Below the pieces are notes generated by a model. The model was given only the letters and a program-made list of their open reading frames with translations, was not told the origin of the DNA and ran no database searches. A program made the position numbers and the translations under genes. Positions 1-64,000 of a stretch of 64,000 nucleotides of DNA are shown piece by piece. Numbering within the stretch: the first letter of the stretch is position 1; every line of letters starts with the position of its first letter. This stretch comes from Porphyridium purpureum (lineage: Eukaryota), in the NCBI GenBank assembly GCA_008690995.1, contig VRMN01000004.1:930001-994000 (forward strand), read 5' to 3'.

Positions 1-660
1 AAGGCATTCGAGTTCTCCGGTTGTAGCATTCATGGCCTCGTAGCTGCATGAGTTACCGCCGATCGGACTTGACAACAAGCTGCTACGAATCAACGATTTT
101 GTTCTGGAAAAGATGCATCGCTCCACTCAAAACACTTTTTGTCAAGTTGATTTTGCATTCGGAGGCAAATGCATGATCACTGTCTTCTCTGACGCTGAAT
201 ATCCTCATGGGAAGAGTATTTCATACGTGCAACAATCTTGTGTCTTCAGATTGCTTAATACAATCAAATAACTTGCTGTCATTTCGAAGAAGTGCGGCAA
301 AAAGAAGGTTGTAACTTACGACACTATCCATACCAAGTATACGATCATTTTCAATGAGCTTTTCTATGCCAAACTCTAACGAGAGATCGATCTTCGAAGT
401 TCCCGGTGTGAACTTTCGCATTGCAAGAAAGTTCGACTGAAAGGAAGTTGAGGAGATCCTGGGTACATTGAATGTCTAGAAATATGCACATATCGAGAAA
501 TCTTTCGCTTGCCTTCGAAAAGCTCAAGATGGTGACCGGATCAAATACATCTCGTGCGAGGGTGTTCACAATCTGACTGACGTCGCCACCAAACGCGGCT
601 CAAAAATTATATAAATTGGTCACTGGTACGTTGATATAGATTGCCATGGAAACCTGAACG
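1..660 (-). pseudogene. Degraded coding-like relic of unknown family in a lower-GC segment
   Basis: Protein-like frames (MAIYINVPVTNLYNF*AAFGGDVSQIVNTLARD... and RKFTPGTSKIDLSLEFG...) are broken by stops and frame changes. No family recognised. Confidence 0.25.
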
Positions 661-2821
661 CAGGCGAGTGGTAGAGTACGCAACTAGTAAGTACTTTTTA
701 TGTAGACTAGATAGTTTGCCAGCTGAAGCAAATCGAAGAGCGGTGAGACTTGCGTCCAAGTAATGGAAACTCACTTGCGCGCGTTAGTTTAGTAAGCTTT
801 TTTATACTGTTCTGGTACTCGCAAAGCGCGTCCACGCCCCTTGTCGGTGTCTTCTCCTTCTTATGCCACAGCCAGCGGCCACCATGAATAGGTCACTTTT
901 GAGCGTGCGGAAGCCGCACGCTCGCACGAAATGTGACCATGATGACCCAGTTTTCAAAGCTTGAGACCGGAAGCGACCACCAATCATTGCGTATGCGTAA
1001 TCAAAGAGTCCAGCGTCTATTAAGAAAAGGTCGTCATGGCAGGCTCTGCCACTCCGAAGCGGGAGTTACAGAGCCAAACAATCCAAATATTGTAATGTCA
1101 GAAAGCAAGATGTTCTTAATCTGTGAATTCGAGAGGAAAGCGTCCGGGCACTCGGTCCTGTCAGCTTTTCGTGGACCACATTGAGTGTGATTCAATATAC
1201 GAGCCAGGCACAACCTACCATAATTATGGGTATCTACGTATGCGCGTGTCCTCCGGAATAATGTAAAACTTGCATTTTTGTGTTGGAGATAAAGCAGCCT
1301 GCCTTGTCAAGGGTCCAGAACCACGAATATGGGTTTGAAAGAGGCCATTCGTTGGAGCGGAGGGCTTTGAAAAGGAAGCGCGTGAGCCCGGACGTTGAGG
1401 GGCGCGACCCGGTGGTACAAATTCCACGGGAGGACGCAGTGTGACGGGATGAATCCATATCCGGGCTCGGACGTGTAAATTGGCGGGCAAGGCACAAACT
1501 AGCACATTTTCCAAGCCGGGCGCCTTCGTAACTGTTGGGAGACTGGAACTCTTTTCAATACGGGGTTACTTAAGGCGCCGCGAAAGGACTTTTGATGCAG
1601 ACTATTATATCCAGTGAGGCATGCTTTAGCCGGCTGCAATATTCATGAGGCCGAAAAAGGGAGACAACGGAGCCGAATCGAATCTAAACAGGAAATAGAA
1701 ACGAACGCGTCAAGAAGGAAAAGGTGCTTTCTTTCGAGGTAAATGTGTGAGCAAAGTGATGTAAGTTGAAGGAGATAGAACAACACTTTGACGGGGATTC
1801 TTCTTTGCTTTGCATCGTAAACAACACATCTATTGACAGGGTGGATTTCGGGCTGCGAACAGGTTTGACCGGAATGGAGTAAAAGACTTTGAATATGTCA
1901 ATATGAGAGAGCGGTATAAAATGAAAGTGTCGCCGCGGTTGTGTGCACATAGCTGTAATACGGCGAGAAGCGCAGACCTCTGGTATAAATGACCTGCTGG
2001 CTACGCGCCAGTCCAACAGACGAGAAACTGCGAGTCGGCAGAAAACACATGTCAGAGATTATTTTGTACTGGTGGAGATTCATCTTACCTGTCGAAAGAC
2101 CGCCGAAATGTGAAAGAGCGACAGCCGCCAAAAGTCCGAGCCAGACTCGTAATGTCTCAAAGGCAATAGCGCTGGCTGCGACAGATAGAGAAAAGCGAAA
2201 GTGCGTTATGGAATGAAAGAGTTGACAATGGATTATATTGGAGTCAGAATAGGTTGTATTGCTAGACAAGCGTATACCGGCAACATTCGTGCTGCGTTGC
2301 TGTTGGGTAAAAGGAGTGCCGACAGAGCGGCGGGCTTGGCTTCAGCACTAAAAACATTGAGGCTCCACTTTTCGAGAACAAGAGAATAGACATGTCCTTG
2401 TACAGCAGTCTTGAGTAGACTCTACCGCGTAAAATCTCTTCGCGAGCCTTGGATACAGCGGCTCCTGCTCGGGCAAACCTCGCTCCTGGAACTATACAAA
2501 GCGTCATTATATCATCCGTTCGGATAGACACTGCGTGTGCAGGTATGAAAGTTCAGCACCTGCTTTTCATCACTGAAGCAATCTACCACCTGGCACGGCT
2601 GAGATGCATGCGTCGGTGCAGCGGCGAGTCGCTTTCAGCTGGGGCTTTATATGTTTCGGCTTGAAACGCGAGCAAAGCGCACGGCGCACCTGCATGTCCG
2701 ACGATAATGGCGGGAAGACTCTCGGCGCATAAATTGGAACGGTTGAAGGCTTATGAGCGACGACGCAGCGTGGTAGATGCATGAGCGGGTCGTGATTTGG
2801 GAAGAAGAAAGGAAGAAAGTT

Positions 2822-3673
2822 ATGAGCCGTGTCCATTGGGCGGTGCTGCTGATTGCGGTATGCGCGCTGCTCATGCTGTCATGCGGTGAGCGGGTAGGCG
2901 CCGCCCACGATGAAGACCCGCACAAGCGCGCTGCGCGGATGCATGGCGCGCTGCGGAAGGACAGGCCCAAGCCAGAGTGCGTCAATTTACAGCAGTCGCG
3001 GTCGCCTCAAATATCAGCCGCGGAGTCCCGTGCGTCCAAGAAGGCACGCAGCGAGCACCAGATCTGCCCTGCGACCGCGCCTTTCCATGCTCCAAAGCAC
3101 CTGGATGATTTGCCCGTGGGCTTTTTCATCGCCAACGGCTGTGGGCCGCAGGGACTGGAGGTAAAGGAGCCGTTTGGGCTTTGGCCATGCTGCAATCGGC
3201 ACGATGCATGCTACTCAGTGTGCGGATCCAGCCTTAAATACTGCGAAACAGCTTTCAAGTTGTGCATGAGGGACGTGTGTGAAATGTCGCACAACGCTGG
3301 CCGCCATGATGAATGCAAGCAGCAGGCCCGGGCTTTCGCTGACATAACAGGAATGTTTGGTGGGCAGTTCCACGCAAAGGCGTCAGCGGAAGCTTGTGCT
3401 TGTTACAAGACAAAAGAAGAGGCCGACGAAGCGCATGCTGACTTCCTGAGACGGCTGCACATGTCGTACGGCAACATGGCTCTCGACAATGCTGTGCAGC
3501 TTGTAGACCAGCAAATGCTCCATAAGTATGCCGGAAAAAAGCCCGAGCAAATCTTTGATACCGTTTTAAAGTACGGTACGCGTTTCGTCAAAGTGGGCGG
3601 CTCGGTCCCTGTTGACTTTACCTTGCAGGCGGGCGCGCGTTTTGTGCATGCAACAACTCATAACGAACTCTAG
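2822..3673 (+). CDS. Group XII-like secretory phospholipase A2
   Basis: Signal peptide MSRVHWAVLLIAVCALLMLSC, Ca-loop ANGCGP, catalytic CCNRHDACYSVC, C-terminal HNEL. Confidence 0.85.
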   Translation: MSRVHWAVLLIAVCALLMLSCGERVGAAHDEDPHKRAARMHGALRKDRPKPECVNLQQSRSPQISAAESRASKKARSEHQICPATAPFHAPKHLDDLPVGFFIANGCGPQGLEVKEPFGLWPCCNRHDACYSVCGSSLKYCETAFKLCMRDVCEMSHNAGRHDECKQQARAFADITGMFGGQFHAKASAEACACYKTKEEADEAHADFLRRLHMSYGNMALDNAVQLVDQQMLHKYAGKKPEQIFDTVLKYGTRFVKVGGSVPVDFTLQAGARFVHATTHNEL

Positions 3674-3996
3674 CTTTCCGTTCTTTTGTGTTCCAGCAAG
3701 GTCCCGGTCAGGATAATTTAAAGCGCTGATGTGTCCAAGTGCCACACTCATTTGACAGATCCCATACCCGGGGAAAATTCCTGAGAAACCATTGCAACTC
3801 ACATGTCGAACGACATCTTTCATTCCTTAATGCTTCGACACAAATGGACGCCACGGCGAACCAATATGCGGGCCTTCGCAAATGCTGAGTTTCAAGGTAC
3901 GGCATGAGTTCAAAAAATGCTGAAGCGTCGTGCTTTCCAAGCCACAAAGTACAAAAGTTGCGTCGGGGTGTAGGCTCCTCGCCGCACAAGACCCGA

Positions 3997-5485
3997 TTAG
4001 AAAATGACAGAGGCACGCGTCAGTCCCGACAGCCGCTGGGAGCTTCGACTGGGCAGCCGGGACAGGTCCACAAACTCAAGATGCTCACATTTTTCCAGCA
4101 ATCGACCGATTGCACGATCTGACACATTGTCGCAGGATGATGCTTCAAACCGCCGGAGCGAGTTTTGCAGAAGCTTTGAGATGCACTCTACCGCACGATC
4201 TGTGACGCGAAAGCACCTACTTATGGCGAGCTCGGATATGGTCTGATGCCGAGCAAGCAGGCCAAGAATACCTGCGTCACTCACTTGCGTACCGCTCACT
4301 CTTTTCTCGCACCGACACAGAATGACAATGAGCGCAAATGTTAACGGGGAAGAACGAAGTCTGCGTCAGCGCCTGACCGTAGGAGCACCCCGAACAAACA
4401 TTCACCAAGCAAGACCGAATGCTGCGTGGTCCAATGAAAGCACATACCGAATGATGCGAATCTCACGCAGACCTGATGCGAGTGCGAGAAGCCCCGTATC
4501 TGAAAGACGACGGCAATGGTCAAAGTCAAGCACTTGAAGCGACGGCGCCATGGACGCCAACATGAGGGCGTTGCTGTCTCTGAGGCTGCTGTCGGCGACT
4601 CGCAGCAGCACAAGCTGCGGAAGGTGCATGGCAATGGCGGCGACCGTGTCGTTCCGAATGCTCATGCAATAGTTCAAGTCTGTGAATCACAAAGCAAAGA
4701 AACGGGAGCGCGCAAGAGTGCGCGAACATTCTCGTCAGCGGCACTGCTGCATTCATCGCGACAAGCAGAGGGTGCTGAGCAAAACCGATCCAACAACTGC
4801 AAAACGAACCGAGCTCTCTGAGGGGCGGGCAGGCACGCACAAGAGTATTGATGCTTTTGTGCGTGACGCGGCAATAAGCGAGGGACAGACTGCGCAGCGC
4901 CACGCAGTGATGGAGCAACGGCACCTCGCGATCTGTGACTGCTGTCGAGTGCGACAGGTCCAGATGCTCCAGATTCGCGCCGAAGTTCCGAGCGATAAAC
5001 TCCACGGTGCGTGGACTTAGCGAGTGGCAGCGCGCGAGATCTAGTGAAGACAGTCGCTCGCGCCTGGCGGGGACGCGGAACACGGAGGAGAAGGCGGCGT
5101 CAGTAACATGCTGAACATTTTGGAAGGAGACGCGACTCCACAAGGCTCGATTGGAGCTTAGGCGAGCGAATCGCGAGCTCACGCGAGCGATCTCAAGCAT
5201 GTCTGGCACTGCATCCAAATACGAGAAAATATGCAAAAGCGGGTCATCGGGAAGTGCATCCAGTGACGCTCGCGTGCGCCCCTTCTGGCCGCGGTCACGC
5301 CGTGCATTACCCCAAGGCGAAGCATCCAACTCGTCTAGCCCGCCACCCTCTCCATTCGATACCGCGTACACGACCGTGTCGCATCCCCCGCGAGCGACCC
5401 AGCGCGCATGCCTAATCCTCGCAATCCTGCGCTCCTGCTCCGAGCTGAGAATGCACACGTCCGACGAATCGGATCCCAGATCCAT
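3997..5485 (-). CDS. F-box/LRR protein (FBXL-like), 3 exons: 4810-5485, 4448-4679, 3997-4300
   Basis: F-box LDALPDDPLLHIFSYL and Cys-type LRRs. Introns 4680-4809 (GTTCGT..CTGAC..CAG) and 4301-4447 (GTATGT..CTGAC..AAG) join the LRR frames in phase (1212 nt). The 3' end is uncertain. Confidence 0.8.
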
Positions 5486-6215
5486 GCTCGCTCCTCGAGC
5501 AATGCTCAACCTCGCGGCCGGCTCTTCCTGCGTCGCGCGTTCCGTTTGCACAGCCTCCTGTTCCCCCAATCTTCTCCCGTCCTTGCAGCACACGTCGCGG
5601 CTCACGTGCTGCGCACACAAGACACGCACGCCGCCGAATCGACGCACAAACAGGCCGGCGCGCGCGTCTTGCCAGTGTTCCGGGGGCCTTGAACCAGTGC
5701 CCGAACAAGCGCTACTGTCCGCGCGCGTGCGTCGAGCTGCGTGCGTTTTCGAATTGCGCTCCGTCCTCCGCACTCGCGCGTTCCACGCACGCGAGTGCCG
5801 CTCGCATCCGCGACGTGTGCGAACATGGAATCCGCGCGCGGCGCGCGCGCAGTCAGGGCGGTTTCGTGCTCCTGCCCTTGCACCTTGCGGCGCGGCGCAC
5901 AACCGGCATCACTGCCTGCGCTTGCACGCTCCTTCCCGCCACGCCGCCACGCAGTCACGCCCAAACCCAGACGGTTTAAACGCAAAGCTGCATATCGGTT
6001 TCCCGGTTTCCCGGTTTCTCGTGTGAATCGTTAAACTGTTTAGCCGGTGTGAAGTGGATGGACGAGGTACAGTGACAAGCAAAGGTGCTGGGTCGCGCGG
6101 TGCGGCTTTAGTTTTTGTGGGTTGGTGTAGTTTGTGAGGAGGGTGGTTAGTGACTAGAGAAAGGAAGAGGGAGGGAGAGAGGGACGGGAGGCAGAGAGGG
6201 AAGTGGGTTGGGAGA

Positions 6216-6998
6216 ATGGGGACCGGCGAGGAAGCCAGGAAGGCGGAGAAACAGGACGCGCACGTCTATGAGTGCGACGACTTTGCCCGGAATTTGAGGG
6301 AGTGCGCAAAGCAGAATTTGGGCAATGTGCAGTTCTGCCGCCAGGAGTTGAGCGACATGGTGCAGTGTCAGCGCGACATGCGCCGCAGAAATGAGGCGCG
6401 GCACAAGGAGCGCATTGCGCTGCTGATGGAAAGTCGTCGCCCGGCTGCGCACAGTAAAGATGGCGCCGCGGCAGCGGCAGCGGCGGCGGCGGCGGCAGCG
6501 ACGGCGGCAGCGACGGCGGCGGAGACGCATTCGACACCTGCCGCACAGTCATCCACGCCTTCCGGAAATGGAGGCGGCGCGGAGAGTGCGCGGCCCGGGT
6601 ATGTGCCCGGTTCGGGTATTGCGGGAGCTTTGCAGGCCCTCAAGGCCAAGCTGGCGGAGCAGGCCGCAGCGTACCAACAGCAGGCTAGGGAGAAGGAGGG
6701 AGTGGCTTCACGCGAAACCACGGAGCATGGGAGAGAGCGCATCCCATCAGTGGTACTCGGGGGACTGCAGCTTCCGCATCTGACCCAAAGCGTTTCTGAG
6801 CTATGTCACAGTGGTGTGGAATTCACGCAAAAGGCACTTACGAAGCAGTGGCGCGCATGCACATCCATGTACGAGTTGATCCAGGATCCAAAGATGTTCA
6901 AGCAGTGCGTATCGGTGGCAAAACGCGTTGGAGAGCGAGCACAGACAAACATTTTGCACGCGCTCGAGGTGCTGAGAAGCGGCACAGACGGAAAGTGA
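6216..6998 (+). CDS. Twin-CX9C (CHCH-like) protein with poly-Ala linker
   Basis: C-DDFARNLRE-C ... C-RQELSDMVQ-C near the N-terminus; GCG/GCA repeat encodes poly-Ala. Confidence 0.6.
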   Translation: MGTGEEARKAEKQDAHVYECDDFARNLRECAKQNLGNVQFCRQELSDMVQCQRDMRRRNEARHKERIALLMESRRPAAHSKDGAAAAAAAAAAAATAAATAAETHSTPAAQSSTPSGNGGGAESARPGYVPGSGIAGALQALKAKLAEQAAAYQQQAREKEGVASRETTEHGRERIPSVVLGGLQLPHLTQSVSELCHSGVEFTQKALTKQWRACTSMYELIQDPKMFKQCVSVAKRVGERAQTNILHALEVLRSGTDGK

Positions 6999-7085
6999 GA
7001 CCTTGAAGGACGGCTCTAACTGTGCGATGAAAGTGCCATTTGTAGAGTAAGTCTCTCATGCGTGAGTACCTGTTTCCTGTAAATA

Positions 7086-7442
7086 TCACTGAACGAGGAG
7101 GTCGAACACCTTGACGCATACGGGCGCAATCACATGTTGCCCGATGATTTTGAACATCTTCGGCAACTGCTTCCTCAGATCCTCGTAAACTTCCACGAGA
7201 TCCTCGATAGGCACATCCTCATTGACTCGGAACGCATTCCTCACAACTTGCACGGCGTCCGGCTCTTCGTCCGGCTTCGCAACGTTGCTGGAGCTTGGTT
7301 TGTTTTTCCCGCGCATGCGCGCGTGCTTACGCAACTGCGAGCCTGTTACCGCAATCAAGGCGCCCGCAGAAAACACCGCCAGCACTGAAACCACATTCAT
7401 CACAGTCAGCGGCGCGGGCGGCAAGCCTCCGCGAAGTGCCAT
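7086..7442 (-). CDS. Small hypothetical single-pass membrane protein
   Basis: 118-aa ATG ORF with hydrophobic VVSVLAVFSAGALIAV followed by a basic stretch. Confidence 0.5.
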   Translation of the reverse strand: MALRGGLPPAPLTVMNVVSVLAVFSAGALIAVTGSQLRKHARMRGKNKPSSSNVAKPDEEPDAVQVVRNAFRVNEDVPIEDLVEVYEDLRKQLPKMFKIIGQHVIAPVCVKVFDLLVQ

Positions 7443-7543
7443 CGTGCCTTCCTTTCTCCCGCCCCCTCTTTTCCCCTGCGCCTCGACACGTCACGCAGAC
7501 CAAGTCGCGCAAGAGTCGTTTCGTGAGCGCAGTTGATAGCCGA

Positions 7544-8357
7544 TCAACAGCCAACTTTATTGTCCGCACTGTGGATTTGTGAGTTGACCCTGGTGGAGAA
7601 CACGAGCACGGGCTGGTCCGGAATGAATGTATCGTACCGCGCGGCTGGCCATGGACATGCAGGATCTATGAGCAAATCGTGTGTCCTGAAGCTGTCGATG
7701 CCAGAGCTTTCCAGTGCGGACTGCAAATGCGGGGTCGGATGGAGATAATTCAGGATCCTGATCCCCACATTCTGTCCGTGTGGCGTGAAAATAGTTCAAT
7801 CTACCGCGTCGACGGGCGCGTCTGTTTCAAGCAGCTTCTTTGCCAGAACGTACTATCTGTGTGCATCGATGTCCGGAGGGTCGCGTGTGTCCGGGCTGGA
7901 CACGAAACCGGTTAGGATTCCACGGAGCCAGACGCACTCGCCCACCACGGCCGCAAGCGCTTGCAAGCCAGCGTCGTCTGGTGCGAAATGGAAAACACAA
8001 GATGCAATGACCACGTCAAAGTGCCGCGCAAGACTGTGACGGAGCGCGGTGCGCACCGGGTCAAGGTCGGCGCAGGCAGCGACCACAAAGTGGGTGCCGG
8101 GGTGCGTCACGACGCTGGGCAAGCTCGATCATTCCTGGTGCTGTGTCCAAGCCCGTGACATGTCTTGCACTGCAGTGCAGCGCCTCGACCGAGTAAATTC
8201 CATCTCCGCACGGCAAATCTAGCACACACACACACGCTTCTTCCCAGTCTGGCAAGAACCCAAAGAGGGTCTACTTTTCAACATACACCTGCCACGGCGC
8301 GCTCTCTTCTGTCGCGTAAACTGCATTGCGTGATGTTAAACTTTCGTCGTGATCCAT
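7544..8357 (-). pseudogene. Class I SAM methyltransferase pseudogene (ToxA-like)
   Basis: VLDLPCGDG, VTGLDTAPGMIELA and FDVVIASCVFHFA lie in different frames, with in-frame stops at 8271 and 7853. Confidence 0.7.
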
Positions 8358-8835
8358 GAGACTCTGATCTTTATCCGCAGCGCGAACTCTTCTGCGAGCA
8401 ACTTGGTCTGCGTCTGACTTGGCTCTTCGAGGACTGCACCGTGCAACAACCCGTGCGTATTCCGCACGTTTCACCTGCGATCATACGCGTGCGCGGCATC
8501 GACAGAGATAGGGCGCCGCGCGGTATCCATGTAGTCACTAGCTGAATGACTGCGCAGGCGGCGGCACCATAGCGGCCCAGGCGAGCAGACCTGACTGATG
8601 TTCCCACCTGTCGTGTGCGAACATGCGAGTCGCGCAACACGTCAAAACCAAATGGGGTAGTGTAAGCCGTAACTGTACTTACTGTACTTCCGTGAATGTA
8701 CAGTTTACGGGCAGAATGCATTACATTGCACTTGCGCATTTCGGTGGCGATTTGCAGGTTGACGCGAGTGGAGAGTCGTCGGGTTTTCCGGTACGCTGTG
8801 ATGAAACAGCAAGACGTGAGGGAGCGGCATGAAGG

Positions 8836-9315
8836 ATGCGTGTCTCAGAGATTGTAAGGCGATGCACCGGAGCGCGCGGGCCGAGCCGTGCGTCGCGTAG
8901 GTTGATGAAACGTGTTCGATCGCGTCCGGACGGCGTCGCGGTGGAGCGTCGCCGCGAACTGCTGCCTGGCGACAGCGACATCCCCGCGGAAGACGAGGCG
9001 CGCCGCCCAAGAATCGTGGTCGACTTTGATGTCGAGAAGGCCACGCTTATGGTGAACCTCTGGCGAAAGGAACTGCGTCAGGAAAAGTCGCGAATGCTTC
9101 GGGAAATGCGGGCGCAACCAGACCGGTCACTCGTCGCGGCTCAAGGCGTCTTCAACACGAATGAGCAGTCACGGCTCCCGAACGAAACGCGCGAGCGAAA
9201 GAGGACCGCACAACCGGAAGTTATTTTCGACGTCAATACGGCAATGTCGATGATCGATCTGTGGCGCAAGGAGCAGCGGAAAGAGTCAGGACCTGACGAG
9301 CAGGCTGATGGATGA
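8836..9315 (+). CDS. Hypothetical protein with duplicated FDVxxAxxMxxLWRKE motif, possibly disrupted
   Basis: Repeats at ~9025-9072 and ~9226-9273. In-frame upstream ATG at 8716 is cut by TGA at 8830; intron-like segment at 9341-9443. Confidence 0.45.
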   Translation: MRVSEIVRRCTGARGPSRASRRLMKRVRSRPDGVAVERRRELLPGDSDIPAEDEARRPRIVVDFDVEKATLMVNLWRKELRQEKSRMLREMRAQPDRSLVAAQGVFNTNEQSRLPNETRERKRTAQPEVIFDVNTAMSMIDLWRKEQRKESGPDEQADG

Positions 9316-9708
9316 CAGCTCTGTCCAGCATCTCATGCCGGTATGTGCGCTGTGCGCTCTGGTCCTTCTAATTATCTATTTATTGTCACATATCTATTTG
9401 CCTGACTAGTTTATCCCGACGCCTGTCGCTTTGTGGATCGTAGCTCGAGGCGTTGGCGCCCGTCGCTGCGGTGCATCTTCTAGGCAGCTCATCGAATACA
9501 TGGGATCAACTGCCAGCGGGGAGCTGGCCCCTTATGCCAAGTCGCCAGAGCGCACTTTAGAATCATGCCTATTCAATTTAACGGTTCATGGTCGAACCGA
9601 GTTGACAAACCATTTAAAATGACGGGACCGCATGAACAATCTGCGCGCGACTGCGTGCGGCAGACAAGGTGCCCGAAGCGGAGAGGAAGAAAAGGTTGTT
9701 GCGCGGCG

Positions 9709-10452
9709 ATGAGTTTCGATACGTTTGATTCGTCGCTTGCGGCAAACACGCTCAATGAGCCAGTGCTCAAAACAGTGCTGCGGGATGTGTCGATCGTGGG
9801 GCGTCGGATATGGTTGGTGCTGTCGCCCGACGCGGCGCAGCACCTGCGCGCAGAGTTGCGTGATTGGGAGCTGTGGGGTGTGCTCTTTATTAGCATGTCG
9901 CTAGCGACGATCCTGTCCATGGAGGCGTCGCATGAGGCGAGCGCAGTATTTTCTATTGTGTTCCTTGTCGTGTTCCTGGGATCCGCAGTCGTGACGCTCA
10001 ACGCGCAGCTGCTTGGCGCCGCGCTGTCCTTCTTCCAAACGCTGTGCATGCTGGGGTACTGCGTGTTTCCCATCTTGCTTGCCGCACTCATCAACCTGCT
10101 CTGGCAATTTGTGCCGCCGATTTTTGCTGTGCTGCTCATCATCGCCACCGTTGTGGCGTGCTGCTTCTGGTCGATGCGCGCAGCGTCTGCCTACTTGGAA
10201 GATACGCAATTACCGGATGGTCGCAAGACACTGCTGCTATACCCAGTGCTGCTCTTCTTCTTTTGTCTTTCGTGGATGGTCCTGATTAGCAGCTCTGGCC
10301 GTGTGAGAAGTCGGGTGTCCGGCCTGGAGCAGGCCACAGGTCTCGCTCCAGCCCCAGCGCCCCTAGTGATTGCACCAACTGAATCGCCGACCGCTGTACC
10401 ATCAGACATGCCCGCGAATACCACGCTTGACCTGTTTTCGTACTTTTCATGA
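9709..10452 (+). CDS. YIPF6: Yip1-domain Golgi membrane protein (YIPF6-like)
   Basis: NTLNEPVLKTVLRD, LRDWELWG, SFFQTLCMLGYCVFP; about 5 TM segments. Confidence 0.85.
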   Translation: MSFDTFDSSLAANTLNEPVLKTVLRDVSIVGRRIWLVLSPDAAQHLRAELRDWELWGVLFISMSLATILSMEASHEASAVFSIVFLVVFLGSAVVTLNAQLLGAALSFFQTLCMLGYCVFPILLAALINLLWQFVPPIFAVLLIIATVVACCFWSMRAASAYLEDTQLPDGRKTLLLYPVLLFFFCLSWMVLISSSGRVRSRVSGLEQATGLAPAPAPLVIAPTESPTAVPSDMPANTTLDLFSYFS

Positions 10453-10562
10453 CCCACGAAACTGTAAAACGAAAAGTGCTAGCCCGTCAACAGGGATAAA
10501 AGGGGAATTTACGCGTAGCAAAGCACCAGCCGTGCCAAGGCACCGAGGATCGCATTTCAGAC

Positions 10563-11642
10563 TCAAGCCTCTATCGGATTCTTGTCCACTTCCCAAAGAA
10601 GCTCAGACGCTTCTCCGTTATATCTACCACCAGCAACGGCAATCTCCTTGCTGATGCGATCCATCTCGGCGAGATCTGCCTCGGACAGAACGATTTTGCA
10701 GCTAGCCGCATTCTCGTCCACGCGATGCGCCTTCGTTGTCCCCGGAATCGGACAAACAGCGACACCCCAGTGATCCTGCATCAGCCATGCGAGTGCGAGT
10801 TGCGCCAGTGAGCACTGTTTGCGGTCTGCCACGGTCTGCAGCTCCTTTGCCAGCTTAATATTCTGCGCCAGGTTGTCCTTGTCACCGAGGCGGGGATCAG
10901 TGTTCCGGTAATCGCCCGTCAGCATATTGCCTTGCTTCAGCTCGAGCTTCTCAAAGCCAGCCGAGAGAAATCCTCTTCCGAGAGGCGAGTACGCTACGAT
11001 CCCAATACCGAGCTCCCGGCACGTGTCGAGCACCGAGCCAGGTGCCTCGATGCCGCGCTCAAAAAGCGACCACTCGACTTGCACCGCGGAAATGGGGTGA
11101 ATGGCGTGCGCGCGACGAATCGTCGCCGGAGCTGCCTCGCTGAGCCCCACATACTTTATTTTCCCTTCCCCCACGAGCTTCTTGAGCTCGCGCATCGTCT
11201 TCTCGATGGGGATGGTTTGATCGATACGATGCAAGTAGAAGAGGTCGATGTACGGTGTGTCCAGACGTGCAAGGCACGCCTCGGCTTCCCTGCGCACGAA
11301 CGCCGGGTCCCCGCACGCACTCATCTTTCCCGCCATTGACATCTTGATCCCGGTTTTCGTGGCGAGCTGCACCTGCTCGCGCCCGATCGCCTTGAGCGCT
11401 TTTCCGATGTGTTCCTCCTGATGCACAATTGGGCTCCTCAACGTGAGCAGACGCCAGGCGTTCAAGTACATGTACAAGGTGGCCGTATCAAAATGAGTGA
11501 TCTGCTGCTCGTGCACATGTTTCAGTAGTGCCACGATCGCGTCCTCGCTCATGACGGTAGCGTAAGCTGTAGTCATGCCCATGCAACCAAACCCGAGCTG
11601 CGATACCTCCAGCCCCTCAGAGCCGAGCTTGACTTTCTTCAT
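10563..11642 (-). CDS. Aldo-keto reductase (AKR13-like)
   Basis: VSQLGFGCMGM, FDTATLY, IDLFYLHRID, VGLSE, AYSPLGRG, PIPGTTK. Confidence 0.92.
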   Translation of the reverse strand: MKKVKLGSEGLEVSQLGFGCMGMTTAYATVMSEDAIVALLKHVHEQQITHFDTATLYMYLNAWRLLTLRSPIVHQEEHIGKALKAIGREQVQLATKTGIKMSMAGKMSACGDPAFVRREAEACLARLDTPYIDLFYLHRIDQTIPIEKTMRELKKLVGEGKIKYVGLSEAAPATIRRAHAIHPISAVQVEWSLFERGIEAPGSVLDTCRELGIGIVAYSPLGRGFLSAGFEKLELKQGNMLTGDYRNTDPRLGDKDNLAQNIKLAKELQTVADRKQCSLAQLALAWLMQDHWGVAVCPIPGTTKAHRVDENAASCKIVLSEADLAEMDRISKEIAVAGGRYNGEASELLWEVDKNPIEA

Positions 11643-12165
11643 GGTATGTTTCCTGGGAGCCGTCACTTCTTGCGCCAAGCCACTGTGTGTCTCCGCGGTC
11701 CTACCGCGTGTTTCTCTCTCCACCCTTCCCCACCCTCCACCGCGACCTTTCCACCGTCTTTTTAAACCCCGCACGCCGCAGTTCTTAACGCATCGGAGCA
11801 CTGCTTCCGATGTAAGCGCGACTTTGAGGGCGAGCAGCGTTTCTCGATCAATACAAAGAGCGGAGGATTCGGATGAGTTGGAGTGAGGACGTTACAATTG
11901 CACAATGTCCGGCATCTCCAGCTTTGGCTTGCAACCGTTACCGTTCGGCTTGGAGCTTTTCAGGAGGTGGCGCGTGAGAGAAAACGTTCGTCTGCGGAAA
12001 CGGATCGGGGTTATGCGCCAGAGACTTCCCCGCATCACCCGTTGACACGTTTGCTTCGGCTTGAGAAGGAGCAACGTCGGCGGTTTTCGATCGCTCACGC
12101 TCTTTCACGTATTATGCCTCGTGTAATTGTGATTTAGCGATACAGCAAGGCTCAGCGACGCCTGC

Positions 12166-13851
12166 TCAACGAGCTTCTGGTTGACCGCTCTGTTCTTCCT
12201 CATCAGTATACTCGTCGTCGTCGCTATCGTCGCTCTGGACTTGATTTCTGAGCAGAGACGTGCCTTGAAGCGGTGTCGCAGCTCCCTGTGAGCCGGCCGA
12301 GCGAGCCATGAGCGCTTGGTACAGAGGCGCGCTTCTCGCCACTGGCGAGACCCCGATAGGCACGCTCGCCTTGCCGACATTCGCATGTGGGCTCATTCGG
12401 ATGGATCCGTACGGCCGTCGCTGCTGAGAGGATGACGCTGACTCGTCTAAAAGCACGCTTTTTTCGGGTGAGCCGTACTCGATGTCCCGCGGATCTGCAT
12501 AATGCTGCGATGGTTTCATACCAAGTCGCGTATACAACTGGCCGCGAATGCCTTCCGAGCTCCTGCGCATGTTGACCGGTCGGCGCTGCACCTGGTTGAC
12601 GATCGGCTCTGATACACCGGGCATGATCAAATACGTTGACGTGACAACATATGGTGCGTCCGGGTCCTCACTTTCAGGAGCGCGCTGATATCTGTAGATG
12701 ACCAGCCCCATTAAAATCACCACAAGACCGGAGATGTCGTGGAAATCAAATGGCTGAGCGTCGTTTCCCATGACGAACGGCATGTAGAAGGCCATGTTGC
12801 CAAGCGGTAGGCGGAGCGTCATCAGAATGATAAGCAAGGATGCGCTGCCTTCCTTGAGCATTAACAGTGTCATCAAGTTAAACGCAATGTTGATTACTGC
12901 ATACACAGTGAGTGTCTTCCATGCACCTTCGCATGTGTCGCACGGCATCTCGCCAGGAAATGGAGTAGCGTAATAACAGTGGCTCACAACGGAATTCACA
13001 CCAAGCGCGCACTTGAAACCGTCCCTGATTGCGCTAGGCAGTTCGTTCAAGGGCAGCGCCGAGGATCCCAAGAAAGAAAGACTGTTGAACGGCAAGAATA
13101 AAAGCGAAATGATGGTTTGAAACCATCCGACCCACAGCATTGTGTACCAAGGATCAATCTTGGCCCAGTCTTTGAATGCGTGCTCCTTGTACACGTTGCT
13201 GAGTGAGTTGGGGATGCACGAAAGAAAGAAAATGATGTTGAACAGCACCAAGTCTGAACCCATTTCCACGCCGGAATCCGGCGGACCAAACAATTTTGGC
13301 GAAAGCACCACAAACACGCCGGACAGAATGACGAGAGCTCCGCAATATTGCATCCATTCGTACCGCGTGTGCAGAAACGAGAAGGAGAGCGCCATGGTCA
13401 CGGGAATGCTGCCTTGTCCGAGCAGCATTTGGGTTGTACCCTTTGTGTGAACGCCGCCAAACAAAGTGAAAAGGCCTCCAGCGCCATCCAGAAGCGCAAT
13501 GACCGCGAACTTTCTCTTCGGGAACTCGTAATTGGACGGGTCAAAGTTGTTGGTCCATTTGAGAACGTAGACGACCACCATACACACTGGAATGTACATG
13601 ACGGTGGCCACCTCCATGAGAAAGAACGGGTAATTGGGCATCTTGTTTGTCATTTTCTTGAAGCAAATGCTGTTTAAAATGGACGTGATCAGCAGCACGA
13701 TCGCAATCACCGGCAGCAGCCACTTCTTCTTCGCAGACTCGCTGAACAGCGTCTCCATTAGCACATTCCATCTCTGCCGCCACGCAATCATGGTCCCACG
13801 ATCTGTCGTGGCCGCTGAACCTGGCCCTCCCCACGTGTCCCGATAACTCAT
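12166..13851 (-). CDS. Chloroquine-resistance-transporter-like (CRT) protein
   Basis: About 10 TM segments; LNSICFKKMTNKMPNYPFF, QGSIPVTM, SNVYKE, Cys loop ending CDTCEGAW. Alternative start at 13977. Confidence 0.85.
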   Translation of the reverse strand: MSYRDTWGGPGSAATTDRGTMIAWRQRWNVLMETLFSESAKKKWLLPVIAIVLLITSILNSICFKKMTNKMPNYPFFLMEVATVMYIPVCMVVVYVLKWTNNFDPSNYEFPKRKFAVIALLDGAGGLFTLFGGVHTKGTTQMLLGQGSIPVTMALSFSFLHTRYEWMQYCGALVILSGVFVVLSPKLFGPPDSGVEMGSDLVLFNIIFFLSCIPNSLSNVYKEHAFKDWAKIDPWYTMLWVGWFQTIISLLFLPFNSLSFLGSSALPLNELPSAIRDGFKCALGVNSVVSHCYYATPFPGEMPCDTCEGAWKTLTVYAVINIAFNLMTLLMLKEGSASLLIILMTLRLPLGNMAFYMPFVMGNDAQPFDFHDISGLVVILMGLVIYRYQRAPESEDPDAPYVVTSTYLIMPGVSEPIVNQVQRRPVNMRRSSEGIRGQLYTRLGMKPSQHYADPRDIEYGSPEKSVLLDESASSSQQRRPYGSIRMSPHANVGKASVPIGVSPVARSAPLYQALMARSAGSQGAATPLQGTSLLRNQVQSDDSDDDEYTDEEEQSGQPEAR

Positions 13852-14113
13852 CGCGTCCGTCCGATCCAATCTGCCGGTCGCATATCTCAACCTGCCCGCA
13901 CACGCAACCACCGACCCGCACGCGCTCGGACGCCGAGCACCAACCAAAAACCCGGCGATTATCATTTTGAACCCCATTTTGGTATAGAACTTCTCGCAAC
14001 AGCGGCGATGGCCGACAGACCCGGCGGGACGGACCCGGCTGGTCGACCCGGTGGTCGGTTTGTCGTTGTTGTGTGCGTGCGTGTGTGATGGCGGCATCCA
14101 AGGCGGGAACACG

Positions 14114-16753
14114 ATGGTGTCCTCAGCGAAGAAGCAAGCGCAGAAGCAGAGACAAGGCGGGCGCGGCCAGGTTGCCGACTTTGCCAAGAAGAAGAGAAAG
14201 AAGTTGGGCCGCGCGGACGCGCAGCTGGCGGCGAATGCGACGCGCACCGATCTGCGTGTTCGACGTGTGTACCTGCCTGAGCAGAGCGTGAAAGAGAAGG
14301 AAAAAGGTCACGTCGTGCCTTTGGAACGCCGCCACGGCGATGTCCCGGACGGAGAGGATAGTCACCTTGAATATGTGTCCAAGTTGGACGCCGAACTGCA
14401 GGATGCGTTGAGTCGCGTGTCACACTATGCGCCGGACACGCGACGCGACGCGCTCGTCCGGATCCGAAGAGTGTTCCGCGCTCTGGACGTCGAGCTTTCG
14501 AATACTCAGAACCATCGCGGCGCGTTGGCGAGGCTTACCCCAGTTTTCGACGTCGCGCTGCAGTGCCTGCTGGACAATGTAGCACACGTGCGCACCGCGT
14601 CACTCGAGCTCCTGTTTTACCTTCTGAGCCGGGCCGAGTTGCGCGCCGCTTCTCGTGCAAACGTCAATATGTTCACGGCGAGGATCAGCGCAGCGCTGGC
14701 TCATATTTCTCCAGAGGTACGCTGGTCTGCGTGCGAGGTTTTGGCAGTCAAAGAAGGCGCACAATTGTGCATTCAAGCCGCAGGCTATGTCTCGTTGCTC
14801 GCTTCCATGAAAGAGCTCCTGTCTGCGCAAGGAATATCCATCAGTCGCCGGACTTCAGTGCTGCGTGCGCTGCATTGCGTCATAGAGTGCCAGTACGAAC
14901 TTCAGGCGGGGGCTCCCGCATCAGTTGACCTGCCACCATCGGAGGCAGGCAAATGCCAGGATGAGCCTTATATGTACCGCGAAACGCCATGGCTTGATAT
15001 GCTTGCTCTTGGTTCAGCGACCAATAGACATGAGCAACACAGCTTCACAGAATTTAGCGTTGAGCTCGTGGATGCGCTAGCAGCAACGTGGAACGAGTGC
15101 GCTTACACTAGGGAGCTCTTGTATCGAGGAGGCGAGTTTCATTCCGACGCCAAGCAAACCGCCACATTGGAGGTTCTCCACTTGATTGCCGTGATGGTGC
15201 ATAACCTCGTGCGGATAAGTGTTCTGGCAGATCATGGAGGCTCTGCTCTCTCACACTTGCGATCACGTTTGCTAACACTTTTCGTGAACCCCAGGCATGG
15301 CCTTGCACTTGCGATATCGCAGTCTTTCCGTAAGAGCCAAGCGTTGTTTGGACTGAATGCTCCAAATCTACGACTATGGCTCCAGACGGTGGATACAATT
15401 ACGTCGAGTAGCATCTTGCTTGCCAACCGAATATCGTCTGACGACGTGCGACAAGACGCTGCCGCTGCCCGTGCGCTTGTGCAAAGCTGTTTCTTGTTTT
15501 TGACAGATCAGATAGCTGACGATGCATCGGTTCTGTCCAATTCTTTTCATACACTCAGCTCGCTGCTCGTGGGATTCGTAGAGCATGCTGAGCGTTCTTC
15601 TGGTTTGGTATCTGAGCCGTCACTTTCTGTGTACGGAGGCTGGGCAGATCTGCTTGACGTAGACTCAGCGCTGGCACATTGGCTCACATCCTGGGCACAG
15701 TCCGATGCGATAGCCGATGATATTGGCGTATTATTTAACCCCACCGAATTGCAGCTGGTGGAATATGCCATTGCACTCCACGGGCGGAGTACGACACTCC
15801 GCCTTTCCATGCAAGTGATTGAAAAGGTGGTGCTCTCTATTCCGCGAAAGATGTATGAGCTAGCCCGAGCAGGTGCACGAGACTCTGACATTTCCGTGCA
15901 CATCAAGCTCGCGCGGATTCTCAAGAATGCGGTTGTACGCCTTTTTGAGACAGCTCTAAGGACGCAATCTTATCCAGTGCTTCTGAACAAGCTCGCGCTT
16001 CGATTGAAGCCTTTCTTGACGGATCCAAGTGTCTCGACTCGGCAGCGCAATACTCTAGGGGCACCCGATCATGCGGCGACATCGTGCAAAGCGCTAGCTC
16101 GTCTAGATGCCTTGTCTGTGGCCCATTTGTTGAGCACCATTCACTACACTGTTCCATTCGCCTCACAGAAGGCGCAAGACTTGTTTTCTGACTTTCCAGC
16201 CATCATGAGCTCGGCACCTGAATCCATTGCGCGCATCATGTGCCGTACAGTCTCTGAATCAGTCTCACGATTTGCACTGAATCGTAACTATGAGAAGATC
16301 TGCTCTGAGGAACATCGAGTCTGGATGCTCGGTCTTTCGTTCAGTTGCGCAATCAAGATGGTTCAAAGTTCGCCACACGACTCTGTCTGTGTTGCCGCAT
16401 GGTCAGCGCTGGTCGAGATGCGTCAGTTCGTCGGGTTCTCTACCACATGGTCAATTTTACAGTCACACATTCAGCATGCAGACACTGCAGACTCGCTGAT
16501 GCGCTCGCTGATCTTGCTTTCGGCTGTTTTTGAAGAACGCCCGTCCCCCTTTTCTGCCAAGGCTGACGAGACGGAGACTGCTCAGTTGCACAGCTCTGCT
16601 GTGCAGGAATGCATGTCGCGCTTGTGCTCCAACGTCGCTCTTCTTGAGGAGGTCCGCGCACAGGATCGCTATACGAGCAGCTGCTCAGATCGCCAGCTGC
16701 TCGTACGAAAGCGACACGAAGTCTTGCAGTTGCTGTCCGTTCAAGCGAAATAA
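14114..16753 (+). CDS. TEX10: TEX10/Ipi1 (Rix1 complex) HEAT-repeat protein
   Basis: DFAKKKRKKLGR...NATRTDLRVRRVYLPEQS and SHYAPDTRRDAL match the Ipi1 N-terminal pattern. Confidence 0.85.
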   Translation: MVSSAKKQAQKQRQGGRGQVADFAKKKRKKLGRADAQLAANATRTDLRVRRVYLPEQSVKEKEKGHVVPLERRHGDVPDGEDSHLEYVSKLDAELQDALSRVSHYAPDTRRDALVRIRRVFRALDVELSNTQNHRGALARLTPVFDVALQCLLDNVAHVRTASLELLFYLLSRAELRAASRANVNMFTARISAALAHISPEVRWSACEVLAVKEGAQLCIQAAGYVSLLASMKELLSAQGISISRRTSVLRALHCVIECQYELQAGAPASVDLPPSEAGKCQDEPYMYRETPWLDMLALGSATNRHEQHSFTEFSVELVDALAATWNECAYTRELLYRGGEFHSDAKQTATLEVLHLIAVMVHNLVRISVLADHGGSALSHLRSRLLTLFVNPRHGLALAISQSFRKSQALFGLNAPNLRLWLQTVDTITSSSILLANRISSDDVRQDAAAARALVQSCFLFLTDQIADDASVLSNSFHTLSSLLVGFVEHAERSSGLVSEPSLSVYGGWADLLDVDSALAHWLTSWAQSDAIADDIGVLFNPTELQLVEYAIALHGRSTTLRLSMQVIEKVVLSIPRKMYELARAGARDSDISVHIKLARILKNAVVRLFETALRTQSYPVLLNKLALRLKPFLTDPSVSTRQRNTLGAPDHAATSCKALARLDALSVAHLLSTIHYTVPFASQKAQDLFSDFPAIMSSAPESIARIMCRTVSESVSRFALNRNYEKICSEEHRVWMLGLSFSCAIKMVQSSPHDSVCVAAWSALVEMRQFVGFSTTWSILQSHIQHADTADSLMRSLILLSAVFEERPSPFSAKADETETAQLHSSAVQECMSRLCSNVALLEEVRAQDRYTSSCSDRQLLVRKRHEVLQLLSVQAK

Positions 16754-16779
16754 AAGGGGTGCCTTGCTCACAGTCCCTG

Positions 16780-18045
16780 ATGGGCTTTGTGCTTACAAGC
16801 GTGCGGTCTCCGTGCTCTACAGTGCAGGGAACCGATGCGGGTGCGCTACGGCGTCACGCGGAGCGTGCTTTCCCGTGCGTTGCGCGTCGGCTGCGCCATG
16901 TAAGTCTCGCGCTGCCGAATCTCGGAGAGTCTACTGAGCGTGGAAAGGACGCGGAAGACGCGGCAGACCCGGCCGAGAAAGTGAAATGCTCAGGCCTGGA
17001 GACAGAGCTTTGGACTTCTTTACGCGTGGTTCAACAAGCCAGTGAGTTGTGCGTGCGCGCGCGCGATGCATGGGATCGGACTGCTTCCGAAGACTTTTCG
17101 GTGCAGACGAAAGCGGACCGCACGCCTGTGACCGCATTGGATCTGGCCGTACAGTACATCATTGCTCACACGCTGACGAGTGCGTTTCCACGGTACGGCT
17201 TTGTGGCCGAAGAGACAGGACTACCTGAGCGCCCTTTGCTTGACGATGCCGTGCGTTTGGCAAACAGCGTAGACAAGCACATTACCGAGCAAGTTGTGCG
17301 AGAGCTCACAGCAAAGTACTTTATCACGCATCATTCCGTCGACGGAGCACCAGATCGCTTCTTTGTGCTTGACCCCATCGACGGAACGAAAGGTTGGATC
17401 AGCCGTAAACACTATTGCGTGGGTTTGGCGTTGATCGACCACAGTGCTGGAGGTGAGCTCTTGCTATCGGTGCTGTCGAATCCGACCTTTAAGGACCCGT
17501 CACGCCGCGTTTTGGCAGCAATCCGCGGGATCGGGTGCTTCAGTTGCAGTCTGGATTGGCACAACTCAAGTAGTGATCGGCAAGTGTTGCAGCAGCTTCG
17601 CGCGCGTGCGGATGAAAGAACCAGACCCGTTTCGTGGACAATATCTCATACGCTCAAGGATAATTCCAGGACCCCTATGCTTTTCGGGTTTGGATTGCCT
17701 CCAGTTTTCCTTTGCTGTGGCTCGTTGGTCAAGTACTTTTACTGTAGCCTCGCCCTGGTTGACGTATTTGTGCAGCTTCCAGGCACTGAATCAGACGCGG
17801 TGAGCTTACGCAGTTGGGATCACGCGGCTGGCGTCCTCTGCGTGCTCGAAAGTGGCGGACAAGTAACTGACTTGATCGGTGGGCAGCTTCGCATGCCATT
17901 CGGTCCCAGTTTCTCAATCCACTCGTTGATCCTGGCGACGTCGCGAAACTCCAGACCATATCACCGAGATCTTCTCGTGCGATGCGCTCCGAGAGACGAG
18001 GTTTCGTGGAGAATCATGCTTGAGAAATCTTCCGAAGAACCTTAA
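16780..18045 (+). CDS. 3'(2'),5'-bisphosphate nucleotidase (SAL1/HAL2-type), transit-peptide-like leader
   Basis: KADRTPVTALD, FVAEE, FVLDPIDGTKG, WDHAAG; MGFV start. Confidence 0.88.
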   Translation: MGFVLTSVRSPCSTVQGTDAGALRRHAERAFPCVARRLRHVSLALPNLGESTERGKDAEDAADPAEKVKCSGLETELWTSLRVVQQASELCVRARDAWDRTASEDFSVQTKADRTPVTALDLAVQYIIAHTLTSAFPRYGFVAEETGLPERPLLDDAVRLANSVDKHITEQVVRELTAKYFITHHSVDGAPDRFFVLDPIDGTKGWISRKHYCVGLALIDHSAGGELLLSVLSNPTFKDPSRRVLAAIRGIGCFSCSLDWHNSSSDRQVLQQLRARADERTRPVSWTISHTLKDNSRTPMLFGFGLPPVFLCCGSLVKYFYCSLALVDVFVQLPGTESDAVSLRSWDHAAGVLCVLESGGQVTDLIGGQLRMPFGPSFSIHSLILATSRNSRPYHRDLLVRCAPRDEVSWRIMLEKSSEEP

Positions 18046-18051
18046 GACTCG

Positions 18052-19542
18052 CTACGTGCTGGAGGGACTCTTCTTTGCGCGAAAAGTAAACTGCATCTTG
18101 GACGGCACCATATTGATCGCCGGGTACTCGGGAGACTCGTATGCAGCTTCCCAGTCGTAGTTCAGCACGAGATGTAGCAGTAGAAGCTTGACCTCGACAA
18201 TTGCCAGTCGGTAGCCGGCACACATGCGTGAGCCACGGCCAAACGGGATGAATGCATAGTCGTTTTCAGCATCGCCATGCGAAGCATTTCCAACGAACCG
18301 CTCCGGCTCGAATGCTTCCGGGTTGCGCCAAATTTTTGGGTTGTGGTGGATTAACCAAGGGACAATGTACACAATCTGCCCTTTCTGCACGAATGCACCG
18401 TCGCTGAGCTCGTCTTCCATCTGTGCTTCGCGCTGCAGCACCGGGAAAGGAGGATAGATACGGAGCGTTTCTCGCACAACAGCATCGAGAAATGTGAGAC
18501 TATCAAGCTCACTAAGATCTACGCATGCACTGCTGGTGTTCACTTTTCGGACCTCGGCCAATATCTTATTTCGGACCGACTCGTGTGTCGCAACAAGATA
18601 TACCGACCAAATGGCTGTCAGAGGCACGGTCTGTGTCGACGCCATCAACAGCCCGACCACTTTCCCCAGCTTCCCGATCTTGCCCACTTTACCCAGCCAC
18701 GCATGGACCCATGACGGCGCAGTTTCAGCGAGTTCAGAATCTTTCCTCTCGGCAGCCACAATATCATCCAGGTGCTTGCATAGTCGACGGCCAATACCGA
18801 TCAGACCCGACACGTGCGCCAAAAAGCGAACATTTGCAGCCCAGTGATACCAGGCTCGAAATGGGTTCGCCATGCGCTTTGCAAACTCCAGCCCGGCGTG
18901 CGCGATCCAGTACGACACCTTGCCGGCGAGCTGTGCGTCATCAAACTTGTACAGTAAACGCAAATTCAGGTGCACCAGGCCCTGCTGAATCTGCTGGAAC
19001 GCATGCTGCTGGTCATGATCGGAGCGTGCGGCCAGTTCGTGTGCAAGCGCCTCAATTTCGACATTCAACCAGCCAAACTGTTCAACAATTAGCGCTTCGA
19101 GCGCAGTGCGCGAAAAGTCTCCTGCAGCAAGCTCAGCAGACTCCAGCTCGACAGCCTTTCGCTCGCGCTCTACTGCGCTTTTGATCGCCTTGGACCGATA
19201 GCCAAAGTATTTCGGCTTGGAATACACGCCGCCGGCGCCTGTCAGCACGCGACGCACGCTTTTCAAGTCGTTCAGCACGATGAAAGGGGTGGATCCAACC
19301 CACACGAGGAACACGCTTTCATGAACGTGTCGATATAGTGTGCCGAAGAAACTGGATGCCAGACTCGGCGTGTTCCCCACGAGCGGCCATGGCGTCTCGT
19401 CATCAACAGCCTTTCCCCCAGTCTGAATCGCATTCTTCAGTTTCCGCCGCGTCCAGTACATGTGCAGCACGGTTGCTGCTGCCACACCACAAACTGCCGC
19501 CGAGGCAGCCACGGCCACGGCGGTTCGCGGCGTCACTGTCAT
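18052..19542 (-). CDS. Cytochrome P450
   Basis: N-terminal TM anchor, PWPLVGN, ETLR, PERF, heme motif FGRGSRMCAG. Confidence 0.93.
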   Translation of the reverse strand: MTVTPRTAVAVAASAAVCGVAAATVLHMYWTRRKLKNAIQTGGKAVDDETPWPLVGNTPSLASSFFGTLYRHVHESVFLVWVGSTPFIVLNDLKSVRRVLTGAGGVYSKPKYFGYRSKAIKSAVERERKAVELESAELAAGDFSRTALEALIVEQFGWLNVEIEALAHELAARSDHDQQHAFQQIQQGLVHLNLRLLYKFDDAQLAGKVSYWIAHAGLEFAKRMANPFRAWYHWAANVRFLAHVSGLIGIGRRLCKHLDDIVAAERKDSELAETAPSWVHAWLGKVGKIGKLGKVVGLLMASTQTVPLTAIWSVYLVATHESVRNKILAEVRKVNTSSACVDLSELDSLTFLDAVVRETLRIYPPFPVLQREAQMEDELSDGAFVQKGQIVYIVPWLIHHNPKIWRNPEAFEPERFVGNASHGDAENDYAFIPFGRGSRMCAGYRLAIVEVKLLLLHLVLNYDWEAAYESPEYPAINMVPSKMQFTFRAKKSPSST

Positions 19543-19550
19543 TTGCAACG

Positions 19551-20450
19551 ATGTATATTTCCCCGTATTTCTTGAGCCGCAAGCGGACTCCAAGCCGTGT
19601 CCGGGATCCGCGAGGCACCGCTTTGTGCGTGTCGCCAACGCCCTCCGAGCAACCCACGGGCGTCACTTTCTCGCCTGCAGGTTTGCTGACGCCATACCAC
19701 ATTGGCGTGGCGCAAGTTTTGAGAGAACGCGGTCGGATTTCTCCATCTGTTCCGCTCGGTGGAGCGAGCGGAGGCGCTCTTGTGGCCGTCGCGTTGGCTT
19801 TAGATCTTCCCTTTGATCAGATACTGGACGCCTGTATTTCGTTGAACGCGCAATGTACGGAGCATGGGACTCAATGGAACTTGCACGGAATTTTAGCCAA
19901 TGTTCTGGACGAACTGCTAGAGGACGACGTCGCGTTCCGCGTGAATGCGCGCGCAGATGAGCACGCAGCCCCTGTGGTGATTGGTATCACGCGACTGTTT
20001 CACAAAACCCATCTCGCGCCGCGCGGAGTGTTTGTGTCGACATTTCAAGACCGAGCGCATCTCATCGAGGCCTTACTTTGCTCGTGCGCGATTCCGCTCT
20101 ACTTCTCGCGCTGGCCCGCGCTCAGTTATCGAGGCTGGCCGGCACTCGATGGCTTCTTTGCCGGCTCGCGTGCTGACTTTGGCGCACCGGCGCTGAGCGA
20201 TGTGGGCGTGGACAGGAGAAATACTCTACGTGTATGTCCTTTCTCTGCGCCTTCAGTCGGAATGGATCTTGCGCCGGAGTCTGGGCCAGCTATCACACCG
20301 CATCTTCGGACCAACACTTCAACTACTGACTCGGAAAAGTTGCTGCGCTGGGCGCTCGGTCAGCCCCCGCCTTCAGAATCTCAGGTCGGCGATTTGTACG
20401 ACGCTGGTCGATCTGACGCAGGACGGTTCCTGAAAGTGCACACTTTCTGA
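19551..20450 (+). CDS. Patatin-like phospholipase
   Basis: FSPAGLLTPYHIGV, nucleophile GASGG, SCAIP, catalytic DGF. Confidence 0.85.
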   Translation: MYISPYFLSRKRTPSRVRDPRGTALCVSPTPSEQPTGVTFSPAGLLTPYHIGVAQVLRERGRISPSVPLGGASGGALVAVALALDLPFDQILDACISLNAQCTEHGTQWNLHGILANVLDELLEDDVAFRVNARADEHAAPVVIGITRLFHKTHLAPRGVFVSTFQDRAHLIEALLCSCAIPLYFSRWPALSYRGWPALDGFFAGSRADFGAPALSDVGVDRRNTLRVCPFSAPSVGMDLAPESGPAITPHLRTNTSTTDSEKLLRWALGQPPPSESQVGDLYDAGRSDAGRFLKVHTF

Positions 20451-20534
20451 CATCTTCGAGGCGCTGTGGCAAGGCTAGGCGCATCAGCGAGTCAGCACAA
20501 TGAAACAAACGAAAATTATTAAAGGCTGCGGTTA

Positions 20535-22559
20535 CTACATTTCGTCCAGTCGATGGACAATCAGGCTCGTGTCGCTGATGGAAACGGCCACGCGATGCTC
20601 CCAATTCGCGCGCACATCCGCTATGTGGGCCTGGTGTTGGCCACCAAGCACATACTTTTGTGTAATAAATTGCTGCTCGACTTCGTACCCGGTGTCGAGC
20701 TCGTCCAGGCCGCTTTCGTCTTCTGTGTCCACATTGATGGTGCCACTTGCTGCGCCATTGGAGCGGTGACGCCACACGTAGACCTGATTGCTCCCCTCAT
20801 CGCCAGAGAACAATGCAAAGTCAAATTCGCCATCATCCGCGCTGCACGCGACGCCCGCTGTGCGAGAGAGAATCGTGCGAGAGCGGTGCCCAATGAAACG
20901 TGTGGGCTCATGCCTCACATTGTACGGTGGAGCGGACATCATCACATGATGGGCTGCGCGGTCTTCTCGGCTTCGAAAGGACGCGATCACTGCTCCTCCG
21001 CAGCTTGAGGCAGACTTCTTTTGCATTCCGTTTCGGAATGACGATAAAACCGACATGGAATGGCAGAAACTGCCTGTCGGCCATTTGATCTGAGCCACAG
21101 AATTGAAAGAGTTTTCGGGTGTGACAGGATGGACACGATAGCTGAAAAGTGAATCAAACGTGCTGGCCAGAAAGCTAGCTGTCGACGGACTCCACGAGAG
21201 GCTATGAATAGGCAACTGGCTTTGCAAGCGCTTGTAGCCATCAAATGACGCTAGCTCGTGTGCCGTGTTGCGTAGATCATACAGCAAGATGCACGATCTA
21301 TCTCCACCGACCGCGAGTAGATTTGGATCTGAAAGCCAGCTCACGCATCCTCCCCGCATGCTCATCGCATATGAAATTACAGAGCTGAAATTCTGCTCAG
21401 GGTGTACGACTCGCACCACCTTGTCACCCACAGTCGCCACCGTGCCGCTCACCACGCTTCCTTGATGTGGGCAGCAGCGAATATCTCGTACAGGTTCTAG
21501 GTGCAGCGCCGAGCGGCCCATGCTCATGGCGCCATTTGGAAACAGCGTGTTGAGTTTGACGAGGCCATATCCCATTCGAGGGAGCGACGGGTTCAGCGCG
21601 CAGCTGGCATAGATCGCATGAGCTCCACGCGAACCTATGTCGACCGACCTTCCGCCTAGGCGCAAAGGGACACACGCAAACGCCATACCACCGCTCCTGA
21701 GTTTGCTGTGGCCGCTACCAACTGCTGTCCCAAACTTTTCAACTCGAGCTCTTTTCCTGTCGGTGAGCTCAAGATCGGAAACGCTTTCGTGATGATGACG
21801 ACTGTCGCTTTCAAGGAGTCGTTTTTCGACCTCTTCTAGCCGTACACGTAGCTTTTGATTGTCATATGTGAGCGCCTCGCTAGCCATGCGAAGCAAGGCA
21901 TTATTCCTCCGCTCATCATTCAGCCGCGCGCGCTCCTGCTTCAGCTGCGCATGCAGCGTTTCGAGCTCTGAATTATCCACACACGTGAGTCTGGCGGGCG
22001 CGTAAATTGGATGCCATCCCTCGCCTTTTCTGGCGCTTTTCTTCTTCTTGCATGTCGGACATTTACCCGCCTGCTTGAGCCACTTGACCACGCACATGAG
22101 CCCGAAAAGGTGCCCGCACGTCAGACTTACGAGCCGGTGATTTCCTTCCTGATCCCACGGCTCCAAACAAATCGAGCACGTGCTGCCATCTGCCGCAGCA
22201 TCTCCTGGGCAACTCTTTTTTTCTACATTACCTGGTTCAAACGCAGCCGCTTGCAGCGCTGGTTCCAAACTGTCATCTTCTGGTTTGTCCCCGGCGCGAC
22301 TTCCTCCGCAGATATTCGCATGCATCTGCACCAAAGGAGCCACCTCATGTGCATCCACCCCATCTTCTCGCGCCCCATCTGTCGTCTCAACACGCGGCAG
22401 ACGGCGGCGACTTGATGTTGGGCTCTCGACTCGCTCTGCGACAGGCATAAACAGCAAATCAAGTTCCAAGTTGCCCGCCATTTCGTCCGGACCAAGTCTT
22501 CCGTTCACATCTCCGGATGGCCAACGGTCAAATTCTGCACCGACGTCATCTTGCGACAT
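20535..22559 (-). CDS. RFWD3: RING + coiled-coil + WD40 E3 ubiquitin ligase
   Basis: CSICLEPWDQEGNHRLVSLTCGHLFGLMCVVKWL...CPTC, then a coiled coil and WD repeats (LLYDLRN). Confidence 0.88.
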   Translation of the reverse strand: MSQDDVGAEFDRWPSGDVNGRLGPDEMAGNLELDLLFMPVAERVESPTSSRRRLPRVETTDGAREDGVDAHEVAPLVQMHANICGGSRAGDKPEDDSLEPALQAAAFEPGNVEKKSCPGDAAADGSTCSICLEPWDQEGNHRLVSLTCGHLFGLMCVVKWLKQAGKCPTCKKKKSARKGEGWHPIYAPARLTCVDNSELETLHAQLKQERARLNDERRNNALLRMASEALTYDNQKLRVRLEEVEKRLLESDSRHHHESVSDLELTDRKRARVEKFGTAVGSGHSKLRSGGMAFACVPLRLGGRSVDIGSRGAHAIYASCALNPSLPRMGYGLVKLNTLFPNGAMSMGRSALHLEPVRDIRCCPHQGSVVSGTVATVGDKVVRVVHPEQNFSSVISYAMSMRGGCVSWLSDPNLLAVGGDRSCILLYDLRNTAHELASFDGYKRLQSQLPIHSLSWSPSTASFLASTFDSLFSYRVHPVTPENSFNSVAQIKWPTGSFCHSMSVLSSFRNGMQKKSASSCGGAVIASFRSREDRAAHHVMMSAPPYNVRHEPTRFIGHRSRTILSRTAGVACSADDGEFDFALFSGDEGSNQVYVWRHRSNGAASGTINVDTEDESGLDELDTGYEVEQQFITQKYVLGGQHQAHIADVRANWEHRVAVSISDTSLIVHRLDEM

Positions 22560-22747
22560 GTCCAGCGCATCTATCTACCCATCCACCCGACTCCCACAGG
22601 CCCCGCCCGCTCATCCTCTCGCTCCCTCAATCCTTACCTGTCCTCTCTTGCACGGGTGACAAACACCCGTCGGCTGCAGCAACGTCTCCGTCGGAAAGTG
22701 GCCAGGGGAGCAGACGTGAGAGGCACGACGAACTGTGGGCGGGAAGA

Positions 22748-25700
22748 ATGGAGGGACGGGCGCGTGTGAGCGGCTACGTGCACGCCCCAGTGCAAGCTGC
22801 GGAAGCACGCTTATTGTCGTCAAAGTATTCTGTCGGGCATTGTGCGGCGTCGGCGTGTTTGCTGCGTGAGAACGTGCGCGAGCATGCGTTTGTGTGTCCC
22901 GATCGGGTGGAAGAGAGGCACAGCGAAGGAGGCTCACGTGCTCGTCCGGCGTCAAATCGGGGTGTAAGATACCAGGGTGGAATTAGGATGATGAAGATTA
23001 AGCTCAAAAGGTACAAGGAGGAAAGATACATTATCCGCTTGATTCGCTTTCTGAAACTGGAGTGCAAGCAGAACGGACCTTTTCCCGTGAGCCAGGTTGG
23101 AGAGCACGTTTCAAAGCCACCCGCCGTCTTCACGGAGCTCGAATTCTTCCTGTCACGGCCAGAATTGTTCAGGCTTGAGCTTGATCCGGCGAGGGACGAG
23201 CCCGTCGTGTCGCTGATGGGTGAGTCGGAGCAGCTGGAGGACCAGCGCGAACAGTGGAGCAAGATCATGCTTGTACAAAGCGCAGATGAAGCTCGCCTGG
23301 CGGCAGCTCGCATAAAGACCCGCCGAGTGCTGAGCGTTCAACCGATATTTCTCAAGGGCGGCCTCCTATCTTTGCTTGCTGTCGGCACCGTCAGCAACTT
23401 TGCTCATGGCGCTCTTCCGCTGGAAGCTGTGTATGTGTTCGATATCATGCGCTGGCGAGACTTTGATGATCCAGAAAAGACCGAATCTGCACTGGAGCTC
23501 AGAGATGTGCTGTCGCACACCGATTCAGTCAAGGTCGTCTTGAATGGGTCCGCATTACAAACCGAAACGGTGAATTGTGATCTGGACTTACAGATTAACT
23601 CGCTCTTGGATCTGCAGGTTATTCATGGTATGAATCAAGACCTCGCTGGGTCGCTCGATACTGGACAGCCCGGACGCACGCAGCCCGGTGCCCGAGATGA
23701 TGGCGATGCCCTTGCAACCGTAGATTCTATGCTAGCGTTGTACGGCATCAGGCGACCTGCATTGCAGTACACGAATCTCGAAAAGTCGCCTTACATTGTA
23801 TCAAAGGATGCGTGGAGGACGAGGCCAATAACCACTGCGATGATAGAGCATATTACGAACGACATCAAGTACCTGGCGTTTCTCGGCTACCAACTTCTTC
23901 GGGATGTGTCCAAGCAGTCTGAGCAGTACCACTACTGGACACTCCTCACCAAACTGCATGGAATACGAGCGCGCCGTGGTGCGCCAGCGCGCAAAAGTCT
24001 CGAAGACAGAAACGTGCTAAAACTTCTCAGCCAGGTCAAGCGAAATGCTTTGCATCAGCTTTCGTTTGATGCGGAAAATGATTATGCGCCTAGGTACACC
24101 ATGGTCGCTCCTATGACACCCGACGAAAGCGGATCAAAGTCTGAGCAGGAGGACGATCGGTGCGTGATTGAATTTGCTGCCGCGATTCCGAACGATGAAG
24201 TTTTTAGGATTCTGACCGACTTTCTCGACTCTGAGCTGGCCGAGGCAGTTGTCGAAAACATCGTGAACTCACAAATGCAAACAAGCGCCGGGCCGCTGCG
24301 AACTTTAGTCATCGATAAGCGCGGTGTTGTGCGCGGACGCTTCCGCGAGTCGCAGCGGTGCTCGAGTCCGATTACCCAGTACGCGTTCGGTATTCCTTTC
24401 ATGCGAATTCCGCTAAATGAGTTTCAATGGGAGCAGGCTGCCGCGGCTCTTGAAGAAGCCTACGGTGACGAGTTTCGTACCAGAATGAATTCGGCTGCCA
24501 TTCCTGGCACCTTACACCGTCTCGTAGTCCTGCGCAACGGTTTCGGTCGTATTTTGCAAGTATGCATCTATTTTGAGTCAAGCTTTGAAACCGCTTCAAA
24601 GGGTATTCCCGATCTCCTGAACAGATTTGTCGCGCGAACAATCACTCAGGAAGGCTCTGGGTACTGCGTGGCAGTAGTTGGACGCGCAAAATCAGGCAAG
24701 ACTGCTCTTGTGAGAAGCGCAGTGCGTTCACTTCTCCTTGGTGTCGAAGATCGCAAGACTCGGTCCGGCAACCTTAAAGTCGCGCTGATCGACTCATTTG
24801 GTGCTCTGACAAACCATGCAGCAGGTCTGAATCTAGTGTCGCAGAGCGTCGAACATTGCAAAGTGTATATTCCGAATAGAACCGAGTCACAGGCACTCAT
24901 GATTTTGCGATGTTTGGACACCTACAGGCCGGATGTTCTTGTCGTTGATTGCATTGACAGTTCAGAGGAACTCGATGCGCTGCGTGTGGCAAAGCGCCGA
25001 GGCGTCTCGGTGCTTGCGGGGGCACGCGTTGAAAGTCTCGAAGCTTGGTTTGGTTCTCATCTTGAAGGAAAGGCCGGCACTCTAGGTCCTCCGGAAGCGG
25101 CGATGGGCTGTTTTGAAACCATGATTGAATGTGTGGACCCGTTGCGGTTGCGGCTGGTGGAGAATGTGGAACGTAACTGGGGCTTGGTTCAGCGAGGTCG
25201 CCAGCTAGAAATAGAGGAGCGTTTTGAGTCTGCGGCAGATGGGAATTGGTTTGCGCGGTTCACTTTTGATTTGCAGGACTACCTCGAAAATGACCGTGCT
25301 GCAGTGCCGCTGGAGCAGAGCCGAAAGTGGCAGAGCTCTTTGATACGATCAGCATGGGTACCGGAACCGGCCATTAGCTTCCTTGCATTCGAAGCCGTTG
25401 CCACGCCGCCGCGATTCGAGCCAGCTGGAAGCCTTGACGCACTTGCCGCGCAAGTACCAGAGCGAGACTATGTTCTGGAGCAGCGCGCTAGGAGAAGAGC
25501 GCCACGGCTCCCGCCTGCCTATAACCCCTTGAAATGGGGCGAAGTATACGGAATGAAACCTCGCGAGAGGCCTGCACAGATTTTGAGACGACTGATGGAC
25601 CGGGACGAGCTGGGCGTGGTCATGGAGCGGCGCTCGGAAAGAGTGAGGAAGCTGCGGGAGGCTGGCCAGTGGCAAAAGATTGGGGGTGTGGTAAAAGATG

Positions 25701-26140
25701 AGCCAGTCCTTCCCCCAAGTATTCCACTGGAACAGCTTAGTTTACCGAGAGCGACCGCAGTACCAAAAGCCCGAGCTAAAGAGGAAGAAGACAGTGCCAC
25801 CGAATCAGAGGAGGAGGGGGAGGAGGAGGAGGACCAGGAGGACCAGGAGGACCAGGACGACGAGGACGACGAGGACGACGAGGACGACGAGGACGACGAG
25901 GACGACGAGGACGACGAAGGACTGGCCTACGACGAAATTGCTGAGGATGAGACGGACGCGCGAGATTTACGTGTACTTGAAGAAATAGAGGAGATGCAAA
26001 CCGGCGTGTATGGCATCGAACAACGATACAGGCTCGAAATGATCATGCGAGCCAATGCGGACACAACGATGGGGGATCTGTCTGCCCAACCTGCGCTGCC
26101 AGACGACACAACAAAGCGGGCTCGAGGTCGGCGACCATGA
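22748..26140 (+). CDS. Fusion: wHTH-like + degenerate EXD/Egalitarian-like 3'-5' exonuclease + degenerate Ycf45/SpoIIIAA AAA domain + acidic tail
   Basis: Exonuclease-like: VYVFDI, LRDVL...KVV, LLDLQV, WRTRPIT...ND. Ycf45-like: AIPGTLHRLVVLRN, GRAKSGKT, PDVLVVDCI, RGVSVL. Confidence 0.7.
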   Translation: MEGRARVSGYVHAPVQAAEARLLSSKYSVGHCAASACLLRENVREHAFVCPDRVEERHSEGGSRARPASNRGVRYQGGIRMMKIKLKRYKEERYIIRLIRFLKLECKQNGPFPVSQVGEHVSKPPAVFTELEFFLSRPELFRLELDPARDEPVVSLMGESEQLEDQREQWSKIMLVQSADEARLAAARIKTRRVLSVQPIFLKGGLLSLLAVGTVSNFAHGALPLEAVYVFDIMRWRDFDDPEKTESALELRDVLSHTDSVKVVLNGSALQTETVNCDLDLQINSLLDLQVIHGMNQDLAGSLDTGQPGRTQPGARDDGDALATVDSMLALYGIRRPALQYTNLEKSPYIVSKDAWRTRPITTAMIEHITNDIKYLAFLGYQLLRDVSKQSEQYHYWTLLTKLHGIRARRGAPARKSLEDRNVLKLLSQVKRNALHQLSFDAENDYAPRYTMVAPMTPDESGSKSEQEDDRCVIEFAAAIPNDEVFRILTDFLDSELAEAVVENIVNSQMQTSAGPLRTLVIDKRGVVRGRFRESQRCSSPITQYAFGIPFMRIPLNEFQWEQAAAALEEAYGDEFRTRMNSAAIPGTLHRLVVLRNGFGRILQVCIYFESSFETASKGIPDLLNRFVARTITQEGSGYCVAVVGRAKSGKTALVRSAVRSLLLGVEDRKTRSGNLKVALIDSFGALTNHAAGLNLVSQSVEHCKVYIPNRTESQALMILRCLDTYRPDVLVVDCIDSSEELDALRVAKRRGVSVLAGARVESLEAWFGSHLEGKAGTLGPPEAAMGCFETMIECVDPLRLRLVENVERNWGLVQRGRQLEIEERFESAADGNWFARFTFDLQDYLENDRAAVPLEQSRKWQSSLIRSAWVPEPAISFLAFEAVATPPRFEPAGSLDALAAQVPERDYVLEQRARRRAPRLPPAYNPLKWGEVYGMKPRERPAQILRRLMDRDELGVVMERRSERVRKLREAGQWQKIGGVVKDEPVLPPSIPLEQLSLPRATAVPKARAKEEEDSATESEEEGEEEEDQEDQEDQDDEDDEDDEDDEDDEDDEDDEGLAYDEIAEDETDARDLRVLEEIEEMQTGVYGIEQRYRLEMIMRANADTTMGDLSAQPALPDDTTKRARGRRP
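25808..25918 (+). repeat. Coding tandem repeat (GAG / GACCAGGAG / GACGACGAG) giving a poly-D/E tract
   Basis: 9-bp tandem units visible directly. Confidence 0.9.
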
Positions 26141-26190
26141 AAGGAAAAAAGAAAACCGAGTTGTTTACCCTCGCTGGCTCTATCGATACA

Positions 26191-27792
26191 TCAAAGCTCC
26201 TCCTTCTCAGTGCTTTGTGCACAGAGATTATCTGTTCTGGCTTCGAAAGTCCCAAACGTGATGTACCCATCTCGCTCCGAGGCGTACGGGACGGATGCAG
26301 CCCAAAACCGAGCGCTTGGATCCATTGCCACGTCCCATGCAAAAAAGCTACCCTGCAATGACGCCTCACCCCTCAAGATGGGGGTTATATGTTGGTCCAG
26401 GACAAACATCTGAGATATACCGCTTGAAACGCCATCTGCTGCGCATGCATTGCTCCAGCTGCGCCTATACACAAACAATGCCCCGACATCGGGCTCGCCA
26501 CGGCCCGACTTTGCCCCAGGTGCTCCAACAATCAAGGTCGTTCCAGCCCGATTCAGCGCAAGCGAGCCGCCGAAATTGTCTTCTTCCAGTCCAGCCTCGA
26601 GGCGAAGTTCCTGCAGCAGCGAGTACATGCCCGAATCAAAATTCCTCATAAATACATAAGCGGCGCCTGCATACTGGCGCTCCCCATCTGCACCAACCGC
26701 AATCACACTCGCATCGCCCGACATGGCAAGCCGGTACCCAAAGAACGAGTCTTCCTGCGGGTTGGGTTGGCTCAAGGTTTGCATGAAGATAAATTCATCG
26801 CGCTGTGACTGGCGAACATAAACATGGGCGCTACCTTGTTCGCTTTTTTCACCAGGCGCTCCCACCACAAGTACTAACCCGTCTTCGCTGACCGCCAGGG
26901 CGACACCAAAATTATTACGCACACGAGCGTTCCCGTGTCGCAGTTCAACGTACGGCTCCTCCGGCAACAGCATCTGCAGATAATCGCAGTGCTCGAATAG
27001 AACTGCCTTGCGCGTGGAACCACCAGCCGAACAATGATACACGTACACTGCACCCAAGTTAAGCATGTGCCCTTTAGCCGCTACTAGCAGAGTTTCTCCG
27101 TCAAGGGACGCTGCTAAGGCGGAGCCATAGCGTTCATTCACGAACGCGTTCGGACTTTCCAACGTGGCTCTTGTGTTCTCGACCCAGGCTGCGTCCTCGT
27201 CTTCCATTTCCGAATCCATGTTCCGGTGGAACACGCGGACAAGCCCGCGATTTTGTCTCGTGCCGGGCGCCGATAAAAGCAAAGTATGCTTGTTCAATCT
27301 CAAAACGCAATCAAAGCCCAACGAGTCCCCGGATTGAGGGGCTCTTAAAACGCCTCTGACGTGTTCCTGGGCGCCCTCCGCAAACTCTGATCTGATTCCT
27401 TGACCCTGTCCTTTCAGCTCAAACAAGCCTGTGCGCGCGTTTCTCTGTATCATGAACGCGCCTCCCTGCCATGCATTCATCCGCGTCGCGCTAGCCACGA
27501 CGACAAACTCTCCATCCTCCAGAGACGTATCCACACACAATCTCTGCCCCAGCAGCACGCCACCAGATCCAGGCCCAGCACCGCTGCCGACGCTCACGAT
27601 CTGCTGCCGTTGAACATGTTGCGAAGAAACAAAGCCAAACAGGGTACTCGCGACCACCGCCGCCACCGCGACCACAAATACGAAAGGAGGTGAAGCCGAG
27701 GCACCAGAGCCGATTGAAGACAACGGTCCGCAGTTGGTCACTCCTTCGATATACGTCCGCTTTCTCATGCTGGGTCTGTTCTCGATCCGCAT
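26191..27792 (-). CDS. FG-GAP (integrin-alpha-like beta-propeller) repeat protein with N-terminal anchor and C-terminal KEEL
   Basis: Repeats RYGSALA, NFGVALA...LVVGAP, FFGYRLA...VGAD, NFGGSLA...IVGAP, with GAVYVY-type strands. Confidence 0.8.
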   Translation of the reverse strand: MRIENRPSMRKRTYIEGVTNCGPLSSIGSGASASPPFVFVVAVAAVVASTLFGFVSSQHVQRQQIVSVGSGAGPGSGGVLLGQRLCVDTSLEDGEFVVVASATRMNAWQGGAFMIQRNARTGLFELKGQGQGIRSEFAEGAQEHVRGVLRAPQSGDSLGFDCVLRLNKHTLLLSAPGTRQNRGLVRVFHRNMDSEMEDEDAAWVENTRATLESPNAFVNERYGSALAASLDGETLLVAAKGHMLNLGAVYVYHCSAGGSTRKAVLFEHCDYLQMLLPEEPYVELRHGNARVRNNFGVALAVSEDGLVLVVGAPGEKSEQGSAHVYVRQSQRDEFIFMQTLSQPNPQEDSFFGYRLAMSGDASVIAVGADGERQYAGAAYVFMRNFDSGMYSLLQELRLEAGLEEDNFGGSLALNRAGTTLIVGAPGAKSGRGEPDVGALFVYRRSWSNACAADGVSSGISQMFVLDQHITPILRGEASLQGSFFAWDVAMDPSARFWAASVPYASERDGYITFGTFEARTDNLCAQSTEKEEL

Positions 27793-27901
27793 CCGTTCCT
27801 GGCCTTACACGCAGAATCCGTTACTCTGCCGTCTCGCAAGATCGCGCGCGCGCGCTTTCTCCGTTTCCTCGTGATGTCTGCCTCAGTCTCTCTCTCGCAA
27901 C

Positions 27902-27926
27902 CTCTCTCTCTCTCTCTCTCTCTCTC
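27902..27926. repeat. (CT)n microsatellite
   Basis: Seen directly. Confidence 0.9.
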
Positions 27927-28037
27927 GCTTCGTGAGCATTCCTGTGACTCGCTTTATGGACCAATTTTTCTGGCAAGCGTCTGGAGAGATCAAAGACCAA
28001 GCACGTGCTGGTGATGTCTTGCGGTCTTCATGTGACT

Positions 28038-29129
28038 TTATGACACCTCGTAAGGATCTCCATATGGCGACCGCCCATTCAGATTGTGCTGGACTTTCAG
28101 ACGGAGTTGGTACCTCAGCAGGCGAAGGGCTAGTCCGATGCGAGCGCAGATGGCGTCGTACAGGGCCACACATTCCGGCGCGTCACAGCTGATGGATTGC
28201 TGATTGAGGCAGGCGCAATGCTCGTCCAGGAGGTCCTGCATGTGGATAGGATCACCAACGAGCACAAAAATCTCGTGGCCTGTGGACGGAACCATGCTGA
28301 CGCACTTATTGGTGATTGGGTCTTGTGGCATGACACGCTCCATGCCGTCTTGATAGATTGGAAGCACAACCGGCGCTTTGCCGGAAAGAAAGTACGAGCG
28401 CGTGATCACCTTGCCAATGCCGCGTCGCATCCGCTCAATGCGAGGCATTTGGACCACTCTGCCTTCGGGATACACGTGAACCCATTCGCCTCGCTGAATC
28501 AGCGCGGCGAGCTGATCCAGTTCAGGCTGCTGGAGCCCTCCGAATCGCACGACCGGCAGCACTTTTCCTAGCGTGCAAAACTTCCGCTTTAAGTATCCAC
28601 CTCGAAAGCAGATGTCGCTGGCGCACAAGCCCCAGCGCACCTTTTCCGGTTGTTGCACAAGCAAGCGCAGAGGTAGCATGGCGCTGATCAAAAAGGGATC
28701 GTCCAGGATCGATCGATGATTCATGACAGACACGAGACCTGTTCCGCCTTCTCGATCCAGCACGTGAGTGTGCAGCTTTTCGAGCCCATACACGGTCAGC
28801 GTATTGGCGTACTTGAGCAGCGCATGCGCGAAAAGGGTGGTCGCTCCCAGCACCAGACGTCTGAACAATCCATTATTCCGGCGATCGGGCTGGTCATAAA
28901 GCTCGTTCATGTTGACATTTGCTCGGTACTCCTTGTTTCGTTCGTCCACAACTTGCCGGTCGCGCTCTGTAAAGCCAGAGAAAGGCTGCACTTGCATAAG
29001 TGCGAGTTTCAGCCGACGCTCCTTCTCTTTGTCAGTCCCCGATGCGTGCGCGCGGAGCGCGCTACGGAAGTCTGCCAGCCATCTATCGCAGCATGAGCCC
29101 ACGTGCGTCTCGGCACTCGTCTCAGACAT
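28038..29129 (-). CDS. TAZ: Tafazzin (cardiolipin transacylase)
   Basis: NHRSILDDP, RWGLCASDICF, GEWVHVYPEG. Confidence 0.9.
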   Translation of the reverse strand: MSETSAETHVGSCCDRWLADFRSALRAHASGTDKEKERRLKLALMQVQPFSGFTERDRQVVDERNKEYRANVNMNELYDQPDRRNNGLFRRLVLGATTLFAHALLKYANTLTVYGLEKLHTHVLDREGGTGLVSVMNHRSILDDPFLISAMLPLRLLVQQPEKVRWGLCASDICFRGGYLKRKFCTLGKVLPVVRFGGLQQPELDQLAALIQRGEWVHVYPEGRVVQMPRIERMRRGIGKVITRSYFLSGKAPVVLPIYQDGMERVMPQDPITNKCVSMVPSTGHEIFVLVGDPIHMQDLLDEHCACLNQQSISCDAPECVALYDAICARIGLALRLLRYQLRLKVQHNLNGRSPYGDPYEVS

Positions 29130-29510
29130 CGTCGATAATCATGGACGTAGAGTAGCCGCGGATCGCGTCTTTGACCGTGCGTTATGGCTGGTCAAAATTC
29201 TGAAAGCAGATGGCGACGGAGTGTGGAAGGTGAGACCAGAGCTCGGAATGTAACAGAAGGACATGAATACATGCACAGCAAAATGCGCTGGGCGCATTCG
29301 CAAGTATCCACGAGACAGAGAAAACCAGCTGCGCCACGCTTTCCAAAGAATGGGAGACCGCTTGAGTGCCAGAGTGAAGGAAAAGTTCGGACTCTGGCCC
29401 TAGAGCGGCAATCGCGTTTGATGCACGTGAGCGTGAGACCGGCCCAGAATGATTGCCTGAACTCATGCGACGCAAGCTAGTAGAACAAGACTGGAACTTT
29501 AGTCATTCTT

Positions 29511-30386
29511 TTAAGGAATGTTTCCGCCATGATTTTTCAAGCGCAGCCGGGCCTTGGCTTCCTCGTAGGCTGGATGAATGGGCGCCTGCACCGGCGGAAG
29601 CCGCTCGGCTTCGCCATCACTGTCGCTGAGATCATAGCTCATGTCCGCATCAAAGCCAGACAAGTCGCCACAACTTACAAATGGCACCAAGACGCGGTTG
29701 TCCCCTGTGAGCGAACTCAATGCCTTGTTGCGCAGCGGGTCTGAGTGGAGGTAAGCGTTTGCGATCATCCCAGATGGCATTCGAAAGCCGCGGCACACGA
29801 CAAAAGCTTCGATGGAGCTATTGCGACTGCTACGGGGCTTGGCGATGCACACGTCGTCGAAGAAGACCAGAAGTCGGCCGTATAACAGGTCGGTATCCTT
29901 TTGACGAAACACTTTGGCGACAAAGGAGCCGCCGTCGATCAGTAACTGGAGTGCCACATTCAGCGCCGCTAAAATAAGCTCCGCCTGCACATACTCGTCC
30001 AAATCGTGCACACCAGTCACGTCTGGCGCGCCGTCCGAAATGATAATCTCCGCCTTTTCATCGCCAAGGAGCTCAGCAATGCGCTCCAACGTGCGCTGCT
30101 GGGTGATATCAGCCTGAAGCATGGCGACGCCCGGAATCGGTGCCATTTCCTGCAGGTCCACTGCGACTACTCGCGCATGCGTCCGATCAAGCTCCACCAT
30201 CCTACGCGCGACAACCTGGCTCCAGCTGCCTGGAGCCGCACACAAGTCAATCACACGCGTTACATCTTTGAACAGGTCAAATTGCGCGTCAATCTGCAGC
30301 AGCTTGAACGCCGAACGTGCGCGGTACCCGAGCTCCTTGGCTTTTCGATAGTATATGTCCCGCTTATCCTTAGAGCGCAGCGTCAT
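29511..30386 (-). CDS. TRM7: tRNA (C32/N34) 2'-O-methyltransferase
   Basis: SKDKRDIYYRKAKELGYRARSAFKL, DLCAAPGSWSQV, SDGAPDVTG, KPRSSRNSSIEAF. Confidence 0.95.
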   Translation of the reverse strand: MTLRSKDKRDIYYRKAKELGYRARSAFKLLQIDAQFDLFKDVTRVIDLCAAPGSWSQVVARRMVELDRTHARVVAVDLQEMAPIPGVAMLQADITQQRTLERIAELLGDEKAEIIISDGAPDVTGVHDLDEYVQAELILAALNVALQLLIDGGSFVAKVFRQKDTDLLYGRLLVFFDDVCIAKPRSSRNSSIEAFVVCRGFRMPSGMIANAYLHSDPLRNKALSSLTGDNRVLVPFVSCGDLSGFDADMSYDLSDSDGEAERLPPVQAPIHPAYEEAKARLRLKNHGGNIP

Positions 30387-30389
30387 GGC

Positions 30390-30566
30390 TTACTCGGGCA
30401 TATCCCAATCTTCTTCGTCGCGCTGATCAATATCGTTGTACTTGCCTCGCCGCCAATTCTTGTACCCGCTCAACATATACACCGCGAACGCGCAAGCGCC
30501 GACCAAGAGTGCGCAGCCACTGAGCAAAGCAACGGCCACCAACCAACCAACCGGATTACCCCACAT
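30390..30566 (-). CDS. 58-aa single-TM microprotein or uORF directly upstream of TRM7
   Basis: MWGNPVGWLVAVALLSGCALLVGACAFAVYMLSGYKNWRRGKYNDIDQRDEEDWDMPE*; stop followed by GCC ATG of TRM7. Confidence 0.5.
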   Translation of the reverse strand: MWGNPVGWLVAVALLSGCALLVGACAFAVYMLSGYKNWRRGKYNDIDQRDEEDWDMPE

Positions 30567-30789
30567 TGACAACCCGAGCGCTTTCCCGCGTCTACCAGCC
30601 CCTTGCCTCACGCCGCCAGGACGTTTACGAAGGCCGCATGTGCGACGGCCCTTGTGCCAGGCGCTGGTGCCGGGGAAGTTGTGGTGATTGCCACTCGTGA
30701 CGAATATGTATGCGGCTGGGAGAAACATGAAGACCCGTCTTTCGTACCACCGCAGCGGCGGCGGTTGTAGTGGCGGTGGCGGCACAGCA

Positions 30790-32202
30790 ATGAATGGCTG
30801 CACCTCGTTCGTGTTTGCGTCGTGGCGATCAAACTGTCGACGGCCCGGGGCGCGCTGCTCTGCGATTCAGTGCTGTGCGCAGCGCACGATGCGCACGACG
30901 GCCGACGCAGCGGGCGTTTTCAAGCGGTGCGAAGGGGTCAAGAACGCAGAGACGTTTCTGAAGGAGTACTGGCAGCGAAGACCCTTGTTGATCCGAGGCG
31001 CGTTCTCACATTTCAAAAGTCCGTTGTCAGCAAATGAGCTGGCGGGCCTGGCACTGGAGCAAGATGTCGAGTCACGTATCGTGGTAGAGAAGAACCGCCG
31101 GGAGGAACGCGCTACGGCCGACGACTGGGAGCTGAAGTGGGGACCCTTTGAGGAGAAGGTTTTCAGCGAATTGCCGGAACATGGCTACACACTGCTTGTG
31201 AACGAGGTTAATCGGCACGTTCCTGCGGTGCAGGATCTGCTGGAGCACTTCAGGTTTGTGCCCAATTATCGCATTGACGATGTGATGGTGAGTTACGCGG
31301 CGCAATACGGTGGTATTGGGCCGCACATTGACAACTACGACGTGTTCTTGCTGCAGGCCTCAGGTACCCGTAGGTGGCGCGTCGGAGAGTCACGGATTGA
31401 AGTGGAGGACGAGCAGGTCGTCCCAGACTGCTGTGTGCGAGTTCTTCAAAATGCGTTTGTACCAGACTACGACTGGACGCTCTATCCGGGTGACATGCTG
31501 TATATCCCGCCTCGCATCCCGCACTGGGGCACAGCCATGCATGATGACCAGTGCATGACCTTTTCCATTGGCTTTCGCGCACCGAAAATCAAAGACCTTG
31601 TACTGGGCTTTGCAGAGTCCGTTGCTGAGAACAAGGTTCGCGATGACGTGTTTCTGGAGGATTCGATTGAAGACCTGGTAGCAAGTGCCAAAGCGAATAA
31701 TCCGGGTTTGATTTCCAATGCGGCCATTGCTGCTGCACGCGACGCCGCCTTGAAAGTGCTCAATGATCCTCACGTATTTCGCGAATGGTTTTGCTCGGCA
31801 GTTACGGACTCGAAGCGCTTCAGGTCAGGCGACGAATTTGCACCATACATATCTTCAGAGAGCGAAGCTGAGTCATTACTTAGTGAGCTCCTGAGCAGTC
31901 ATTCCCAGCACCTGCATGTTGAGCTCACCGAGGCGTGTACGTTCGCGTATTGCGAGGAGACAACGCCAGAGGGTAATCCCATTCTGGCTCTTTTTGTGAA
32001 TGGAGACCCGCCCGAACGTGTGGACGCCACCTCCTTGCGATTTGTCCAGTTGCTGTGCAGTCGGACTTGTCGGCCTATTCATCCCACGACCGTCCGCAAA
32101 CTTTTTCGTGATGATCGCAATCCGCAGCGCATGCGCGAGCTTGTGGTTCATCTCATGACGCGTGGGTATCTCTCGATTGTAGATTCGAGGAAAGACGATT
32201 AA
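30790..32202 (+). CDS. roxA: YcfD/RoxA-type JmjC ribosomal oxygenase with transit-peptide-like leader
   Basis: FLKEYWQRRPLLIR, ELAGLALEQDVESR, RIDDVMVSYA, GPHIDNYDVFLLQ, LYIPPRIPHWG, TFSIGFRAP. Confidence 0.88.
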   Translation: MNGCTSFVFASWRSNCRRPGARCSAIQCCAQRTMRTTADAAGVFKRCEGVKNAETFLKEYWQRRPLLIRGAFSHFKSPLSANELAGLALEQDVESRIVVEKNRREERATADDWELKWGPFEEKVFSELPEHGYTLLVNEVNRHVPAVQDLLEHFRFVPNYRIDDVMVSYAAQYGGIGPHIDNYDVFLLQASGTRRWRVGESRIEVEDEQVVPDCCVRVLQNAFVPDYDWTLYPGDMLYIPPRIPHWGTAMHDDQCMTFSIGFRAPKIKDLVLGFAESVAENKVRDDVFLEDSIEDLVASAKANNPGLISNAAIAAARDAALKVLNDPHVFREWFCSAVTDSKRFRSGDEFAPYISSESEAESLLSELLSSHSQHLHVELTEACTFAYCEETTPEGNPILALFVNGDPPERVDATSLRFVQLLCSRTCRPIHPTTVRKLFRDDRNPQRMRELVVHLMTRGYLSIVDSRKDD

Positions 32203-32240
32203 CGTGTGCTCATCTCGATGAACGAAGACATGGCGACGTG

Positions 32241-32638
32241 CGAATGTTCGGTTCCGCGCCTCCCGTGTAAGTCAATCAGGGAGGGTTGATCTGTATCAGC
32301 TGCTACACCTGGGCGTCCAAGGTGAGATCGATTTTACCATGCTGCTGTATGGGGAGCTGGGTGGCGGGAAGTCGCCGCAGTTTTGGATTACATGACCGCT
32401 ATTCTGAGCGTCGTCTGCTCCGCCCGCAGACGAGTTCAGGCGATGCGGATATGGTGTAGCAGCATATGAGGCCGTGTCTTGCGTGATCATCTGTCACTGG
32501 TTAGCTAGAAATCAAACACGGAGAAGCAGACGCGCGGCGTAGTAGATTCGTCCTTTGCGTGGAGTTTGACGCCTGTTAGGAGTTTTTGGCTAAACAGGCT
32601 TTATTGAACGCAGCCTGATCCCTCATTTTCGGCATTTG
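32241..32638 (+). ncRNA. Candidate structured RNA, family unassigned
   Basis: Nested helices including a perfect 11-bp pair 32299-32309/32453-32463; G-U pairs work only on the + strand. Confidence 0.5.
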
Positions 32639-32808
32639 TCGGGCGGCTCGGGGCGCACATTGGCGCAAGCAATCTCAAGTATCCAGGAAAGTCGAGGCAA
32701 AATTTCAACGATCAAACAGGGATGCATACACACAGGCGATACGCAGATTCATATGAGAAAAAGCCACGTGCCAAGCTGTATCATCATGATCAGTATGTCC
32801 GCAGGTGG

Positions 32809-34689
32809 CTACCAAATATTCATTCGCTTCTCGGGGGCTAGATACATGCCATTGCCCTCCTTCACGCCATAGACACGCACGAATTCGTCAATGTGAGCCA
32901 GAGCCGCGTTGATGCGGAACCTCGTTGGCGAATGAGGGTCAATGGTGAGGAACTTGAGCGCGAGCTCTTCACGGATAAGCATACGCCAGATCAGCGCGTA
33001 GGACTCGAAAAAGCGCTTGTATACGTCATCTGGCACCCCGTCCGGATACTTCTTACGCAGCGCGCGTAAAGCGAGCTTGATCCCGCCAATGTCTGCCACA
33101 TTTTCGCCCAGGGTGAGCTCACCATTTACGTTCTTGCCAAAATAGGACTGTGCAGCGTAGTGTTCGACTACCACTTTGGCGCGTGCGTCGTATTCTTTGC
33201 TGTCCTCTGGTCCCCACCAATCCTTCAGCTCGCCAAAGGCGTTGAACTTGCGCCCCTTGTCGTCAAATCCGTGCGTTTGCTCGTGTCCGATCACCACGCC
33301 AATCGCACCAATATTCATTTCGTACTTGTCAAAGCCGAAAAATGGCTCCTGGAGAATGCCTGCGGGAAAAACAATCTCGTTCAAAAGCGGTGAGTAGTAT
33401 GCGTTCACAATCTGCGGATGCATGCTCCACAGCTCCCTCTCTGGCGGGGTGTAGAACTTGTCCACTTGTTCCGCCTGCCAATACCACTCCGAATAGCTCT
33501 TCCTGAGTTCGGCAAGCGATTTGCCCTCCACGCCATCCGGCCACAAACCTTCGATCGAGTGCCACTGCGTCGGGTAGCCAATCTTGACTCCAAATTTGCT
33601 GTGTTTCAACAATGCGTGCTCCTTTGTTTCGGGCGACATCCACGAAACTTCGACAAGGGTCTCGCGGAGCGCTTCAACGAGATCATCTACCATGTCCATA
33701 CACATTTTCTTCTTCTCCTCTGGGAAATGCTTTGCAACGTACAACTTGCCAAGCTCGTCACCGATGAATCCTTCCATCTTGCTGAGTGCGCGCTTCCATG
33801 GTTCGTCCATTTTCTGTTGCCCGTTGAGGAGCTTACCATGAAAGTCAAAGTGTGCCTGAATCAACTCTGCGCTCGAAAAGGGCGCGTACGTGTCCGCGAC
33901 GCGGAAAATCAGGTGACCTACAAGAGTGGAAACATCAGTGATCTTCAGCAACGCGGGGAGAAACTCCATGAGCTTGGGGTTTTGTACCACGATTTCTCGC
34001 TTCTTCTCATCCGGAATATCCAAGTGGACGAAGAAGGACGGCAAAAGCGCCTGCATGTACTCGAACTCGCGCTTGTTGTACGTAAGGTCCGGGTCGCGGC
34101 ACTCCACACGCGTCAAATGAATTTTCGCGACCGTGCTCTCAAACGCAAACACCTTTTCCGCGTCGACGTCAGGGGCACCGCTGAGCCGACACACCTGGGC
34201 AATATACTTTTTGTAAGGCTCGTGCAGATCTTTGCGATCGGTGTAGTAGCTCATATCCGGCAGGCCGAGCCCGGCTTGGCTAAAGTAGGGAACGCGGAGC
34301 TCCGGGTTTTTCGCGTCCTGCATGTTGAACATCCGAAACAAAGCCGTCACGCCCTGGGTCTGCAGCTCTCCCACTTTGCACACATAGCTCACATCATCAC
34401 ACACATCCTGCGTGATGCCATCAAACATCTGCTGGACCACCTCCGCGGGCTGGGACGCGCTCTGCTGCTGCAACGCAATGTTGTACACCGCCGCGACGAG
34501 CCCAGACTCTGGCGCCTCACAAATTACGCGACAGCGCTCCAGGTTCGCCTCGCGAAGAATCATAAACGAGCCCCACCGACTCTGGTCCTCCGGTATGATG
34601 GTGCTCTTGTAGAACTCGCCATTCACATACTCGTCGAAATCGTCCGCCGCCACATCTGCATTCGGGCGATCCACTGCCACAGGCGCCAT
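32809..34689 (-). CDS. M13 family zinc endopeptidase (PepO/neprilysin-like)
   Basis: VNAYY, IVFPAGILQ, HEQTHGFD, GENVADIGG, DPHSP; no signal peptide or TM segment. Confidence 0.93.
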   Translation of the reverse strand: MAPVAVDRPNADVAADDFDEYVNGEFYKSTIIPEDQSRWGSFMILREANLERCRVICEAPESGLVAAVYNIALQQQSASQPAEVVQQMFDGITQDVCDDVSYVCKVGELQTQGVTALFRMFNMQDAKNPELRVPYFSQAGLGLPDMSYYTDRKDLHEPYKKYIAQVCRLSGAPDVDAEKVFAFESTVAKIHLTRVECRDPDLTYNKREFEYMQALLPSFFVHLDIPDEKKREIVVQNPKLMEFLPALLKITDVSTLVGHLIFRVADTYAPFSSAELIQAHFDFHGKLLNGQQKMDEPWKRALSKMEGFIGDELGKLYVAKHFPEEKKKMCMDMVDDLVEALRETLVEVSWMSPETKEHALLKHSKFGVKIGYPTQWHSIEGLWPDGVEGKSLAELRKSYSEWYWQAEQVDKFYTPPERELWSMHPQIVNAYYSPLLNEIVFPAGILQEPFFGFDKYEMNIGAIGVVIGHEQTHGFDDKGRKFNAFGELKDWWGPEDSKEYDARAKVVVEHYAAQSYFGKNVNGELTLGENVADIGGIKLALRALRKKYPDGVPDDVYKRFFESYALIWRMLIREELALKFLTIDPHSPTRFRINAALAHIDEFVRVYGVKEGNGMYLAPEKRMNIW

Positions 34690-34862
34690 TGTTGATCCCA
34701 CGCAACCTCAACTCGCTCGCGCTCGCTTGTCAAACGTCCACGCCAATCAAGATATCCCCGCTTTCTCTTGTCCTTCGAAGCCGTCAATTGCAGCTCATAC
34801 TCTTTTTCCTCCTTCCAACCGAAACACCATGCGTTACCACAACGCTTCGTTGATGTTGTAAA

Positions 34863-34879
34863 TTTATATATTTTAATTT
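34863..34879 (+). promoter_or_regulatory. TATA-like element upstream of the permuted tRNA
   Basis: TTTATATATTTTAATTT, 30-46 nt before the tRNA 3' half in an otherwise GC-rich background. Confidence 0.6.
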
Positions 34880-34908
34880 CCCCCTCGTCAAGCATGCTTT
34901 TCTGTGGG

Positions 34909-34984
34909 ATCGGCAGGTTAGCAGTTCGATTCTGTTCACGCCCTCGATGGGCGCGTAGCTCAATGGTAGAGCGGCCGACTGCAG
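34909..34984 (+). tRNA. tRNA-Cys(GCA): Circularly permuted tRNA-Cys(GCA): 3' half 34909-34944, spacer CGAT, 5' half 34949-34984
   Basis: Rejoined halves form a cloverleaf: acceptor GGGCGCG/CACGCCC (one C-A mismatch), D arm GCTC/GAGC, anticodon stem GCCGA/TCGGC with loop CTGCAGA, T arm AGCAG-TTCGATT-CTGTT, discriminator U73. Confidence 0.9.
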
Positions 34985-34994
34985 TGTACGAAAC

Positions 34995-35003
34995 TTTCTT
35001 TTT
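34995..35003 (+). terminator. Pol III terminator-like T-tract
   Basis: TTTCTTTTT 10 nt after the tRNA 5' half. Confidence 0.65.
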
Positions 35004-35223
35004 GTGATCCACCCCAGGTTGTTATTTTTTTTTCTCTCCCTGACCTCGCTGTTGTTCTGCTTCGCAAGAGCGTGCGTGATTATTTGCTCTGTCTTGCCTT
35101 TTGCCAAAGTGCTTCGGAGATCGTCATGGAACGCGGAACACTGCGTCTCTCACTTTCTTCCAATTATTCTGTCCTGCGATGCTAAAGATTTGTCTCGATA
35201 TTCAAATTGTCCCTCCAGTTATC

Positions 35224-36684
35224 CTAGAGTAGCAAACGCTCGACGCACAGCGCGTACAAGGCAGAGCCTGCTTGTCGTAGGCGCTCGTTCTCGACGCGCA
35301 GCCGTTCGGCCTCACGGAATATCTCCATGGTCGCCACGGAAGATGGATGCATGGGGTCGTACCCAGTGTCTGCTTCGGTACTTGCGACGGCATGCCCTGG
35401 TACCGCGGCTTGCGCCCGCACTTCTCGCTCGGAATGATACAGACTGGTATCGATCAGTGCGTTGACGAAATCTGAACCGTTGTGCGAGCGTGCGTGCCCT
35501 GGCAGCGCTGGCGCGCGGACCACAGGACAGTAAGGCTTGTTCTGGTCCGCCATGTTGTGATTCCATAATTGTCTTTGCAGGTAGGCGAAAGGAAATTCCG
35601 CAAAGGGAAGCGATGGTAACGCGGCCCCTGTTGCTGGTGGTGCGTCGCTTTTGCCGCTCACAGTACTGCTGATACCACCACCTTCGACTAGATTTCCGGC
35701 CTCGCTGTCCGTGCGCCGGAGCAGCATGATTCCTGTTAACGGTGCGTGATGCTTATCGTACACGGACAAGCATATCTGGCTGTTTGCGTCCCAGCGTCGC
35801 AAAGTACCGTCCTCGCTCGCGGAGATAAGCCATGAGTCACACCACGACACCTCGACCTGCACGACCGCAGCTGCATGCCCGAGCAGCAGCTCGACGCGCG
35901 ATTGCGATCGCGCCGATGACGTGGGTACTAGGTAGAGGCACGCAATGTGCCCATTCTTCATGCCAACGTACGCGCGGGAGCTCATGTGGTTTACCTTGAC
36001 ACTGCACGCCGCACTCGGAAGCACAAAGTCGCGGATTCGAGCACCGGACGCCACGTGCCAAAGGAGAGCGCGCGCATCGTCCCCTACAGTCACAAGCACA
36101 CCGTTCGCAGAGGTACCGCAGCCCACGTCCACGTCGCGAATGGGAAGCGAGTGCCCGTCGTACGTCACTCGCGGCTTGATTGCGGCGCGTACCGAAACGG
36201 ACAAGTGTGCCCCGAAAATATCGCTCACGGCCCACGCGTACGCTACACTGTCTTCGCCGCCCGTGATCAGCAGGGCGCTGTCATCTGTCAAACGCATGCA
36301 CGTCACAGTCAGCACGTGCGCGTCCCAAACCCGACACAGCACGCCCGTCGATGTCTCCCACGCATAAACTTTTCCGTTGGCGCAGCCAGCGAACATCAAC
36401 TTGGCGTCCCGCGACGCGGCCAAGCACGTCACGGCCTCTGGGAAGGACCAGCGCACCATGCGCGGCTTGGCCGTTGCTGCGGGCGAGCCACTCGAGATCA
36501 GCACAAACGTGTGCGGTGCGGTGTACGCGAGGACCAACGCGCCCCCGAAAAGCGGGACAATCGCGCCACGCCGCGTTACACCGAGCGCCATCTGGCGCCG
36601 CGGCGCCGCATCATCCGGCTGCCACACGTGCACCGCGTTAGCTCCTACTGCGTGGCTCCATACTACATACTCGGCGGCGGCCAT
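35224..36684 (-). CDS. WDR18: WD40 protein WDR18/Ipi3 (Rix1 complex)
   Basis: PEAVTCLAAS, GKVYAWETSTG, WDAHV, TGGEDS, HSLPIRD; C-terminal coiled coil. Confidence 0.8.
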   Translation of the reverse strand: MAAAEYVVWSHAVGANAVHVWQPDDAAPRRQMALGVTRRGAIVPLFGGALVLAYTAPHTFVLISSGSPAATAKPRMVRWSFPEAVTCLAASRDAKLMFAGCANGKVYAWETSTGVLCRVWDAHVLTVTCMRLTDDSALLITGGEDSVAYAWAVSDIFGAHLSVSVRAAIKPRVTYDGHSLPIRDVDVGCGTSANGVLVTVGDDARALLWHVASGARIRDFVLPSAACSVKVNHMSSRAYVGMKNGHIACLYLVPTSSARSQSRVELLLGHAAAVVQVEVSWCDSWLISASEDGTLRRWDANSQICLSVYDKHHAPLTGIMLLRRTDSEAGNLVEGGGISSTVSGKSDAPPATGAALPSLPFAEFPFAYLQRQLWNHNMADQNKPYCPVVRAPALPGHARSHNGSDFVNALIDTSLYHSEREVRAQAAVPGHAVASTEADTGYDPMHPSSVATMEIFREAERLRVENERLRQAGSALYALCVERLLL

Positions 36685-36728
36685 GTCTCTCGTTTATCCA
36701 CCCGATTGACTCTTTTTGTGTACAAGCG

Positions 36729-37607
36729 TCACACGAGCCGAGACTGCAAGTAGGCAGTGAACGACGCGGCCTTGAAGAAAACGTTCCAGCCGTCTGCCAG
36801 ATAGACGGCGCCGCTCTTAAGGCCATCTGCGTCGAGCCCGAGTGCGTCTACATCGCTTGCAAAGCACGGCCGACCGGGCCGGCCGTGCAGCGGTCGGCAC
36901 GCCATGTACAGCGCACGGTTCGGGCCGGACTCCTCAGAGATTTGCAGGAGCACCAGCTCGGGAGATTGTGTGCGCAGAATCTTGCGCGGTACGTCGGACA
37001 GCTGCCGCCTGCGTATATTGAGCAGGAAGAACTCGTCGACGACAAACTTATCGAGGAAGCGCAAGCGACATTGGTGGAATTCGACGAGCTCGACGGGCAT
37101 CTGCACGCCAAGAGCCTCTTGAGTGGCCGTGATTTGGTCCAAGTCGGGTGGCGGTGGCCATGCGCTAAAGACATGCGAGCTATTATGGAGCTGGAAGTCG
37201 CACGCCGCTCGTGACTCGATGGCAGCGAACAAATTCCTGAGGCGCTTGCGTGTCGACATGTGCGAAGAGTGCGCGCGGAACCACGCGGCAGCGGAGGCAT
37301 CTTTCTCATCCAGGAAACCTAATGGTCGTGGCCAGCGGTCGCAGTCGGGCTCGTCACTCGATTCCGCGTGCAGCCGCGCCCACGACTCAACACTCCAACG
37401 CATTTGCATGCACTTATCATACCACACACTGCACATTCCCACACTGACCAGCTGGTACATGCGCGTGCTCACGCGGCTCACACGCGTCAGGTCCTTGACA
37501 AACTCCACATTCGACTTGCCGCGCATCAACGCCAGGACGCGCAGAAGCAGCTCATACGGCAGTTCTTCCAGCAGCCCTAGCGCTGGCGCAAGGCGTTCGC
37601 CTGGCAT
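36729..37607 (-). CDS. F-box + SMI1/KNR4-like protein
   Basis: LEELPYELLLRVL (F-box); PPPDLDQITATQEALGVQMPVELVEFH (SMI1/KNR4-like). Confidence 0.7.
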   Translation of the reverse strand: MPGERLAPALGLLEELPYELLLRVLALMRGKSNVEFVKDLTRVSRVSTRMYQLVSVGMCSVWYDKCMQMRWSVESWARLHAESSDEPDCDRWPRPLGFLDEKDASAAAWFRAHSSHMSTRKRLRNLFAAIESRAACDFQLHNSSHVFSAWPPPPDLDQITATQEALGVQMPVELVEFHQCRLRFLDKFVVDEFFLLNIRRRQLSDVPRKILRTQSPELVLLQISEESGPNRALYMACRPLHGRPGRPCFASDVDALGLDADGLKSGAVYLADGWNVFFKAASFTAYLQSRLV

Positions 37608-37647
37608 TCTCGCTCGACTCTCGCACGCACTCGCACGTTCGCTCTTT

Positions 37648-37697
37648 TCTCTCTCTCTCTCTCGCTCTCGCTCTCGCTCTCGCTCTCGCTCTCTCTC
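37648..37697. repeat. (CT)n/(CTCTCG)n microsatellite
   Basis: Seen directly, upstream of the F-box gene. Confidence 0.9.
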
Positions 37698-38007
37698 ACT
37701 ATCACAACCGCATGGACAGCCGCCCACCTGTCTCTGCAAGCGGAATGATAGTCGAAAGAAACCTGCCGGTGCCTGCGCGACATTCACACATCACGTTCTG
37801 CGAGTTGCGCACAGCTCTGAACTTGCGCAGCACCTGCGCCCCATCTGCGTTTTCTCGCGTTTGCGGTTTCGGCCTTCCCGGAAACAACTTGGACGAAACC
37901 GCTGACCGCTCGAGCTGTACACTACACTATTTTCACTGTACTTCTTCAGCATCGGTTTATCGGTTATTGACCAGAACGCAACCGGTTGGCTCTGTGGCGC
38001 GAGTCAG

Positions 38008-38658
38008 TCATCGCTGTGTTGTGTGAGGCTTGGCGTTGGACGCCAGTTTGGATCGCGTTCTCTGGATTCGTAGCTTCTTTCTCGCGTTGTATGCCTTGTG
38101 GATGGAGCCTGGTTCGTCATCTTGGTCCCTACGACGCGTCAGCTCTGATTTTTGGTTCGAGAAACACACTTCAACTCGCTTTCCGCACACCAGCGCTTTT
38201 CCGTGGATGCTGTGTATGGCTTGTTTGGCCGCTTCGCGAGACCTGCAGATCACAAAGGCCGAGCCTTGGGTATGCGCATACAAACCGAGTTTGACCGAGC
38301 GCTTCGTCGGCAGCCGCCACCGCTCGAAGCGCTCCAGCAGGGCGCGTCGCACAGTACGAGGCAGCACGCCTTTCTTTGGCAGATTCCGCACATACAGGGT
38401 CGCGCTCGTGCGGTCAATCTCTTGCGGCTGAGTTCCCAATGCTGTTATGACCAGCGGGGTTTCTTCACGTATCACAACAGCGTCGATGTCCATTTCGTCT
38501 TCCTCTTGATCCACGTTGCGTGTCTCTGCGCCTGTGGATGCGGTGGGTAGGGCATCTGACTCTCCCGCCGCCTCGGACCTTGGCACAGTTTCTGGCCTTA
38601 TGGCCTCCGCTGCCTCTAATGGCGATGCCTCATCACGTAAAAGTGTCGAGCTTTCCAT
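38008..38658 (-). CDS. Single-RRM protein, divergent U1A/U2B''-like
   Basis: TLYVRNL, TQGSAFVI, AKQAIHSIHG, GKRVEVCFSNQKSEL parallel U1A/U2B'' RRM1. Confidence 0.65.
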   Translation of the reverse strand: MESSTLLRDEASPLEAAEAIRPETVPRSEAAGESDALPTASTGAETRNVDQEEDEMDIDAVVIREETPLVITALGTQPQEIDRTSATLYVRNLPKKGVLPRTVRRALLERFERWRLPTKRSVKLGLYAHTQGSAFVICRSREAAKQAIHSIHGKALVCGKRVEVCFSNQKSELTRRRDQDDEPGSIHKAYNARKKLRIQRTRSKLASNAKPHTTQR

Positions 38659-38929
38659 GGCATATGCCGCCGAGCAGTGCAAAGATATCGCTTTCACTAC
38701 CGAAGCGAGAAAAATCTCAAACCGCGGCCTGCTGCGGCTCCGCTGCGACTCGGTCTTGAACCGCGGTCGCGGAACTTTCAATATAAGGTCGATGGCTCGC
38801 TTCTGACCCAGCACTCTACTTGACAAAGAGACCTAGTACATCTATCTTCTTGGTCTCGGCTGGACCATTCGTTCCTTACTTCGAACATGAGTGGAGCGAC
38901 GAGAAAAGATCAGATGGTCCATCGAATGC

Positions 38930-39176
38930 GCATGGTTTCCCATTACGTGGCATGTTTAGGTGCACGGCATAGTACCCGCTGGTCACGAATTGGTCCCGCA
39001 CGCCTTCGATCCAACTGCTCATGAAGCTGGCATTATCGTTGAATGGGAGAATCGCCGTGCCTATCGACCAGACTGGCACGACCACTCACGCGTCACACCT
39101 GTGTACGATCTATTCGATCTTTCATAGCGCCTCCAGGCTGCAGTGGCGGTCGCGTTCCCGGAGGACGACACGATAT
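38930..39176 (-). pseudogene. Truncated duplicate of the adjacent dienelactone hydrolase
   Basis: (ATA)SCRPPGTRPPL...KIE*...DA*VVVP...GTAILPFND...DQFVTSGYYAVH aligns with the N-terminus of 39616-40389. Confidence 0.8.
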
Positions 39177-39615
39177 TCTTGGGAATGATACGCTGTGCGA
39201 GCAGGAGGATCCCTGAAACTGGCCGCGCGGCTCGCGAATTGCAAGACTGTCCATGTCCGCGCAGCAGGTTGCTTGCCGTTAGTCCATTTGAAAAGCCAAT
39301 CCTGCAGGCCTATGCTCTTGCGCGGACGCGAAGTGATTGTGTCTCTCGACCAAGAGTCCAGAACTCCGGAAGCGTGGTTCTGAAGAGGTAGCATTCACGG
39401 GACAAAAGAGAAGCGATCCTGCCTTTCTGCTTCCGCATGGCTTTGAACGAAGCGCAATCCCTGCGGCCTTACTTGATTTGTTTACTACATTTCGGAATGT
39501 GAGATTCAATTTGGAAAGGGGAAAGCGGCTTACCACCAGTCAGCACTGACGACTCTGTCCGCCGCAAAAGTTGAGGTTCAAGTCGCCATGTCAACGACAC
39601 GGAAGCTTCTTGAAT

Positions 39616-40389
39616 TTAAGCCGCGACCGCTTCCAAAAAGGACAACACTGCCTCTACAGCACCTTTGACTCCTTGCTCGACCGCCTTGTCAGACACATCA
39701 CCGCGAACAGTCCATCCGTGGCTCATATCCTCAAACGGAATCGATTTTGACTTTGCGTTCGCCGAGATCATGGCGCTTGTCAGTACACCGCCTGGCTTTG
39801 TCGACTCTGGGTCGTTCCCTGCTGGCACGAGTAGCTGAGGGATCTTCGTCTTCGTGGCGTGCTCCAGTGCATCTGGGGATCCACCAAACACCGCATTCAG
39901 ACCAAAGGCAGGGTGCAAGTAGACGCTTGCGACAAAGGTGTCTACGTACTGCGGCATCGAAACCAAACGCAAAGCATTGTATGCGCCCCAGCAGATCCCA
40001 AGCACGGCGATTTTCGAGCACGTGCTGTTTTTCTTGATGTAGTCAAGCGCCTGCTCTGCAATCGCAAGCACGTGCGTGTCAAAGGGATATCCCTGGACCC
40101 ACTTTGGCAGCTCTGACATATCTGACTGCGACGAGAATGGCTCGCCGCCTTTGAACACATCTGGGTGCACCACGTAGTACCCGCTCATGGCCAGCTGATC
40201 CAGCACGCCCTTGGTGCGGCCGGCCGCGAAGCCAAAAATATCATTGAAGGAGAGGATCGCCGTGCCATTCGGCTTTTCCGGCGCCACGACGTACGCGTCG
40301 AGCCCCGCGGCGACCTGCTCGATCTTCCCCAGCGACGGCCCGCCCTCCGCCTCGAGCGCCGGCCAGGACCCCGCTGGACAACACGACAT
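39616..40389 (-). CDS. Dienelactone hydrolase family protein
   Basis: DIFG, GYYVVHPD, nucleophile GICWG, AGND, HGWTVRG. Confidence 0.9.
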   Translation of the reverse strand: MSCCPAGSWPALEAEGGPSLGKIEQVAAGLDAYVVAPEKPNGTAILSFNDIFGFAAGRTKGVLDQLAMSGYYVVHPDVFKGGEPFSSQSDMSELPKWVQGYPFDTHVLAIAEQALDYIKKNSTCSKIAVLGICWGAYNALRLVSMPQYVDTFVASVYLHPAFGLNAVFGGSPDALEHATKTKIPQLLVPAGNDPESTKPGGVLTSAMISANAKSKSIPFEDMSHGWTVRGDVSDKAVEQGVKGAVEAVLSFLEAVAA

Positions 40390-41184
40390 TGTGTGCTCTC
40401 CTTACCAATGCACGAACTGATATCACTCCCACCCACCCAACCACCCACCCTTCTACGCTTCTGCACAGTTCCTCGATCTCTCGCTTCCCTCGGTCCCCTC
40501 TCCCGCCTTCCCCGCCTGTCCCCTCGGCTCCACTACCACACTCTCCCTCCAACGCGTCAACCGCTTCAACCGATTGAGACCATGGCCGGCAACTGTAACC
40601 GCAACCGTTTTCGGTCTGTAGCATGAACCGATACCGCGAGCTGTCAAGCCCCTTCCCCCTCCTCCCCCGGGCCCCATGCACACTTACAAAGCGTGACCGC
40701 TCTATAAATAGCCTGACCGACCGTCTCGTCCGTGCCGTTTCGGTCATTTCACATAAACAAACACACGCACTTCATCGACGCGGCTGGTCATGCCGTCGGA
40801 GCTTGTTTCACATGAAGACTGAAGACGGTTCCACACCAGACTTGTCAGTCTGAAGGAGGAAAGCAGGGAAGGTGGGGGCCTTTGTACAGTGACCCTCATG
40901 GGTTAGTGACCTGTTTTGTTTTGTATTTGAAATGAACAACTGGACAACAAACAAGTACAGGACTAATAAGGAACAATAAGGAGTCATACGGAAGAGGAGG
41001 GAATAATAAGGAAAAAGTACACGCGAAGTGCTGAAACCTATTTTTGTGGATGTTGGCCGGGTGTGTTTAGGTCTTTTTTGTGTGTAAGAGAGAGAGAGAG
41101 AGAGAAAGGGTTGATGATATAGAAAGGATATGCGGAGGAGAGGGAGTAAGGGAGGGAAGGGAGTAAGGGAGGGGATGAAGGGAA

Positions 41185-42786
41185 ATGGAGCCGGTGTTGC
41201 ATAAGCATGGGTCGCGGCTCGGGCAGCGCGACGCGGCCGCCATGTGGAGCAAGCAAGGCTCGCGGGATGTCGCGCGCGACAAGGAGCGCCGCTTGACGTC
41301 CGCAGACTTGAAGGAGATGTACGCCGCCGCGCCACCGAGAGCCGCGAGCTTGCGCGTTGGGCAGGTGTGGGGGAATATGAGCAGTCACGCCGCGAGTATG
41401 TCGCGCTCGGTGACGGGCATGGACGCGCAGGTGCACGCCGCGCACGACGCCGCGGCGGCGAATGGCTCGCACGATGCGGCGGCCGCGGCGTCCCCGCGCG
41501 AGAGAGCGGAGCGCGAGTTCATGTCCAACTCGTTGCTCAGTGACAGCCTCTTTAATCGCGACGCGCGGAATCCGTTCGAGAAGTGTGGCAGTATGGACTC
41601 CGAGGAGGGCGACAGCAATGGGTCTGGGAAAGAGCCACGAGCACGCGAACTTCCGCAGATGGGTGTTCGCCGCGCGCAGTCAGAATCGTTGAATGATGTG
41701 GGAATGGACGGGAATGGCGCAAAAGCCTTCAATCCGCGCGACTTGCGTTTCTCAAGAAAGGCGTACCGCGAATCACCACATTCTGTGTTAGACGCTGCTG
41801 CCGCGGCAGCAGTGGTTGCGGGAGCGTCACTGCAAGCTTCGGCCCCACCGCCAAACGATGACTTGAGGCGGCGGAGCTTCTCGGATAAGCAAATGATGGG
41901 CTGGAAGATCCAGGCCAAGCGAATCAGCGACCTGTCCGATTGGCGTCGTAGCGCCCGCGCGCTTTCTAAGCACAACTCGAACCTGTCAGAAAAGAATGAA
42001 GACGCATACGAGCTCATGCAGGAAGAGGTAGAGTCGCGGCCTGGCGAAATAGGTCCGCGGCTCACTCTGGACCCTTCTACTTCGCTGCTTGATTTTGCAC
42101 CCAGCGTCGGCACGAGCCCGACCATGTCTTGGTTTGTGGTCGTTCCGAATGCTATTCGTGGTGAGCTGAATCAATTGCGGATGGCACTACTGGCCATTGA
42201 CGCGCTGGGCACTGGGGCAAAAGAGTCGCAGATCAAGGCATTTTTTGCGTGGTTCAAGACACTGGAAGATATGGTTTCGGTCCACATTGAATTTCTCGAC
42301 TCGTACCTAATTAACAAGATCAAGAGCCGGCTAAATGAGAAGGATGCCGTGTATGTGGTTCAAGATCAGCACGACCTGGTCATGAAGGAGGTGGGTAGAA
42401 TACGGCGCTGTGAAAAGCTGCTCAAAGAAAGAGCCATGGACAAAACGGTCAAGTATCTGTTGCGCGCCGGCTGCGTTTTCGTCAGTATCCTACTTGAAAC
42501 GCTCAAGGAACAGGAAGTATTGCTGATACGCTTTGAGACGGAGACAAAGCAAACAATTTGGTTTCTGGATGACTTGCGCAATATGCGCTTCGCTCAAGTG
42601 GACTACGTCACAGATAACACACAAGCATTGCGCGCGTTCGAGTGGTGCCCAACGCTGCCCCGTGCGAAAAAGTCGTTCCCATCCGACAATGACTTTGACC
42701 AGTGGAAAGTGCAGATGCTGGTAGTGTTCTCCAAGAAGCACTATGAGAAGCGACAGGCTGCGCTGCGATCCGCGCTGAAGCTTTGA
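41185..42786 (+). CDS. Hypothetical protein: disordered N-half, hemerythrin-like helical C-half
   Basis: 533-aa ORF; VPNAIRGELNQL...FFAWFKTLEDMVSVHIEFLD resembles a degenerate hemerythrin-like fold. Confidence 0.65.
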   Translation: MEPVLHKHGSRLGQRDAAAMWSKQGSRDVARDKERRLTSADLKEMYAAAPPRAASLRVGQVWGNMSSHAASMSRSVTGMDAQVHAAHDAAAANGSHDAAAAASPRERAEREFMSNSLLSDSLFNRDARNPFEKCGSMDSEEGDSNGSGKEPRARELPQMGVRRAQSESLNDVGMDGNGAKAFNPRDLRFSRKAYRESPHSVLDAAAAAAVVAGASLQASAPPPNDDLRRRSFSDKQMMGWKIQAKRISDLSDWRRSARALSKHNSNLSEKNEDAYELMQEEVESRPGEIGPRLTLDPSTSLLDFAPSVGTSPTMSWFVVVPNAIRGELNQLRMALLAIDALGTGAKESQIKAFFAWFKTLEDMVSVHIEFLDSYLINKIKSRLNEKDAVYVVQDQHDLVMKEVGRIRRCEKLLKERAMDKTVKYLLRAGCVFVSILLETLKEQEVLLIRFETETKQTIWFLDDLRNMRFAQVDYVTDNTQALRAFEWCPTLPRAKKSFPSDNDFDQWKVQMLVVFSKKHYEKRQAALRSALKL

Positions 42787-42837
42787 TTCCGCGCTTTAAA
42801 TGTAGATTGTACAACAGAAAGAGCACCTGCAGATTAT

Positions 42838-44607
42838 TTACATTTTGTTTTTCGCCTCAATGAACGCTTTATAGCGTGCGTCGTATATATGCACCCACGC
42901 CGCTTTAGGGACAATGGTGTGTGTTCCTGCGAAGAAGGACGACTCCACGTCACGTTCGACTTTGCTGAGCTGCCGATTCGAACCAAAGACACAGTAGGCC
43001 GCGCCTTTGATCGCAACCAGGCCCGGATCATCTAACACTTCTAATTCGGTGTTGAGCGTCGCACTGATGATATCTGCCCACAAAGCAGAAACCGCCCCGC
43101 CTCCTACAAGTCGCAGCCGCTCTTTCGAGTCGATCAAGGATCCCGTGCGCGCTTGCAGTGCCTCGAATACGGCTCGAAAGTTGAACGCCACCCCTTCCAT
43201 GCATGCGCGTAGCATATCGGCTCGCGTGGTGGTCGCCCTCAAATTAAGAAATGCGCCGCTCGCTCCTGAGTCGCGGAATGGGCAGCGCTCGCCCCGAATG
43301 TACGGGAGAAACAGCACATCCCCCGCCCCTGGTCGACTTTGTGTTGCTGCCTCCAAAGAGCCTTTCGATGGAGGGATTCCAAACATCTCACAAGCCCACG
43401 CAAATGCACCGCCGGCTGTGGTCATCGAAGCGAGCACGATACTCGTCTCGTCGTCAGGGTGCGCAAGTTCGAATACGGTGCTCGCAGGTGACGTCTCCTC
43501 GTCCCTGCTTGGAAGGTCACCAAGCGGTGGCAACACTGGAAATGAACCACCAATCCAGCCACTGGTCCCAATGTAGCAATGCAGCTTATCGTCGTTCCGA
43601 GACACACAGCCACTTCCGAAGCATGTCGCCCCGGCATCGCCTAGTGCGTGGTAAACCGGCAATTGTGCAAGCTCTGGCCAGGAAAATAGACCAAGCGCAA
43701 CGTCTGCCGCCACAGTGCCGATAGGGTCATGAGGAGAAACGATCTCAGGCATGATTTCTCGCAAGGTGTCCACCTGCATCTGCAATGCCGCCGCCATCCG
43801 GCCATAGTCAAAATCGGTTTGCTCACTGTCTAGCAAGCCAGTTGTACACAAGGTCACAATATCAGAGACCGCTCGGCGTCCACCGCTAAGAATAAAGCAC
43901 ACGTAATCGTGAGCTCCAAAAAGTGCATGCTGAACGCGTTGCAGACCTCTGTCAGGCCCGTGTTCCTTAGCGTACATTAGCTTTGGGAGTAAATCCGAGG
44001 CAGACACCACTTGCCCCAAACGACGAGATAACTCTGCAGCTTGTTCGCGGGCCCTTGTGTCGTCGTACATGATTGACACTCCTCCGAGCAAAATCTCACC
44101 ATCCTGACCTACCAAGATCAGGTCCTGCATATGCCCAGTAACAACAATGCCGGAGGGCCTGCATGCGACATTCTGAGAAATAAAAGCCTTACTCTCAGAA
44201 ATTACCTTTTGCACGGCCAGCAGCCAGTCCTGTGGCCTCTGCTCCGAGACGCCGGGGTCCGCATGACTGCCCGGATCCTGATCGATTCGATCCAATGCTG
44301 AAGCGCTTCTCTCAATGACCGAATACGCCGAAAAAAGCACGCACCCAGCTTCATCGACGAGCCCAACTTTTACACCAGACGTTCCAATATCAAGCCCAAG
44401 GACGAGGCGCGGCGTCTCAGCTATTGAAGACGCACATGCCGCCACAAAATTAAGGCGGTGCCCGCCTGTGCGGCGTCGGTTGCCGACCGATACCAGCGCA
44501 TAGTTTGCCCAAGGCGTTCCAGAGCATTCTGCGCGGACGACATGTGAGCAAGCCGCCGTCGGCAGAGCGTGTTGCGCCCGATTTCCTGCGTGCGCCAGTA
44601 CGAACAT
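42838..44607 (-). CDS. xylB: Xylulokinase (FGGY family) with transit-peptide-like leader
   Basis: LGLDIGTSGVK, TGHMQ, DDTRA, IGTSGW, FLPYIRGERCP, EGVAF, GGGAVS. Confidence 0.88.
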   Translation of the reverse strand: MFVLAHAGNRAQHALPTAACSHVVRAECSGTPWANYALVSVGNRRRTGGHRLNFVAACASSIAETPRLVLGLDIGTSGVKVGLVDEAGCVLFSAYSVIERSASALDRIDQDPGSHADPGVSEQRPQDWLLAVQKVISESKAFISQNVACRPSGIVVTGHMQDLILVGQDGEILLGGVSIMYDDTRAREQAAELSRRLGQVVSASDLLPKLMYAKEHGPDRGLQRVQHALFGAHDYVCFILSGGRRAVSDIVTLCTTGLLDSEQTDFDYGRMAAALQMQVDTLREIMPEIVSPHDPIGTVAADVALGLFSWPELAQLPVYHALGDAGATCFGSGCVSRNDDKLHCYIGTSGWIGGSFPVLPPLGDLPSRDEETSPASTVFELAHPDDETSIVLASMTTAGGAFAWACEMFGIPPSKGSLEAATQSRPGAGDVLFLPYIRGERCPFRDSGASGAFLNLRATTTRADMLRACMEGVAFNFRAVFEALQARTGSLIDSKERLRLVGGGAVSALWADIISATLNTELEVLDDPGLVAIKGAAYCVFGSNRQLSKVERDVESSFFAGTHTIVPKAAWVHIYDARYKAFIEAKNKM

Positions 44608-44685
44608 TGCAAGCGCCTCTTGACCCAGCGCCGCTGGCAAACTTGTGCTGATCCGGCCCTCCGCAGAATCCGGGCACGCCTTGGT

Positions 44686-45756
44686 TCAATTGCGGTACAG
44701 TGGCGCTTGTTCAGCTGGTGTTCGCGCGCTTTCTAAATAAGCGCGGATGCGCATCTCGGAAAGGTCGTCCACATTGATCTCTCCTGAGCGAAGCTCGGAC
44801 AGCATGCGCTGCTTTCTTTCCGCCAGGATGCCCGCCAGGACGGCACGTTCCGCAGCACAGCTGGCTTCGGCAATAAGGTTCGATATGATGCGCCTCATGG
44901 TTAAGTCCACGGCATGTCTTACAGTCGGTGCTTCGGAGTCTCGTTCTGGATGCGCGGTCCGGGAGGCGCAGGCTGGTGTGCCTCCTTGCTGGATCGTCAC
45001 TTGACTCTGTTGCTGCTGCTGCTGCTGCTGCTGAAAGCTTGAACGAACTCGATCGATAATCATCTCGATCACTCGGTCGCAACTGGTTGTATCCGCCGCA
45101 AGGATCGTCACGGAATCCGATTCCCAAGCACGCAAGGACGGGTCGGGCGGCTCGGCGAGCTGAATAGTCTTCTGAATAACATCACTAGGTACCAAAACCT
45201 TTCTGCCATGACTTTGCTGCGCGGCATCGACACTTCTTGCCACTAGCTGGCGGAGCTCCATCGCCGAGCTGTCAACAAACACTTGAAGAAACGCCGCGCC
45301 GTGCCGAACTGCTATGCGCCAAACCTTCTTACGCTGCTCGGCTAGCAAGTGCGTGTCGTCTAACACCAGCACATGGCACGCATGTAAGCCCTGATCAACA
45401 CGCGCTCGCCGAGTATCTTGCCACGGCACGCGAGCACAAACGCTGTCCTTGCTCATGTCATTTAAGCAAACACTCTGGTGCACACGGCTTTCAAGTGCCT
45501 CCCGCGACGCCTTGCGTGCGTCTGCATAAGCTTGCTTGTCGAATTCAGCGACGTTCATTCGCACAGCTCGTTCGACCTGGTCCACCTCCAACACAGACAC
45601 ACAAAGCTCGCCATGCTGCAAGCGTTGCTGTAAAAGGTCGCACGATGACAACAGCGCTTGTGCAAGTGTACTCTTCCCAGATGCTGGCACGCCACACAGG
45701 AGGACAACCACCGCCGCCACGCGTGGAAAGGATGGCTCGCTCTGAAGCACGTCCAT
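44686..45756 (-). CDS. PSTK: O-phosphoseryl-tRNA(Sec) kinase
   Basis: LCGVPASGKST, LVLDD, FLQVFV, EPPDP...WE, C-terminal HAVDLTMRRIISNLI. Confidence 0.75.
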   Translation of the reverse strand: MDVLQSEPSFPRVAAVVVLLCGVPASGKSTLAQALLSSCDLLQQRLQHGELCVSVLEVDQVERAVRMNVAEFDKQAYADARKASREALESRVHQSVCLNDMSKDSVCARVPWQDTRRARVDQGLHACHVLVLDDTHLLAEQRKKVWRIAVRHGAAFLQVFVDSSAMELRQLVARSVDAAQQSHGRKVLVPSDVIQKTIQLAEPPDPSLRAWESDSVTILAADTTSCDRVIEMIIDRVRSSFQQQQQQQQQSQVTIQQGGTPACASRTAHPERDSEAPTVRHAVDLTMRRIISNLIAEASCAAERAVLAGILAERKQRMLSELRSGEINVDDLSEMRIRAYLESARTPAEQAPLYRN

Positions 45757-45808
45757 TCGGTTTCGGACAAAGTATTCATTCGGCTTTATTGTTTCCCGCT
45801 CGACCACT

Positions 45809-47581
45809 CTACAAAAGCTTGATACCGTAATGCTTCGCGGCTCGACCAACGTCGGCTTTCGCTGAAGCAGCAGCCGACGCATCACGCTTGGCGGCGCGCT
45901 CAGCGTCTTGCCATGCGCGGAGAAATTCAGAGTTCGGCTTCATGTTCAGGTCAGCCAAATCGATCAGTAGCGCACAAAGCTGGGGATGATCCATGTGCGG
46001 CAGGAGCGTGCGTGCCTTCTCAATCATCAGGGTCTGTATTTGGTCACTGAGAGATATTCTCAGCATCGCCGCCGCACGAATCGCCTCCACAACATGTTCG
46101 ACGCCCCATCCGGACACACCGCTCCTCTCGAGCGCGCGACTCCAGCTCTCAGCAAATGAGACCCCACTCCAGTGCGCCGAATCAACGGGGAGCTCGCTTT
46201 GCGCGACGCCTGTCAAGATTCGTACCAACTGTCGCGATGAAAATTTGTCCTTCTCGCTGAAAGTGTTGAATGAGCTCACAATGGCTGCGGATAACTGCGT
46301 GTCTGCACGGACACCGAGCTCACCGATAGCCCAAATGCATCGCGCAAGCTCGTCGTTACGCAGCCGGCTATGCAGCCGGATAAAGCAGCTCTGTACTGTA
46401 GCCGCCAGACCCTCAACTTCATCAACATGGAAGCCACCTCTCGCGGCACCCCACAGCACAAATGCTGTGAAGCCTGTGCCCAGCTCCGGGCCCAGTTTAA
46501 CAATCTGCGAGCCGAGCACTGCGCGGGCGTGCGGAGGCATGCGCATGCACCTTCTGCCCACATGGTGAAAGATAAGATGCAGCTCACCTGGCGTCCATTC
46601 AGTCTGTCTGCTCGCGGCGTCCCAGAAGCGCTCCATGATCAGTGGAGGCGGTTCGATGTGTGCAACGTGAAAAACCCACATCACATTGATCAATCCCTGC
46701 GGCTGGAATTCGTACATGTTGTTGTACGCGGCCACGCACCAGCTTGGTAGCAGCGGGTCAAGCACACCGTCGCGCGCGGTGAGTTCCGTCATGCAAGCGG
46801 AATCTAACAGGCTGCCCAGACAATACGAAACATTTGTCATCGTGATGCTGTTCGCAAAGAGCATCGTCGCCTCGGCAAGCGCCACCCAGCGCGCGAGAAA
46901 CTCAGTCTGGATCAAGAACGCTTGGACAGCTTCCGCGTGCAGCGGGGACGTCTTGCTGAACTTGACCAGTAATCTCAAAATGCGAGCAGGGGTGATAGCA
47001 AATGCGCGAAGGTCCTCAATCGCGTTGTCACGGCCACGCAGCGCGGACGCTTCCTTGTCCTGAAGCCGCCGGCGCGACTCACCCTCTGCTGAGTACACGA
47101 CACTCATCATCTCTTCAAACCACGCTTGCCACAGCTCTCCCTGCGGTCCTTGTCCTCGTGGTAAATGTCCCATGCGATCCAAGTCCCGGACCAGCTGCGC
47201 CGATGCTGTCCTGGCGCGACGGCGAGAGCTCCCAGAACCATTTCCGCGCGCAGCCAATGCGGTGTCTTCAGCCCCATTTCCTCGCTCTCTCGCGTCGTCA
47301 TCACCATCTGCATCCTCCACAACCGTTCTTTTCCCTCCAGAACCCCACTCTCTTGTACTTGCCGCACGCACGACAGGCAGCGCAAACACGCGCGACATCG
47401 AGCAGCGCGAAAGCTGTTCAATCTCGGTCGGTCTTTCGGTCCAAACCTTCTTTCTCGCGCCTCGCGCCACTTCAGCCCTGAGGCCAGAACTTGACACGAC
47501 CCATGGCGGCACAAAGCAGTCCACGCGCTGCTCACCTACGTCCCAAACACGCGCCATCTGCCTCGCCATGTGCGAACTCAT
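45809..47581 (-). CDS. OPR/FAST-like helical repeat protein, probably organelle RNA binding
   Basis: Roughly 38-aa repeats: PQGLINVMW, AFVLWGAARGG, ELARCIWAIGELG, SRQLVRILTGVAQ, PQLCALLIDLADL. Confidence 0.65.
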   Translation of the reverse strand: MSSHMARQMARVWDVGEQRVDCFVPPWVVSSSGLRAEVARGARKKVWTERPTEIEQLSRCSMSRVFALPVVRAASTREWGSGGKRTVVEDADGDDDARERGNGAEDTALAARGNGSGSSRRRARTASAQLVRDLDRMGHLPRGQGPQGELWQAWFEEMMSVVYSAEGESRRRLQDKEASALRGRDNAIEDLRAFAITPARILRLLVKFSKTSPLHAEAVQAFLIQTEFLARWVALAEATMLFANSITMTNVSYCLGSLLDSACMTELTARDGVLDPLLPSWCVAAYNNMYEFQPQGLINVMWVFHVAHIEPPPLIMERFWDAASRQTEWTPGELHLIFHHVGRRCMRMPPHARAVLGSQIVKLGPELGTGFTAFVLWGAARGGFHVDEVEGLAATVQSCFIRLHSRLRNDELARCIWAIGELGVRADTQLSAAIVSSFNTFSEKDKFSSRQLVRILTGVAQSELPVDSAHWSGVSFAESWSRALERSGVSGWGVEHVVEAIRAAAMLRISLSDQIQTLMIEKARTLLPHMDHPQLCALLIDLADLNMKPNSEFLRAWQDAERAAKRDASAAASAKADVGRAAKHYGIKLL

Positions 47582-47805
47582 TCCTGCTTCGTTGCTCCTT
47601 CAACTTGGGCCCCCTCCTCGAAGCCACGCCATCAAGCCGACTCACCCCGCCTGAAATGCAACATTACAAAGAAATTGCACATTACAAACACTGTACATAA
47701 ATCGTTCAGTGACTGTACACCCAGCAAGGTCGGTTGTGTTTGAAGAGGAGACCACGTGGGTTAGGTCGGCACACGACGGCGGTGGTGGATGCTGGAGACA
47801 AAGAG

Positions 47806-49437
47806 ATGGCGGCGTTCCAGCTCTGCGCGGCGTCATGGAGCGGGATGCGCGCGGCGCGCGGATGCGCGGAACACATTGGGTGTCTGAGCGCAGTGGCGGG
47901 ATGTGAATGCGTGCGTGGTTGTCGTCAGCGTGTGCGCGGGCGCACGGCTTTTGCGCGTTCTTGGCGGCCGCTGATGCGACAGACGCGTGCGCAGACTGGG
48001 AAGGGATTTGCTGAGAATCAGAAGACGCCGGTCAAGATGATGGTTGCGGTGAATGAAGGAACGAATTCTGGTGCGAGCACGGACAGTGCAGCTGCGGGGC
48101 AGATGCTCGGTTCGGTCTCATTGGTAGCATTGGGCTGCGCGAAGAACACGGTGGATGCCGAAGTTATGCTTGGTGATCTGCAGAGAAACGGCGTGCGCAT
48201 CGTAGGCGAAGACGAAGAGTCGGATGTGGTGATTGTGAATACGTGCGCCTTTATTGAGGATGCCAAGACGACGTCCATTGAAGCCATTCTCCACGCCGTG
48301 GGTCGCAAGACTGGCTCGGTTCGCGGTGTGCTCGTGACGGGCTGCTTGGCCCAGAGGTATGCTTCCGACTTGGCTGATGAGTTGCCAGAGGTTGACGCGG
48401 TCGTGGGCTTTGAAAACTATTCGCAAGTGCCCGAGCTGGTGCTAAAGATTTTGCGCAAGGCGCCGCAGGGAAAGGCGAGCCGCGTAGCCGTAGGCGGCGC
48501 GAATGTACCATTTCGACCGGAATGGGAGCGGTGGCGCCTGACGCCTCGGCACACGGCATACTTGCGTGCCGCGGAGGGCTGCTCGCATGCGTGCTCGTTC
48601 TGTATCATACCGTCCTTTCGCGGGCTTTTTCGTTCCAAACCATGGGACTCTGTTCTAGATGAGGCGCGCAGGCTTGCCGCTAGTGGTGTCGTGGAACTTA
48701 ATTTGATTGCTGAAGACACTAACCAGTACGGCATGGACTGGGGACCAAAAGACCCACGGCGCCTGCACGACTTGTTGTACGAGCTCGCAAAGATACCGGG
48801 CATTCGTTGGATCCGGCTGCTGTATTGCTATCCTTCGTACTTTTCTGATGAACTCATTGCAGCCATTCGTGACATCCCTGAGGTCGTCAAGTATGTGGAT
48901 ATTCCCTTGCAGCACATGTCAGACAGGGTGCTGCGTGCCATGAATCGACCTCCTCTCGATCACACGCTCAAAATTTTGAATCGCATTCGTGACGAGATTC
49001 CGGACATTACCCTGCGAACCACGTTCATCAGCGGATTTCCGGGTGAGACAAAGGAGGATCATGAGATTCTCAAGCAGGCACTACGTGAGTTTCGCTTTCG
49101 ACGAGCGGGCATCTTTTCGTACAGCGTCGAAGAAGGCACGCCCGCGGCGCTCCTGGAGGACCTGTTTGTGGATCCAGATGTGAAGGAGAGTCGTTGTGAC
49201 GAGCTCATTAGCATTCAGCAGGAAATAGAGGAGGACTTTGCCAAGCAGCAGGTGGGAAAGGAGCTCGATGTGCTGATTGACCGCCATCAGGATGGGTACG
49301 CCGTGGGCCGCACACGATTCGATGCTCCAGAAATCGACAGCATGGTGTACGTCGTGCAGCTTGTCGACCCGGGCACCATGGTGCGTGTCAAGATTGTGGG
49401 CACGCATGCGTTTGACTTGATTGGCGAAGTGTTGTGA
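47806..49437 (+). CDS. rimO: Ribosomal protein S12 methylthiotransferase with transit peptide
   Basis: LGCAKNTVDAE, NTCAFI, radical SAM CSHACSFC, IRLLYCYP, TRAM-type FDAPEID; MAAF start. Confidence 0.93.
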   Translation: MAAFQLCAASWSGMRAARGCAEHIGCLSAVAGCECVRGCRQRVRGRTAFARSWRPLMRQTRAQTGKGFAENQKTPVKMMVAVNEGTNSGASTDSAAAGQMLGSVSLVALGCAKNTVDAEVMLGDLQRNGVRIVGEDEESDVVIVNTCAFIEDAKTTSIEAILHAVGRKTGSVRGVLVTGCLAQRYASDLADELPEVDAVVGFENYSQVPELVLKILRKAPQGKASRVAVGGANVPFRPEWERWRLTPRHTAYLRAAEGCSHACSFCIIPSFRGLFRSKPWDSVLDEARRLAASGVVELNLIAEDTNQYGMDWGPKDPRRLHDLLYELAKIPGIRWIRLLYCYPSYFSDELIAAIRDIPEVVKYVDIPLQHMSDRVLRAMNRPPLDHTLKILNRIRDEIPDITLRTTFISGFPGETKEDHEILKQALREFRFRRAGIFSYSVEEGTPAALLEDLFVDPDVKESRCDELISIQQEIEEDFAKQQVGKELDVLIDRHQDGYAVGRTRFDAPEIDSMVYVVQLVDPGTMVRVKIVGTHAFDLIGEVL

Positions 49438-50061
49438 GTGATAGCCGCAGATGTGAATTAAAGAGGTTGTTTCATTTTTCGGAATTCAAAGGAACAAAAG
49501 GTTAAAATGAACAGATGGAAGAGAGCAGCAGCAGACCACTATGAAAAATGGCATTTGTGTTTGGTCCGCTTTGTTCGCACCACAAAAACTCGTGCGACAC
49601 ATTCGGGGCATGACCGTTCGTTGCGCGCACGTCAAATGGCTCTCCGAATCGAGCGCGAAAAACAAGTATCTGATTCGAACGCCGCGCGCACCGCTTGACC
49701 GGTGATCATAGCTGCACGCACACGCCGAGCTTGTTCGCGTGTCGAGATTCCATACTGACGGCCGAAGAAGCCCTCGAAAAAGCGCACCAACTTCATTCAC
49801 CAATAAACGAGCACAGTCACACACGCACACACGAACACACAGACAGACGCAGGCCCGCGCCCGCCGAAATACGCCCTGCGCGCCACGGAACGCCGTGGTG
49901 TAGATTGAGGCACGACTCCGTCCTTCTCGGCGCCGTGTGCCTACTCCCTACATCTCTCTCCCTTCCTCTCGAGTGACGCGCAACCAATTACACTGTCTTC
50001 CCCACAAACCACAGAGGCTCCCACCTCCTCTCGCACCAGAGCCGTGCGTTGCTTTCTTCGC

Positions 50062-50685
50062 TTATTGCAACACACAACATCCGCCCGCCTTCTGCTTCAC
50101 CGGCTCCGTCTGAGGCTTTGCCTGGGTCGCAGGCTTTGCCGCTTCCGCGGCCGGGGCCGGTGGCTTCTTCTCAGCGGGCGCGTCTTCTTTTCTACTCTGC
50201 TCGGGTTGGCTCACGGCGGCAGGTTGCTCTGCCGGTGGTGCCGGCGGCACTTCAGCAGCAGGCTCGGCGGGCTCCTCGGCCGGCGGCGGGGCCTCCGGTT
50301 CCGGTACCGCGCCCGGTGCCTCGGGCTCTTCGTCGCTACTTGAGCTCAGATCCCCAAAGATGTTCTTCTCATCGGGGGCTCCCAGCGAGGGGTGTAATTC
50401 GGCCCCCGAGTTCAAAATCTTGTCCGAGTCCGCGGGCGTGTGGTAGCCGTCCACCTTTCTGCTCACCTTGTCTGTGGTGGGCACGACGACCGAGTTCTTC
50501 TGCCGCATCGCGTCGAGCTCGATCTGGTTCTGGTTCATCTTCTCTTCCTGCTTCGCCGCGGCCGTGGTCGGCATCGGCGTGGCCGATCGGCCCGGCGCGT
50601 TTTGCAAGTTCACATTCTCCGGCAGCCGGCCCATGCGGTACCGCGCGTGCGAGTTTGGCCCGCCGCCATACTCCCCGCTATTCAT
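50062..50685 (-). CDS. Pro/Ala/Glu-rich protein ending in a CaaX motif
   Basis: 207-aa ORF with GC3-rich codons; C-terminus KQKAGGCCVLQ*. Confidence 0.7.
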   Translation of the reverse strand: MNSGEYGGGPNSHARYRMGRLPENVNLQNAPGRSATPMPTTAAAKQEEKMNQNQIELDAMRQKNSVVVPTTDKVSRKVDGYHTPADSDKILNSGAELHPSLGAPDEKNIFGDLSSSSDEEPEAPGAVPEPEAPPPAEEPAEPAAEVPPAPPAEQPAAVSQPEQSRKEDAPAEKKPPAPAAEAAKPATQAKPQTEPVKQKAGGCCVLQ

Positions 50686-51287
50686 CTTCTTCCCTCACAC
50701 GCTCCCCCGCGCCGCGCCCCGTCCCTCGCCTTCCCTCAACCCCCCGCCGCGTCCGTCGCCCTCCTCACCCGCAAACCCCAACCACCCTTTCCACAAACAC
50801 ACACTCTCTCTTCCCCAATCCCACCGCCGTCCGCGCCGTTCCCCTCCGCGTTCCCTCTAGCTCATCGATACCGCGCCGTCCCCCTCCCTCTCCGTCTTCC
50901 TCCCTCTCACATCCACTCCCTCAAACACCCCACCCACTCAAACACAACAACCCCCCACCATCACCACCACCACCACTCGCTTCGCCGCCTCTTCCGTCCC
51001 TTCCCAACACACTCTCGTATTTTCTTCCTTCCTCCTTCCTTCCTTCGTTCTCTCCTCTCTTACCACGTTGCTATTTTTTCACAGCTGGACACAGTACTAA
51101 AACAGCCAAAAATACCCAAACACCATACCACCAAACCACCATCCGAACCCTTGATTGCGTGCGCCTCTCTGTCACGTTCTCTTTCAGCCTCGAGACGGAT
51201 TCCCCCCTCTCCCGCGCCTTTTTTCTTTTGGGTTGTGCTTGTTGAAACGGTTCCGCTTCCATCATCACAAAAAAGGGCAGCTCCACG

Positions 51288-51290
<3 letters not shown>

Positions 51291-51320
<30 letters not shown>
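51291..51320. repeat. (CA)n microsatellite
   Basis: Seen directly. Confidence 0.9.
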
Positions 51321-51322
<2 letters not shown>

Positions 51323-51832
51323 CAATGAAAGCAAGCAAACCAAGGAACCAACGAATTTGGAACCGCGTCGTAGCGGTGCGGTATCGTGACAAGACTGACA
51401 CTGATGGAGAATGATACGCGAACGTGTAATGCGTATTGCACATGGAGTGATCGCTGCGCGCGGGTTGCCAAAAATAAGCGCGCCAGAGACACAAACCTGT
51501 CGTTGGTGGCATCGACACACAAACACGCTCACACGCTCGCACGCTCACACGCACGCGAGGATGTCGCATTGCATGGTCATCCTGAATCTTTTTTTAGACG
51601 CGGCACGAGTGAATCCACAGGAGCGTCGGCTCTGACTGAACCGTCGCGTCCTCAGAGTAGGGTACAGTGCGCGGACATTGGAACACGCACGCAAGGCGCG
51701 CGAAGGAGAGAAACCCTAGGCGATGCTTGTGTACAGTGAAAAGGTACAGTGGGTGATGATTAGGGTTTCTGGGAAGGCGGCGTTTGGCGAGGGCCGTGGG
51801 GTTTGCAGGGCGAGAGGAGGAGAGAAGAGGGA

Positions 51833-51835
<3 letters not shown>

Positions 51836-51863
<28 letters not shown>
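51836..51863. repeat. (GA)n microsatellite
   Basis: Seen directly, upstream of exportin-T. Confidence 0.9.
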
Positions 51864-51870
<7 letters not shown>

Positions 51871-52031
51871 AGAGAGAGGAAGCGCGAGGGACAGAAGAGG
51901 TGTGATGAGATATGGTGAATAGCATGCGTATGTTTGTGAGCTGACAGGGGACGGCGTGGAGCGGTGGGGTGGTGGAGTGGGAAGAACAAGAGGAATAAGC
52001 AGCAGAAGGGTGGGGCGGCCCGCGCAGTGCG

Positions 52032-55000
52032 ATGGATGATTTCGAGGCAGCCGTGCTGCTGGCGCTGAACCCGGCGGCCGATCGCGCGCTGGTGGGTCAG
52101 GCCGTGCGCTATACAGACGCGGTGCGCGTCTCGCCGGAGGGCTGGAGGTTCTGTCTGGAGAAGCTGATGCAGCCATACCAGGCCGCCACAAAGTTCTGGT
52201 GCCTGGGCGTGCTGGCAGAGCGCTACGTCGCAAGCAGCGCGCGCCGCCATGAGGCGCACACAGCCGCGGCCAGCAAGGATCATCCAAATGCGGCCGCGGA
52301 TCTTGTACGTAGTGGAAGTAGCACTGCGCCGCCGATATGCATCGTCTCCGATGATGTGATTCAGCCGCAGGACCGCGCGCTGTTTCGACAGGCCTGCCTG
52401 ATGTATCTGGCATTCTTGACGGAGCGCGAAGCGTCGGCGCCGAGCTTCCTGAAAAACAAGCTCGCTCAGCTGATTGCATTGGTGGTTCGCTACGACTACC
52501 CGCACGAATGGCCAAACGTGTTCTTCGAACTCATCCAGTTTGTCGAGAACGGCCCGGGCGCGCTAGCGACGCGCGTGGAGCTGTTTTTCCGCATCATGCG
52601 CGGTGTCGACGAGGAAGTCACGAGCTTGTCTGCCTTTCAGCAAAATAAGCATCACTCCATGACTGTTCGCGAAGGCCTGCGCTCATCGGCCATCATAGGA
52701 CTCACGAATATCTGGCACGGCTGCATCCGCACCGACGAACAGGCGAACGAGCGCTTTGCAGTGTGGGCGCTAGACACGCTCAAGCGGTACTCGGAATGGA
52801 TTGACATCACTTTGGTGTTGCAAGATAGCACCATTGGATTTATTTCGTCCATGCTGGGCGCCGAGCGTATGGGTCGATACAACAAGATTCACGCGTCGTG
52901 TGCATCTGCGCTGAGTGCGATTGTGAGCAAACGCATGGGTGTAGAAGATAAGATGAATTTATTGGAGCGTCTACAGGTACTCGACTTGCTGCGAGACATG
53001 ATCACGGACAAGGCGCTGCTAGAGGAGAGCGGCACGCACGAGGAGAGCGAGCTCGGCCTCCGGAGCGCTCGCGTAGAAATCGCAGCGGTGGTGAACAAGC
53101 TCGCGTCTGAGGCTCTTGAAGGGATGAAAGTGCTTCTTGATGATATACGCCCTGTCCACATTGTGCGCGCTGCACTCATGGTTGCCATTCGACTGCTGTC
53201 CGGCGAGGACGGAGAGCAAGAGGTGCTGGAGGAATCGGTCGCGCTGATCAGCTCGTATGTGCTCATCTGCAAGCGCGACGTGGCCGCAGTTTCAGGGTCG
53301 GGACCGGGCGCTCAGAATGGACGAGGACCTGAGCGTCCTGGAATCAATCTGGCGCAGGGACAGCTCGACAAGTTTAGCGACGACGATGGCTTGCGGCAAA
53401 TTTCGGTGGTAACGATGGAAAACATGCGCTTCCCAGACAATTACGACCCGGCTGCAAGTGAAGATGACGACCTCACGGGATTTGCGACATTGCGCAAGCT
53501 GCTTTTAAAGGTGTTCAGAAATATTGCTGTGGTGGCGCCTAACAGTATATTTGCCGCCACCCAGGATATGATCCGGCGTGTGCTTCGCGAGCCCAGCCCG
53601 GCCCCGGCGGACATGGAACTCGTTTTCACGCTCGTCCAGAACCTGTACGAACTAATGCCAGATAAGCCAGCCGCGCAGGAACTTGTGCTTGGCATTCTGA
53701 GCGCGCAGCAGTTCTCGCAAAGCATTGTGATGCGGTCGACGAGCAAAGCGTTAGGAAATTCATCGTCTTTCGCCGGCCCGGCGGCCGCAGTATCGAGCTC
53801 CGCCGGCCCACCAACGAGCACAGACGCTTCGCGTGATCACCAAATGGCCTCGGTTGCGCTCATGTACCTAGAGCTCGCGACTCGAGCGCATCGCCTGTTG
53901 CAGGAAGAACAGAACACAGCGACCTTGTTGCTGGTGCTCGAAACGTTTTTCGGGGAGCGCGGCCTACGGAGCCGGGACGGGTATACACGCAGTCGAAGTG
54001 CGCATTTGCTTGTGAAGTTTGTGCGCACGCTACGCTTTGTGATTTCCAGTAAGGCGCTCGACGCCGTGCTAAACACTATTACTCCGTTGCTTGCCATTGA
54101 GGACTCGAGCTTTTTGTCGGTCGAGGATGAGTACTCGTTGTTTGAGGCGTGTGGGTTAGTGCTTGGCGCGGCGGACATTGCTGGGGTTACCAGTGGCAGC
54201 GGGGACGAGCAGAATGCGCGAATGGCTATGTACTTGCGCGCGCTGCTTACGCCTCTGATCGCTGCAATGTCCGCGGCGGGCGGCTCGGGTCAAGAGGCAC
54301 TGGAGCGTGGCGTGCATAGTCTCAAGGCGGCTGGCGCGCTTTCCAAGGGCTTTGTTGCTTACGTTCCAATGAGTCCTACGAACTCGACGCCTCTGCACTC
54401 GCCGCGGTTGCTCGACTCGTCACCTTCAAAGTCGCAACCCTTTCAGCGGTCGCAGCAAGGCCAGCAGAGCGCGGATGGAGGGGCGAGCTCCATGAATGAT
54501 TCCGTCGCTGATATGCAGCGCACGGCAGCTGCAAAGACACTGTGGCTAGAATGTCTCGAGGCCGTCATGGCGCTTCGTTTGAGGTACCCGGCGCACCGGG
54601 AGCTCAACAAGGGCGTCCTCTTCTTTTATCACCGCATGGTCGAGACGGCAGGCGCAGATATTTTGCGCGGCTTTTCAGAGTCGATTGCCGCTTTGCTTGG
54701 TGGAGTGAGCTCGCCACCAGACATTATGGGTGTCTTGCTACTCGTGAATCAGGTGGTTCTCAAATTCCAGGCACAAGCCGCGGCGGTGCTGGACGAGTTG
54801 TTTGGGCCACTTGTGACGGTGTGCGTTCAGTACCTTCCAGATGTGTCTATGTGCGCCGAACCGAATGCTCCGCAGAGCGAGGAGGAAAGGGAGCGCATCG
54901 AACTTGTGCGAGCTTTTGTCATGCTCTTGTTCGTGGTGCTAGAGAGTCCGCTCGCGCCCGTGATGGTGAGTGCGCGAAACGTTCGCTTGCTGAAGGATGT

Positions 55001-55541
55001 GACCATGTTTGTACTGCAAACAGGTCACGGAAACTTTTTGGACGGCAAGGCAACGACCATGTCCACCGTGAGGCAGACGTTCCAAGTGGTGGTCGCGATG
55101 AGCAAATTGTGGATAACGTCGACGTCGCCCTTTGCGCGAGCTTCGGGAAGTGGGCCTGGCGAGGTGATGATTGCGGCGGCCTCGACTGCGCCCGCGGTGC
55201 TCAAGGAGGTAACAGAACTCGTGCTTGCGCATGCCGCGGGCATGTGTGTGCAGTGCGGCCAGCGGCTGGCGATGCTCATCTCCGCGCAAGTCGTGTCAGC
55301 GCATGCCGCGCGTTCAGTCGTGAAGGAAGTGGTTGCGCTGGAGGCCGCGCTGCTCGAATCTCCGCCATCCATCCACACGGCGTTCAACGACCAGCTGATC
55401 CGCGCGCTGTCTGCATCTGTGCCAGGCTACAGCGCAGACACACATAAGCAGTACACCGCCTTACTGCTCACCTCTGGCCGCGAAGACGACGCCACGCGCA
55501 TGCTCATGGCGATGATTCTGGCCGAGCGCACAGCGTCATAG
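52032..55541 (+). CDS. XPOT: Exportin-T (Los1/PAUSED)
   Basis: MDDFEAAV, FLKNKLAQL...YPHEWPNVF, YSEWIDITLV, RSRSAHLLVKFVR, FFYHRMVE. Confidence 0.88.
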   Translation: MDDFEAAVLLALNPAADRALVGQAVRYTDAVRVSPEGWRFCLEKLMQPYQAATKFWCLGVLAERYVASSARRHEAHTAAASKDHPNAAADLVRSGSSTAPPICIVSDDVIQPQDRALFRQACLMYLAFLTEREASAPSFLKNKLAQLIALVVRYDYPHEWPNVFFELIQFVENGPGALATRVELFFRIMRGVDEEVTSLSAFQQNKHHSMTVREGLRSSAIIGLTNIWHGCIRTDEQANERFAVWALDTLKRYSEWIDITLVLQDSTIGFISSMLGAERMGRYNKIHASCASALSAIVSKRMGVEDKMNLLERLQVLDLLRDMITDKALLEESGTHEESELGLRSARVEIAAVVNKLASEALEGMKVLLDDIRPVHIVRAALMVAIRLLSGEDGEQEVLEESVALISSYVLICKRDVAAVSGSGPGAQNGRGPERPGINLAQGQLDKFSDDDGLRQISVVTMENMRFPDNYDPAASEDDDLTGFATLRKLLLKVFRNIAVVAPNSIFAATQDMIRRVLREPSPAPADMELVFTLVQNLYELMPDKPAAQELVLGILSAQQFSQSIVMRSTSKALGNSSSFAGPAAAVSSSAGPPTSTDASRDHQMASVALMYLELATRAHRLLQEEQNTATLLLVLETFFGERGLRSRDGYTRSRSAHLLVKFVRTLRFVISSKALDAVLNTITPLLAIEDSSFLSVEDEYSLFEACGLVLGAADIAGVTSGSGDEQNARMAMYLRALLTPLIAAMSAAGGSGQEALERGVHSLKAAGALSKGFVAYVPMSPTNSTPLHSPRLLDSSPSKSQPFQRSQQGQQSADGGASSMNDSVADMQRTAAAKTLWLECLEAVMALRLRYPAHRELNKGVLFFYHRMVETAGADILRGFSESIAALLGGVSSPPDIMGVLLLVNQVVLKFQAQAAAVLDELFGPLVTVCVQYLPDVSMCAEPNAPQSEEERERIELVRAFVMLLFVVLESPLAPVMVSARNVRLLKDVTMFVLQTGHGNFLDGKATTMSTVRQTFQVVVAMSKLWITSTSPFARASGSGPGEVMIAAASTAPAVLKEVTELVLAHAAGMCVQCGQRLAMLISAQVVSAHAARSVVKEVVALEAALLESPPSIHTAFNDQLIRALSASVPGYSADTHKQYTALLLTSGREDDATRMLMAMILAERTAS

Positions 55542-55850
55542 CGCTCTCTCCCAGCTGCTCCCCGCTACTCCCGCCTGCTCCCGCGTCCACAGCATCGACC
55601 CCTCACGCACTGAACCTCAATGTACAGTTCGCCCTAATCGCTCTAGAGGTACACTCGATCATGCGCGCGATACTGTACACCCACCTGCAGCCGTTTGGTT
55701 GCGGGTCCAGCTGTGCGCGACACAACTGAAGCTGTAAGGATGCGGAGTGAGTCGGTGCTCGCGTTCAACGGTGTTGTCAGAGGGTGATCGACTGTGCACG
55801 TCTTATACTCGTGCGTGCAAGTCGTCGGCCCGCAGGTTGGGACCGCAGGT

Positions 55851-56726
55851 ATGGCGACCGCACGGTGTGCGTGCGACGCGTGCGACTCGTGCAAGCGGCG
55901 TGGCAAGAACTCGGACGACGGGTACATGTCGCGTGTACCGGAGAAGGATTACCGCTTGGACCGCAAGGCGCTCAGCATGGTGGATTTCGGGGTGGTCAGC
56001 GCAGGGCGAGACGCCGGACCGTCTGTCGCGGGGAGCGCAGGAAGAACCCAGCGGTCCCCACATGCGCGACGCCAGCAACAGGACGGCGCGGCGAAGCAGA
56101 ATCACGCGCTCGACCTGAACGACGCGGGACAAGGCGAGTCCGGGGTGAGGATAGGGCTCGGACCATCGCTTTCAATCGAGACTGGATCTTTGGGCAACGC
56201 GCGGCAAAGTATGAGCGGAGGGATTGTCTCAGAGCCTGGACACACCCAAGGCTCGCGCGCGAGGAAAACACAGAACCAAGGATCGCTGTCAAACGCAAGC
56301 TCGCAATCGCATCTTGACATCCTACTCAGCCCGAGGTACAGAAGATCATCCACGTACACGCAAGACTTGACAACCATCGAAGAAGTCGACAACGAGAATG
56401 AGGCAGACTCGGACGAGCCGGATTCCGGTGATGGAACTGAACAACAGCCCAGCTCCTCCAGCACTCACAGAGACTGCGCGGAGGACTTTGTTGCAACGCG
56501 CGCGCACGACGCCAGCATTATGGCCAAGGCCCCCATGGAGACGTCAAAGTCGCATGGCCTGCGCGCGCCATGGCATCGGCCGAAAAACAGGGAGAGGTTT
56601 GGCGTTGCGATGGGCTTGTCGAGAGGCCCGAATCTCAACGATAAGGACAGGGGTAATGAGACGAGTGCGCCCGCTGACCAAAATTCGCATTCGGCTCTTG
56701 ACATGAAGATATACTCACTGCCGTGA
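55851..56726 (+). CDS. Hypothetical disordered protein
   Basis: Long hydrophilic ORF filling the gap between two genes; start uncertain. Confidence 0.45.
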   Translation: MATARCACDACDSCKRRGKNSDDGYMSRVPEKDYRLDRKALSMVDFGVVSAGRDAGPSVAGSAGRTQRSPHARRQQQDGAAKQNHALDLNDAGQGESGVRIGLGPSLSIETGSLGNARQSMSGGIVSEPGHTQGSRARKTQNQGSLSNASSQSHLDILLSPRYRRSSTYTQDLTTIEEVDNENEADSDEPDSGDGTEQQPSSSSTHRDCAEDFVATRAHDASIMAKAPMETSKSHGLRAPWHRPKNRERFGVAMGLSRGPNLNDKDRGNETSAPADQNSHSALDMKIYSLP

Positions 56727-56797
56727 AGATTAAAGGCGGCAAGCTCAGTAAACCGAACAAAGCAGATTAAAGATCAAGTTTTAAGCGATGTCGGACC

Positions 56798-59248
56798 ATG
56801 TCCGGGGGGTTTTTTAAAGCTCGCTGTCAAACTGGAGCTTCGGCGCGGCCGAGCCGGAAGCCTATTCAATACCTGCCAGACTCAGACGAAGAGGCAGAGG
56901 CTCGTGCCACAACCGCTGCGTGGACCACTGTTGAGCAAACTGCCGCGAGTAGTGTCGCCGCCAACAAGGCGGGCACTTCGGCATGTGCAGGGCAAACTCG
57001 GGGCCAAGCGGACGTGCGTGTCCTCAGTGCGCGAGGAATAGTTGTGGATGAGCTCGCCGAAGTTGAAATCCATGCCGAGGTAGCGGCCAAGCTTATGCCG
57101 CACCAGGTAGAAGGCATCAAGTTTTTGTTCCAACGGTACTTGAAGAACGATGGCGGAGCGCTGCTCGCGGATGAGATGGGTCTTGGCAAAACTGCTCAGG
57201 CCGCAGTCTTCATGGCATTGGTCCACGAATACCGTATGAAAAGAGGGAAGTCGCGGCATCCAAGTTTGCTGGTAGTCCCACGCAGCTTGGTGACCAATTG
57301 GCTAGACGAGATGACCGTGTGGGCGCCTTCATTGCGCGTCGTGGAGTTTGCGAAGAGTAGGAAGGACGAGCTTGTGAGAAGTCTGTACAGAAAACGAGGC
57401 GCGGACGTTTTGATGTGTACGTACGAGGCGGTACGGGACCATACCGAATGGTTCGCGGAGGAAGTGAAGCTTTGGAGTTTGATGATCATGGACGAGATTC
57501 ATGTTCTGAAAAACCCAGACAGCGGGCTGTCCAAAGCACTGGCTACGATTTCGTGCAGCCGACGCTTTGGGCTGACGGGAACGCCCGTACAAAATAGCAT
57601 CATGGACCTGTATCAGATCTTGTGGCAATGTGTCTCGCACTCTGAACAATTTCCCACCGAAGCCGAATTTACGAGCTGGTATGCAGAGCCACTGACAAGG
57701 GGTCAGTATGCAAATGCGACGGGCGATGAAATGGAAGAAAAGCGGCGCGCAGAAGAGCAGCTTGAAAAGTTGAAGTCGTGTTACATGTTGCGTCGCCTGT
57801 CGAGAAATGTGCTACGTAATGTGCTTGGTGACAAGAGCGATCTCATCTTGGAATGCAAGGCTCCGAAGCAGCAGCTTGATCTGTTGCGTCGCCTCGAGGC
57901 TTCACTAGATTACGAATTTATTGCCGATTCTTTTGCGCACAGAAATGGCTCTGAACACGAGTACACCGAGTGGAAGGCAGAAATGGTGAGAAGGATGCAC
58001 GAAAATCCTGCGTCGAGCTCCGTCTGGCATGGGCAGCATGAGAGCGGCGCAATGTGCCCCAAATGCCCAATGTGTCTCGCCTTTCCGCTGATCCACTGGA
58101 TGATGAAAATATGCTCCTCATACAAGCTCATTTTACCAGACATTCGTGACCGTGAAACGGATCCAAAGAGGTACGCCAAAATGAAAGCAATGACGAGGTA
58201 CCTTTTAGGCGAGCATTACAAAAATTATGATCGCGATAGATTGACTGAGCACGATTTGGCGATGTCTGCGAAGCTGACGCTGCTAAGTCGCCTGCTGGAG
58301 AGCTACAAGAAGAACAATGAGAAAGTGCTCATCTTCAGCAATTTCACCAAGGTACTGGATGTGCTCAAGTATCTTTGCATAGATCGTGGCTATGTCTTTT
58401 CGCGCTTGGACGGCAACACAACGAACCGACAGGAGGTTGTGAATGACTTTAACAGCAAGGTGAGCTCATTTGTGTTCCTGATTTCGACACGGGCCGGTGG
58501 GATCGGGCTGAATATTACCTCAGCGTGTCGAGTGATTTTGTACGACCCTGGGTGGAATCCGAGCTTTGATCTCCAGGCGCAAGACCGCGCGTTTAGAATC
58601 GGACAGGAGAAGGATGTGATTGTCAGCCGTTTGATCGTCGCCAACACAATCGAGCAAGAGATCAACAAGCGACAAATTCTAAAGCTCCAGCTATCGCGAA
58701 GCGCGTACAATGAGCAAGATATCGACGAGGCAAGGTTTTTTCTCGAGGGCGATGTGCGCGGTATCCAGTCGCTCTTCAGCTACCAAGCTCATACGCAGAG
58801 CGGGGTGGAAAAGCCGTACCAAAAGAGAATGCGCGAGGTGAACGAGCAAGCATCGCAGGTGCTTGCAGAAGAAGGAGATGTTTGTGTGCAGGTGCTTACT
58901 CGTACAGCCGACGACAAGGGCGCGCTGCTGAAGCAAAGGGCGCCTGATCGACAACCCCCCTCCAGAGCTCAGCGCAATCGAAGCGAAAAGGCATCAAAAC
59001 GGCAGAGGCGTGGCATGATTAGCGACAGCGAAAGCGGTTCGGAACAAGCAAAGCCGAGTAATTTACTCAACCACCATCTTACAGAGTTAAGAGCACACGC
59101 GTCTACAGTTCTCGAGCAAGCGTGGATCGCGCTCGTAGAGGAAGAAAAGGTGCATCTTCGCGAGCTTTTGCCAAGCGTGAAAGGAAGCAAGCGCCTGCAA
59201 AACAGATTAACGTACTTGGCCCGGACGATTGCAAAAGAATTCGGATAG
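56798..59248 (+). CDS. ERCC6L2: SNF2-family ATPase, ERCC6L2/SWITCH2-like
   Basis: LADEMGLGKT, DEIH, LTGTPVQN, insert CPKCPMCL, GGIGLN, QAQDRAFRIGQ. Confidence 0.85.
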   Translation: MSGGFFKARCQTGASARPSRKPIQYLPDSDEEAEARATTAAWTTVEQTAASSVAANKAGTSACAGQTRGQADVRVLSARGIVVDELAEVEIHAEVAAKLMPHQVEGIKFLFQRYLKNDGGALLADEMGLGKTAQAAVFMALVHEYRMKRGKSRHPSLLVVPRSLVTNWLDEMTVWAPSLRVVEFAKSRKDELVRSLYRKRGADVLMCTYEAVRDHTEWFAEEVKLWSLMIMDEIHVLKNPDSGLSKALATISCSRRFGLTGTPVQNSIMDLYQILWQCVSHSEQFPTEAEFTSWYAEPLTRGQYANATGDEMEEKRRAEEQLEKLKSCYMLRRLSRNVLRNVLGDKSDLILECKAPKQQLDLLRRLEASLDYEFIADSFAHRNGSEHEYTEWKAEMVRRMHENPASSSVWHGQHESGAMCPKCPMCLAFPLIHWMMKICSSYKLILPDIRDRETDPKRYAKMKAMTRYLLGEHYKNYDRDRLTEHDLAMSAKLTLLSRLLESYKKNNEKVLIFSNFTKVLDVLKYLCIDRGYVFSRLDGNTTNRQEVVNDFNSKVSSFVFLISTRAGGIGLNITSACRVILYDPGWNPSFDLQAQDRAFRIGQEKDVIVSRLIVANTIEQEINKRQILKLQLSRSAYNEQDIDEARFFLEGDVRGIQSLFSYQAHTQSGVEKPYQKRMREVNEQASQVLAEEGDVCVQVLTRTADDKGALLKQRAPDRQPPSRAQRNRSEKASKRQRRGMISDSESGSEQAKPSNLLNHHLTELRAHASTVLEQAWIALVEEEKVHLRELLPSVKGSKRLQNRLTYLARTIAKEFG

Positions 59249-59451
59249 ATACCTTTGCCATCTCATGACACGCGTTGATTGGAGATGCGCTCGACTGCAC
59301 TAGTCGCACAAATTCGATCCTAGGGTCATAGCGCGCCACGCTCCTTCCTCCGTACCGAATGGCATCCGATCTTTCCATCTGATCGCATCAAGCGCGAAGG
59401 GGTCAACACAACCGCGATCAACCGAAGAATCTCCAACAGAGAGGTCCTCGT

Positions 59452-60105
59452 TCACTTATGAAATAGCCTTCTCTGCTGCCAAAGGGGCTGCGACACATTG
59501 CTCGAGTCACGTAAGGCCAAGAAACGGCCGATTCGAGAGTGTACCATCCAGTTCAACACCGCGCTTCCGACTTTGGAGGTGCACACGATCGACGCCGCTC
59601 CAGCCCCGAGCAACATACCAATGAGAGTTCCTACAAGCACTTGCGAGACGGTGTGGTATCCCAAGTAAACTCTGCTCAGTATTGCTAACAAGCTCACACC
59701 ACTGGATCCCAGCATGAGCACGACCGACTCGTGCACTGGCATCAACTGCCACTTTCTGGAATGCATCATGACGCCAAGATAGCACGCGAAGAACGCCATG
59801 AACTGTGCGTGCGCCGACGGCATGCCCAGCTCAAGATGGCCGTCGCCGTTCAGCAGCGCGGGAGACGTGTCCGGCCGCGGCTGCTGGATGACGATCTTGA
59901 ACACCATATTCAGCGCGTCGTTCACCAGCACACCAAGCAGCATGCATAGCACCTGCGCTTCGCGAGTGGCCAAACTCACGGCCACGAGCGCAACCACGAC
60001 AAAGACCGGCGCAAGCGACATGAGCGCCAGTACTTTGCCCCATTCGTCTCCCTTGTCGTACACGACATGCGTCCATTTCAACGCCACCTGTTCTCGTCCG
60101 TTCAT
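59452..60105 (-). CDS. DOLPP1: Dolichyl-diphosphatase (PAP2 family)
   Basis: THVVYDKGD, KIVIQQPRP, GMPSAHAQFM, SRVYLGYHT. Confidence 0.85.
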   Translation of the reverse strand: MNGREQVALKWTHVVYDKGDEWGKVLALMSLAPVFVVVALVAVSLATREAQVLCMLLGVLVNDALNMVFKIVIQQPRPDTSPALLNGDGHLELGMPSAHAQFMAFFACYLGVMMHSRKWQLMPVHESVVLMLGSSGVSLLAILSRVYLGYHTVSQVLVGTLIGMLLGAGAASIVCTSKVGSAVLNWMVHSRIGRFLALRDSSNVSQPLWQQRRLFHK

Positions 60106-60216
60106 TGCGTCTTTTCATCCGTTGCTGGATCGGAGAACAAGAGTCAGCACGCGTGCGAGTCAAACACTTGGGTCGGAATCTGGGCAGGTGAGGGGTGCAG
60201 GAACGCTCTGACGGCG

Positions 60217-61074
60217 ATGGCGCCGCCGGCCGGGAAGGGACTCAAGGATATCCGCAATGGCGCAGTGCTGCAGTGCGTGGAGGCAGCCACGCTGGGACTT
60301 CCTTTTGAGGTATGGAAGACAAGGATGGGGCGGATGCGCGGCGAGACCACTCTGCAAGCGTTTCGCAACATCTATGTCGAAAATGGCCGCGGCCTAGCAG
60401 GTGTATCTGCGTTTTGGAAGGGGATGGGTCCCAAAATGGTCGAATCGGCGTCCAAGGGCGCTGTGCTGCTGTTCTCGAAAGAGCTGATCAATACTGAACT
60501 ACTGCGTTTGGGTACCAGCCAGGGCGTTGCTGGCCTGGCGGCTGGCGCTGGCGGGGGTGTCTGTCAGACCGTTGTGATGGGACCCTGCACGTACGTCGTC
60601 ACTGCGCTGGTCACTGGCGATAAATCGAAATCCATGTCTCAGGTCATTTCATCCACGTGGCGAGAAAGAGGTTTGAAGGGCTTTTATCCAGGTGGTTCGG
60701 CCATCGCTTTCAGGCAGGCCACGAATTGGGCATCTCGGCAAGGATTCACCGACTCGATTCGTGTGCAAATGAAACGAAGGCTGCACGGTGATGAGAAAGC
60801 CAAGCTGACAGGACCGCAGGAAATTGTGTCTGGCGTGCTTGGAGGCATCTTGTCCGCATGGAATCATCCATTTGAGGTCGCGCGTATCGAAATGCAAGCG
60901 CGCGCAAATGCAGGTGAGGCCAAAATGAGTATGCTGCAAGTGTTCAGTATGGTGAGCAAGGAGCATGGCGTTGCGGGACTGTTCAAGGGCGTCGTGCCAC
61001 GCATCGGGCTTGGCGTGTGGCAGACGCTTTTTATGGTGAATGGCGCTCATTACATCAGGGAAAGGCTTGGATGA
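60217..61074 (+). CDS. YHM2: Mitochondrial carrier, Yhm2-like citrate/oxoglutarate carrier
   Basis: PFEVWKTRM, ESASKGAVLLF, RQATNWASR, HPFEVARIEMQ, PRIGLGVWQT. Confidence 0.85.
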   Translation: MAPPAGKGLKDIRNGAVLQCVEAATLGLPFEVWKTRMGRMRGETTLQAFRNIYVENGRGLAGVSAFWKGMGPKMVESASKGAVLLFSKELINTELLRLGTSQGVAGLAAGAGGGVCQTVVMGPCTYVVTALVTGDKSKSMSQVISSTWRERGLKGFYPGGSAIAFRQATNWASRQGFTDSIRVQMKRRLHGDEKAKLTGPQEIVSGVLGGILSAWNHPFEVARIEMQARANAGEAKMSMLQVFSMVSKEHGVAGLFKGVVPRIGLGVWQTLFMVNGAHYIRERLG

Positions 61075-61215
61075 AAGAAATACGTATTCACAGCTGAGCG
61101 ACCACATGATCACGCAAAACACTTTTCACAAATTTTCTTGCATCATCATGAACACCTCATGAGACATGCGACATCAATCTCCACGCATACAAGAAAAAGT
61201 TTGTCTTCTGACTCT

Positions 61216-62355
61216 TCACATACCAAGAACTTGCTTGATCGAGTCGAACATGCGGTACTTGTTTGGCAAGTAATACGCTTCATGCACCAGAGGGAATGGC
61301 GTATCCCAGCCGGTCACCCTGGCAACGGGCGCTTCGAGAGAGTAAAAGCAGTGCTCCTGGATACTTGCCACGATCTCGGCTCCAAACCCGCTGGTGCGCG
61401 GCGCTTCGTGGGATACAATGGCACGTCCGGTCTTGCGCACCGAATTCATGACTAGGTCGCGGTCCCACGGAAGCAGGCTCATGAGATCAATGACCTCGCA
61501 CGACGCCTGCAACTCCTGTTCTGCCATTTCTGCGACAGCGAGACACACATTGACCTGGTTTCCCCACGCGACGAGCGTGAGATCGTCGCCGGAACGCACA
61601 ATCTGCCCTACGCCGAGCGGGATTTCATAGTCTCGCACCGGCACGTCCGCTATGCTTGTGCGATACAGTGCCTTTGGCTCGAAAAAAACGACGGGGTCTT
61701 TGCAGCGTACCGCGCTGCGGAGCAAGCCCTTTGCCGAAATCGGGTCGCGCACCATCACCACTTTCAGGCCAGGGGTGTGGGTAAAGTACGCTTCGGGAGA
61801 TTGTGAGTGGTAGTGGCCACCGTGCCCTACTGCGCCGCACGGTGCGCGGACAACCAGCCCGCCGCAGTCGTATTGCCCGCCGCTGCGATAGCGAAACTTG
61901 GCCGCCTCGTTCGTGAGCTGATCAAACGCTGGATAAATATAGTCGGCGAATTGTATTTCGGCAATCGCTGTGCACCCAGAAGATGCATATCCAACTGCCA
62001 TGCCGCAGATTCCCTGCTCGCTCAGGGGCGTGTTAAACACCCGGTCTGCGCCAAACTTTTCGCGCAAGCCAGTCGTACACCTGAACACGCCACCAAACGC
62101 AACGTCCTCTCCGAAAATGATCGCAGACGGGTCTGTCTCGAGCGACAAACGCAGCGCGTCGTTAATGGCCTGAAACAAGTTCATCGACTTTGTGCCTTGC
62201 TCTCCGGGCTCCACTGCCAGGAGCGGAGGCTGCTGCAGCCCAGTGGCACATCCGCGGCTCCAGTCACGCGCTTGCCGCGCGCGCGGCGTCTGCAGCTGTG
62301 CGGCAAGCTTGCATAAGCGGCGTACACCCAGCGCCTGCATTGCGTCTGGCGTCAT
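61216..62355 (-). CDS. BCKDHB: Branched-chain alpha-keto acid dehydrogenase E1 beta
   Basis: [45 protein letters not shown]. Confidence 0.95.
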
Positions 62356-62541
62356 GTCACCGAACGTCTCATTCGACCTTTCAGTCACCCGGTCACATAT
62401 CTCCACTCTTACGCTCCGTTTCGCGACATGAAACCAGGACCGCCTTCCACGCCCAAGGACACTGTACCTGGAGCTGTCCCTCCTGGGTGCGTGAAAGGCA
62501 GTGTACCTTATCCGGTGTGACGGTACACTGCAGCGCAGCGG

Positions 62542-63918
62542 CTAGTGGCTCTGCGCGTGCCGGGGAGTGGCGTATTCGGGCATGGAGCGGAAGTCGCATG
62601 CGTACGTGTTCCGCACGCGCTCCATGATCTGCGGCGAGTAGTACTTGTTGATCTTCTTGCTTGCCTCGTTCGCCAAAAACTTGATGTCCTTCTGACTGGG
62701 AAAGCGCTCCAGCACTCTGCCCACAGCCTGCAGCACGAGCTCCGCATCGGCGCTCATGTTCTCGAAACGGCCCACAAAATCGTACGGAAACACGTCCAGC
62801 GAGCAAAGAAACGACTGCAGCGCCCAGTGCTCGTTCATCTGCCAGGGGCTCTGAAGCGAGATCGCATTCACGAACTCTTGGAAGCTGGGCTTGCGCTCGC
62901 TCTTGTAATCTCGCTGTGTCAGGAAGCGCCAGCCGTACAGCTGGCCTAGATACGTCGCGTACTCCTCCGACTTTGGGTCTTTGTTCACAATTTTGTTCAG
63001 GTAGCACGAGAGGACGCGGTCCAGTGGATTGCGCACGAACACAAACTTCAAAAATGTGGGGTCCTTCATCAAAGCTTCAACCTCCTCCACCGAGTACGAT
63101 GACAGAAAACGCAGCCCGGAACGCGCGCGCGAGTGTGCAGTCAACAGATCGGCATAGTCTTCGAATCCTTCAAACTTTCGAATCAGCATCTTGAAGTTTG
63201 AATTGGCCACTTTGGGAACTGGGCAGTAAATCAGTCTGCTTTTCTCAGAAACGATAATGCGATTCGCCGCAGCACTGGCCCTCAGCTCGCGTGCGGATAC
63301 CTTGCGCCCAGGGTATCTCGAGCGCCCGCGCATGTTTTCGTACGCCGTCAACACGCTCTGATGCAAGACATCCTTTGACACAGACGCTGGCAGCTGTACG
63401 AGGTGTTCAACGTCTGGGTGGTCCAGCAGTGCCTGTGCCGAGAACGAGGTGTACCCCGCTGCGCCCGCTGGCAGTGCAAATGCGCGGACACCATGGACGC
63501 TCGAGCCAGCTCCAGCGCCGCTGACATCCTGTCTCGAGTTCTCAGAACCGTTCAGCTCTTCCCGAAGCACGTCAAACGCGCTCTTTGGGACTGCGCGCGA
63601 GGCGCGTTCTCTCCGCGAAACTGCATGCACGAGCTTCGCTTCGGCAATGTGCACTTTTCTCTTCACGCGCTCGCTCATGCCTCGCACACCGCCGACGCCG
63701 CCATCCTGAAGGTCAAAAGAACCATCGGCATCATCATATCTGCTGGAATCCTGGTCGCGAGCCAGCACATATACCACCACAAACAGAACAACTGCCGTTG
63801 CGACCAACGCCGGCAGCGACGGCGCGAACCCTGTTGCCGAGCTTGAGCTCCCACTTCCTCCTGCAGCTCCTGCTCCACCAAACATCGGCGCTCCAGCGCC
63901 TCTCGCTTGATTCTTCAT
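62542..63918 (-). CDS. Golgi type II carbohydrate sulfotransferase (CHST family)
   Basis: TM anchor, 5'PSB YCPVPKVANS, 3'PB FVRNPLDRVLSCY, NEHW, YDFVGRFE. Confidence 0.9.
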   Translation of the reverse strand: MKNQARGAGAPMFGGAGAAGGSGSSSSATGFAPSLPALVATAVVLFVVVYVLARDQDSSRYDDADGSFDLQDGGVGGVRGMSERVKRKVHIAEAKLVHAVSRRERASRAVPKSAFDVLREELNGSENSRQDVSGAGAGSSVHGVRAFALPAGAAGYTSFSAQALLDHPDVEHLVQLPASVSKDVLHQSVLTAYENMRGRSRYPGRKVSARELRASAAANRIIVSEKSRLIYCPVPKVANSNFKMLIRKFEGFEDYADLLTAHSRARSGLRFLSSYSVEEVEALMKDPTFLKFVFVRNPLDRVLSCYLNKIVNKDPKSEEYATYLGQLYGWRFLTQRDYKSERKPSFQEFVNAISLQSPWQMNEHWALQSFLCSLDVFPYDFVGRFENMSADAELVLQAVGRVLERFPSQKDIKFLANEASKKINKYYSPQIMERVRNTYACDFRSMPEYATPRHAQSH

Positions 63919-64000
63919 CGCCTCCACGTCCTCCTCCCCATGCACACGATTTATTCTCACCTTGATCGGCTGGTGCACTTGCGTAGCTACGCTGAACGAC

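What the first reader, a model, noticed from the sequence alone, without database searches (positions are those of the whole stretch)
34863..35003. Circularly permuted tRNA-Cys(GCA) gene with only a 4-nt spacer
Seen: the tRNA 3' half (ATCGGC AGGTT AGCAG TTCGATT CTGTT CACGCCC T, 34909-34944) precedes the 5' half (GGGCGCG TA GCTC AATGGTA GAGC G GCCGA CTGCAG, 34949-34984), separated by CGAT. The break is in the anticodon loop at about 37/38, the canonical intron position. The B-box therefore precedes the A-box; a TATA-like tract lies upstream and TTTCTTTTT downstream. The leader CTGTGG (34902-34907) can pair with CTGCAG of the anticodon loop, giving a relaxed bulge-helix substrate rather than a strict BHB. 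No second 3' half lies downstream. Known: permuted tRNAs that mature through a circular intermediate are described in Cyanidioschyzon merolae, prasinophytes, the Bigelowiella nucleomorph and Thermofilum. Inference: this is a functional permuted gene in a lineage where I know of no report, and standard tRNA scans would miss it.
Basis: partly seen in the sequence, partly recalled or inferred. Interest (0 to 1): 0.92.

Follow-up and report, generated by a model that had tools for sequence, protein, structure and literature searches.

The report
Back-to-front cysteine tRNA gene, red alga
A single-celled red alga (likely Porphyridium purpureum) carries a cysteine tRNA gene written back half first with only four bases between the halves, likely its only cysteine tRNA gene and predicted to mature by being cut, closed into a ring and reopened, a rare layout so far reported among red algae only for the hot-spring species Cyanidioschyzon merolae.

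Summary
Observation confirmed. tRNA positions 38-73 (34909-34944) precede positions 1-37 (34949-34984) with a 4-nt spacer. Swapped, they give a 72-nt tRNA-Cys(GCA) with U73; chance controls give 0 of 100. Single contigs from three independent DNA studies show the same order, so it is not a misassembly. The host is a Porphyridiales red alga (tree support 99/94), likely P. purpureum (inferred). A published tRNAscan-SE list for that species has no Cys gene among 30 rows, while the seven other red algae listed have one, so this gene likely fills an essential gap. The type is known: permuted tRNA-Cys(GCA) broken at 37/38 is published for Ostreococcus and Micromonas, and my pattern scan recovered the O. 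lucimarinus gene. New as far as my searches reach: a red alga outside Cyanidiophyceae, a spacer one base shorter than any eukaryotic one listed, and a junction helix one base off the usual register. Expression and the circular intermediate are untested, and the fold is no more stable than shuffles. This scan has noted permuted tRNAs on other DNA before. Verdict: new member of a known kind.

The parts
34859..34879 (+). A/T-only tract with TATATA (34865-34870); likely upstream RNA polymerase III promoter element
   Evidence: Only A/T run of 17 or more bases in the window; TATATA occurs at 3 places in 64 kb. Function inferred from PMC3978253 section 5.
34889..34908 (+). Predicted 5' leader. CAA at 34889-34891 is a candidate start region 25 nt after TATATA; T4 at 34898-34901; 34902-34907 can pair with anticodon-loop positions 32-37; G34906 (-3) is the candidate partner of C32
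   Evidence: Sequence, folds. The CAA start motif of plant tRNA genes is recalled, not from a call. Run X2 reads T at 34897, which makes the run T5.
34909..34944 (+). tRNA 3' half, positions 38-73: 3' anticodon stem, 5-nt variable loop, T arm (B box), 3' acceptor strand, discriminator U73
34945..34948 (+). 4-nt intervening sequence (CGAT); with U73 it closes the acceptor stem with a 5-nt loop
34949..34984 (+). tRNA 5' half, positions 1-37: 5' acceptor strand, U8, D arm (A box), 5' anticodon stem, C32 U33, anticodon GCA (34981-34983), G37
34985..35003 (+). Predicted trailer and polymerase III terminator (T3-C-T5; T5 at 34999-35003; a longer T run begins at 35025)
32809..34689 (-). Neighbour on one side: M13 peptidase gene (context only, opposite strand)
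   Evidence: ORF; PF05649 E 2e-82 and PF01431 E 2e-53
35224..36684 (-). Neighbour on the other side: WD40-repeat protein gene (context only, opposite strand)
   Evidence: ORF; PF00400 E 2e-16

Best explanation
This is a nuclear tRNA-Cys(GCA) gene of a Porphyridiales red alga (likely Porphyridium purpureum) whose 3' half is written before its 5' half, likely the alga's only cytosolic cysteine tRNA gene and predicted to mature through a circular RNA. Shown: the order of the halves, the complete cloverleaf after swapping them, the Cys identity elements (GCA, U73), the flanking TATA-like and oligo-T tracts, and the same DNA order in three independent sequencing studies. Inferred from C. merolae and prasinophyte work: (1) RNA polymerase III starts from the upstream TATA-like tract, because the inverted B and A boxes suit TFIIIC poorly, and stops at the T run. 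(2) The linear precursor folds into a tRNA body whose acceptor stem is closed by a 5-nt loop and whose anticodon loop is open, leader and trailer standing in for the two ends of an intron. (3) The tRNA splicing endonuclease cuts after G37 and before A38. Since the junction is not a clean bulge-helix motif, I favour ruler-type recognition of the tRNA body aided by a C32:G(-3) pair. (4) A tRNA ligase joins 37 to 38, giving a 76-nt circle. (5) RNase P and tRNase Z (or an exonuclease after the first nick) remove the four spacer bases and CCA is added. (6) The product reads both UGC and UGU codons.
For: Swapped halves score as tRNA-Cys(gca), 72 nt, with all 14 D-, anticodon- and T-stem pairs and 6 of 7 acceptor pairs, and with U8, A14, A15:U48, G18G19, U33, G53-U54-U55-C56, A58, C61, U73. 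Chance: 0 of 100 in two null tests. Real in DNA: X2 record 3 spans 34600-34992, X4 record 8 spans 34818-35150, X9 record 12 spans 34909-35300, each as one contig through both halves and the spacer. None of the eight letter differences or the one deletion listed falls in 34909-34984, and no joint or loose end appears at 80% likeness (3 DNA runs, 3 studies). An unbroken contig also argues against a second copy sharing 31 or more identical bases with either half (inference). Host: best named relatives of the window's TRM7-like protein are red algae; it groups with Erythrolobus at 99/94 in a 25-row tree; window G+C 0.559 equals the 0.559 given for P. purpureum (PMC10496412 Table 1). Gap filled: that paper's tRNAscan-SE list for P. 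purpureum has 0 Cys among 30 rows (2 undetermined), while all 7 other red algae have at least one; the window's 22 long ORFs use 162 UGC and 79 UGU codons of 12,114. Same design elsewhere: 19 of 20 loci found with the pattern are permuted tRNA-Cys genes, among them the O. lucimarinus gene with its published 26-nt spacer. Across 9 distinct genes 95% of cells pair and 13 of 25 pairs change on both sides, 0 of 500 shuffles.
Against: No RNA evidence for the precursor, the circle or the mature tRNA. The junction is atypical: in the canonical 3-nt-bulge register the window forms only 1 of 4 pairs (C32:G-3), whereas U33:-4 pairs in the other 8 of 9 genes. The stable helix sits one base off, and the C32:G(-3) form costs 4.6 kcal/mol more (-26.1 against -30.7) with pair probability near 0. 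The precursor folds no better than shuffles and anticodon- and T-stem pairs have probabilities of only 0.26-0.37. The acceptor stem has a C6.A67 mismatch. The leader holds a T4 run (T5 in run X2) that could stop polymerase III if transcription starts at the CAA. The genome was not available, so other hidden Cys genes (atypical introns, split genes) cannot be excluded; the same list also lacks Asn, Asp, His, Thr, Trp and initiator Met, so tRNAscan-SE misses many genes in this species. The species name is inferred from one protein tree and G+C. The covariation shows that the family is under tRNA constraint, not that this copy is, and part of the invariance is built into the search pattern.
Confidence: 0.78

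Rival explanations
1. Functional permuted tRNA-Cys gene, but matured without a circle: RNase P and tRNase Z open the short acceptor loop of the linear precursor first, and the two base-paired halves are then spliced at 37/38 as in split tRNAs.
For: The acceptor stem top is the most stable element of the precursor (pair probability 0.89 against about 0.3 for the junction helix), and both enzymes recognise the acceptor stem and T arm without the rest (PMC3978253 section 6). The junction is a weak endonuclease motif.
Against: Circular intermediates were detected for red and green algal permuted tRNAs (PMC3978253 section 6). The two routes can coexist and the sequence alone does not separate them.
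Confidence: 0.09
2. Dead or dying relic: the inner halves of an old tandem duplication of an intron-bearing tRNA-Cys gene, no longer processed, with the real gene hidden elsewhere (for example broken by a D- or T-loop intron).
For: C6.A67 mismatch, off-register junction, unremarkable folding energy, T4/T5 run in the leader. P. purpureum clearly has other tRNA genes that tRNAscan-SE misses, and Chondrus hides essential tRNAs behind D- and T-loop introns (10.1101/2021.12.21.473619).
Against: All conserved positions and identity elements are intact, promoter-like and terminator-like tracts are present, no variant lies in the 76-nt body in three DNA runs while nine lie in the flanks (weak by itself), and no contig with a related conventional copy was laid at 80% likeness (contigs show presence, not absence).
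Confidence: 0.08
3. A tRNA mimic of the YrlA (bacterial Y RNA) kind that stays unprocessed and works with a closed acceptor loop.
For: Rfam YrlA matches 34912-34979 at 32.9 bits, E 0.0028; YrlA has the same T arm, closed acceptor, D arm order (10.1101/312249).
Against: The score is far below the gathering score of 69 and only model positions 23-88 match. All 10 permuted-Cys loci given to score 27-37 bits, including the O. lucimarinus gene, so the hit is generic. The locus keeps a full anticodon loop and U73; the neighbours are a WD40 protein and an M13 peptidase, not Ro60.
Confidence: 0.04
4. Assembly artefact or collapsed tandem array of normal tRNA-Cys genes.
For: None found. A tandem pair can mimic the pattern: locus L015 is such a case.
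Against: Three DNA runs from three studies each carry both halves and the spacer in one contig with unique flanks, without joints; no 5' half precedes and no 3' half follows.
Confidence: 0.01

Closest known systems
Type II (37/38) permuted tRNA-Cys(GCA) genes of Ostreococcus lucimarinus, O. tauri and Micromonas pusilla (Maruyama et al. 2010, not read; as tabulated in PMC3978253 Table 1)
   Same: Isotype, anticodon, junction position, no intron, downstream T run, purine at leader -3 able to pair with position 32.
   Different: Host is a red alga; spacer 4 nt against 26, 38 and 12; junction lacks the canonical 3-nt bulge plus 4-bp helix; mature domain only 71-72% identical to the Ostreococcus and Micromonas-like loci, no closer than to other permuted Cys genes (65-78%), so no sign of recent transfer.
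Permuted tRNA genes of Cyanidioschyzon merolae (11 genes, types I-IV; Soma et al. 2007, 2013; PMC3978253)
   Same: Red algal nuclear gene, compact genome with few tRNA genes, TATA-like tract within 50 bp upstream, T stretch downstream, nothing promoter-like in the spacer.
   Different: None of the 11 is Cys; C. merolae has an ordinary 72-nt Cys gene (PMC10496412 Table S4a); its spacers are 7-74 nt; different red algal class.
Short-spacer permuted tRNAs: Bigelowiella natans nucleomorph tRNA-Ser (5 nt) and Thermofilum pendens tRNA-Tyr (1 nt, CCA encoded)
   Same: Very short loop closing the acceptor stem.
   Different: 4 nt is one base below the eukaryotic minimum listed (PMC3978253 Table 1; PMC3218864 gives 5-85 nt for algae) but above the archaeal one; CCA is not encoded here.
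YrlA bacterial Y RNA (Rfam RF02553)
   Same: Order of arms and closed acceptor stem.
   Different: Sub-threshold score, complete anticodon loop and discriminator, eukaryotic nuclear context, no Ro60 gene beside it.

Membership tests
Circularly permuted tRNA genes, type II (37/38) | 3' half upstream of 5' half on one strand, separated by an intervening sequence at the acceptor-stem ends | tested here: met
   same order in single contigs of 3 DNA runs
Circularly permuted tRNA genes, type II (37/38) | Halves rejoin to an ordinary eukaryotic cloverleaf with consensus nucleotides, CCA not encoded | tested here: met
   ARAGORN tRNA-Cys(gca), 72 nt; position map; one acceptor mismatch C6.A67
Circularly permuted tRNA genes, type II (37/38) | Break in the anticodon loop at 37/38 | tested here: met
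   On sequence: 5' half ends at G37, 3' half starts at A38; a 36/37 cut gives the same product, and the true cut site needs RNA data
Circularly permuted tRNA genes, type II (37/38) | Leader and trailer can form a splicing-endonuclease motif (bulge-helix-bulge in strict, relaxed or 'no H' form) | tested here: inconclusive
   A 6-bp helix with a 2-nt bulge is the minimum-energy fold; the canonical register gives only C32:G(-3). 'No H' junctions are accepted in the family (PMC3978253 sections 4 and 8)
Circularly permuted tRNA genes, type II (37/38) | Upstream TATA-like or A/T-rich tract and downstream T stretch, none in the spacer | tested here: met
   34859-34879 and 34999-35003
Circularly permuted tRNA genes, type II (37/38) | Linear permuted precursor, circular intermediate, CCA-tailed aminoacylated product | not testable with these tools
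   Only assembled contigs were on offer; no small-RNA reads were examined
Green-algal hBH junction subtype | 3-nt bulge at the 3' splice site followed by a 4-bp helix of positions 32-35 with leader -3 to -6 | tested here: not met
   Window forms 1 of 4 pairs in this register; 75% of cells pair over all 9 genes
YrlA (RF02553) | Rfam gathering score 69 bits | tested here: not met
   32.9 bits, model 23-88 of 114
YrlA (RF02553) | No anticodon loop; Ro60-binding stem; encoded beside Ro60/Rsr | tested here: not met
   Full anticodon loop sequence present; neighbours are WD40 and M13 peptidase genes; definition from 10.1101/312249

The most novel reading that the evidence does not exclude
Porphyridium hides a whole set of essential tRNAs as permuted genes, of which this sole cysteine tRNA is the first found. 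Permutation of tRNA-Cys at 37/38 is then a recurrent eukaryotic solution, reached separately in a mesophilic red alga, Mamiellales, a Chlorellales green alga, an unplaced and possibly non-algal eukaryote (also with a 4-nt spacer) and a giant virus. The 4-nt spacer with an off-register junction would show that the ordinary ruler-type splicing endonuclease and the end-processing nucleases suffice to mature permuted tRNAs without a true bulge-helix motif, testable in a culturable alga.
Probability: 0.35. Interest if true: 0.7.

Novelty: new member of a known kind. Interest (0 to 1): 0.5.

Why it matters
Recent reviews treat permuted tRNAs in red algae as a peculiarity of the hot-spring alga C. 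merolae, note that Chondrus lacks them, and leave open whether the layout is ancestral or convergent (PMC13578239). A permuted gene in Porphyridiales puts the layout in a second red algal class, with an isotype that is ordinary in C. merolae and permuted in prasinophytes; this patchiness favours repeated origin. It would explain why the published tRNA list of P. purpureum has no cysteine tRNA and predicts more hidden genes (Asn, Asp, His, Thr, Trp and initiator Met are also missing). The 4-nt spacer and imperfect junction mark the lower limit of what the splicing endonuclease, RNase P and tRNase Z must handle. If the gene is single and essential, it is a clean test case. The mechanism itself is not new.

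Tried and rejected
No whole genome is held, so Cys genes could not be counted directly and splicing-endonuclease genes could not be sought. ARAGORN on the window, with and without introns: 0 genes at default threshold; relaxed thresholds gave 9 and 212 noise calls. Rfam RF00005 does not hit the locus as written; only a sub-threshold YrlA match. The one RNA run laid (X19, marine metatranscriptome contigs) covers 34601-34751 and 35169-35300 and nothing over the tRNA; a part without cover in contigs is no evidence either way. The other RNA-type runs were not examined, so expression stays open. Folding energy against shuffles does not single the locus out. The lack of variants in the tRNA body is not significant on its own (nine differences over about 385 flanking intergenic bases lead one to expect only about 2 in 76 bases; my arithmetic). 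The doubled depth at 34963-34992 in X2 is contig overlap, not copy number. The pattern found 0 matches in genome contigs, and no other red algal locus in metagenome contigs could be recognised. The record behind L020 is not held for whole-record search. The ESM Atlas look-up of a window protein gave no host information. Mature-domain identities (62-79% between groups) are too flat to test common against separate origin; no tree was built from them. Supplements of PMC12633428 held as text had no 'permuted', so which isotypes are permuted in Auxenochlorella is unknown to me. Maruyama et al. 2010 and Soma et al. 2007 were not read; they may hold statements on other red algae.

Full report
1. The observation. 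Positions 34909-34944 are tRNA positions 38-73, CGAT follows, and 34949-34984 are positions 1-37. ARAGORN sees 0 genes in the window as written, but with the halves swapped it calls a 72-nt tRNA-Cys(gca) at its default threshold. All 14 pairs of the D, anticodon and T stems form, as do 6 of 7 acceptor pairs (C6.A67 is a mismatch). U8, A14, the A15:U48 pair, G18G19, U33, G53-U54-U55-C56, A58 and C61 are in place, as are the anticodon GCA and U73, which I recall as the cysteine identity elements. A Cys-type permuted pattern matches once in the window and in 0 of 100 shuffles. A structure-based scanner hits only this locus; in 100 Markov windows it gives 42 loose and 0 strict hits. Against: the precursor folds no better than shuffles (z -0.35, +0.43, -0.32).

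2. Is the DNA real? Of 24 runs listed, 20 hold most of the surrounding 3 kb, from 8 studies. I laid 4 of them. In the three DNA runs, from three studies, one contig each runs through both halves and the spacer (X2 34600-34992, X4 34818-35150, X9 34909-35300), with no joints or loose ends at 80% likeness. Eight letter differences and one deletion are listed, all outside the 76-nt body. Misassembly or a collapsed array is thereby excluded for practical purposes. That the contigs do not break inside the halves argues against a second copy with 31 or more identical bases (inference; a divergent Cys gene would not show). The RNA run gave no cover over the locus, which proves nothing.

3. Host and context. 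The gene lies on the + strand in the 534-base gap between an M13 peptidase gene and a WD40 gene, both on the - strand. The window is gene-dense with long unbroken ORFs. The best named relatives of its TRM7-like methyltransferase are from Rhodosorus, Chondrus and Erythrolobus. In a tree of 25 of the 120 listed rows, chosen to include all named red algae plus outgroups, it groups with Erythrolobus and two unnamed rows at 99/94, which places it in Porphyridiales. Window G+C is 0.559, the figure given for P. purpureum in PMC10496412 Table 1. I therefore infer P. purpureum at about 0.9; the name comes from no tool.

4. Does the alga need it? Table S4d of PMC10496412 lists the tRNAscan-SE output for P. 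purpureum: 30 rows, 0 Cys, 2 undetermined; each of the 7 other red algae has at least one Cys row. Cys codons are in normal use (162 UGC, 79 UGU of 12,114 codons in 22 window ORFs). The permuted gene fills that gap. The list also lacks Asn, Asp, His, Thr, Trp and initiator Met, which cuts both ways: more hidden genes are predicted, and a second hidden Cys gene cannot be excluded without the genome.

5. Signals. The only A/T run of 17 or more bases in the window (34859-34879, with TATATA at 34865) ends 30 bases before the 3' half, and T5 begins 15 bases after G37. This matches the arrangement described for C. merolae (PMC3978253 sections 4-5). A CAA lies 25 bases after TATATA (the plant start motif is recalled). 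A T4 run in the predicted leader, T5 in run X2, leaves the start site uncertain: it may lie after the run, with a leader of only 5-7 bases.

6. The junction. The minimum-energy fold pairs loop positions 32-37 with leader -2 to -7 and leaves a 2-nt bulge (-30.7 kcal/mol). The canonical form, C32:G(-3) with a 3-nt bulge, needs U33 bulged out and costs -26.1; the core alone is -24.9. Pair probabilities of the junction helix are about 0.3. Among 9 distinct permuted Cys genes the canonical register pairs in 75% of cells: 32:-3 in 8 of 9, 33:-4 in 8 of 9, the window being the exception. The shifted register fits the window almost alone (34:-4 in 1 of 9). Eukaryotic endonucleases measure from the tRNA body and tolerate loose motifs (PMC4090602; PMC3978253 section 8), which is why I favour ruler-type cutting; this is inference.

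7. Relatives. The pattern found 19 loci in metagenome contigs, 1 in viral contigs and 0 in genome contigs. Of the 20, 19 join to tRNA-Cys(gca) and have no linear Cys gene within 400 bases; L015 is an ordinary tandem pair. They fall into 8 sequence types. L005/6/10/14 is O. lucimarinus (neighbouring poly(A) polymerase identical to the named protein), with the published 26-nt spacer: a positive control. L011/18 and L003 are close to it. L001/8/12/16 has the 12-nt spacer published for M. pusilla (identity inferred from spacer and G+C only). L009 lies beside a Notchless gene whose best named hits are Chlorellales. L007/17 has a 4-nt spacer and an unplaced intron-bearing host (best named hit Monosiga, 48%; a weak marker). 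L013/19 is unplaced. L002/4/20 is 29-31% G+C, follows tRNA-Arg and tRNA-Gly genes, and lies near a rhodopsin and an AdoMet decarboxylase gene; one neighbour's nearest Atlas clusters are 91-100% viral, mostly Nucleocytoviricota, and L020 is a giant-virus bin by its record name. On an alignment of the window and 8 of the 19 loci (one per type), 95% of cells pair, 13 of 25 pairs change on both sides, and 0 of 500 shuffles reach this. The pattern fixed the D arm and loop letters, and the search was Cys-specific, so it says nothing on whether Cys is permuted more often than other isotypes.

8. Mechanism. Shown: gene anatomy, cloverleaf, flanking tracts, reality of the DNA. Inferred by analogy with the pathway demonstrated in C. 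merolae and green algae (PMC3978253 section 6): upstream-promoter transcription, cleavage at 37/38, ligation to a 76-nt circle whose acceptor stem is closed by U73 plus four bases, opening by RNase P and tRNase Z, CCA addition. I give this 0.78; a functional gene matured without a circle 0.09; a relic 0.08; an unprocessed mimic 0.04; an artefact 0.01. The YrlA hit (32.9 bits) is generic: all 10 permuted-Cys loci given to score 27-37 bits against a gathering score of 69.

9. What is known. PMC3978253 Table 1 lists 34 permuted genes, with Cys(GCA) type II in O. lucimarinus, O. tauri and M. pusilla, none in C. merolae, and spacers of 5-74 nt in eukaryotes and 1 and 7 in Thermofilum. Later or other reports: Bathycoccus (7) and prasinoviruses BpV1/BpV2 (PMC3673656), the Amorphochlora nucleomorph (PMC4494063), Auxenochlorella (PMC12633428). 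Chondrus lacks permuted genes (PMC13578239). I found no report for Porphyridium or Porphyridiales in these searches: 'permuted tRNA' (74 papers, 40 listed; from 2019, 34 papers, 30 listed), Porphyridium + permuted (6), permuted + tRNA + Porphyridiales (0), permuted tRNA + red alga from 2015 (14), and two Porphyridium tRNA searches. The library lacks most subscription papers. What I saw of each paper: PMC3978253 abstract, sections 4, 5, 6, 8 and the first part of 10; PMC10496412 passages and supplement file 7 (part 1 and all Cys rows); passages only of PMC13578239, 10.1101/2021.12.21.473619, PMC12633428, PMC4494063, PMC3673656, PMC3218864, PMC4090602 and 10.1101/312249; PMC3728597 a term search without hits; Soma 2007 and Maruyama 2010 not read.

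10. Verdict. A real, well-formed type II permuted tRNA-Cys gene, a new member of a known kind, in a red algal class with no report that I could find, probably essential. The spacer is the shortest eukaryotic one by a single base and is matched by L007. Interest 0.5. Earlier notes of this scan list permuted tRNAs in several other eukaryotes and in phages (unchecked), none on this DNA or a look-alike, which suggests that the layout is under-annotated rather than very rare.

Noticed in passing
L002:395-499(-), L004:769-831(-), L020:286-364(+): Permuted tRNA-Cys(GCA) with a 7-nt spacer and a canonical junction helix, directly after ordinary tRNA-Arg(ACG) and tRNA-Gly(TCC) genes, in AT-rich DNA near a rhodopsin and an AdoMet decarboxylase gene; giant-virus (Nucleocytoviricota) context. 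A permuted tRNA was predicted before in prasinoviruses BpV1/BpV2 (PMC3673656); I found no report for this isotype or virus type.
   Followed up: partly
L007:2471-2572(+), L017:1082-1141(-): Permuted tRNA-Cys(GCA) with a 4-nt spacer in an intron-bearing eukaryote whose neighbouring Na/Ca exchanger has opisthokont best named hits at 48%; may be a non-algal host, not placed.
   Followed up: partly
L009:576-685(+): Permuted tRNA-Cys(GCA), 12-nt spacer, beside a Notchless gene closest to Micractinium and Chlorella: a Chlorellales green alga; its mature domain is the closest to the window's (78%).
   Followed up: partly
L013:1615-1680(-), L019:291-398(+): Permuted tRNA-Cys(GCA), 10-nt spacer, host not identified (no informative ORF in the short contigs).
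   Followed up: no
PMC10496412 Table S4d: The P. purpureum tRNAscan-SE list lacks Cys, Asn, Asp, His, Thr, Trp and initiator Met, and many listed genes are 100-220 nt long: a rich set of disrupted tRNA genes is probably unannotated.
   Followed up: no
window 34897 (run X2): C to T difference at full depth that lengthens the leader's T4 run to T5, a possible polymerase III stop just before the gene body.
   Followed up: no
window 34909 (run X9, record 12): The contig begins exactly at the first base of the 3' half, with no cover over 34774-34908. A variant at leader -1 or a dropped record would explain it; the contig does not break at G37, so a joined form does not.
   Followed up: partly
L001:2426-2470(+) and L002 just upstream of the 3' half: A T-arm-like hairpin lies right before the leader in the Micromonas-like loci (no ARAGORN call there); in the viral loci the leader begins immediately after tRNA-Gly, suggesting a shared transcript.
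   Followed up: no
L015 1-3084: About 25 tRNA genes and one 5S rRNA packed in both orientations within 3 kb, including tRNA-Sec; the only false positive of the pattern; origin not examined.
   Followed up: no
window 29511-30386 (-): TRM7/FtsJ-like tRNA anticodon-loop 2'-O-methyltransferase gene 4.5 kb from the tRNA; used as host marker, proximity probably incidental.
   Followed up: partly
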